Shown: positions 1-64,000 of the stretch, piece by piece
How positions within the stretch are numbered: position 1 is the stretch's first letter
Layout of the letters: every line of letters starts with the position of its first letter
Program-made: the position numbers and the translations under genes
The notes under the pieces: generated by a model
Databases searched by the model: none
What the model was told of the DNA's origin: nothing
The model's input: the letters and a program-made list of their open reading frames with translations, nothing else
Assembly (NCBI GenBank): GCA_964016885.1
Contig: OZ024743.1
Span: forward strand, 376,092,001 to 376,156,000
Reading direction: 5' to 3'
DNA length: 64,000 nt
DNA from: Eledone cirrhosa
Lineage: Eukaryota

Positions 1-422
1 GGTTTCTGGGATTATCGTTATAGTTTTGCTGGGGGTATGTTGGACGTTTTGTTACTTTTTTTGTTATTTGTTGTGCATGTGGTGTGTGAGTTTTAGTTTG
101 TTTTAAAAATGGGTTACCTGTATGTTGTTCATTTTTGAAGTCCATTTCGTAGTTGTTGAACCAGGTGGCGTTTTTTTCCCATCGCTGGAGGGATGTGAGT
201 TCTTCATCCTCACAGTTTTCTTTCCAAAGTTTTAGGTTTTTTTTTTGTAGAGTAGGCCTTCAGAGTGCTTTGAGATGTCTGTGTCCATCTGTTGGTCGAG
301 TGACTTGAATTTTCTTCGTTGGAGTTGGCTCTTAATCGCAACAGTTCTATTTCTGTTTTAAATTTTTCCAATGCCATCTTTTCCCTAAGTCTTTGTTGGT
401 TCACGTGACAGCCAAATTTCAT
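1..422 (-). pseudogene. Frameshifted helical/coiled-coil-like ORF fragment, probably the upstream ORF of a Penelope-like element (runs off window start)
   Basis: Manual minus-strand translation across two frameshifts gives KFKTEIELLRLRANSNEE..LDQQMDTDISKHSEGLLY..LKLWKENCEDEELTSLQRWEKNATWFNNYEMDFKNEQHTGNPFLKQ, then an N/T/P/Q-rich tract. It is abutted at its 5' side by an inverted hammerhead-bearing repeat (480-880), as at the other truncated PLEs here. Confidence 0.45.
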
Positions 423-479
423 TTATAACCAACCAAAAAAAAGCCTTCGTGAGCCTCATTTTTTCAAGTAAAAAGAAAT

Positions 480-873
480 TCAAACACTCATATATGAAAA
501 AACAACATGTGACAACCCCCCCTCTCTTATTTGAAGAACTATTGTAACGCGAACTGGCGCGAAATTTATTATAATTATTGACAAACCAATCAAATTACTT
601 CTCGAAAAACCTGGTTTTCGAGCCACTTTTTCCATATAAAACAAGTAACATTTAGAGACCAACCAGATGTGAGAAAAACCACAGACCCTCCATCTCAACT
701 CACCTTTTGAAAAGCAGAAGAACTGCGAAACCGGTAAAGGAACCAAATAAATATATATATATTTAAAAAAAAAATAAGACTTCAGTTGCATTTTCGATTT
801 CATCCCTTTTTCTTTATACTTCTACTCGTGTAGGACACCTCGGTTATTTTTCATTTTGTAAAAAAAACCTCAC

Positions 874-880
<7 letters not shown>
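480..880 (+). mobile_element. PLE pseudo-LTR (pLTR) family A, ending in (TA)n
   Basis: Near-identical copy at ~11633-11999; its 3' end recurs inverted at ~36968-37080; contains a hammerhead at 703-740. Confidence 0.75.
703..740 (+). ncRNA. Minimal type I hammerhead ribozyme (U3/A8 core variant)
   Basis: cctt TTGAAAA gcag-aagaa-ctgc GAAA ccgg TA aagg: stem I cctt/aagg, 4-bp stem II, palindromic ACCGGT stem III. Confidence 0.8.
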
Positions 881-2300
<1,420 letters not shown>

Positions 2301-2388
2301 TGTGTCTCACCGTTCATTCAGATATTCATGTGTATACATAAGAAGAGGGGGGGGGTAGTGAAATGGAATTTTACCTCCGAGTGTTAAT

Positions 2389-3209
2389 TCATTTTTTCGT
2401 GTTCAGTAGTGGTTTACATTTTTCAATGAAGAATTCTTCTTTATATCTGCGGAAATGTTCGTTATCCGACCATATCTTGAAGAAAGGGAAGGTTGTGAAT
2501 TTTCCCTTCCCGCATGATGCAAAGTGTGCGTTACATGTGGTATTTCTGACTGTGGGGTCTTTAATCTGTTGTTTATGTACCCAGACTCTATCATGTAATC
2601 CCGTTCCGGTTTCCCCAATGTAATACTCTTTACACTGTGGACATGTTGCGCAATATATTAGGTTTTTCGTTTTGCAGTTCATGTTAGCATTGACCTTGAA
2701 ATTATCATGGTTTTTGAATGACAACTGTTTGCCCTCTTCGATGAGTTCACAGGTTCCACATCTAGGGTCCCCGCATTTCGTCACTTGCATTGATTCCATG
2801 TTGGTCGTAAATTTTGCCTTGGTAATTAGTTTTTTAAGGTTGGGTGCTTGGCGTCTGCTATAAATTATCTGTGTGTTTTTTAAGAGTGCATTCATTTTGG
2901 TAGATTGCTGTAGAATCGGGAGATACTGCTTAGCAGTTTTCACAATGTTGATGTTCCCTGGGTTGTGAGTGATGACAAAAGAGATAGCAGGGTTTTCTTT
3001 TTTATGTTGTGGGTTTGGTTTTCTCAGTGTTGTTATTGGGATGTTCTTAGCCTTGGAGATGGCTGCGTTGATGAGTTTCATCGGGTATTCTTGTTTTTTA
3101 AGGAATTTTTTCAGGTCACATAATCTTTTTTCTTGTAGTACGGGGTGTGTTGCTATAGTGCAGATGCGCCTTGCCATGTTGAAGAGAATGTTCCTTTTCG
3201 TATGTGAGG
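2389..3209 (-). mobile_element. 5'-truncated Penelope-like element (Neptune-like): RT thumb + Cys linker + GIY-YIG endonuclease
   Basis: ARRICTI..., RRQAPNLKKLITKAKF, KCGDPRCGTC, NLIYCATCPQCKEYYIGETG, HKQQI, FFIEKCKPLLN*; homologous by eye to the C-terminus of 4668-6956. Confidence 0.9.
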
Positions 3210-3584
3210 GGTATATATATGTATATGTATGTATGTATATGTGTATGTATGTGTGTATATATGTGTATATATATATATATACCCATGTGGAGGTATGTGT
3301 ACATATTCGTGTGTGTACGTATGTGTATATGTGTTTTTATATGTGTCTCTATATGTTTTTGTGTATGTATTTGTACAGGGGTGTGTGATTGATGGTGTGT
3401 GCCTATATATTCCTACATATGCCCGTGTGTGTACATATATGCACACATATATATGTGTGTGTTGAACAAAGGACTAACTTTGGGATGGACGTAGAAAGAT
3501 TCTTCAGGAAAAAAAGAAAAAAATAATTATTCACAAGCTTGACAGGTGCGATTTGCCTGTGACCATTCTCAACACAAAAGCAAT

Positions 3585-3754
3585 GCTAAAATTAATTTAT
3601 AAAATAATTTATAAAATAATTTTTTTTATAAAATTAATTTATAAATTAATTTATAAAATAATTTTTTTTAAGACAAATTCTTTTTGGATTTTGTGAAGAA
3701 AATAAATTTGTTGAAAGCACAAGTGAAGCCATTTTTTCTTCCCCCCTGTCTTAA

Positions 3755-3755
<1 letters not shown>
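3585..3755 (+). repeat. Dispersed repeat family B (AT-rich), also present as a palindrome at 10052-10279
   Basis: ttttggattttgtgaagaaaataaatttgttgaaagcacaagtgaa..tcttcccccctgtcttaata shared with 10205-10280. Confidence 0.8.
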
Positions 3756-4358
<603 letters not shown>

Positions 4359-4359
4359 A

Positions 4360-4710
4360 AATCCACCCAGGCCACTTGAAATCACAACAGAACTTACCCA
4401 CAACCACACCAGACATCACCCTCAATCCAACAAAAGACAACCCCCCAGCCTCAACACTCTGTACCACAGAAATAACGCACCCAGACCACATGAACCAACA
4501 ACAGAACCCTTGCTCATCAACAACCACAACACATACCACCCCCACCATCACATTCACCCTCATGAAACAACAAGCTACAGACCCACACGCAACAGACCAA
4601 CAAAATATAATCACACACAAAACTACATTCCTTTTTTAGGGAAAAGCCTGAAATACCAGGATACTCGATGGCCCCCCCCCCCCCCCCCCCTCAGGAGAAA
4701 CCAAAAATAA
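4360..4710 (+). CDS. 3' part of an upstream ORF of the PLE (H/N/P/T-rich, ends ...[28 protein letters not shown]), overlapping the RT ORF
   Basis: The frame of track ORF 4510..4710 stays open from 4360 (element boundary) to 4710; it contains T TTT TTA at 4632-4638 in the phase needed to slip -1 into the RT frame. A/C-rich DNA is stop-poor, so openness alone is weak evidence. Confidence 0.5.
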
Positions 4711-6956
4711 TCAACCTCTCAAAGACACCTCTAACCAACACACAAATCAACATTTTAAGTAAGGGCCTGAAATTTACACCTACACCACGTAAACCAAACT
4801 TCCCCGAAATGAAGGATGACATCATGGAATACTGCCGAAAGCTGCGACTAACGGAATTCTTCCACAACGACACCAACACTGAAGACGAATCACTGGTTAG
4901 AAATAAAAGCAATTTCTGCCCACAAAAGGGAAGAAATAAAGCACTGGACACGTACTGCGAACACATCACCAACTTTCCCTATGAAAAAATTACAAATAAA
5001 CACACGAAATCAAACCTATCTACACACGAATGGGAAGAATTATTCACACTTAGAAACAACCCTGAGATAACTATCAAAGAAGCCGATAAAGGCAGTACTG
5101 TTGTGATTATGAATACGGACTACTATAGGACCCTCGCACTTAACATTTTAGAAAACAACACATACTATGAAAAAACAGAAAACTACAAACACACCAAAAC
5201 AATGGGGAACCTTTTGACCTTACTGAATAAATACCGCAACAGCTTAACCACAAAAGAGTTTAACTATATAAGCCACTTCAAATGCAATACAAGCTCTTTT
5301 TACGGCTTACCGAAACTTCACAAATGTAAACCCATAAACGATGCATGTGACACCTCAACCAACAATTACATTGAACTAACACCACCAGAAGACCTAAAAC
5401 TCAGGCCAATTATAGCAGGCCCTACATGTGAAACCCACAGACTTAGCAACTTTCTGGACATCCTACTGAAACCCTTTCTACAACATATACAGAGCTACAT
5501 ACGAGATGACCTTGACATGCTGAAACACCTCCCTAAAACAGTAAGTGCAAATACAATTCTTGTCTCCTTTGACGTAATAAACCTCTACACAAACATACCT
5601 CACAACTATGGAATAACAGCAGTCCAATACTGGCTTAACACACACCCATCAGAAACACCGACACGCATCAACACAGATTTTATCACTGACGGACTCCGCT
5701 TTATCCTACAAAATAACTACTTCACATTCAATGGTTCAACATACAGACAAGTATCAGGTACGGCAATGGGCACGAAAGTAGCACCCACATATGCCAACCT
5801 AGTCATGGGATTCCATGAACAACAAATATACAGTCAGTCCCTTCTCTTATTTGGAGACTCTTTCCACACACACCTCAAAGCCAATTGGAAAAGATATCTA
5901 GACGACTGCTTTATCCTATGGCAAGAAGACATGAACTCACTTACTACGTTTAAAAACATGATAAACAACATAGATAATAACATACAATTCACAATGGAAT
6001 CCAATCCTAAGGAATTAGCCTTCTTGGATATTCTCATCTCTGTAATAGACGGGAAATTAGATACAGATATATTCTATAAACCCACAGATTCCAAGCAATA
6101 CCTCTTTTTCACATCAAGTCACCCAAAACATACAAAACTTAACATTCCTTACAATTTGGCCAAACGTATATGTACCATAGTATCAGATCCACCTAAACGG
6201 GAGCAAAGACTAAAGGAACTAAAAGACACCCTTATCTTAAGAGCCTTTCCACTTGAAATAATCAACAATGGAATAGACAGGGCAAAACACCTAAATCCCC
6301 ATCAACTTAACAATCCAAAACAGAAAACCACACTCAACACCCTGCCATATGTATCCACTTTCAACCCCAGAAATACCGAAATGTTTGATCACCTACACAA
6401 AAACCTCCCCATCCTACTTAAAGATGTAAAAATGAAGTCTATTCTTGAAACACACAAGATCCTTAAAAGTAAAAGACAACCCAAATCACTTAAACGCATT
6501 CTCACTGGACCAAATATACCCAAACCAATCCTCAACCCTACAGTTACCAAATGTGGTAGAACAAACTGTGGAACGTGCCTCTACCTCACTGAAGGACAAA
6601 CATTTACATTCAAAGATGGCCAAACATTTACAGTAAAAAACAATTTCACCTGCAACTCGGAGAACTTGATTTACGCAATAACTTGCGGTGGGTGCAAACA
6701 CAACTACATAGGACAGACGGGCACCTCATTACGCAAAAGAATGACCATCCACCGCCAACAAATCCGGGACGCTAACACAAGAAAAATCCCCTTGAGCAGC
6801 CATATTGCGAACTGCGCAGGAATGACACTACCCAACTTTAAAATCTTCCCCTTCTACAAGTGCTCAGATTCGTTCACACAACAACAAAGAATAAACAAAG
6901 AAAATCTATTCCTTAACAAATTTAAACCAAAACTAAACGGGTTATCACCCCAATAG
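4668..6956 (+). CDS. Penelope-like reverse transcriptase + GIY-YIG endonuclease (762 aa, uninterrupted)
   Basis: INLSK..LSKGLKFTPTP, IKEADKGSTVVIM, FYGLPKLHK, LRPIIAG, SFDVINLYTNIPH, GTAMGTKVAPTYANL, RYLDD, FLDI, KPTDSKQYLFFTSSHP, CGRTNCGTC, NLIYAITC..C..NYIGQTG, HRQQI. Confidence 0.95.
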   Translation: MAPPPPPPQEKPKIINLSKTPLTNTQINILSKGLKFTPTPRKPNFPEMKDDIMEYCRKLRLTEFFHNDTNTEDESLVRNKSNFCPQKGRNKALDTYCEHITNFPYEKITNKHTKSNLSTHEWEELFTLRNNPEITIKEADKGSTVVIMNTDYYRTLALNILENNTYYEKTENYKHTKTMGNLLTLLNKYRNSLTTKEFNYISHFKCNTSSFYGLPKLHKCKPINDACDTSTNNYIELTPPEDLKLRPIIAGPTCETHRLSNFLDILLKPFLQHIQSYIRDDLDMLKHLPKTVSANTILVSFDVINLYTNIPHNYGITAVQYWLNTHPSETPTRINTDFITDGLRFILQNNYFTFNGSTYRQVSGTAMGTKVAPTYANLVMGFHEQQIYSQSLLLFGDSFHTHLKANWKRYLDDCFILWQEDMNSLTTFKNMINNIDNNIQFTMESNPKELAFLDILISVIDGKLDTDIFYKPTDSKQYLFFTSSHPKHTKLNIPYNLAKRICTIVSDPPKREQRLKELKDTLILRAFPLEIINNGIDRAKHLNPHQLNNPKQKTTLNTLPYVSTFNPRNTEMFDHLHKNLPILLKDVKMKSILETHKILKSKRQPKSLKRILTGPNIPKPILNPTVTKCGRTNCGTCLYLTEGQTFTFKDGQTFTVKNNFTCNSENLIYAITCGGCKHNYIGQTGTSLRKRMTIHRQQIRDANTRKIPLSSHIANCAGMTLPNFKIFPFYKCSDSFTQQQRINKENLFLNKFKPKLNGLSPQ

Positions 6957-7244
6957 AATTGTCATAAAATATAAACACACATACGCACGGAATCACTACT
7001 ATTAAAGACCAGAGACCAATTCTGTAGAATCAGGTTTATTCATTGACAGACCATGCCTTTGTGTGACCAACACATCCATGTTAAACCCTGCACGTGCACA
7101 CACATATATCTATATATATATGCGCACACAGAATTCACCACTGTCGGTTGCGGGGCCCAATCTACATGAAGAACTCAATGCGATCAGAATGACTTGTATT
7201 TTAATTTCACTGCCCCAACTTCTTATATTATGGAAAAAATATAT

Positions 7245-7442
7245 GTGTCTGTATGTATATATATATATATATATTTGAAGGCCATTTCTCTGTGTGTGGG
7301 TGTATGTATGTGTGTGTGTGTGTGTGTGAGTATGTGTGTGCATGTGGATGTATGTATTGTGTGTGCGTGTGTGTGTGTGTGTGTGTGTATGTATGTGGGT
7401 ATCTGGATGTATGCGTATGTGTATATATATATATATATATGC

Positions 7443-7473
<31 letters not shown>

Positions 7474-7594
7474 TGTGTGTATGTGTGTATAATATGTGTG
7501 TGTGTGTGTGTGTGTATGTTTGTATGTGTGTATGTATATATATATATGTGTGTGTATGTATGTGTGTATCTGGATGTATGTGTATGTATATATA

Positions 7595-7647
<53 letters not shown>

Positions 7648-7714
7648 ATGTGTATATATATGTGTGTGTGTGTATGTGTGTATGTATATGTATGTGTGTG
7701 TGTATGTATGTGTG

Positions 7715-7757
<43 letters not shown>

Positions 7758-7800
7758 GTATATGTATGTATGTGTGGATGAAGGTATGTGTGTATATATA
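7245..7800. repeat. Compound (TG)n/(TA)n microsatellite within the PLE 3' region
   Basis: Directly visible between the ORF stop and the hammerhead-bearing end. Confidence 0.9.
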
Positions 7801-8105
7801 GGTGTAAGTGCACTAAATCCTTTTCTATCACGCTCCACTCTCCTACCCATCACAGGAAGATATGTGTGTGTATATTGCTTCCACCCCCTCACTGACCAGC
7901 AGCTGGCGATTGCTAAATCTGACCTTTATAAAATAACCCACACCCCAAATAACTTCTCATTCACTACCAGAAAGGGACACAGCAGTCAACCTGTTGTTGC
8001 TACCTAGATGAAAACTGCTATGAAATCCCACAATGAATTTTATACTTGAATTTTCAAGTCTCAAATTTTAACTCTTCGTATTATTAATTTTTCTTAATAT
8101 TAATC

Positions 8106-8153
8106 AACATTTGAAAAGATGGCTTTTGCAGACCCATCGAAACCGGTCATTTT
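8106..8153 (+). ncRNA. Type I hammerhead ribozyme (U3/A8 variant) at the 3' end of the PLE
   Basis: aacat TTGAAAA gatgg-cttttgcagac-ccatc GAAA ccgg TC atttt; stem I imperfect. Confidence 0.7.
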
Positions 8154-8289
8154 TTATACCCTTTATTATTTCCTTACCTTATAAAATTATGTTTTTTCAC
8201 AAAAAAGTATTCTGTCTCTTATATATTCCATGTGCCATTACCAACCTCAATTTTCTCTATAACCTTCGTTTTGTGTAGAAAATTACACT

Positions 8290-8450
<161 letters not shown>

Positions 8451-8476
8451 TGTATATATATATATATATATATATA

Positions 8477-9953
8477 ACGAAGGAAATGTGGTAAGGAACC
8501 AGGTGGACCATAACGCACCAAAGTACTCAAAACTACTAGGGTAGTAGAGTGGGTAATAGGAACCAGTAAGAGCCCGACGGCTGAGCTCAAGCCGTTTCGA
8601 CGTATGATAACTATAGAGAATTCCTTACGTCATCAGGGAGTCTATTCTCAGCTAAGTTCCCAGGCAATGCGCGGACACTAGGAACCCATATAAAAATAAT
8701 AATTCAGTGGATGGAATAAAGCTCGCTGGGACTAAATTCCATATCACTGAACAAATTCATTGCCTCTTTGGTCAGTGGCACATTCTAAAGGATCAATCAC
8801 GTGACACTGAGGTTAATCAGTGAGGAGTGGGGTGGTATTATTTTAAGAGCCTACTACTACCATGACTCACAGCAGTAAATTTTGGCAAGTTTTACTCAAC
8901 AAATAATTTGGAGATAAATATAGAGAATTAGTATATCTACCAACATATGTATACAGATGTATACCCATGCTGATTAACCACACTGATTAACCTCACTGAT
9001 TAACCTCAGTGTCACGTGATTGATCCTTTAGAATCTGCCACTGACCAAAGAGGCAGTGAATTTTTCAGTGCTTTGGAATTTAGTGCCCGCTAGCTTTATT
9101 CGATCCACTGAATTATTATTTTTATATGGGTTCCTAGTTTCCGCGCATTGCCTGGGAACTTAGCTGAGAATAGACTCCCTGATGACGCAAGGAATTCTCT
9201 ATAGTTATCATACGTAACTATATTAATCCCCTTACAGAAACTAATTAGTTGGAGTGAAAATTTTAGTAAGTAAGTTAATTTTTAATTTTTAAAATTTTCT
9301 TATTTTACGTCTTTCATATAATTGTTCTGCATCCCCCTGCATAGAACCACAAAGGTACTAAGACATAACATATATATTTGCTAGCATGGGTATACATCTG
9401 TATACATATGTTGGTAGATATACTAATTCTCTATATTTATCTCCAAATTATTTTGTTGAACAAAAATTTGCCAAAACTACTACTATAGTTTATAGTAATA
9501 GTCCGGCTACTGTCTTCTTAACACCCCACTCCTCACTGATTAACCTCGATGTCACGTGATTGATTCTTTTGAATTTGCCACCGACCAGGCAGTGATTTTT
9601 TCAATGTCTTGGAATTTAGTCCTCGCTTGCTTTTTTCCATCCACTGAATTATTTTTGCATAAGTTCCCTGTGTCCACGCATCGCCTGGGAACTTAGCTGA
9701 GAATTGACTTCCTGATGACGAAAGGTATTCTCCATGTTCCATCGGAAACCATGTTTATTCCCTTTCAGAAACTAATTAGTTGGTGTGAAATTTTAGTAAA
9801 TAAGTTAATTTTTATAATTTTATTATCTTACGTCTTTCATATAATTGTTCTGCATCCCCTTGCATTGAACCACAAAGTTACTAAGACAAAACCTATATAT
9901 TTGCTAGCATAGGTATGCATCTGTATATATATATGTTGGTAGATATACTAATT

Positions 9954-9957
<4 letters not shown>
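8477..9957. mobile_element. Rearranged pLTR cluster (family C) made of inverted and tandem partial copies
   Basis: 8601-8820 is inverted at ~8995-9215; 9230-9440 is repeated at 9760-9957; 8477-8600 matches 36655-36782 (inverted) and 51508-51630. Confidence 0.75.
8569..8643 (-). ncRNA. Type I hammerhead ribozyme
   Basis: Minus strand: agactcc CTGATGA cgta-(21 nt)-tacgtc GAAA cggct-tgagctc-agccg TC gggctct; stem III loop contains the palindrome TGAGCTCA. Confidence 0.75.
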
Positions 9958-10048
<91 letters not shown>

Positions 10049-10051
10049 TAT

Positions 10052-10279
10052 ATTAAGACAGGGGGGAAGAAAAAATGGCTTCACTTGTGCTTTCAACAAA
10101 TTTATTTTCTTCACAAAATCCAAAAATAATTTTTCTTAAAAAAAATTATTTTATAAATTAAGTTACAACTTAATTTATAAAATAATTTTTTTTAAGAAAA
10201 ATTCTTTTTGGATTTTGTGAAGAAAATAAATTTGTTGAAAGCACAAGTGAAACCATTTTTTCTTCCCCCCTGTCTTAAT
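10052..10279. repeat. Near-perfect palindrome of repeat family B
   Basis: Arms attaagacaggggggaag... / ...cttcccccctgtcttaat, centre aagttacaactt ~10165. Confidence 0.9.
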
Positions 10280-10311
10280 ATACCTAACTGTATCAAGGAT
10301 TACACACATTT

Positions 10312-10525
<214 letters not shown>

Positions 10526-10757
10526 CTGTATATATATATATATATATATCTGTATATATTTATTCACGTTTGAGGTTCACCACTGTATAGAGCTGGTCTA
10601 TTCCGTATGGTCAATCGTAATGCAATTATATAGAGAGTACTCAACGTAAGGCAGTTCAACCGTCTTTGTTTTTGTAGTTGGTCGTGCTATTACGGAGTTA
10701 AATATTATAATGAAATGACAGGAGGCTGGATTTGTGTAAATCCTTGAAAGGTTTATT

Positions 10758-10815
10758 ATACTATGATCATTTCAATGACCGGGTTCCGTATGAATCCGGT
10801 GATATCATCAGGTAT
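10758..10815 (-). ncRNA. Type I hammerhead ribozyme
   Basis: Minus strand: atac CTGATGA tatc-accgg..ccggt-catt GAAA tgatca TA gtat; palindromic stem III ATGATCAT. Confidence 0.75.
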
Positions 10816-10960
10816 TCGAAATATAATACGTGAATGTAATAGATAAAATCCATGGGGCTGAAAATCGAGGACCCTAGGGCGACCGCTATTCTGTTCCTTC
10901 AACCTCAGCCGGTCGCCCTGGATTTACACAAATGCAGCCTCCTGTCATTTCATTATTATA

Positions 10961-11033
<73 letters not shown>

Positions 11034-11050
11034 GTATATATATATCTATA

Positions 11051-11155
<105 letters not shown>

Positions 11156-11197
11156 GATATTAATAAATGGAAACTATATTTATAAAACCATATTTAT

Positions 11198-11257
11198 TTC
11201 ATTATACATATTTCAGGGATACCATATTAAATTATGGTATGCCCTCATCAGAAAAAA
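11198..11257 (-). ncRNA. Type I hammerhead ribozyme, pLTR family D
   Basis: Minus strand: CTGATGA ggg-c-atacca..tggtat-ccct GAAA tatg TA; homologous to 29597-29656 and 32158-32217, with stem II covariation (ggg/ccc vs agg/cct). Confidence 0.7.
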
Positions 11258-11513
11258 TACAATATATAACAGTTTTACAAATAGCTTTGACGTACCCTTT
11301 TAAAATACAACCATTACTTTTGGAGGCTGTCTGGATAGTCACTATCAGTGGTGCTATTGTTTCCTCCCGTTACATTGTATGTCTACGCAACAGTGAGTGT
11401 GTTCTGTTATTAATTCTGGCAATATTACACAAATATGACCCTCCCCAAGTATAACAATATTTGTTTCGACACACGATTTCATATAAAAAACCTCGCAAAA
11501 GTAATTCATCGTC

Positions 11514-11991
11514 GTAATTTGATTGGTTTGTCAATAATTATAATACATTTCGCGCCAGTTCGCGTTACAATAGTTCTTCAAATGAGAGGGGGGGGGGGGG
11601 GGGGGGGGGGGTTGTCACAGGTTGTTTTTTTCACCCCCCCCTCTTATTTGAAGAACTATTGTAACGCGAACTGGCGCGAAATATATTATAATTATTGACA
11701 AACCAATCAAATTACTTCTCGAAAAACCTGGCATTTCGAGCCACTTTTTCCATATAAAACAAGTAACATTCAGAGACCAACCAGATGTGAGAAAAACCAC
11801 AGACCCTCCATCTCAACTCACCTTTTGAAAAGCAGAAGAACTGCGAAACCGGTAAAGGAACCAAATAAATATATATATTAAAAAAAAAAATAAGACTCCA
11901 GTTGCATTTTCGATTTCATCTCCTTTTCTTTATACTTTCACTCGTGTAGGACACCTCGGTTATTTTTCATTTTGTAAAAAAAAACCCTCAC

Positions 11992-11999
<8 letters not shown>
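11514..11999 (+). mobile_element. pLTR family A copy with inverted 5' duplication (palindrome 11514-11715)
   Basis: Matches ~515-880; gtaatttgattgg...ccaatcaaattac arms. Confidence 0.8.
11821..11858 (+). ncRNA. Minimal hammerhead ribozyme, identical to 703-740
   Basis: cctt TTGAAAA gcagaagaactgc GAAA ccgg TA aagg. Confidence 0.8.
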
Positions 12000-12029
<30 letters not shown>

Positions 12030-12054
12030 GTATATATATATATATATATATCTG

Positions 12055-12093
<39 letters not shown>

Positions 12094-12238
12094 CTGTATA
12101 TATATGTATATGTATATATATATGTATATATATATATATATCTGTATATATCTGTATATATCTATATATATCTGTATATATATGTATATATATATATATC
12201 TATATATCTGTATATATATGTATATATATATCTGTATA

Positions 12239-12271
<33 letters not shown>

Positions 12272-12314
12272 CTGTATATATATGTATATATATATATATA
12301 TATCTATCTGTGTA

Positions 12315-12355
<41 letters not shown>

Positions 12356-12384
12356 GTATGTATATATATGTATATATACATACA

Positions 12385-14316
12385 GGCCTTCTTTAAATTT
12401 GCAAAAGAAACTGCCTCAGTACACTGCAAGATTGGGTCACTCTTCCATACGGACGGTTCATTAACCGAAAACCCCCAAGAGATATGTGAAATACTGAACG
12501 AACAGTACAAAAGTGTGTTCACATGTCCACTGAGGCACAGGCAAATAACGAAGCCAGAGGAGTTCTTTGATGTCACAACACTACATGAAGAAATGGCAAC
12601 CATCAACCACATAGACATAACGGAGGAGGATGTGGTGTACGCCATTGATGAAATTAGATCAGACTCGGCTGCTGGAGCTGATGGATTCCCAGCAGTTCTC
12701 TTAAAAAATGTAAGCGGGATTTAGCAACTCCACTGAAGATGCTCTTCAGAAGCTCCTTGGCTAGCGGTCTACTACCCGGGGAGCTGAAAGAAGGCACAAT
12801 ATTCCCTATCCATAAAGGAGGTGGCAGAGCGGAGGCCAAAAACTATAGGCCAGTCTCCCTGACGTCGCATATCAGTAAGGTCATGGAACGAGTCGTCAGA
12901 AAGAAACTGATCACTTTCCTCGAGGACAATGACCGCCTGACTAGCACGTAACATGGCTTCCGCCCAGGAAGAAGCTGCCTTACACAGCTGCTACATCACT
13001 ACGACTGGGTACTGAAACATCTACTAGACAGCTCACATGTGGACGTGATATATCTTGACTTTGCGAAGGCCTTTGACAAGGTCGACCACGGAATGATATG
13101 TCACAAACTACACGGACTCGGCATAACTGGAAAAGTAGGTGAGTGGCTGCATGACTTCCTAAAGGACAGAAGCCAGGCAGTCGCAGAAAATGGGGCCCTC
13201 TCAAAGGAAACACCAATAACAAGTGGTGTGCCCCAGGGGACAGTCCTGGGACCACTATTGTTTTTGGTGGCTCTCTCAGACATGCCCTCTGTAGTACATA
13301 CAGCAACATCCCTCACTAGCTATGCTGATGACACTAAGGTAGCACAGGCAATCAAAAACCCGGCTGACGCTGCCCTTTTACAGCAAGACCTGGATGCCAT
13401 ATACAAATTGGCGGAAGAAAACAACATGCAGTTTAATGCTAGCAAATTCCAAGCCCTACAATACAAACCTCGAAACAAACCTGCAAACACAAATATAGTA
13501 GAACATAACTACACAGGACCAGGAGGGACCGATATCCCCGTGTCAAAATCGATACGAGACTTGGGCATAGACATGAGCGATGATGCATCTTTTTCTTCAC
13601 ACATCATGAAAGTGGCGACAATGTGCAGACGACTCGCTGGCTGGATCTTGAGGACTTTCCGGACAAGAGATCGAGACACCATGTTGAGACTATGGAGGAC
13701 TTTTGTCCTAAGCCGCCTGGATACTGCTCCCAGTTGTGGTCACCCCATAGTGTCAAATTAACCACGGAATTTGTGGTAGTTCAGCGAAGCTACACCAAGA
13801 GGATTGCCAAGATGAGGGAGACAAGCTACTGGGAGAGGCTAAAGGAACTGAACCTCTACTCCTTGGAGCGAAGACGGGAGAGATACGCAGTGATCTACAT
13901 GTGGAAAATCGTGGAGGGTCTAGCACCAAACTTTGGCATTGGGAGCTGGACCAACCGTCGAACAGGACGTCACTGTGTGGTGCCAAATGTCCCGTCTTCC
14001 AAATCTAGAATAAGGAGCAGGTATTGCAATAGCTTGGGATTCAAGGGCCCTCAACTCTTCAACAAGCTGCGAGGGATCTGAGAGATTTGCATGACGTGGA
14101 GGTGGATGTCTTCAAGAAACATCTCGACACCTTGTTATCCAGGATCCCGGATGAGCCCACAGCAAGACACGAGGGAAACCTAAGGGCAGCAGCAACAAAC
14201 TCCCTCCTACACCAGTGGCCAACCTATACAGGCTGGAGATAAAATGTGTAGCAACAAGGGCGGTGCCCCAGCATTGCCTCAGCCGGATGGCTGAAACAGG
14301 TAAAAGAGTAAAAGGG
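12385..14316 (+). mobile_element. 5'-truncated non-LTR retrotransposon, CR1/L2-type RT, disrupted by stops and frameshifts
   Basis: NYRPVSLTSHISKVMER, YLDFAKAFDKVDHG, SGVPQGTVLGPLLF, YADDTK, IRDLG, LYSLERRRERY; 3' tail ggcggtgccccagcattgcctcagccggatggctgaaac; flanked by (TA)n. Confidence 0.9.
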
Positions 14317-15591
<1,275 letters not shown>

Positions 15592-15744
15592 CAAGATGTA
15601 TGGTAGGTCGTATGTGAATCGCAATGATCACGTCTGACCTACCAAATATATGACGGTAGCTAGTTAAGCTCTATGCGTATACGCAGAGCAGAAATATTAG
15701 TGAAAAAGAACAAAGGTACTATTATGACATTATAACGAGTTTAT

Positions 15745-15791
15745 TGCCGACAGCCGTTTCGTCCGACCATATGGTGGGACTTTTCAAGGCA
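15745..15791 (-). ncRNA. Hammerhead ribozyme (U3/A8 variant); inverted, GAAA-mutated twin at 15865-15911 (+), within palindrome ~15695-15960
   Basis: Minus strand: tgcc TTGAAAA gtcc-caccatatggtc-ggac GAAA cggctg TC ggca. Confidence 0.75.
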
Positions 15792-15956
15792 TATAACATG
15801 TGATTGTAGGATCATTGATGTAGGATTGTTGATGTAAATAATAATCCTACAATCACATGTTATATGCCTTGAAAAGTCCTACCTTATGGTCGGACAAAAC
15901 GGCTGTCGGCAATAAACTCGTTATAATGTCATAATAGTTCCTTTGTTCTTTTTCAG

Positions 15957-15990
<34 letters not shown>

Positions 15991-15996
<6 letters not shown>

Positions 15997-16089
15997 AGAT
16001 CAAAAGATGGTTAAAGGAGTTCCATGTATTTTATTATGCGCATTTCAAAAATACATGGAACTCCTTTAACCATCTTTTGATCTTATATT
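15991..16089. repeat. Short fold-back palindrome (~42-bp arms)
   Basis: aatataagatcaaaagatggttaaaggagttccatgtatttt / aaaatacatggaactcctttaaccatcttttgatcttatatt. Confidence 0.9.
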
Positions 16090-16174
16090 ATGTATACTCC
16101 AGTCCTACAAACTGTAGAGTGCTTTTTATCCGATATCTGCATTGCTTTATTGTACTACAATAAAACTCACCTCC

Positions 16175-16267
<93 letters not shown>

Positions 16268-16383
16268 GTGTATATATATATATATATATATCTGTATAAT
16301 ATATAAGAACAAAAGATGTACTACAATAAAACTCACCTACATTATATATCTGTATATATATATATCTGTATATATATATATAC

Positions 16384-16468
<85 letters not shown>

Positions 16469-16625
16469 TAGGTAAATATACACGGGTGTGTATGATTGTG
16501 TATAGAAGATTATATTAATAAGAGGAATTCCAACTTTGTCTGATTTACTCGTTTTATTTACAATCCTTTAAAATATATATAATATGACAGTTGAAAATTG
16601 CAAACTCGACTGTCACCACATATCA

Positions 16626-16664
16626 TGAACCTGAAGATTGCGAAAGCATGAAAGTACTTGTTCA
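16626..16664 (+). ncRNA. Minimal type I hammerhead ribozyme, enclosed by inverted arms 16518-16586/16713-16783
   Basis: tgaac CTGAAGA t-tgc-gaaa-gca-t GAAA gtac TT gttca. Confidence 0.8.
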
Positions 16665-16780
16665 ATTAACACTTAGAATTTAATATTCTATCATACTATT
16701 TCATTATAATACCATATTATATATATTTTAAAGGATTGTAAATAAAACGAGTAAATCAGACAAAGTTGGAATTCCTCTTA

Positions 16781-16898
<118 letters not shown>

Positions 16899-16952
16899 TA
16901 TACAGATATATATATATATATATATACAGATATATATACAAATATATATATC

Positions 16953-16983
<31 letters not shown>

Positions 16984-17603
16984 GAGAGGTATAGAGATTG
17001 TTTTAGCGAGAAACTAACGGCATTCTATAACATATATGCGACTATAACGTCAAGATGGGAAAAGTAGTTAACGTAAGATTTAGGAAAAATAATTCAAACT
17101 CATCTCAAAAGAGAATCAGGATATAAATTCATCCACAGAATTTAGTGCAATCCAGGGAAAAATCAATAGACCTTTAACTCATGATAAAACAAAGTTTAAA
17201 ACACTTATCATTCAATTTGGAATAACATCAAATGCTCTGTATAGTCTGAAAAGACTATTTCATGAAAACGTTCAGTGGAGATGGTCACGGTTGGATTTCA
17301 ATCGTCAGCAGAGCTCAACAGAAACCAGGGCTCTCACAGTATTATAATCCGAAAAAGGGAATTCTAAAACTGGCGAGTTCGCCATCATGTGTAATTATGA
17401 AAAAGCACATGAGGAAAAACGGAGCTAGTGACGTCAGGATGAAAGTGAATGTTTATTTACAAGAAATAGCAGTCAAATACATTCTGAAAAAAACTCTACA
17501 AAAGGAGTTCAGCAAATAGCAATAATTATCACAGTTTTTATAAAAAAAACCTGGATTAGTCACAGATATTTTAAGCACTCTAGGAAAAGAATCCGAGTAT
17601 AAG

Positions 17604-17834
<231 letters not shown>

Positions 17835-17863
17835 GTAAATATACATATATATATATATATATA

Positions 17864-19399
<1,536 letters not shown>

Positions 19400-19428
19400 T
19401 ATATATATATATATATATATATATTTAC

Positions 19429-19509
<81 letters not shown>

Positions 19510-19511
19510 TA

Positions 19512-19553
<42 letters not shown>

Positions 19554-19610
19554 CGGATTAACAAATAATAGTTAAATGAAGTCCACTGTGTATTTTCTTC
19601 ATTGTCGCAT

Positions 19611-19716
19611 GCTCCGAAGATCTGACTGGTTATAATTCTGTATTGGCGATCGAGTAACGCAAAATTAAGCGGATAGCGATCTCTAGACATACCAGTTCAG
19701 TGAAACAAATGTAAGC
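19611..19716 (+). ncRNA. Hammerhead-like motif with CCGAAGA core and long stem II insertion (family E)
   Basis: gct CCGAAGA t-ctgactggt-(~60 nt)-accagttcag-t GAAA caaatg TA agc; copies at 38361-38466 (-) and 38607-38712 (+). Confidence 0.65.
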
Positions 19717-19768
19717 TATGTGATTAAAAACTTTTTTGTATAGCAAACCATGTAAACCTTCTTTCCTG

Positions 19769-19830
<62 letters not shown>

Positions 19831-19844
19831 TTTTTAATATAGAT

Positions 19845-19950
19845 GAGATTCTACAGGACTAGAACTGTTTCATTCATTAGAAATCATCAGGAATCTCGAG
19901 ATTCCTGATGATTTCTAATGAATGAAACAGTTCTAGTCCTGTAGAATCTC
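19845..19950. ncRNA. Two head-to-head hammerhead ribozymes forming a perfect palindrome (19845-19897 minus; 19898-19950 plus)
   Basis: gagattc CTGATGA t-ttc-taat-gaa-t GAAA cag-ttctagtc-ctg TA gaatctc; symmetry centre CTCGAG at 19895-19900. Confidence 0.8.
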
Positions 19951-20057
19951 ATCTATATTAAAACTGTTATACTCTGCTATGTATTGAGTACCTTACTTAC
20001 TGTGGTTACCTCCGATTCAACCCGGAATAACGTATATATATATATATATATATATAC

Positions 20058-20130
<73 letters not shown>

Positions 20131-20134
<4 letters not shown>

Positions 20135-20735
20135 CGAAAGGTCTGTTTTCTTGACTCGCTCATATATTCACACAGCTTATGCTGAAAGAATAACTATGTT
20201 GCTTGTGTTTATTTCCATCTTCGGTTAGCTTCCCCCTGTGTTGTTTACTTGTCTCACTCGCTTTACGCGTTTCTTTTGTCCTAATAACTTATTTTAGTTA
20301 TTATCGCTCCAACGTGAGGTATATGATTTTTAATGCGATGAAATACCCATGATCGTTTGGGAAATCACTGATGAGGGACTCATTTTATAACATGTTATCC
20401 ATGTGCAACCAGCAGTATTCTACTCACCCATATTTTCATATATTTACCCAAACTGCAATTCTGTGTTTCTCTCTTACACTCTTACTGCTCCCTCGTTCTC
20501 TCTTACTCTCTTACTTTCTTTCGTCCCCTCTGCCACGTCAGTTAACTCTTTCTCTCTACTGACCTCTTCCTCGCACTCCCACTCACTCAGTCCCTGTTTC
20601 TCCCTTCTTTCTTCCTCCCGTTCGCTGGGAAAACGGTTTTCATTCTTTCTAACACCGGATTCACTAGCGAAAGGTCTGTTTTCTTGACTCGCTCATATAT
20701 TCACACAGCTTATGCTGAAAGAATAACTATGTTGC
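20131..20735. repeat. Non-coding segment bounded by a ~70-bp direct repeat (20132-20203 / 20665-20736), at the 5' junction of the downstream PLE
   Basis: tagcgaaaggtctgttttcttgactcgctcatatattcacacagcttatgctgaaagaataactatgttgct occurs twice. Confidence 0.8.
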
Positions 20736-20736
20736 T

Positions 20737-22108
20737 AATAAAAATGGTCGCACATGCAATAGGGGCTAGTATCAAAACTACCCTAAAGGACATATTTAAG
20801 TTCAATGAGAAAATCTACACCCAAAATGAGGGAGCAGCCATCGGCGTCAGCATAGCTGGCGATGTTGCCAACCTTTTCATGGTATGGTGGGAAAGGAGAC
20901 TTAAGGATCTCCTTAATGAAAGCTCCATAGACCTCATCATGTACTCTCGTTATGTAGACGATATCAATATAGTTATAAGAACACCCCCACTAGAGAGCAC
21001 TAACAAGTTTGATTTAGAACGTAGCACGATGGAAAGCATCCAGCAGATAGCTAATTCCATACACCAGAGTATAACTGTAACTATAGACTTCCCTTCCAAA
21101 CACCCTAACAATAGACTACCTGTATTAGACACAGAACTCTGGATTAACACTATAGACGAGAGAGCCCAAATTCTCCACTCACACTATGCTAAACCCATGG
21201 CCTCCAAATACCTGATACTCAAAAACTCAGCAATGTCCAGTAGTGCTAAGTTTAATATTCTGATCGCAGATTTGGTACGAGTGATGAAGAATGTGTCCAG
21301 CATGTGCGACCCAACAGAAATGGAAGGACACATCCAACACTTCATCAACCGCATGCAGTTCTCTGGCTACAACCAAAGAGACAGAGTCAGAGTATACGAA
21401 GGAGCCATGGAAAAGTATAAGACCCTCATAGAACTGGACATGAAAGGAATTTGCCCACTATACAGGAGCAAATCATGGAATAGCTTAGATAGGGCTAGAC
21501 ATAAGATAGGGAAGGCCACATCATGGTACGACAACCAGAGATATCAGAGTGTCATGTTTGTGGACGCCACCCCTGGAGGGAAATTAGCTAACCAGTGTAG
21601 AAAGGCCCTGAGAAAGACCCACTTAAAAATAAAGGTGGTAGAAAAGCCAGGAACCACCATAAAATCCCTGATCAGCAAAACCTACCCTTTTAAGAAAACC
21701 CACTGTACCAATAGGAAATGTATCATATGTAAGGTGAACCCCCGGATAAACTGTAAAACTAGAAACGTAGTCTATAGCATAAGATGTACAGAGGGTACTT
21801 GCAGAAACACGACAACAACATACATAGGTGAGACAGCTCGTAGCATAGGTGAAAGGATAGACCAACACTGGGGGGAACTAAAAGGACGAAAAAACGGGTC
21901 AGTACTATACGAACATGCTAGACAACATCATGACGGTAACATAGACAACATAGAAATTAGAATAATATCTAAACATAGGAATGACCCAGCAGATAGGCAA
22001 ATCAGAGAGGCCAGTGAAATAGAAATTAGAAGACCAAAGCTAAACAGAAAGAATGAGTGGAACAACAACAACACCCAAACAAACAACACTGACCTAAGAG
22101 AAGTATAA
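20737..22108 (+). mobile_element. 5'-truncated Penelope-like element: RT C-terminal half + GIY-YIG
   Basis: QNEGAAIGVSIAGDVANLFM, RYVDD, LPVLD, MQFSGY, MFVDATPGGKLA, CTNRKCIIC, NVVYSIRC..TYIGETARS..ERIDQH, RQIREA, LNRKNEW; the first ~17 codons of the track ORF come from the unrelated direct repeat. Confidence 0.9.
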
Positions 22109-22380
22109 ATAAATAAGTAAATTAAATAAAATAAAATAAGATAAATAAATACATACACAAGCACATAAACACACACTAGTCACCCAGCAGACACAACACT
22201 ATACACACTAGTCACACATCACACATAACACTATACACACACGCAAACGCATGCGCAAAGAAGACAAAATAAAATAAGATAAACAAACAAGCAAATAAAT
22301 AAATAAATATATAGACGGACTGAACAAAAAAAAAAAAAATGGCGTAGACATACAACACAACAGGAGGAACAATGAATATA

Positions 22381-22423
22381 ACACCACTGACGATGTTGCA
22401 GATGTGCAACGAAAGATTTATGT
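22381..22423 (+). ncRNA. Hammerhead-like motif in the 3' end of the PLE
   Basis: CTGACGA t-gttgca-gatg-tgcaac GAAA gatt TA tgt; stem I weak. Confidence 0.55.
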
Positions 22424-22632
22424 AAACTATATATATATGTGTTTGTCTATATTGTATCTGTATTATTTTATTTTTGACCGCCGGTCAGTCAATGGCAACA
22501 TTGAGGACCGAGTAAGTTAGATCGCAGATATATATATATAAAAGACAGCGAGAAGCGAAAACCAACCAAACAGTGAGTGTGTTCTGTTATTAATTCTGGC
22601 AATATTACGCAAATATGACCCTCCCCAAATAT

Positions 22633-22724
<92 letters not shown>

Positions 22725-22769
22725 TTGTATATATATATATATCTGTATATATATATCTGTATATATATT

Positions 22770-22856
<87 letters not shown>

Positions 22857-23188
22857 GTATACATCTGCCGTCACAGAACTAAAACCCTTTTTTCACACTA
22901 CAAGCCGAATATTACATAAAAGAGGGACATCCCCCAACTATATAAACCTTAATCTAGTTAGAAAAATATAAAAACAATCTCTTCTCAACATATATTAATA
23001 ACCTTAAATTACCACACTAATGATGGAAAGATATGCTGATGAGAATAGGTACAAATATGCGATAATGAATGTGTCTAAAAACGTCCATAAGTATGTATAT
23101 ATATGTGAAAATGTATATAAATAAGTAAATATATATATATATGTTTGATGTGTATAGTTAGATGTAAGTGTATTCATGTATTAAAGTG

Positions 23189-23257
<69 letters not shown>

Positions 23258-23807
23258 ATATGTGTATATGGATGTGTATGTATGTGTATGTGTGTACACA
23301 TGGACTAGAGTATGTATGTATATATGTGTGTGTCTATACGTGTGTATATAAAGATAAGTTGAAAATGTATACACATGAGCGCGTATGTATGTACATGAAT
23401 ATATGTGTGTATATATATGTGTATGCATGTGTATATATATGTAAGTATGAATATGTGAATTGTGAGTATATGTATTTTGTAGAGGTGTGCAAATATATTT
23501 GTTTGTGAATGCGTGGGTGAAAGGATACGTACACTTGAAAGAAAAATTTAAGTCTGAATGTTAATTAAGTGCAAACACAAAACCAACCACGCATATCTTT
23601 ACTATCTCTAATCCTTCTATAGATTTAGAAAAATAACCAATAATATATTCTATAAAAAATGTCAAAACAACAGATGGGAATCTAATTACTCACTGCCACC
23701 AAGAATTCTCACTGCTATCGAAAAACCACTCCTTCAACTATTCTTCTAACAACTTCACCCCTCCCTCCTAATATTCTCTATAAAAACTAAATAGGTCCTC
23801 AGTAATA

Positions 23808-23927
23808 TTATTCTGATGAAATGACAGTAAATAATAATATTGAAATATTGAATGTCTGCATAACTAAAAGTTTGTAGATAGCAGCTGTTTTAGGTTATGT
23901 AACTGTTATAGAAACACGTGTCAATAA
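23808..23927 (+). ncRNA. Hammerhead ribozyme with long loop II insertion
   Basis: ttatt CTGATGA a-atgacagt-(~70 nt)-actgttat-a GAAA cacgtg TC aataa. Confidence 0.7.
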
Positions 23928-24074
23928 ATTCCTTTCAACTAAACTGTATCCATTCAAATCTTTCTATTTTTCTCCGGATTACTTTTGGAACTACAACTGG
24001 AACCGTCGAGCAAACTCTACGTGAGCTGATAATCTACTGTGTGTAATATTTATATTACAACACAACGGAAAATA

Positions 24075-24489
<415 letters not shown>

Positions 24490-24490
<1 letters not shown>

Positions 24491-25720
24491 TTATTAAAAT
24501 AACAGATTAAAGTTTAAGCAAAGAATCGCTGCTTTCACCCTTAACGGGATCTTCTGAAACTAACAAAGTCAATCTGTAAACGCAGAACTGGATATTTCAA
24601 AAAACGTTGCAACCGGAGGAAGACAGGAAGACGATACTTTGGTTCGTGGTAACGTTAGCTGGCAAAGAACGGGAAAAACGAATAATACGTCATTGATAGG
24701 AGCGGTGAAAAACAATTACGCGCAAAGACAGAACCACGTTTATGGTATAAAGGAGGTCGTAGACTAATGTTCTCTTAGGTGGTGCATAGAGACGTTCTCT
24801 GGCAATGAACGAAAAAACGAAGATAATAAGTCATATGTGGAGCGTGGAGAACAAGACAAAACCACGTAAATGGTATAGCAGAAGTCGTAGACTAAAATTC
24901 TAACTAGGAGACCAAATGAATATCCGCTACAGAGTTAAGAACAAAGTAAATAAATACAATACAGAAGTAATAGAAACAAATAAATACATACACGCAAACA
25001 GATACGTACATACACAAGCATACGCAAAACCTTACCAAGGTATACAAAACCACGCACATATAAATATGTGTGTGTGTGTATGCTTGTGTACAAATAAATA
25101 AATAATTATATAAACGTATATAAGTAAATAAATACGTATATAACAAGCGCACACACATACCTACATATAAATACACGAATGTTCGGAGACGTAAGTCAAC
25201 TAAAACAAGAAGTACACATATACACACACCCACCATACGTACGAACCTGCATACTCACGCAGACGCAAAACTCCCGTATACACATAGCCAAACCCTAAAT
25301 ACCAGAATATGTAAAAATTATACGCCATAACAGTCAAATATACGTACGAGAAGGTATACTTACCTTCACAAAACTTACGGGTAATATATACTTACCTATG
25401 CAAATAAGTAAAGGAATAAACAAAACATATACTTAGCTCCCACATCAAGACGTAAAATATCCACGTATAGATCGTGCTATCCGTTATGGTATAACGTGGG
25501 GCTGTAATACAGGAAAGTTTTGTGCAATTTATGTTTACAAGCCGAAATTGCCTCAGATTTTTTGTTTAAGATGTGGTCTGTGGCGTAGAGTATTTCCAGG
25601 GCCTCAGCGGCGCAGAGGTCACATGGTCTTTTATTTCCGTTATACGATCTAGCCCTAGCTAGGATCTCCCAGTGTAACTTATATTGGGTGTGGTTGTCTT
25701 TTAGACTCCAGATATAAGCT
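24490..25720 (-). mobile_element. PLE 3' end (GIY-YIG C-terminus + ~1-kb 3' pLTR), same family as 61296-64000
   Basis: AYIWSLKDNHTQYKLHWEILARARSY..CDLC..E..ILNKKSEAISACKHK; near-identical to 61385-62620. Confidence 0.9.
24511..24561 (-). ncRNA. Hammerhead-like motif with CAGAAGA core
   Basis: Minus strand: agttt CAGAAGA t-ccc-gttaa-ggg-t GAAA gca-gcgattctt-tgc TT aaact; same core at 61405-61455; relative with CTGAAAA at 48431-48482. Confidence 0.6.
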
Positions 25721-25983
25721 CCCATACTGTTCTACTTATTGTTTCGACTTCCCCCCTCCTCCTCCCTAGTATCTTCTTTGACCTCTTGCCCAGCTGTAGT
25801 CGGCACTATCAACGCATGAATGGGTCTCCTCCACCCCCTCTCCCTCTTTCTACTACTGGCAGGTTCAGCTACCCCTTCCCCCCACAAATTGCCATCATAG
25901 AATTATTATGTTTCAACAACAAACTTTTGACCAATCCATGAGACAATCACTTTTACCATATATGGAATTACCCTTTGAATTAC

Positions 25984-26059
<76 letters not shown>

Positions 26060-26074
26060 GTATATATATATATG

Positions 26075-28330
26075 AATTATAAACAAAAACACTATTAAAA
26101 TCTCATACTCTACGACGCCTAACATAGCATACGACATAGCTAGCAGCAATAAAAGTAAAATTAATTCTTACTTCCGCCAAACGAAATCGCAACAGGAGGT
26201 AAACCTTCATAATACCTCTGTAGCAAGCAACCCTAATAATGGCAGTAATAATAGAAATAACACTAGTATAAGCAATAACACCCGGCTCAACAACCCGAAT
26301 GTCCAAAATCCTATAGCTACCACCAGGACTTCTGCACAGCATTATAACCAGCAGACTAACACCCAGAATAATTGTAACTGTAGAGCAAATAGAACCTGCC
26401 CTTTAGATAAAAAAAATGCCTAACCAAGGATATCATATACTCATGCACCGTCACAACTAGCAACTCTTCAGAAACCTATGTAGGCACCACTTCTAACTGC
26501 TTCAAACCAGATATAATTCGCACATCCACTCGTTCAAAAAGCACAGTCTAGCCAGCTCCACCTCACTATCTAGCTACATACACTATCTAAAAACTAAAAA
26601 TAAACCTTACACACTCAAATGGGAAGTGATAGGTAGCGCGACTTCGTACAAACCACCTAATAAATTTTGTAACCTCTGTATACTAGAGATCCACACTATT
26701 ATCTTCTCTAACCGTAACCTACTTAACAAAAAATCTGAAGTGTTTGCAACTTGCCAGCACCGCTTCAGACATTCCTTCCAAAACTTTAAGCCCAATATAT
26801 AGCAATATCGGACTTGAACCAGACACCACCTCTAGTATCAAACACCAGGGGCACACCTTATACCACATCCCCACACTCATTGATCTAATATAACACTAAT
26901 CGGGACATCCCTATAGAACCCTTCACAGTGGGAATACCCCTTTGTACTTCTACTTTAGGTGTGACTACTTCCAGTCGCTTGAACTGCACTACAGCACTTT
27001 ATAGTTAATGTAAAATTTAAGCATTGAATTGATTGTATTGTTGGTGCTATGCGGAGGAAGTGCCATCGTTGGATAAATGGAAGACTAATTAATCTAGTAA
27101 CGTTGATGAGCTGTACGACAGGTATGCTGAGTGCAGTGAATGTATTGCAAGTGGCGTATGGGTTGTACATATATGTATGATTTGATGGTCAGATTGGTGA
27201 CATGAGGAGTGTGGATTGACCTCTGGTCTGCCCTAGTGATGATTATCTTTCGACATCCAATATAGCATGCACGGACCCGGAACTTACCAGGGATCATTGT
27301 GCGTTGAAGTGATTCTGGAATCACCTTGCCTGGTTCTATGAGTAGACTACAATCACAGTGATCATTAATTTAGAAATCTCGCTCGTCGTGTATAATATTC
27401 ATTTGTGACACTCTACGATGGAGGATAATCACCATAATAGGAACACCTTCAACACAGCTTAATAGACTACATTATAGTTAAGACACTTTAAATTTGTAGA
27501 AACTGCGCATAACCATATAAGTTAGGGACTATTTTGAGACACAATTTAATAGTTAGTAATAGAAACCACTGAGTTACCTCCCCTCATGCATTAACTCCCC
27601 TTAGCCACACACACACACTTCCGGGTAATATTTCGATGTCGATTCTCGCAACGTAACAAACTGCTGTATTGAGCTAAAGAACATCAGACTTCGATTCTAT
27701 AACAGGATTGCCAAACGCCCAATATCGAATCGTCGTGGATTATGTGAGGGGCATATAATCTGAAAAATACGCTCCCCGGACTATGAAAATGTCGCAGTGC
27801 ATGAAATCCATATCATCGCTACACTACGCATTTCCAATATTTTGAATGCTTATATTTTTAATGCTTACATTATTTTTAATGCTTATATTATTTCTCCACG
27901 CCCAGGCTATAACAATCATATAAAGAATTCATTACAAGATCAACCCCCTTAACACTCTTGATTACCTGCTTAAGTGCTTCTATTACACGTAACTCTCTGC
28001 CACACTATATAAACAAGACGCACGTGCTTGCCACACGTATAACTATTGCACTCTATAACCGCTTAATTTCATGTTGTATTTTAACCTGTATTTTTGATTG
28101 TATCTTTTAATATGAATGTAATCTCTAAATGTGTACTGCCACACTAAATGCTGTAATGAATGTTGACCCACAATATTTGCATATGTATCTGTATGTCTCT
28201 TGGGTGAAAAGGAGGTCATATAAGTGTTCATTCAATAATGAATTGCTCCGAAGAAACCAAATCTCGGTTTGGAGGAAACATTTGTAAGCATAAAAATGTT
28301 TTGAACAGTTCTTTGATTCTTATAATTCAT
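26075..28330 (+). mobile_element. 5'-truncated PLE (CxCx5C linker, Naiad-like by inference): decayed EN coding 26075-26800 plus ~1.5-kb 3' region ending in a hammerhead
   Basis: INKNTIKISYSTTPNIA..., NCNCRANRTCPL, IIYSCTV..TYVGTT, CNLCILE, LNKKSEVFATCQH; the 3' region is duplicated at 48858-50495. Confidence 0.85.
28244..28290 (+). ncRNA. Hammerhead-like motif with CCGAAGA core
   Basis: tgct CCGAAGA aa-ccaaa-tctcgg-tttgg-ag GAAA catttg TA agca; copy at 50408-50454. Confidence 0.65.
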
Positions 28331-28789
28331 ATAACTGCTCTGTAAATCATCTGATGTTATTACATTGAGCTATTTAACTTACTGGTAATAAGGTAGTAAT
28401 ATATTACTGCCTACCACTATTTAGGGTTTATAAAAATATATATAACTACAAAAGGTTTTTGTATTTGCATAACCATAGATAGTATACTTAATACTTAATA
28501 CTATATATATATATATATATATATATCTATATATATATATTATATACATATATATATTATATACATATATATATTATATATATATATATATTATATATAT
28601 ATATATATATCTGTATATATATATTAAATATTTATATATATCTGTATATATATATATATTATATATATCTATATATCTGTATATATATATATAGGAACGA
28701 TCGACTTTCGTCAAATCGGACCGAGGGAACAATGTTTCCGTTGGTCTTTCCAATTGCTAATACTATCTATCGGTCGCAACTCCAGGTAG

Positions 28790-28911
28790 AAGGAGCAACG
28801 TGAAATAAAGTGTCTTGCTCAAGGACATAACGCATCGCCTGGTCCAGGAATCGAACTCATAACCTTACGATTGCGAATCCAATTCTCTAACCACTCAGCC
28901 ACACGCCTTCA
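28790..28911 (-). mobile_element. tRNA-derived SINE 5' part
   Basis: Minus strand: A box TGGCTGAGTGG, B box GAGTTCGATTCC, followed by ..gtccttgagcaagacacttta core-like sequence. Confidence 0.8.
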
Positions 28912-29164
<253 letters not shown>

Positions 29165-29180
29165 ATATATCTGTATATAT

Positions 29181-29224
<44 letters not shown>

Positions 29225-29288
29225 ATATATCTGTATATATATATATATATAATATATATATATATATGCATATATATATATATAATAT

Positions 29289-29352
<64 letters not shown>

Positions 29353-29444
29353 GTATATATATATATATACATATATATATTTATTATATTATATTATATT
29401 ATATATATATTATATTATATTATATATATATCTGTATATATATA

Positions 29445-29554
<110 letters not shown>

Positions 29555-29596
29555 GATATTAATAAATGGAAACTATATTTATAAAACCATATTTAT

Positions 29597-29656
29597 TTCA
29601 GTATATATATTTCAAGGATACCAAGTTACATTATGGTATGCCTTCATCAGACAAAA
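29597..29656 (-). ncRNA. Hammerhead ribozyme family D (inverted copy)
   Basis: CTGATGA aggcatacca..tggtatcctt GAAA tata TA on the minus strand. Confidence 0.65.
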
Positions 29657-32157
29657 TACAATATATAACAGTTTTATAAATAGACATTGACGTACCCCTT
29701 TAAAAATTGACCGTTGCTTTTGGAGGCCATCAGGATAGTGATTTGTTTACTTTCGTAAGTCATAGTGTTAAGAGTAAGTAAAATGATGGAGAGAGAGAGA
29801 GAAACGAGGAGAAAAGAAAGGGAGAGATAGATAAAGAAAAAGAATAATAATATTAATAGAATTAATAATAGAAATTTAAAACCTAACCAAAATACCAATA
29901 ATAACCCAGCAATATTCAATCGAATAACTGTAACTGTAGAAATAAATCCAACTGTCCGTTAAATAACAACTGCTTAGCTAAAAATGTAGTTTATAATTGT
30001 AATGTTAAAACTAATTTAAATTCATTTAACTATGTCGGTTCTACCTCTACAGAATTTAAATCCCGCTTCAATAATCATAAAAATTCTTTTACAGATCCAA
30101 ACAAAAAATCTTCAACTTCGCTATCTAGCCTATTATGGGACCTAAAACGAGATAATGTTGAATATTCGCTGATTTGGAATATTATTTCAGAAGCTACTCC
30201 TTTTAATTCCTCTTCAGAAAATTGTGACCTTTGTATAGAGGAAATATTTTTTATATTAAAGACCAAAAATTCCCTTAATTTAAAGAAATATTTATTCAGT
30301 TGCTGCAGACATAGATTGAACTCAACGTTTAAATATAAATATAAATTTAAAATGTAGTTTAATTAATTAAGTAATTTAGTTAATATATGTAACCTGTCGA
30401 TAAATCATGAGATTCCTTCACCTTTTTCATTTTCTTTGGGTAAGTACCCAAGTATAAATTTTCTTCATAAATATAATTATAGATATAATAAACTATTCTA
30501 GAAAAGTTTATCCTTTCAATATCGTGAATATATTATACGTAAGATAAATTTCTCTACTAAACATTATTTTAGCTTAAAATATTCTATATTTTAAGTTTTT
30601 ACAATTTAAAAAACATTTTTTTTAAGCTTTTTAAAATTTTTTAAAAAAATTATTAAGATTTTTGAAATTTAAAAAAAAATTTTTTTTAAAATTAAAAAAA
30701 AATTTTTTTAATTTTTTAAAAATTTTTTAATTTTTTTAATTTTTATTTTTAAACTTTTTAATATTTTGATATCTGTAGAATCCTTGTTTTTAAGTTATAT
30801 TGATATAATATTTTATTTTTTATTAGATTCATTTTATTTATTTTTTTATTAGATTCATTTTATTTTTTTATTTTTATTAGATTTGTTTTTATTAGATTTG
30901 TTTTTATTCTGATAGCTTCTCATAATTTTTATTAGATTTATTTTTTATTCTGATAGCTTCTCATAATTTTCAAAAGTTTGTCCTTTCAATATCTTGATTA
31001 AAATATACGTAAGATTAATTTCTATACTAAATATATTTAACATATTATTTTAACTTAAAATATTCTATAATATTTTGGGATATTTTAGTATTTTGATATT
31101 TGTAGAATTCGTTTGCCTTTTAAGTTATATTGATATAATTATATTTCCAAATTATAATCCTTTTGTATTTTATATACTCAATTGTACTATGTTATATGTT
31201 GATGTATACGTATATCTATGTACGGCTAATGTATCTATATGTGTGTGCTGACATACATATACATGTGTTATATGCTTTTTTATGATTATATGTCTGTCTG
31301 TATATATGCATGAGTGACGCGTGTATACCAATTGAAGATGCACACACATATCTATTCATGTATAGCTAAGAATTATGGATGTGAATGTACAGGCTTACAC
31401 ATGCAGTTTTTGATTGCAGATATGCATAACTTAACAGCCATAAATGCATGAAAGTTAATCCTATATATTTATATATATATACTAAAAACTTTTAATTTTC
31501 AATTAATAACACAGGGAATGTATGGCAATAAACAAAAAAATCACTTATGCTTTGTATATATATATATTATATGCGGGAGTAGAAATAATGTGTATTTTCT
31601 GAGTGAGTGTGTATATATATATATATTTATGTACCTTTGCCTATGTGTATGTAATATGCGATAGATAATCTCTCTAGCAATATATATATTTTATAATATT
31701 TAAATTCCAATTTTTAATATATTGATCTCAATTTTAAACTAAATATCTAATCATAATTAAACAATGTGTAATTTCTCATATTATATATATCTATATTCCA
31801 TTCATGAATATTAATATTTCTAATTTTATTTATGCTTTTCATCCCAACTAAGGTTTTCGTTCTCTCCCCCTCTCTCTATCTCTATATATCTCTCTCTGGA
31901 TTTTTTCTCTGTCTGATGGTTTGATATCTCCCCGTTATTTTTCCTCTGTTCTCTTTTCTTTTTGCTTTCTTCTTTTTCTTTATCTATCTCTCCCTTTCTT
32001 TTCTCCACGTTTCTCTCTCTCTCTCCATCTTTTTACTTACTCTTAACACTATGACTTACTAAAGTAAACAAATCACTATCCTGATGGCCTCCAAACGCAA
32101 CGGTCAATTTTTAAAGGGGTACGTCAATGTCTATTTATAAAACTGTTATATATTGAA

Positions 32158-32217
32158 TTTTGTCTGATGAAGGCATACCATAATGTAACTTGGTATCCTT
32201 GAAATATATATAATGAA
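32158..32217 (+). ncRNA. Hammerhead ribozyme family D
   Basis: gt CTGATGA agg-c-atacca-taatgtaact-tggtat-cct-t GAAA tatata TA at. Confidence 0.65.
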
Positions 32218-32347
32218 ATAAATATGGTTTTATAAATATAGTTTCCATTTATTAATATCGTATATCTACTCCAAATATTTGTCGAGTGCTTTATATCAGT
32301 TATAAAAATATTTGCTTGTTGTATCCCAACAATTTAAATAAAACTTT

Positions 32348-32398
<51 letters not shown>

Positions 32399-32435
32399 CT
32401 GGCAATATTACGCAAATATGACCCTCCCCAAGTAT

Positions 32436-32617
<182 letters not shown>

Positions 32618-32664
32618 TATATATATATCTGTATATATATATATATATCTGTATATATATATAT

Positions 32665-32701
<37 letters not shown>

Positions 32702-32877
32702 GGTAAACGGAATAGAAAATGCTGACAAATTGTTCACAGTTGAAAAATGGTTTAATTAGGAATAAAAGAGTATTAGTGATTGTATGGGTTAGTATTCAGT
32801 TGTGGTATATATATATATATATATATATTATATTATATTATATTATATCTATATCTGTATATATATATATATCTATA

Positions 32878-32965
<88 letters not shown>

Positions 32966-32984
32966 ATATTATATTATATATATA

Positions 32985-33059
<75 letters not shown>

Positions 33060-33212
33060 GGCTCAGTTTATAATTTGTCCCACTACCTTTTCCCGATATA
33101 TTATAGATACTTGTATGTGTGCGAACGAGTGCGTGTATGTGTATATGTGTTTATGTGTACATATTTGTATGTATGTATGTGTATGTATGCGTGTGTGCTT
33201 GTATATGTGTAA

Positions 33213-33250
<38 letters not shown>

Positions 33251-33460
33251 ATATATGTGTATGTGTGTGTATGTGTGTATATGTATATATGTGTGTATGT
33301 ATGTGTTTTTGTGTGTGTGTATGTATGTGTATGTATGTATGTGTGTGCATATGTATGTATATGTATGTATAGTATAGTTTATACCGAGAGACATACATAC
33401 ATGTATGTGTTATATATGTATGTGTATATGCACGTGTGTATGTGTAGATATATATGTATG

Positions 33461-33522
<62 letters not shown>

Positions 33523-34649
33523 GTGTGTATGCAGATATATATGTGTGTGTATGTGTATGCGTGTGTATGTGTATATTTGTGTGTATGTGGTTTTCCTGTG
33601 TGTGTATATATATATATATACGTGGGGGAGAGAAAAGGGAGGAAAAACGATTGAAGAAGTACAAATAAAAATAAAAATAAACATAAAAATAAACATAAAA
33701 ATAAATAAGTGGTGGAAGAGTGTGAGGCATGTAGGGGTGGTGGCAGGTGGAGTTGGGAGAGGGAAGCAGGGGGTCCGAGCGGGGAGGGCTGATGGTGGTG
33801 TATGTGTGTAGGTGTAGGTGTACGTGTGTGTGTGTGCGTGGGGTTAGGTGTAAATCGGTGTGTGCGTGCATGCGTGTGGATGGAGGGGGGGGGGATTCCG
33901 GAGGCTGAGTGTGCATATGTGGGGATATGCACGTGTGTGTTTGTCTTTATAAGTGGTGTGGCTGAAGGTGGCGTGGTTCGAAAAAAATGTGAGTGTTTGT
34001 ACGTGGGTAAGTTCCTAAGGTAGTTCCGCGGAGTGTGCGATAAGATGTTGGATATCTCTCATGTTATAGAGTGGATACCAGGAACGATGACCGGTGGTGT
34101 GGAATCCATTAGTGGTGGTCGGAAGTGGAGAGATGTGAGGTGCGCGCGCAACAGGAAGTGGTCAGGGGGTCAACGCAGGGTGAAGAGATAGCAGTAGAGG
34201 AGGATGACAGGTGGAGAAATGGTCTGTATGTGGTGAGGACTGTGTGTCTGTGTGTGCGGAGGTGCGGTGGACAGGGGAAAGGATGGGTAGGTGTGAAAGG
34301 TGGAGGGGAAGGTGGTGATGTGGGAGGATGGGGTGTATATTAGTAGAGGTGTTAGTGGGATGTGTGTGTGTGTGTGAAGGGGTGTAGGTGGAGCGGGAAG
34401 AGGGAGAGGGGGAGAAAAGGTGTTGGAGACGGAGGAGGGAGTGTAGTGTACTGGTGTGTGTGGTAGAGGGGGTGTTAGTGGGTGTTAGTATTACTGGTGG
34501 TAGTATTACTGGTGCTAGTATTATTAGTCGTGGGGTGGGCGGTGAAATGGAAGAGTGTGTTAGTGGGGGATGTGTGTGTGTGGGGGGGAATGGGGGCGAA
34601 CGAAGGCTAAAGGAATAGGGGTGGGGAGTTCAGGCCGAGGGGTGTGTGG

Positions 34650-35450
34650 ATCTGTAGGGTAACCTCTCCGGATGAAATGGCTGACTAGGGAAAGGGCCTG
34701 GGACTCAAAGTCAGCTTCTCGGCTGCAGAGGCGGCGGATCCGGATGAGTTGGGAGTAGGGAATGGAGTGTTTTGTGTGTGTTGGGTGGGAGGAGGTGAAG
34801 TCGAGGTAGGAGTGGGAGTCGGTGGGTTTGAAGAAGGCGGAGGTGACGAGGGAGCGGTGGGAGGGGTCGATGGCGACGGAGATGTCAAAGAAGTGGACGT
34901 GGGTGGTGGAGATAGAGGTGGTGAAATGGAGGGAGGGGTGGAAGGAGCAGAAGAGAGTCAAGATGTTCTCGGGCAAGGGTCGTGGCTCCGATACAGTCGT
35001 CGATGTAACGACCATACTGTTCGGGTGTGGGGCCGGTGTACCGGGAAAAGATTTGGGCCTCAACATGACCAACGAAAAGGTTGGCATAGTTTGGGGCCCA
35101 TTCTTGTGCCCATGGCTACCCCCGTGATCTGTTGGTAAAACTCACTCGAGATGGAGAAGCAGTTGAGGGTGAGGACCAGCTCAGCGAGGCGTAGGAGGGT
35201 GTGGGTGGATGGGGATGGGGAGGGGCGAAGGTTGAGGTAGTGCCGGAGGGCACGTAGGCCGCCGGCGTGGGGGATGACAGTATAGAGGGACTTGATATCT
35301 AGTGTGAAGAGGAGGGGGTGTGGGTCGGGTGGGAAAGTGAGGGAGTCGAACAGGCAAAGGGCGTGGTTGGTGTCGAAGATGTGAGAGGGGAGGGTGGTGG
35401 CGAGGGGAGCGAGGATGGAGTCAAGAAAGGCGGAGATGAGTTCGGTGGGG
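34650..35450 (-). mobile_element. Frameshifted Penelope-like RT fragment, with a C-rich downstream region to ~33700
   Basis: TELISAFLDSIL, LFTLDIKSLYTVIPH, GVAMGTRMGP, acatcgacgac (YIDD) in a shifted frame, FKPTDSHSYLDFTSSHP, SIPYSQLIRIRRLCS. Confidence 0.9.
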
Positions 35451-36054
35451 CGATTTTTTCTGAACAAGTGATTCTACAAATGGAATTTCTTTTTATAGAT
35501 CAGCAATAAGTTTGGTCATCAGGCTACAGGAGTTCTCATGGACAACTGATCTTAAACTCCTCTGTTCTATCAAGTTATTCATCTATGCCTAGTTCTATTA
35601 AAGCCCATCAAACTAAGTAACGTGATAGTGTGTGTGTGTGTATAAGTATGCATATATATATGTGTGTGTAAGTATTTATGTATGTGGTTGTGAGTATGTA
35701 AATATATTTTATTCTTTCCATTCTACAAAAACACTCTGGCCACCTGTGGTTTGTATGTTAACTTGACCACTCACCTCAGTCTGTGATTCGGTTTTGTTTA
35801 TTTTCTATTACCAACCCACCTAAAACAATTTCCCTACTATATATCTGTTGAATTACTATTCTTGGGGTTTTTATTTATTTATTTTTATTAATTTATTCAT
35901 TTATCTATTTATTCATTTATTTATTTATTTATTTATTTACTTATTTATTTATTTACTTTTTCTTTTTCTTTTCCTTTTATTTCAAAAAAACACTCTGGCT
36001 AATTGACCACTCCCCAAAGAAAAAACGGGCTGTGCCATGTTGTGGTCCTGTGTA

Positions 36055-36402
36055 TCTAAATAGGTTCCCAGTTTTATCCGAATGCACCATGATGTCATTG
36101 GTGTTATCATACTCTGTTAAGTTGCTACGGAGTTTTTGTAGGAATCGGTTGTGTCTGGGTTTAAATTTAATGTTCTTGACCAGTTGGAAGAGGTCATTCT
36201 CGAAGGGTGAGAGCAAAGGGTTCGGGGGGGGGGGATTTGTAGGTAATAAATCCGAATCTCTCCTTGGTGCCGAAGTCCTGGTTGTCGCAATATCTGTCAT
36301 AGAAAAAAGTTCTCCATCTAAGTCTTTTCGCAAATAGATCGAACTTTTTGCGTGAGCATCCGAAGGTAAAGTTTTTTCGGTGGGATTGGGATGTTCTTGG
36401 TA
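36055..36402 (-). pseudogene. N-terminal fragment of a PLE ORF (Naiad-like by inference), frameshifted
   Basis: KNIPIPPKK..., KRLRWRTFFY, FENDLFQLVKNIKF, FLQKL, SDKTGNLF. Confidence 0.7.
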
Positions 36403-36594
36403 CCCCCTCCCCCTCCCCAGTATCTTCTTTGACCTCATGCTCAGCTGTAGCTGGCACTACCAACGCATGATTGGGTCTACTCCACCCCTACCCTTTTTCT
36501 CCTACTGGCAGGTTTAGCCACCATCTCCCCTACTAATTTGCAATCACAGAATTACTACTGACTCTTGACAATCACTTTGACCATATATGGAATT

Positions 36595-36688
36595 ACCCCT
36601 TGAGAAGCTCGGCTATTTAAATACCAGGATAAATTTTCATTTAGTCCAGAATTAGCCGTCGAAACGGCTTGAGCTCAGCCGTCGGGGT
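36595..36688 (+). ncRNA. Hammerhead ribozyme (U3/A8 variant) in a family C-related pLTR (~36405-36782)
   Basis: acccc TTGAGAA gct-cggcta-(~37 nt)-tagccg-tc GAAA cggct-tgagctc-agccg TC ggggt. Confidence 0.75.
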
Positions 36689-36883
36689 CTTACTGGTTCC
36701 TATTACCCACTCTACTACCCTAAGTATTGAGTACTTTGGTGCGTTATGGTCCACCTGGTTCCTTACCACATTTCCTTCGTTATATATATATATATATTAT
36801 ATTATATTATATATATATATCTGTATATATATATATATATATATCTGTATATATATATCTATATCTATATATATATATCTATA

Positions 36884-36974
<91 letters not shown>

Positions 36975-37900
36975 GTGATGTTTTTTTTACAAAATGAAAA
37001 ATAACCGAGGTGTCCTACACGAGTGAAAGTATAAAGAAAAAGAGATGAAATCGAAAATGCAACTGGAGTCTTATTTAAAAATATATATATATATATATTT
37101 ATTTATATATATATATATATATATGTATATATCTGTATATATATATATATATATATATACATCCAGGCAGTGTAACATGAAGTTACTGTAGGTTCACCCA
37201 GATGACCACTCGATGTTTAGGTTCACGTCAGTGGAGAGGTATAGAGCTAGACATAGTGTAATATAATAATACAAGGATGATTTGTTATGCCATTATTACG
37301 CTTACTAGCAGAAAAACCACCCTTCGGGTGGTTTTCTGCTAGCATGTGTAGTGTGTATATTGATATTATACGCAGGTATATATATATATATGTAGATATG
37401 ATACATCAAATAAAATCGTAATTGACAATATACAATACATAGAAATTGAACGAAGATACTGTGTTATGTAATCAGTAACGTAATCCATGATACATTAAAA
37501 AAAGACGATATTATATATAAACTCCATTTGGAGAAAATTAGTGACAGAAAATTAATATGTTTATTTAAGCGATGGCCAATCGGAAGTGTTGATATTTCAG
37601 AAATTTTAAAGAAGTGAATCTTTAAATAAACAAAATATATTTAATCAACAGCCACGAAATTTAGTAGATAAATTATGTAATATTCATTCATTATTTATTC
37701 AAAGTAATCCAACTTATTTTACTAATGGGATAACAAATTATAAACCGTACGCAGTCCCGCGCTCCTTACTCTATTATAGTTTAGATTGATTGGTGACGCG
37801 CGTTTCGCTTTTGTTCAGCTCAAGATATGATCTGTATCGATCTGGCTCGACTCTGGAATCAAAAGGTCTTCGAACTTCTTATTATATAAATATGTATATG

Positions 37901-38009
<109 letters not shown>

Positions 38010-38061
38010 GTATATATATAAATATATATATATATATATACACCACATACACACCACATAC

Positions 38062-38130
<69 letters not shown>

Positions 38131-38302
38131 TATACGGATTAACAAATAATAGTTAAATGCAGTCCACTTAGGTGAAGTCCAGTTATGGTATTCCAGGTAG
38201 TGGATGATATTAACGCTTGGCTTGGTTTGACTCAACAAGGCGTTTTCATAGTGATGCTGCGGGTATGCCGTAATTCCTATGTTGTAAACACTTGGAGTAA
38301 TA

Positions 38303-38764
38303 ATAAATCAGGAAAGAAGGTTTACATGGTTTGCTATACAAAAAAGTTTTTAATCACATAGCTTACATTTGTTTCACTGAACTGGTATGTCTAGAGATCG
38401 CTATCCGCTTAATTTTGCGTTACTCGATCGCCAATACAGAATTATAACCAGTCAGATCATCGGAGCATGCGAGAATGAAGAAAATACACAGGCAAGAAAA
38501 GAAAAGAAAATACATGCTACTATATGAAGTAGTAATGGCATTACTTCATATAGTAGCATGTATTTTCTTTTCTTTTCTTGCCTGTGCATTTTCTTCATTC
38601 TCGCATGCTCCGAAGATCTGACTGGTTATAATTCTGTATTGGCGATCGAGTAACGCAAAATTAAGCGGATAGCGATCTCTAGACATACCAGTTCAGTGAA
38701 ACAAATGTAAGCTATGTGATTAAAAACTTTTTTGTATAGCAAACCATGTAAACCTTCTTTCCTG

Positions 38765-38770
<6 letters not shown>
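38303..38770. repeat. ~470-bp palindrome of pLTR family E carrying two divergently oriented hammerhead motifs (38361-38466 minus, 38607-38712 plus)
   Basis: Arms ataaatcaggaaagaagg.. / ..ccttctttcctgatttat; centre gaagtagtaatggcattacttc ~38537. Confidence 0.9.
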
Positions 38771-38848
<78 letters not shown>

Positions 38849-40204
38849 GAATTGGAAGGTTTGGGAGTTGGTGCAGTTTAATACTAAAACCAGATAATGA
38901 AGGTGGCTGCGGCCTGACGCTGCTAACACTTTCAGTGGCAGATTAGTGGGTGCTTTTAATTTTAATTTTAATTTTATTAACTTGTAGCGACTAGCCCCAC
39001 CTTGCCCGGGGAGAAAAAAACTAATTGGAGTTACTTCCTCGTGGCCAGTATATAAGGGAGTGTTCTGACGTCACTCGACCTCTCCTGCTCACTTACCCTC
39101 TTTTTGGCGACACCTCTCAAACTGGTCACATCAAGCGCAAGCATGCTAACCTTTTTTCAACCATATCTTATAATTCAGGATTATACCTTGTCATGCCACG
39201 AGGTACATTTGCTTACCACATATGTAATTCACGGACTACAATAAACGCAAGTCATTTTGATACTCGTTTTGAGAAACTTATGCTTCCGTTATTACTTCAG
39301 ATGTAGTGAGAGATAATTCTCACACGAAATGAAATTGTATGAAAATATTCCTATCCTTTATTTCTATTAAATTTAGTAGTTGGGATCCGGTGGTGCTTAC
39401 TGGAGTAAGTAACCCTGGGACCAACTCACTAAAAACTTATTTTTTAAAACAGTTTTAGTGTTTTGAAGCGTGTTTTGAGGTGTTTTGTTTTGGTTACTAA
39501 TTTCAGTTCAGGGTTTAATAGTTGGCTTAAGTTTTAGAATTCGGTTGATTAGATATTAAATAACTTAATGGATGATTCTGGTTGTAGTGGACCTTGTTTT
39601 ACTGTGTTAAAAGATACGTTTTTTTTTTGTGTAACTGGGTCAATGTATTTTGTATGCTGTCTCAGGGGATGAGGTTTGTTGTGTTAATTCATGTTGATGT
39701 TGAGTATACATAAAAAAGGTACGCTGCAGGCTTGTGGTATATGAAATACTTCTCTACATATGTTCCCTCACGTATATATGTAATGATGTATAAACTTAAT
39801 ATACTACACGTCGAAACTACCAACAATAAACACAGCTATAATATTAACTACACCGACAATAATAATTGTTTCTAATGATAATAAAATATAAACAATAAAC
39901 TACAATGGCTAAATAATAATAAAAACAACAATAATGATAATAATAATAATTTCTTTTTATTTATATTATATTTTTTGTTTATTTTTTATTTATTTTAATT
40001 TTATTTTTCAAATATTTTTTAATAAATAAAACACAAGTTGTTGAAAAAATTAAACAAAAAAAAAAGAAAGAAAAGACGAAAACGAAAGAAAGAAGAGGCA
40101 TAAAAACAAAACATAAAAATAAAACAAATTATAAAACAAGAAAATATTCTCAATTTCCATTGGAAAGGAATGGAAAACCTATTTAAAATAGATTTCTTTG
40201 AAAT

Positions 40205-40335
40205 AATAATTGTTTCTACTTTTGGCACAAGGCCAGCAAATTATACCAGTGCATTACTGGTACTTTATTTTATCGACCCCGTAAGGATGAAAGGCAAAGT
40301 TAACCTGGACGGGATTTGAACTCAGACCGTAAAGG
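40205..40335 (-). mobile_element. SINE fragment resembling the octopus OK-type SINE
   Basis: tactttattttatcgaccccgtaaggatgaaaggcaaagt..gggatttgaactcag (B box GAGTTCAAATCC on minus strand); family name from recall. Confidence 0.75.
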
Positions 40336-40779
40336 CATAATAATAAAGAATAGTAAGTGTTTAAAGAGAGACGAACGAAAGATTGTGATACATAGAATAA
40401 GGCGGTGTTAAGGGGTTTAGGGGTAGTGGGGCCGGAGTTGTTGTCTGGGAGAGAAAGAGAAGGAGGGGGAGAGAAAAGGGTCAGCAGTAAGTAGAGGGAA
40501 GAAGGAGGGGGGAGGCGGGAGGAGGAAAGAGCCAGAGGAGACGGAGGTGGTGTAGGGATGGAGCAGAGGACGCGGTGGTGTGTTAGGAGGGATATAAACG
40601 AAAGAAATACATATTTTGGGGGTTGGGGTTAGGGTGAAGGTTGAGAGGGGTTCTGGAGGACGGCGATGGGAGAATATGAATAGTTGTTTTTATAATCATT
40701 TGCAGTTGTGTAAAGCAACATATGAATTCACTGCAGGGTGTGTCTGTAAGGTGGAAATACAGGCCATACATTGGAATAG

Positions 40780-40812
40780 GGAGTGAGAGTGAGAGAGAGA
40801 CAGAGGGAGATA

Positions 40813-40886
<74 letters not shown>

Positions 40887-40903
40887 GAGAGAGAACCAGA
40901 TAG

Positions 40904-40942
<39 letters not shown>

Positions 40943-41283
40943 TACAGTGATAAAGAAAGAGATATATAGAGAGATAGAGATAGATAGATAGGTAGAGAGA
41001 GAGTGAGAGAGGCGGGGGAAAGGGGGAAGAAATGGGGGAGTGATGGGAAGAGGAAGAAAGAAACAATGAAACCAACAACTAAAACTAACATAAACAACAA
41101 CAACAGCAACAAAACCAGATTCCGTATAAGCCATGTTAAAAGCAATTATAATAGACTGACTGAATGTACATACTTGCACCACACACACACATACTCGGAC
41201 ATACAAACAAGCACACACAAACAAGCACACATACACACATATACACACACACACATACAAACACATACTCGGATATACAAACA

Positions 41284-41348
<65 letters not shown>

Positions 41349-41379
41349 TCACATAGTCGGACACGCACATACAAACAAT

Positions 41380-41411
<32 letters not shown>

Positions 41412-41685
41412 CTCCGGCGGATACACACACATACACACATGCACACACGCACACATACACCCACACACATAAAAGCACACACACAAACACACACTCGGAC
41501 ACGCGCGCGCACACACACACGCACACAAACACGCATACACATACGGACACGCACATTCAAACTCTCAGGCATACAAATATATACATACATATTACTACAT
41601 ACATACAAACATATATATACATATATGATGGCTGCCCCCTCGTTATCGAGTATGGCCATTGCACGAGAAAAAAAAATATATATAT

Positions 41686-41744
<59 letters not shown>

Positions 41745-42032
41745 TATATATACATACATATGTATTAATAACAATAATATATATAATACATATATAATAA
41801 TACATATATACATACATATATACATACATACACACACACACACATACAAAATACACAGATAGACAAATTCTGGCAAGAATATTAATATGTATTCATAAAT
41901 GTATACGAACATACATATTTAGATATATAATGCATCATATATAATTAAATACACGCACACAACAAAAGAGGGATAGATAGATATAGATAGATATATATGT
42001 ATGTTATACACACACACACACATATATGTATG

Positions 42033-42071
<39 letters not shown>

Positions 42072-42192
42072 ATATATAGTTTTAATATAGATGGGATTCT
42101 ACACACAAACATTTATACATCCATATTTACACAACCACAGCCATCCACCTTGACATAAAACGATATATTTACACACACACACGCGCACACAC

Positions 42193-42261
<69 letters not shown>

Positions 42262-42320
42262 TATATATATATGTATATATATATATATACACATAAATGT
42301 ATACATATACACACATATTC
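40780..42320. repeat. (GA)n/(GATA)n, (CA)n and (TA)n microsatellite mosaic
   Basis: Directly visible. Confidence 0.9.
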
Positions 42321-42660
42321 GATTTGTAGTCAGATTAGATTGTAATTAAATGCATAAATTCTTCTATTGAAAATGATAGTCTAAATTATAAAAATATTGT
42401 TTTAAGCCCGAGTAACATGGACATGCTAGAGTGAATACATCTGTCTATCTATCTATCTTGATAGAGTAAGACACGCTTCACATCGGCTCCGCTATTCCAT
42501 CGGGATTTACCCTTACTATTGTAAGTACCGGATAAATTTTTCAGTGCAACACATTTGGAACACTAACCCCTGTTATTTAGGGAAACATTTTTGCATTTAC
42601 CCCCTTTTTAGGGGGTAAAATAAATATCTATTTTTGCCGAAAAATTTCTTTCTTGGCAGC

Positions 42661-44492
42661 ATGGCGGAAAAGATGGCAGACATGTCTGCCATTAGCTCTG
42701 CCACGCCCCCCAAGTCTGAAGAACAAAAAAATAATTACAACAAAATTAGACAATGAAACAAACAAAGAAAATGAAAAAACAAATGTTAAGGAAAATGAAC
42801 AAACGGAAAACAAACAAACAGAAAATAATACAAATAACAACAGGGCAACTTTCGCCCAGAAAACAAAACAATCCATTACATACACACCAATTGACCTAAC
42901 TGCCGCCAGAGAAAAACTGGCCGAAGCAAAGAAACACATTGTTTTGGGGGAGAACGGAATGTTTTCCATTAACTCCCCCCCAGAATTCAAGAAAGAAAGA
43001 ACAGAGAACACAGTTCTCTTCAGAACTATACTGAACCAGACAAGAAAGCCAGCACAGCCCAGCCAAATGGAAATAGAGTTAGTCCTAAAAGACTATATGA
43101 AGAATATTCTCTTCATACGAAAGGACCGACTCTATGGCAGCATTTCGGTCCTAACAAGAGACAAGGAAACGGCGGAGAAGCTTTCCCTAAGCCCACTCTC
43201 ATCGACAACATACAGCTTCTATCCCTCCTACATGGGTAGAAGAACACAGAGAGTAAAAGTAAAAACAATGCTGCCCACAATGGACTTCTGGTGGGCTATT
43301 GCTGGCTTCATAGACATGGGCGAAGACACAATGCTGTCAATGGGGAAGGCAACTGGAGATGCGTTCCTGGGAATGGGCCTCGACATACTAGTCCAAATGA
43401 GGCCCGAAAGAATAGCACAAATCCCGGATCGCATCTGGCTGGATGACCTTACCCCAATAGACATAATTGTAGAAGGGAGAAGACCAGCATGCTATTTATG
43501 CATGGAAAGGGGACACGTTAAGGCTAACTGCCCGAAACGTATCCTCCAAAAAGGACTATTGCCCACACCCACCACAAACAGTACACCAACACCACCCACC
43601 TCCAAAAATACACTAATACCACACACAGCAAACAAAATACAGACACCACCAACCACAAACACAACACAAACATCACCACCACCAGCACCAAACACAAGCA
43701 AGACACAAAAATCACCACCACCAACCACAACACAAACATCACCACCACCATCACCAACCACAAGCACGACACAAACATTACCACCACCACCACCACAAAA
43801 CCCATTCCAAACAAATAATAAAAAAAACAGTAACAAATCTACCCCTCCCGCAAAAAAAACAACCACACAACACGTCCCTCCCACCTAGCGCTGAAGAGTT
43901 TCCCCCAACTTCTGAAGAAGGAGGAGAAGCCTTCAGACAAGTTAAAAGAAAAAAAAGAAAACACACACCCAGCACACCACAAATAACCCACACACAAACA
44001 CCAACTCCAATCAAAAACACCTCACCCTCAACAAACAAAAATAAATCTGCGCCTCCCCTCTCCGAAACATTGACAGCATCACAAAAAAAGACGTTGCAAT
44101 ACACATATATAAATAAAGAAAACAAAAAACTGGTTAAATTAATAAACAATAACCCTATGGTGCAGACCGAAGGGCCAAACTTTATCTCAACAGAGAACTT
44201 CACCCATTTAAAAATGATAAAGGTCCCTCTGGACCTTTATCGTTCCTTAAAAGAACAATTTAGACGGGACGTGAGCCCCCCGTATTTAAAACCGTTGAAT
44301 CGCGTCCTCTTGAAAGATTTCCCCATAACCGCCCCTCTCCCTGACACAACTCCAAATACCCCAACCCCACCACACACGTGTACCCCCACACCACCACAAA
44401 ACATCCCTCCACCCAACACACCTGATGCCATGGAAATTACGCAACCCGGAGAGGTAGGTGCTTTTCTTTCTTCACTTTCAACACCAAAATAG
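42661..44492 (+). pseudogene. Tx1/L1 ORF1 (gag-like, zinc knuckle, P/T-rich tail), with apparent frameshifts near poly-A runs (~42725, ~43855)
   Basis: IVEGRRPACYLCMERGHVKANCP; ATG at 42661; continuation ..EEFPPTSEEGGEAFRQVKRKKRK.. joins track ORF 44070-44492. Confidence 0.75.
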
Positions 44493-44497
44493 ATCAA

Positions 44498-47400
44498 TTG
44501 AGAGTTGGCTGTTTGAACGCGCGTGGCCTGGGCTCAGCTTGGAAGCAAGCAAAGCTTCTAAGTGACCTCAGGTCACAAAGTATAGATGTGATGGTTGTTT
44601 GCGAGAGTCGGATCAGCAGCGTGAGACAGCTCGCGCCCGCCTTCGATGACTTTGAGATGCACGCATCTCTCTGTCAACCCGGAGGCGGGGGGGGGGGGAG
44701 TTGCCGTACTGCTGGATAAACGTCTGACTCTCGACGTACAGATTGTTCACTCGGACCCGGGGGGTCGATTACTGGTGCTGGACGTCGGAGGTGGTGAAGG
44801 CGGGGCTTTCAGACTGGTCGGTCTTTATGCCCCCTTCGGGGCGGAAAGAGCCGACTTCTTCCAGCGTCTGGAGATTTTTCTAGGAACGTCGCGTTCCCTG
44901 CTTTTAGTGGGGGACTGGAATGGAATCCTAGATGCGCGTTGGGACTATGCAGGGGCATGTCCCGATAGAGGGGGGTGTAGCAGCCTCAAGGGGTTACTCG
45001 ATCGATTCGACCTGGTCGATAGATTTCGACTAGATTGTCCAACTGCACCAACCTGGACCTGGGCAAACCGCAGTGGACAATCTAGATCGTACCTAGATAG
45101 GTTTTTGGTTAGGAGTAAGGATAGGGACGTATTTAGTTGTCCAGTATTGATCATGGTTGGCTATTCAGATCACAAATTAGTGACCTGCGTGGTCAACCTT
45201 GATAGAACGCATAGACAGGGTCCCGGTTACTGGAAGATGAACTTGTCCTTGCCGGCAAAGAAAGATTACAGGAACCGGATTAGTAGCTTAGTTAAGATGC
45301 GGTTGACGGGAGCGATCGTCAACAGTAGGTGGTGGGTATCTCTAAAGAGAGAGATTAGAGTAAGTTCGATAGGTTACAGTAAGGAACTAGCGGCGAATAG
45401 AAATAGGAAGGAAAGGGAGTTAACAGATAAACTAGAAGAGGCGATTAGGAGCGGAGACGTAGCCAGAGTGTTAGCGGCGAGAACGGCGTTGAGCCAGTTC
45501 TTTGACGCGAAGCACGAAGGCTGCGTTGTCCGAAGTAAAATACGTGCTTTAGGAAACGAGGGGACCAAAGCTGTTAGCTGGGCCCGCGTGACAGAAGCCA
45601 AGAGTGGGATTAAATCCACCATTCGGTCTTTGCGAGGCCTTTCAAAGGCACTTTGCTCGACTGTTCGGAGGGGGCGGGGGGCCGGACGGGGATGTGGACT
45701 TCGGTCCATACCTCGACGGTCTACCGCGTCTTTCGAGCGGCGAAGCGGAGTGCTGCGAAAGGCCAATCACAGCCACTGAAATCGGGGAAGCGCTCAGCCA
45801 ATGCAGCAGACGCAAATCCCCGGGTCTCGATGGTCTACCATACGAATTTTATTTAGCTATGCCGGTCTTGTTCTCCGAACTCCTCGAGGCTGTCTATTGC
45901 AACTGGCAACAGAACGGGAGAATTCCCTGTTCTGTGACCAAGGGCGTGGTCACGCTAGCGAGGAAGGACGAGAGCAAGGGGGACGACTTAAGTAACTTTA
46001 GGCCCATAACTCTGCTGAATGCAGAGTTACAGATTTTGGCCAAGGTGTTGGCGAAGAGGTTGGCGCTTGTGGTGGGTGGTTTGGTGGGAGACGCGCAGAC
46101 ATGCGCTATCCCGTCCAGGTCCATTCACGACAACCTCCACCTCATGCGATACATCATAGAGAGGGTTGGCAACGAACCCGGCTTTGGTGGGGCCCTGATC
46201 AACTTGGATCAATCTAAGGCGTTCGATAGGGTCGACCATGGTTACCTGGATGCGGTGCTAGCGGCGGCGGGCTTCGGACCCGTTTTCAGAGGCTGGATTT
46301 CTGCCATGCACAGTGGCAACATCTACTCTAGGATTAAAGTAAACGGCTACCTCTCGGAGCCGTTTCAAATCACCCGATCCATCAGACAGGGGTGCCCCCT
46401 CTCCTCCCTTCTGTACGTATTGACTCTCGAGCCACTGCTGCGGAAGTTGGAGTTGCTGCGGGGCATACCCCTGGAACCGGGATTGCACAAAGCGGTCTCG
46501 GCCTATGCCGACGACGTAACAGTAATGGTGGCGGACACCTCGGAAATCGGGGCGATCGCCACCCTACTGGAGGAATACGAAAGGCTGACGGGGGCTAGGC
46601 TGAACCAGGACAAGTCAGTCGGTTTGCAACTCGGAACGTGGAGGGGCAAACCGATGCCGTTAGACGGTGTCGTCGGGCGGTGGACGGAGGGCCCGGTGAA
46701 GCTGCTCGGGGTCTGGTTCGGACCGGACCTCCAGGTGGAGAAGAATTGGGGCGAGGTGACGAGCAGGGTGTTTGCGCTGACCCAGAAGTGGGCCAAGTGC
46801 AAACTATCACTGAAAGGTCGGGCAGAGGTGACGAACGCTTACATAGCGTCCGTCATCTACTACTGCCTGACCGTCGTGCCTTGCCCCAAGGAAAAGCTCA
46901 CCATCATGGAACGCATGCTCTTCCAGTTCCTCTGGAAGAAGCGGCCTCCCATGGTGAGGAGATCCATCTGCTGCCAGCACCCTTCGAAAGGAGGGCTGGG
47001 TATGCCGTGGCTGTTGATGCGTAGGCACGCATTGAGGCTACGGCATCTACAGGTATTCCTCAACGGTCAGCCGGTGTGGGCCCCGTTTGTGAGGCGAGCC
47101 TTCCCACAGCTCGTCTCGCTCACCGAACTGCAATCCTGGGTGAAGCAAAGACCGAGAAAACTGGGCAACTGGCACACCGAGTGTGCCCAGGCGCTCACGG
47201 CTATCTGGCAAGCGGACCCGACTGTCAGTGGAGAATCCACCTCGACATTCTATAGAGGGTTGGTGGCTAGCAGGGGCGACGACACCCTTGGAGAGTCGCT
47301 AGGCATGGAGGAGGACGAACTGGCCAGCCTGTTCGGTAGAACTTTCGGCCCGGGACCCATGGACAACTTCCAGAGGTCCCTAGCCTGGCAGTGTTACCGG

Positions 47401-47886
47401 GGGGCTCTGCCCGTTCGAGAAAAGCTCTACAGACACGGGCGCCCGGGCAGGGATCCCGCGAAAAAGATCTGTCCCAGATGCGTGCGCGACGAGGAAACCG
47501 TTGCGCATGCACTGGTACACTGCCCGGGCGTTGCCGATCTGTGGGGCTACGTCGAACGACTGCTGTCGCGTGTGGCGCCGATTCGATTAACCGCCGAGTC
47601 TGTGGTGAACATCAAGCCGCCTCCTCCCTTCAGAAATGAAGCAGAGGCGGTCTTTCTGTGCGTAATAGCCATGATGAAAAAGGTTGTGTGGTGGACGCGC
47701 CTGAAAGGTCTGAGGTCGGGTGACTTTCTCTCCGGCCATCACCTGGTTTACTTCTTCCGATACCACTTCGGAAGAAGGATCATGATGGAGAGAGAAGTGC
47801 TTGGTCCCAGACAGTTTTATGAAAGGTGGGTGAAAGAAGCGAGAATGGCCCGTGTAAATGGGCCTTCTCTCTACATTGTTCTGTAG
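44498..47886 (+). pseudogene. Tx1/L1 ORF2: AP endonuclease + RT + C-terminal CCHC, frameshifted at poly-G ~44690 and at ~45630
   Basis: CLNARGL, VGDWN, SYLDRFL, SDHKLV, GPGYWKMN, KSPGLDGLP, NFRPITLLN, LDQSKAFDRVDH, RQGCPLS, YADD, CPRC..EETVAHALVHC. Confidence 0.9.
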
Positions 47887-48430
47887 GTGAAGAAGTGAAG
47901 AGGAAAGGGGGAGCGCCTCCTCTCTGGGCTTCCCCCGCGAAAAGAGTTGCACACTTTTCGGGGGTATGTGCAATCCCCAACACGCCCCCTCCCTTTTGAG
48001 GACTTTTTATTGTTATATTATTATTGTTATTCCTTTTTTCTTTACTCGATTTATGTAAACTCCCCCACTGTGTAAATGTCCCCTTCTTTTGTGCCCTCGT
48101 GGCAAATAAATAGAAATTTATCTACCTGTCTATCTATTTACCTGTCTATCTATTTATCTATCTACCTACCTATCTACCTATGTATCTGTCTATCTATTTA
48201 TCTATCTACCTACTTATAACCCCCCTCTCTCGTTCTCTCTTTATATATATATATATATAGATATATATATGTATATATACATACATACATATATATATAT
48301 ATAGTAATAATAATTACGAAGACTAAAATCCGAAGAGGGCTCGATAAGGATTGTGTGTGTGTGCGCGCGTGTGTGTGTGTGTGTGTGCGTATATATAAAA
48401 CTGCAGTGCGCAGAGCAATTATTTATTATT

Positions 48431-48482
48431 AGTTTCTGAAAATCCCATAATAGGGTGAAAGCAGAAATTCTTCGCTTCAACT
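48431..48482 (+). ncRNA. Degenerate hammerhead, relative of 24511-24561
   Basis: agttt CTGAAAA tccc-ataata-gggt GAAA gc..gc TT caact. Confidence 0.5.
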
Positions 48483-48813
48483 TTAATCTGTACTAATAAT
48501 ATATATCATATGTGGTAATCCAGCCCATTGTTTAAACACTATTTATAACAGTTAGTACAACTGAAGATAAATTGATGATAGGGGTAGTTAAATTTAAATT
48601 TTATTTCAGTACAATACCAGTATGTGGAAATAAATCCATATACTAGTAACCAGGCTTAAAACAACAGAAAAGAATGGAAAATAAAATAAAAGAAAGAAAC
48701 CCCACATATATAAATTCGCACTTCAAATTGTTTCCCCAGTGACTTAAAAATGTATTGAGGTTTAAAACTTCTTGGCATATCTCAACCAGGTTGATCTCTG
48801 AATACTATACTAT

Positions 48814-48857
<44 letters not shown>

Positions 48858-48858
<1 letters not shown>

Positions 48859-50495
48859 AACCAAACACCACCTCTAGCATCAAACACCAGAGGCTCACCT
48901 TATACCACATACCCAACACTCACTGATCTAATATAACACAAGCAGCGACATCCCTCTAGAACCCTTCACAGGGGGAATACCCATCTGTACCCCTACTTTA
49001 GGAGTGACAACACCCACTCGCTTGAACTGCACTGCACCACTTTATAGTTAATTTAAGCATTCAATTGATTGTCTTGTTGGTGTTGTGCGGAGGAAGTGCC
49101 ATCGTTGGACAAATGAAAAACGAATTAATCTAGTAACGCTGATGAGCAGTATGACCGGTACGCTGAGTGCAGTGAATGAATGTATTGCAGGTGGCGTATG
49201 GGTTGTACATATATGGATGATTTGATGGTCAGATTAGAGTCATGGAGACTGTGGATTGACCTCTGGTCGGCCCTGGTGATGATTATCTTTCGTCATCCAA
49301 TGTAGCAAGCGATGACCCAGAACTTACCAGAGATCATTATGTGTTGATACGATCTGAGTTCAAATCCCGCCGAGGTTGACTTTGCCTTTCATCCTTACGG
49401 GGTCGATAAAATAAAGTACCAGTAATACACTGATATAATTGCTGGCCTTGTGCCTAAAGTAGAAACAATTATGTGTTGAAGTGATTCTGCAATCAACGTG
49501 CCTGGTCCTTTGGGTAGACTGCAACCACAGAGATCATTAATTTAGAATCCTCGCTCGACGTGTATAATATTCATTCGTGGCACTCTACGATGGGGGTTAA
49601 TCACCATAATAATAAGAACACCTCAGCACAACTTAATAGACTACCCTATAGTTAAAACACTTTAAATTTTAGAAATTTTTTAGAAATTGCGCATAACCAT
49701 ATAAGTTAGGGTCTATTTTGAGACACATTATAATAGTTAGTAATAGAAACCACGGAGTTACCTCCCCTCATGCATTAACTCCCCTTAGCCACACACACAC
49801 TTCCGGGTAGTATTTCGATGTCGATTCTCGAAACGTAACATCCTCCTGTATTGAACTAAGGAACATCAGACTACGATTCTCTAACTGGATTGTCAAAGCC
49901 CAATATCGAATCGTCGTGGATTATGTGAGGGGCATATAATCTGAAAAATACGCTCCCCAGACTATGAAAATGTCGAAGTGCATGAAGTCCATATCATCGC
50001 TTCGCTGCGCATTTCCAATATTTTTAATGCTTACACTATTTTTAATACTTATATTATTTCTCCACACACAGACTATAACAATCATATAAAGAATTCGTCA
50101 CCAGATCAACCAACGTAACACTCTCGATTACCTGCTTAAGTGCTTTTACTACACGTAACTCTCTGCCGCACTATATAAACATGACGCACGTGCTTGCCAC
50201 ACATATAACCTCTGCTCTATATAACCGCTTAATTTCATGTATTTTAACCTGTATTTTTGATTGTATCTTTTAATATGAATGTAATCTCTAAGTGTGTACT
50301 GCCACTCTAAAATGCTGTAATGAATGTTGACCCACAATATTTGCATATGTATCTGTATGTCTCTTGGGTGAAAAGGAGGTCATATAAGTGTTCATTCAAT
50401 AATAAATTGCTCCGAAGAAACCAAACCTCGGTTTGGAGGAAACAGTTGTAAGCACAAAAATGTTTTGAACAGTTCTTTGATTCTTATAATTCATA
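48858..50495 (+). mobile_element. Solo copy of the 3' region/pLTR of the 26075-28330 PLE family
   Basis: Co-linear with ~26817-28331; hammerhead-like motif at 50408-50454; flanked by (TA)n. Confidence 0.85.
49348..49467 (+). mobile_element. 5'-truncated OK-type SINE with 12-bp target-site duplication
   Basis: TSD attatgtgttga at 49336-49347 and 49468-49479; absent from the paralogous site at ~27296-27307. Confidence 0.85.
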
Positions 50496-50654
50496 TATAT
50501 ATATTCTTATATATATATATTTTGAGTATATGCTGGTTGTTTACCAGCACCTCAGTATGCAGATTGGAGCACTCGACGAAGTACGCAGACTGGTTTGTTT
50601 ATTCCGGAGTAATGTAAAATAATTAAATCAAATATGTAAAATTTGGCTTCGTTT

Positions 50655-51006
50655 ATTATAAATTATAGATATACTGCTATATATATTTCGATGACAGCCA
50701 TCATTGGCTGTGAGATCTTCAGGCAGTCCGAATTGGTGTGTGAGAGACAGGTACACATGTTGTTGAAGTGTGTTTTACTCCGTCAATACATTGATATGTC
50801 CAGCTCCTGGTTGCGTTGTTATTTCGAGTTCCTCAGAGAAATAACAACGCAACCAGGAGCTGGACATATCGGAGTATTGACGGAGTAAAACACACTTCAA
50901 CATCTGTACCTGTCTCTCCTCCACCAATTCGGACTGCCTGAAGAGGTCACAGCCAATGATGGCTGTCACCGAAATATATATAGCAGTATATCTATAATTT
51001 ATATAA
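50655..51006. repeat. ~350-bp palindrome with two divergently oriented hammerheads
   Basis: Centre ~50830 (tttcgagttcctcagagaaa); arms mirror each other. Confidence 0.9.
50933..50987 (+). ncRNA. Type I hammerhead ribozyme (inverted twin at 50673-50727)
   Basis: actgc CTGAAGA ggtc-acagcc-aatgat-ggctgt-cacc GAAA tatata TA gcagt. Confidence 0.8.
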
Positions 51007-51056
51007 TGCTACTGTGCGTCTGTATACATATATGTATGTACGTATACATACATACT

Positions 51057-51127
<71 letters not shown>

Positions 51128-51507
51128 GTATATATATATTTCTGAAGACGGCATATATGTGTGTTTGGTATGTATATTTAATCTTGATAGTTTGTATAAT
51201 TTTGTATAATTTTGTACATAGATCTGTTGAATATGCATGCCAATTCTAACACATATATATCCTAGAAACGATCGTTAAATAATGAACTTTTTTTGTTTAA
51301 TATAAGGAACTGTTTCATTGTTTTATTCATTATTTGTTTAATATTTTATCTTGACTCTGTATTCCGTTTATCTTTCACCGAAAGTGATTTTTCATTACAT
51401 CTCTTCTTTCCATGATATCTGGAATACATTGAGTTCTTCATACGGATTGGACACTACCGTAAACTCTTGGTAGATTTATCTACATATATATATATATATA
51501 TATATAA

Positions 51508-51695
51508 AACGGAAGAAATATGGTAAGGAACCAGGTGGACCATAACGCACCAAAGTACTCGATACTTAGGGTAGTAGAGTGGGTAATAGGAACAAGTAGG
51601 ACCCCGACGGCTGAGCTCAAGCCGTTTAGACGGCTAATTCTGAATTAGCCGTCTAAACGGCTTGAGCTCAGCCGCCGGGGTCCTACTTGTTCCTA
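51508..51695. repeat. Family C pLTR end with a palindrome (51587-51695) of the hammerhead 3' half
   Basis: gacggctgagctcaagccgtttagacggctaattc t gaattagccgtctaaacggcttgagctcagccg; GAAA is mutated to TAAA in both arms. Confidence 0.8.
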
Positions 51696-52016
51696 TATAT
51701 ATATATATATAATCATTTAAGTTTGGTGGTTCACTACTGGATAGAACTGGTCATTCAGTATAGCCAACCATGATGTAATATTAGGAAAATATGTGTATGT
51801 ATGCGATAGAGTGTTAATTGTGCAGAGGTCGAGCAAAGTTATCTACCTTTCTAACCAATAAGATGCACATCTTCCTACTTGTTTCTTTATAATTCCATTG
51901 ACACATGGAATAACAATCCTCGTAATTGAAATTTTGCTAATATCTATTGTACTATGTTATACAACTTGTAGTTACTTTTTTTGATGTTCTTTTACATACA
52001 CACACACACTTATAAC

Positions 52017-52055
<39 letters not shown>

Positions 52056-52996
52056 TGCTCATACATGTTTGACTGTGTATGTGTGTGTGTGAGCGTGTGT
52101 GTAAGTGTGTACGTCTATGTTTATATATAAATAAATAAATAAATAAATAAATATATATATATATATATAGTGTACTAGCACCATATATATAAATAAATAT
52201 ATATATATGTGTACTAGCACCATATATATAAATATATATATATTTATATATATATATATATTACATGTAGAACACCACACCACCGAATGGCGTTATGTAT
52301 TATGTGTTATCTGTTATATTCTCTATTGTATCCTTTATGTTTTTTACGTTTGAAGAATCTTTAACCTAGAAAAATATTCCAATTTAGAAATGTACCACAA
52401 ACTTTTTTCCATCATGCCTAGTTTGTTGATGACTTCTACTTCCGGTTTAATCTTTTTTCACCTCCTTCCTCACATAGAAGTCGAAATTATTTTACTGCTT
52501 GAAAAATGCGTGCACACAGCGGGAAAGAAAGCATGCGAAATAAATGAATTCTACATAATTTTTCTTCTGTGTTTGAAAAGTAAGCTTTTTACTTATTAGA
52601 AATCCAGAGAGAAAGACAAAATAGCAATTATTTGCCTTCAGTTTTCTTCTCTTTGTACTTCTGTTCGTTTTATTTGAGCTGAGATATAGGGAGGCAAAGG
52701 AAGCAACGGGTTAGAAGGGAACAAAGTTGGATGTATGTATATGAAGATACAAAGACAAATAGATAAAATAAAATAAAATGAAGAATATGGTAACGCTGAG
52801 GAGAGGAAGATATTCAAAATACCAGAATTTGACCGACCGCTTCATTTCGTGCCGATCGTCGGCAGGACCTTTAGTGTTCTTGGTCTTTGGACTGCTGTTT
52901 TACATCGAGACTTGACCGATCAATACCTATTGGTACTGGTTATCGTCGTCGTCGTTGAAACCCCTGAGGTCCTCGGTACGCAAACTGCCGTTTTGC

Positions 52997-53123
52997 TCAG
53001 CAATATTGGTAAGAGTGCATTCCGCCCGAGTAATGAACTCCATGAGGTGGAGTGGATGATACCGCGGGTGTCACTGGCTGTTCTCCCTGGAAATGCCTCA
53101 ACCATTCTGTCCGTTGTACGCAA
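52997..53123 (-). other. Candidate terminal coding exon of a host gene
   Basis: Non-repetitive, balanced-GC island; minus-strand ..atctcag acceptor-like site at ~53124; frame CVQRTEWLRHFQGEQPVTPAVSSTPPHGVHYSGGMHSYQYC*; no family recognised. Confidence 0.25.
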
Positions 53124-53348
53124 CTGAGATATACCGTGTCTAGACAGATGTGAAGAGTCTGCTCCTCTTTCCTTTCCTTTACTTTCACAATTTAATTTTT
53201 GTCTTTTTCTTTTTTTTTTACATTGCAAAATTTTGTAGTTAGAAACTTATAGGATCAGAGTAACAAGACTCACTATTTAGTCTTAATAAAAGGAATATTA
53301 AAACTCTACTTCGGTACTCTTTTCTCTCCACCATCAACGACATACGGA

Positions 53349-54358
<1,010 letters not shown>

Positions 54359-54459
54359 GACAAGAATTTTTATAATTCCGTCTAATATATTTTCCGTTTT
54401 AGTTGTTTTTATTGGAAATAAAAACAAAAACAAAATAAGAACGTAAACAACACAAGAAA

Positions 54460-54595
54460 TCAGCAACAACAACAACAGCAACACCAGGAGCAACAACAAC
54501 AGCAACACCAGCAGCAACAACAACAACAACAGCAACACCAGCAGCAACACGAACAGCATCAGCATCAACTGCAACAAGAAGATCAACAGCACTAA
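54460..54595. repeat. (CAA/CAG/CAC)n trinucleotide repeat
   Basis: Directly visible. Confidence 0.85.
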
Positions 54596-54721
54596 CAAAA
54601 ATATTTGCGGTTTGGTTTAAAGAATGGTGGGCAGTTTCAGAAACATATTGCTTGTATTCTGTGCCAAAGAATTGGCAACCGACAGAAACACAGCGAAGTT
54701 GTGTAAGGGTAGGAGTTGGGG

Positions 54722-54787
<66 letters not shown>

Positions 54788-55299
54788 GAGAGAGAGAGGA
54801 GCAAAGTGGAGAGTAGAGGCAGATTAAGAGATAGAGGTGAGTGAGGGAGAGGTAGATAGTTAGATAGTCGGAGAGAGAGAGGGGAGATAGATGTAGAGAG
54901 AGGGAGAGAGAGAGGTAAGTGGGGGAGAAGTGGATAGTTAGATAGCCGGAGAGAGAGAGAGGGGGAGAAGGAGAAGAGGTAGAGAGATAGGGGAGGGGGA
55001 GAGGGAGAGAGAGGTAGAGAGAGAGAGAGAGAGGTAAATGGGGGAGAGGCAGATAGATAGATATAAAGAGAGATGAGGTGCGTAGAGATAGATAAATGGG
55101 TAGATAAAAAGAGGGTGTGGATAGTGGGAGAGAGGTATGTAGATAAGCAGACTAAAAGAGAAAGAAACGGGGTAGGTAGCTAGATAGAAAGATAGATAGA
55201 GGAGAGAGCAGCGATGAGGTAAATAGATAGAGAGATCTAGGGAGATGTACCTGGGTAAATGTATAGGGAATGAGAGGGGTAGAGAGAACGAAGGAAAGT

Positions 55300-55640
55300 T
55301 AAATATTATAGATAATGAGCACAACTACAGGGAACATGGAAGAGCCTAACTCCCACTGTCATCGCCTTCATCTCTCTCGCCTTCCACATCTCTCTGTATG
55401 GTGAACAAGTGGGGTCCCACGTACAGGCCTCCCCACAGCCCCGGCGGACAGAATGGAGAAGGCGTTCCCCCGGAGGATGGTAAGGGAGATACGCTGGAAA
55501 AGCCATTCCAATTCGCGAGGCCTACAGCTGCGGCTGGTCAGCTCAGCGCCTATGGATGTGAGTAGGGAGAGAGCCCTAGGGCCAAGGACACCAAAAGTCT
55601 CCACTGCCAAGGGCATGACGGCAAACCTGTCGAAGAGAAG
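55300..55640 (-). mobile_element. 3' end of an RLE-type non-LTR retrotransposon (CRE-like)
   Basis: PLAVETFGVLGPRALSLL..IG..ELEWLFQRISLTILRGNA is the C-terminal signature after the restriction-like endonuclease; lies within GA/GATA-rich repeats. Confidence 0.75.
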
Positions 55641-55726
55641 GAAAGTTATCGAATTAAATAGGTAGATAAAGAGGAGTGAGAGTGAGGTAGAGGTAGATAG
55701 TTATATATATAGTGATGTAGATGGTG

Positions 55727-57990
55727 AGAGGTAGATAGATAAATAGATAGCTAGAGAGCGGGGGGAACCAAGGAGAGGTAGATGGATAAATAGATAGCTA
55801 GAGAGTGGATGAGCCAAGGAGAGGTAGATAGATAAATAGATAGCTAGAGAGCGAGGGAGCCAAGGAGAGGTAGATGGATAAATAGATAGCTAGAGAGCGA
55901 GGGAGCCAAGGAGAGGTAGATAGATAAATAGATAGCTAGAGAGCGGGGGGAGCCAAGGAGAGGTAGATGGATAAAGAGATAGCTAGAGAGTGGATGAGCC
56001 AAGGAGAGGTAGATAGATAAATAGATAGCTAGAGAGCGGGGGGAGCCAAGGAGAGGTAGATAGATAAATAGATAGCTAGAGAGCGGGGGAGCCAAGGAGA
56101 GGTAGATAGATAAATAGATAGCTAGAGAGCGGGGGGAGCCAAGGAGAGGTAGATGGATAAATAGATAGCTAGAGAGTGGATGAGCCAAGGAGAGGTAGAT
56201 AGATAAATAGATAGCTAGAGAGCGGGGGGAGCCAAGGAGAGGTAGATGGATAAATAGATAGCTAGAGAGCGGGGGGAGCCAAGGAGAGGTAGATGGATAA
56301 ATAGATAGTTAGAGAGCGGGGGAGCCAAGGAGAGGTAGATAGATAAATAGATAGCTAGAGAGCGGGGGAGCCAAGGAGAGGTAGATAAATAAATAGATAG
56401 CTAGAGAGCGGGGGAGCCAAGGAGAGGTAGATAAATAAATAGATAGCTAGAGAGCGGGGGAGCCAAGGAGAGGTAGATAGATAAATAGATAGCTAGAGAG
56501 CGGGGGGAGCCAAGGAGAGGTAGATAAATAAATAGATAGCTAGAGAGCGGGGGAGCCAAGGAGAGGTAGATAAATAAATAGATAGCTAGAGAGCGGGGGA
56601 GCCAAGGAGAGGTAGATAGATAAATATAGAGCTAGAGAGCGGGGGAGCCAAGGATAGATAGCTAGAGAGCGGCGGAGCTAAGGAGAGGTAGATGGATAAA
56701 TAGATAGCTAGAGAGCGGGGGAACCAAGGAGAGGTAGATAGATAAATAGATAGCTAGAGAGCGAGGGAGCCAAGGAGAGGTAGATGGATAAATCGATAGC
56801 TAGAGAGCGAGGGAGCCAAGGAGAGGTAGATGGATAAATAGATAGCTAGAGAGCGGCGGCGCCAAGGAGAGGTAGATAGATAAATATAGAGCTAGGGAGC
56901 GGGGGAGCCAAGGAGAGGTAGATAGATAAATAGATAGCTAGAGAGCGAGGGGAGCCAAGGAGAGGTAGATAGATAAATAGATAGCTAGAGAGCGGCGGAG
57001 CTAAGGAGAGGTAGATGGATAAATAGATAGCTAGAGAGCGGGGGAGCCAAGGAGAGGTAGATAAATAAATAGATAGCTAGAGAGCGGGGGAGCCAAGGAG
57101 AGGTAGATAAATAAATAGATAACTAGAGAGCGGGGGACCAAGGAGAGGTAGATAAATAAATAGATAGCTAGAGAGCGAGGGAGCCAAGGAGAGGTAGATA
57201 AATAAATAGATATCTAGAGAGCGGGGGAGCCAAGGAGAGGTAGATAGATAAATAGATAGCTAGAGAGCGGGGGAGCCAAGGAGAGGTAGATAAATAAATA
57301 GATAGCTAGAGAGCGGGGGAGCCAAGGAGAGGTAGATAAATAAATAGATAGCTAGAGAGCGGGGGAGCCAAGGAGAGGTAGATAGATAAATAGATAGCTA
57401 GAGAGCGGGGGGAGCCAAGGAGAGGTAGATAAATAAATAGATAGCTAGAGAGCGGGGGAGCCAAGGAGAGGTAGATAAATAAATAGATAGCTAGAGAGCG
57501 GGGGAGCCAAGGAGAGGTAGATAAATAAATAGATAGCTAGAGAGCGGGGGGAGCCAAGGAGAGGTAGATAAATAAATAGATAGCTAGAGAGCGGGGGGAG
57601 CCAAGGAGAGGTAGATAAATAAATAGATAGCTAGAGAGCGGGGGGAGCCAAGGAGAGGTAGATGGATAAATAGATAGCTAGAGAGTGGATGAGCCAAGGA
57701 GAGGTAGATAGATAAATAGATAGCTAGAGAGCGGGGGGAGCCAAGGAGAGGTAGATAGATAAATAGATAGCTAGAGAGCGGGGGAGCCAAGGAGAGGTAG
57801 ATAGATAAATAGATAGCTAGAGAGCGGGGGGAGCCAAGGAGAGGTAGATAGATAAATAGATAGCTAGAGAGCGGGGGAGCCAAGGAGAGGTAGATAGATA
57901 AATAGATAGCTAGAGAGCGGGGGAGCCAAGGAGAGGTAGATAAATAAATAGATAGCTAGAGAGCGGGGGAGCCAAGGAGCCAAGCGGGGG
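55727..57990. repeat. Minisatellite, 46-47 bp unit, roughly 48 copies
   Basis: Unit agccaaggagaggtagatagataaatagatagctagagagcggggg(g); variants tggatg, cgaggg, gatgga, gataaa. Confidence 0.95.
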
Positions 57991-58077
57991 AGCGGGGGAG
58001 CCAAGGGAGCCATACAGAGTGCGTAATAGATATGTATATTCATCTCTATATGTTTAGCGCTATCCATCTACGCGCAT

Positions 58078-58109
<32 letters not shown>

Positions 58110-58210
58110 ACACAGACACACAGACACACAGACACACAGACACACACACACACAGACACACACACACACACTGACACACACACACACTGACACACACTCA
58201 CTGACACACA

Positions 58211-58316
<106 letters not shown>

Positions 58317-58439
58317 CCTACAAACACAAACACACACAATCTCTAAGTAGTCACTTGACCTACTAGAAATAACAACCAAATCTTTTTCAAATTTCAATCT
58401 ATTGTTTAAAAAAGTGAGACGTATCTTCTTTAACTTTAA

Positions 58440-58880
58440 TAATGTGTTATGATTTAGGAACAAGGCTAACAAATTTTAGAGGGAGGGAAAGTCGATTAAA
58501 TCGACCCCAGTGTGTTACTGGTGCTTTATTTTATCGACCCCGTAAGGATGAAAGGCAAAGCTAACCTCGGCTAGATTTGAACTCAGAACGTAAAGGGCCG
58601 TAACACTATGCTGAAAAGCAGGGTGTCCGATCTTTACCTCTAATAATAATAATAATTCTTTCCGAAGAGTGTGATTTGGTAGAAATGGTTGAGAGTCGGC
58701 TAAAAATACTATTGCAGTATTTGTTCTGTCTCTTTACATTCCAAGTTCAAATCCCGTCGCGGTCAACTTTTATCCTTGCAGAGTCAATCAAATATCGTAC
58801 CAGTGAAGTACTGAGTTCATTTAATCAACTTTGTCCGTTCATAAACATTGCTGGACTTATCACTAAATTAGAAATGAATA
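58440..58880. mobile_element. Two OK-type SINE copies (58440-58610 minus; ~58670-58880 plus, degenerate)
   Basis: ttttatcgaccccgtaaggatgaaaggcaaag..gatttgaactcagaacgtaaag; aagttcaaatcccgtcgcggtcaacttt. Confidence 0.7.
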
Positions 58881-58990
58881 GTAATATTTTTTTAATTTCA
58901 TCAAGAAAATTATAATCTACATAATAGAAACGCATCTGTGTAAAATTTCATTAAAAAATATACATTAAGAATGTTATGAGGAAATAGAAT

Positions 58991-59046
<56 letters not shown>

Positions 59047-59074
59047 ATTGAAGTTAATAATGGTTTATAATTTA

Positions 59075-59297
59075 GTCATCAGGGCCCAAAATTTGACTAC
59101 CCACATCCTTGAGGGTCGAATACAGGGAAAAAGAGCCAGGGGACGGCAGAAAAGGAGATGGACAGATGATAATAAGGAATGGACAGGAAAGAGTTTGGCG
59201 GAATGCACGGCAATGGCAAGAGACAGGAAAAGATGGAGAGTGCTGGTCCATTTGTCCATGAACCAAGATCCTCAGATATGAGGATGGGATGAGAAGA
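59075..59297 (+). mobile_element. 3' end of an RTE-clade LINE
   Basis: ILEGRIQGKRARGRQKRRWTDD.KEWTG.SL.E....ARDR.RWR. Confidence 0.8.
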
Positions 59298-59299
59298 AT

Positions 59300-59800
59300 A
59301 ATTTACTCACAAGGCCAGCGATTTAAGGAAGAGCGGGAAGTCGATTAAATTGGTTCCGTTATTTAACTGGTACTTTATTTTATCGACCTCGGAAGATATA
59401 GACAGCGGAAAGATTTGAACTCAGAGAGTGTAAACAGTCAGAATAATTACTATTAAGTATTTCTACGACGCTTTAACGGCTCTGACAATCCGGCGCCCCA
59501 ATAAACGCTCAATAATACGTACATACTTTATCTGATGTTAAATAGAGTAACAAATTAAGTTTACCATTCAAGTAGATCATAACAGGATTTGAACTCAAAG
59601 CACAAAGTGCCGGAACAAATATTACAAAACTGGTACTTGAGAGAGAGAGAGAGGTTGGGGGGGAGATAAATCGATCCTAGTACTGAACTGGTACTTTTTT
59701 ATCGACCCCAAAAGGATGAAACACAAAGTGAACCTCGGAAGGATTTAAACCCAGTCTGCAGACAATCGAAACTAATACCGCAAGGCGCTTGTAAACTCGC
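59300..59800 (-). mobile_element. Cluster of degenerate SINE fragments
   Basis: Repeated actggtacttt..ttttatcgac and gatttgaactc motifs at ~59365-59425, ~59585 and ~59686-59755. Confidence 0.65.
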
Positions 59801-60017
59801 CTTAAATATATGGATTCGAAATGATGGCTTTACATTTGCTGGCTTTGTACGGCCCTCTCCAACAACTATCCCCAAACTAATGAAACTCATGCGTTTAATT
59901 AAGCAACTAATAATAACGATTCATAATAATGTTATGCATTGTTTGGTTTTGAATCTTTAGAAAATATCTTGCAAAGCAATGAAGATAAAAACACACCAGC
60001 CATTTTTGTTATTATAC

Positions 60018-60059
<42 letters not shown>

Positions 60060-60063
60060 TCAC

Positions 60064-60112
<49 letters not shown>

Positions 60113-60583
60113 AATATATATATATATATATGATTAAATATGAATGTTCGTACTATCAAACTTCTATTTAATCTTTCGCTTGTTTGAAAAAATAGTTTCA
60201 TGTATCTGTGAGGAGTATATTTCAGCAAATATAGTAAACATAAATATAATTAAGGTAATTAAGATTGTCTTATTGATAAGTTACTAATGATGTTTAAATG
60301 TGATATAGTACTGTTCAGTCAGTCATTTGAAACTAACAATAAGTACAGGAAGGAAGGTCAGTGGGACGGCCATTAATCACGGAAAGATACGATGGATAAG
60401 GGAAGAAACTAATACAATACATAATAATAATAGAATATTCGTGTGCATTTGTGTGTATATATATATATATATATGTGTTTATATATATACATATATATAT
60501 ACACACACACACACAGACACACATATATATATATATATATATGTATTTATAAGTGTGTATTTTGTATATTTATATATATGTAT

Positions 60584-60670
<87 letters not shown>

Positions 60671-61015
60671 AGTGTGTATTTTGTATATTTAGCGATATAC
60701 GGTATGTTTATGAATAAACATTTGAAGGCCTACACTATGACGTAGACCTATGATAACGTAGACTCTTTGATGGCTCTACGTCTTAGAGCCATCTAGCGGA
60801 TTCCAGCAGAAGCCAGGCTAGGTAACAGTCGACGATCATCGTTTCTGACTGGTCGTTATCAAGACAGTGCTCCCTTACCATGCTCTCTTCTGGAACTCAA
60901 TATAGGCGAAAACGTAGTTTTTATACCTATGTACATGGGCTAATTAGTCTCATTTGCATAGAACGGTCGGCCGTCTCGGCCGGAAGATAGAATTAAGGAG
61001 TATAAATATATGTAT

Positions 61016-61144
61016 AATGGTGGTGCAAAAGTCACGCACCAACCTATCACGAACATATTCATCACTTTCACTGATAAAACTAACAAATATAAAGATATAG
61101 CAAAGAGATATTTTTTACTGGTGCGTTACTTTTGCATCACCCTG
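61016..61144. mobile_element. Tc1/mariner-like MITE
   Basis: TIRs ggtggtgcaaaagtcacgcacca / tggtgcgttacttttgcatcaccctg, in a TA context. Confidence 0.6.
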
Positions 61145-61148
61145 TGTG

Positions 61149-63205
<2,057 letters not shown>

Positions 63206-64000
63206 AAAAGACAACCACACCCAATATAAGTTACACTGGGAGATCCTAGCTAGGGCTAGATCGTATAACGGAACTAAAAGACCATGTGACCTCTGCGCCG
63301 CTGAGGCCCTGGAAATACTCTACGCTACAGACCACATCTTAAACAAAAAATCTGAGGCAATTTCGGCTTGTAAACATAAATGGCACAAAACTTTCCTGTA
63401 TTACAGCCCCACGTTATACCCTAACGGATAGCACGATCTATACGTGGATATTTTACGTCTTGATGTGGGAGCTAAGTATATGTTTTGTTTATTCCTTTAC
63501 TTATTTGCATAGGTAAGTATATATTACCCGTATGTTTTGTGAAGGTATGTATACCTTCTCGTACGTATATTTGACTGTTATAGCGTATCATTTTTACATA
63601 TTCTGGTATTTAGGGTTTGGCTATGTGTATACAGGAGTTTTGCGTCCGCGTGAGTGTGCAGGTTCGTACGAATGGTGGGTGTGTGTATATGTGTACTTCT
63701 TGTTTTAGTTGACTTACGTCTCCGAACATTCGTGTATTTATATGTAGGTATGCGTGTGCGCTTGTTATATACGTATTTATTTACTTATATACGTTTATAT
63801 AATTATTTATTTATTTGTACACAAGCATACTCACACACATATTTATACGTGCGTGGTTTTGTATACCCATGGTAAGGTTTTGCGTATGCTTGTGTATGTA
63901 CGTATCTGTTTGCGTGTATGTATTTATTTGTTTCTATTACTTCTGTATTGTATTTATTTACTTTGTTCTTAACTCTGTAGCGGAGATTCATTTGGTCTCC
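63206..64000 (+). mobile_element. Inverted duplicate of the same element's 3' end (ORF tail + pLTR) joined at its 5' truncation
   Basis: 63206-64000 is the reverse complement of ~61813-62604 with few differences; runs off window. Confidence 0.9.

Follow-up and report, generated by a model that had tools for sequence, protein, structure and literature searches.

A probable -1 frameshift junction in two-ORF, endonuclease-bearing Penelope-like elements of Eledone cirrhosa, with a possible role for ribosome queues

A conserved -1 frameshift junction is considered to join an upstream reading frame (ORF1) to the reverse transcriptase (RT)-endonuclease frame of a two-ORF, endonuclease-bearing (EN+) Penelope-like element (PLE) of Eledone cirrhosa, with a probability of roughly 0.88 that this junction is real. 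The overlap of the two frames, its -1 phase and a slippery heptamer were found, by comparison of sequences, to be conserved across families with saturated synonymous sites. The ribosomal slip itself, and the ratio of ORF1 protein to fusion protein, we infer from this layout: on U UUU UUA at the ORF1/RT junction, ribosomes would shift one base backwards and give an ORF1-RT-endonuclease fusion, ORF1 protein alone being made in far larger amount. A pause of one ribosome at the ORF1 stop codon or at a stall motif, 10 codons past the slip codons, would then keep the following ribosome on the slippery codons during attempted translocation; that such a queue, rather than an RNA fold, is the clade-wide stimulator is regarded as an even bet.

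The F1 element and its ORF1/RT junction

The window analysed (64,000 nucleotides of contig OZ024743.1, to which all positions refer) carries at 4359..8297 (+) a young, 5'-truncated copy of a Neptune-like EN+ PLE (family F1) within (TA)n. The truncation has removed the promoter together with the start and about 309 codons of ORF1, so that no ORF1 would be made from this copy; intact F1 junctions were counted in 185 copies across the genome (3.0 Gb). In full-length F1 copies a pseudo-LTR is followed by an ATG-started ORF1 of ~420 aa, which reads through the heptamer. The 3' remnant of ORF1 is open throughout 4360..4710 (+) and overlaps the RT frame, which is closed by TAA at 4608..4610 (+), 7 codons 5' of the slippery heptamer T TTT TTA (4632..4638, +). 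Direct reading of 4630-4644 gives CCT TTT TTA GGG AAA; the heptamer codes for Phe-Leu in ORF1 and has the form X XXY YYZ, in phase inside the -1 overlap of two selected ORFs. A -1 slip at 4632-4638 enters the RT-GIY-YIG reading frame (4638..6956, +; RVT_1 above the cut-off), which is open over 4611-6956, that is, for 781 codons, or 762 counted from ATG 4668. An earlier note on this DNA had placed the heptamer, the frames, the TAA, a CCTG/CAGG hairpin and a C19 run at positions with which direct reading agrees, and its claim that a -1 slip at T TTT TTA leads into the RT/GIY-YIG frame was confirmed by the phase. Since the bare 8-mer TTTTTTAG occurs in the window at chance level (2 found, 2.07 expected), the evidence lies in position and conservation and not in the motif.

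Further along the copy were located YLDD of RT (5895-5906, +), a Zn-finger-like C-X4-C-XX-C linker of the Neptune/Nematis type (6552..6578, +) and the GIY-YIG core IYA...CxxC...YIG (6669..6713, +), the last two read in the sequence, followed by the 3' pseudo-LTR (7770..8297, +), which also stands 5' of ORF1 in full-length tandem copies. A hammerhead-like fold was assigned by pattern match to 8111..8149 (+), with UUGAAAA, which we take to be a variant of the hammerhead core. The pattern gave 3 matches in the window against 0 expected, the others, with the same core variant, lying at 707-735 (+) and 11825-11853 (+); a search of Rfam returned no hammerhead, only microsatellite noise.

The features expected of the EN+ PLE class were found as follows: RT as an RVT_1 match (Pfam) in the window copy, GIY-YIG with CCHH as IYA-CxxC-YIG and two downstream His residues read in the sequence, and pseudo-LTRs, tandem or inverted ends and 5' truncation, all present. 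Pfam GIY-YIG gave no match on the window copy and matched a related F7 copy. The C-X4-C-XX-C between RT and EN corresponds to the CX2-5CxxC-type linker motif that, in the accessible text of PMC8557442, is common to Neptune and Nematis, and F1 resembles the Neptune clade as described there in GIY-YIG with CCHH, this linker, pseudo-LTRs, (TA)n insertion and tandem/inverted structures. The term 'Neptune-like' is thus applied by motifs and not by an RT tree with named Neptune elements. Canonical EN+ PLEs are single-ORF in the same text, whereas F1 has a separate ~420-aa ORF1 with a -1 overlap, and two overlapping ORFs were found in eight families.

F1 carries an expanded poly-C run whose length varies among copies. 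It is C19 in the window (4672..4690, +), against C7 in the modal G+C7+T allele; these 12 extra C leave the window copy in -1 phase by luck. In the 30 copies closest to that of the window, -1, fused and +1 phases were random (11/8/11), whereas of the F1 copies selected by ORF1, 19/30 carry G+C7+T and 20/30 are in -1. A sample in genome order, comprising 100 of 161 matches, hand-counted and with one chance match dropped (the pattern left out C runs >17), had the modal length in 55/99 and -1/fused/+1 phases in 63/15/21. Deep short-read contigs span the heptamer but break at the C run, which the earlier note had proposed to check in raw reads. The 15/99 fused and 21/99 +1 copies are read as products of poly-C slippage, as are the open frames >1100 aa present in 6/150 matches; some fused copies could be active. 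This slippage yields ORF1-RT fusions that are intact and in frame, 1140-1180 aa long, as observed in L012 (574 onward), L033 and L038, of which L038 combines a mutated heptamer with a fused frame. Alleles without G before the C run expand most.

Other remnants were noted in the window. Positions 2392-3225 (-) hold a 5'-truncated copy of F7, a family that shares about 39% identity with F1 over the EN half; the same heptamer in -1 phase is present in full-length F7, and its lysine run begins at codon +9. An F2 ORF1 fragment at 1-400 (-), cut off by the window start, is accompanied by an inverted pseudo-LTR, and 34650-35446 (-) holds a decayed RT fragment with frameshifts, 32-37% identical to F1. 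Long, almost perfect inverted repeats (about 650 nt) at 61826-63985, 17752-19553 and 25061-25702 are possibly inverted pseudo-LTRs or another element.

Conservation in other families, homologues and metagenome loci

The heptamer T TTT TTA, in ORF1 phase and with RT in -1, was found in F1, F1b, F2, F3, F4, F5, F6 and F7 of the Eledone cirrhosa genome, the evidence for F6 being one decayed copy. RT identity among F1-F5 is 49-71% over the first 300 RT codons, with pS of 0.60-0.80, near saturation. The long poly-C is absent from F1b, F2, F3, F4, F5, F6 and F7; for F2, a fused frame occurred in 0/150 matches, the longest being 767 aa. The ORF1 core has dN/dS of about 0.2 where measurable (finite dS), and the purifying selection on the upstream ORF for which the earlier note had proposed a test is shown by these sequences.

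ORF1 in full-length copies (~420 aa) consists of a long helical core and a low-complexity tail. The first 249 residues were modelled by AlphaFold as all-helical (pLDDT 90), with helices of up to about 45 residues. Pfam gave scattered single matches only on 91 ORF1 members, and Foldseek gave no match of ORF1 at E <=0.001 against PDB and BFVD. A structural or RNA-packaging role, as for other ORF1/Gag proteins, may be inferred. The gag-pol-like two-ORF expression suggested in the earlier note was upheld in its -1 layout by all comparative tests run, but not in its likeness to Gag, for which no Pfam or fold match was obtained.

A profile search with the ORF1 core returned 797 clusters. Among the best 150 of these, with lengths of 88-609 aa, none was fused to RT. 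Named homologues are few (Mytilus and one Solemya-associated record); P0162, whose annotation gives a bacterium living as gill symbiont in a bivalve, is likely host contamination. Further searches were less productive: a word-index protein search, which is a weak search, gave one homologue of near length and none longer, the ESM Atlas gave no match, no relatives were found in viral contigs, and a second RT-motif pattern had 0 matches. FL stands in the last 45 residues of 67/79 proteins of >=330 aa, compared with 4, 5 and 11 in control windows. A residue without any T-ending codon precedes FL in 0/83 proteins, against a background of 20% (p 7e-9), and a T-ending codon is required at this place by T TTT TTR.

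Metagenome loci were collected through an RT query that took no account of the junction. Of 80 loci kept, 68 were scored, 8 being without the RT N-terminus and 4 too short. An upstream ORF1 profile match was present in 17/68, with T TTT TT[AG] in 14, T TTA AAC in 1 and T TTT CNA in 2, all in -1; the heptamer is thereby canonical at 15/17, and its conservation in relatives, with its phase, answers the test that the earlier note had proposed. In several loci the RT frame opens just 0-3 codons 5' of the heptamer, which pins the shift to the heptamer. Another 24/68, more distant, had no ORF1 profile match and an RT frame open for >=100 codons upstream; the two-ORF layout therefore marks one clade and not all EN+ PLEs.

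Non-canonical T TTT CNN was seen at the same -1 position in L138, L141, L178, L210 and L184-L187, these sites possibly being single-tRNA slips; FR/FF variants in P0072, P0076 and P0144 match them, and the 10-codon spacing discussed below is kept in L138 and L141 (T TTT CTA/CAA). L196 and L199 are distant two-ORF elements with an ORF1 of about 550 aa, no profile match and the heptamer present; the stop lies 2 codons past it, L199 has a strong hairpin, and the two are apparently a structure-stimulated version of the junction.

Downstream fold and stop spacing

A stem-loop or pseudoknot 5-9 nt downstream is the usual accompaniment of -1 frameshifting; no conserved stem-loop after the heptamer was found by secondary-structure folding with a program that does not treat pseudoknots. 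The 4-bp hairpin CCTG/CAGG at 4647..4660 (+), which the earlier note had pointed out, is present but weak (-4.9 kcal/mol, centroid) and unconserved, in a region of F1 that is less stably folded than its shuffled versions (z +1.4 to +1.8); it was rejected as stimulator and is probably incidental. Over 28 junctions, 24 had z above -2 and 4 had z of -2 or lower, with almost no downstream fold in F3, F4 and L152. A conserved downstream fold is thus shown to be absent from the junction.

What recurs instead is a distance. The ORF1 stop lies exactly 10 codons past the slip codon in 25/79 homologues, and tails of <10 codons occur in 0/79; from the stop rate at later codons, 3% would be expected to have a tail of 10 and 51% a shorter one. 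Four proteins called truncated (P0002, P0067, P0139 and P0055, with tails of 15, 21, 6 and 25) were dropped before this count. Short tails of 2-4 codons occur in 4/28 DNA junctions (L142, L146, L196 and L199), two of these being distant elements and one having a strong hairpin. On a quick tree, on which the labels are clustered, 10-aa tails are spread by 12 changes, at least 6 of them forced by strong branches, and the tails have no common sequence. In L145 the heptamer type has changed to T TTA AAC and the tail is still 10 codons; in F3 and F4 the stop stands at +11.

Longer tails were inspected for stall motifs (Pro-Pro/Gly/Asp occupying E-P, or Arg-X-Lys occupying E-P-A), the set being that of the disome motifs which the accessible text of PMC9846516 quotes from Han 2020. 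With the A site at +11, such motifs were present in 10/51 longer tails (null 1.2, p 2e-4); they were also seen at +12 (6) and +6 (5). A broader set including GGG (19/51) was post hoc and was dropped for the literature-defined one. F5 and F7 have K-E-K at the +11 position, and 27/79 protein tails have neither stop nor stall motif. In F1, F1b and F2, codon +11 is TGG, and this W clade is nested among stop-bearing relatives: the codon at 4669..4671 (+), the Trp that ends D-T-R-W in F1, is the ORF1 stop in sister lineages. Pro-Pro in F1 is found at +12/13 and not at +11. For F1, the TGG of the conserved D-T-R-W is a candidate for the pause.

A gap of 10 codons is the minimal spacing of collided ribosomes in yeast (10.1101/2023.02.01.526718), and in engineered E. 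coli reporters -1 shifting via collision peaks at a 9-codon spacer before the stop, according to the accessible text of Smith 2019 (PMC6815119). It is this agreement with the eukaryotic collision spacing that suggests queue-stimulated frameshifting.

Given frameshifting, a shift without a queue has a little less than an even chance. Here the heptamer alone, perhaps aided by the slow decoding of UUA reported for HIV-1, or lineage-specific folds, would suffice, and the 10-codon tail would reflect a constraint on protein or nucleotides, for instance T-R-R at +31 to +33 or a hydrophobic residue in the RT frame. Codon +11 is TAA, TAG or TGG in 14/28 junctions, the RT-frame residue being V, L, I or M in all of these, and T-R-R at +31 to +33 nt might mark another constraint; the 4/28 junctions that fold at z -2 or lower and the short-tail cases also fit a queue-free shift. 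Against it, V, L, I or M occupies the RT-frame position in none of the other 14 junctions, so that hydrophobicity alone is insufficient; the spacing is fixed to the heptamer and not to the RT motifs, the distance to which varies in the stop cases (48-75 nt); the 10-aa tails lack a common sequence; and other clades have stall motifs at the same position.

Other origins of the phase change, known systems and meaning

Splicing is a very improbable source of the RT product. TTTTTTAG followed by G would serve as 3' splice acceptor and RT would be made from spliced RNA; the sequence in F1 is good and acceptor-like, introns are possible in PLEs according to the accessible text of PMC8557442, and G follows the heptamer, preserving AG, in 20/23 TTA junctions. 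AG is, however, missing in 8/28 junctions, including F5 of the same genome (T TTT TTA ACG), and also in L145, and the residue after FL in 21/83 ORF1 proteins has no codon starting with G or AG, as AG would demand. Nor does an acceptor require a fixed ORF1 phase or a stop 10 codons on. Genomic copies joined at AG numbered 0 against 185 intact (a weak argument, as PLEs retain introns). Contigs from four runs of unrecorded kind, with DNA-like depth and from at most 2 samples, had 0/7 of the listed joints at AG 4638-4639, a result that carries no information on splicing.

Still less probable is an independent start of the RT ORF at ATG 4668, whether through leaky scanning or through reinitiation after ORF1. 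In F1 and F1b this ATG is in frame and 5' of the conserved N-terminal part of RT, but it arises as a by-product of CGA TGG in the ORF1 frame; F2 has GTG in its place, with the first in-frame Met only past KGLKF and EADKG, and 18/28 junctions have no Met from the heptamer to KGLKF. On a par with it stands a frame restored in RNA by polymerase slippage on T6 (an added U). The same phase change would be expected, and T7 was seen in one shallow contig; the run is just six T, however, L145 with T TTA AAC has no long T run, and the constraints on codon phase and stop spacing point to translation. The least probable is a single-ORF element, whose -1 phase would be an artefact either of the poly-C length or of faulty assembly: the random phases of the long-run copies (11/8/11 of 30) and the fused frames of 1140-1180 aa agree with it, but the modal F1 allele is -1, no fused protein occurs among the best 150 of 797 homologue clusters, and the poly-C-free families, being strictly two-ORF, largely refute it. 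A single continuous ORF in other copies, which the earlier note had named as grounds for abandoning the frameshift, is therefore not the general state, and its alternatives of a splice acceptor and of ATG 4668 did not hold in general. As general explanations splicing, ATG 4668, the single ORF and polymerase slippage all fail; F1 by itself might still give a minor product by splicing or from the ATG.

The -1 frameshift has parallels. The HIV-1 gag-pol slip site is U UUU UUA followed by GGGAA, with a structural-type ORF fused to RT. F1 shares the heptamer with GGGAA and the probable joining of a structural-type ORF to RT; it differs in having no strong downstream stem-loop, in that GGGAA is unconserved, and in that its ORF1 has no match to a Gag fold or zinc knuckle. 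As in the E. coli collision reporters (accessible text of PMC6815119), a slippery heptad precedes a stop at a set distance in codons, and no RNA structure is needed; those reporters are engineered and bacterial, with 9 codons, whereas the PLE spacing is natural, eukaryotic and conserved, with 10. In SARS-CoV-2, as far as the accessible text of Bhatt 2021 (PMC8168617) describes it, the 0-frame stop lies 5 codons on, inside the pseudoknot, with a proposed role in refolding; the PLE stop is one ribosome away and there is no conserved structure.

Among PLEs, the EN-deficient Athena/Terminon and Coprina elements, as treated in the accessible text of PMC6431247, have an upstream ORF with long coiled-coil-like helices, as does F1; the likeness of Athena ORF1 to that of F1 is one of helices, and F1-type elements, unlike these, carry an endonuclease and sit in (TA)n genome-wide. 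The earlier note had held EN+ PLEs to be single-ORF, which stands as the canonical description, but an upstream ORF in EN+ PLEs is not entirely without precedent. In the accessible text of Craig 2021 (PMC8557442), the legend of Fig. 1 has an ORF1 separable by a frameshift with a pseudoknot, the clade being unnamed in the text. At the F1 junction, by contrast with this legend, no conserved fold or pseudoknot is evident (folding without pseudoknots). Elsewhere in the literature a short separate ORF1 is given for a killifish Neptune, and esterases are mentioned for Neptune-like PLEs. Full-text literature searches yielded no paper on a Neptune/Penelope slippery site or on frameshifting in GIY-YIG PLEs, and neither the 10-codon rule, the collision reading nor stop spacing in PLEs. 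The frameshift is probably of a known kind, extended to EN+ PLEs or already noted in them, and that of Neptune elements may be partly in print; the searches suggest that the 10-codon spacing rule and the collision reading are the new part.

The single-ORF picture is corrected for a large clade of EN+ PLEs, and an unannotated ORF1 family (797 clusters) is supplied, without which no attempt to reconstitute these elements would be complete. The junctions are natural, conserved -1 sites free of structure, with a spacing of stop or stall motif equal to that of the eukaryotic disome. With this set of junctions it becomes directly testable whether collisions serve as a programmed recoding signal in cells and mobile elements, and how mRNAs of this kind escape collision surveillance. 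In the literature searched, accounts of collision-stimulated shifting were confined to engineered bacterial reporters and mutant herpes TK mRNA; if the queue reading is true, these elements would be a natural eukaryotic case of programmed collision-stimulated -1 frameshifting, and ribosome load, not an RNA fold, would govern how much RT-endonuclease they make.
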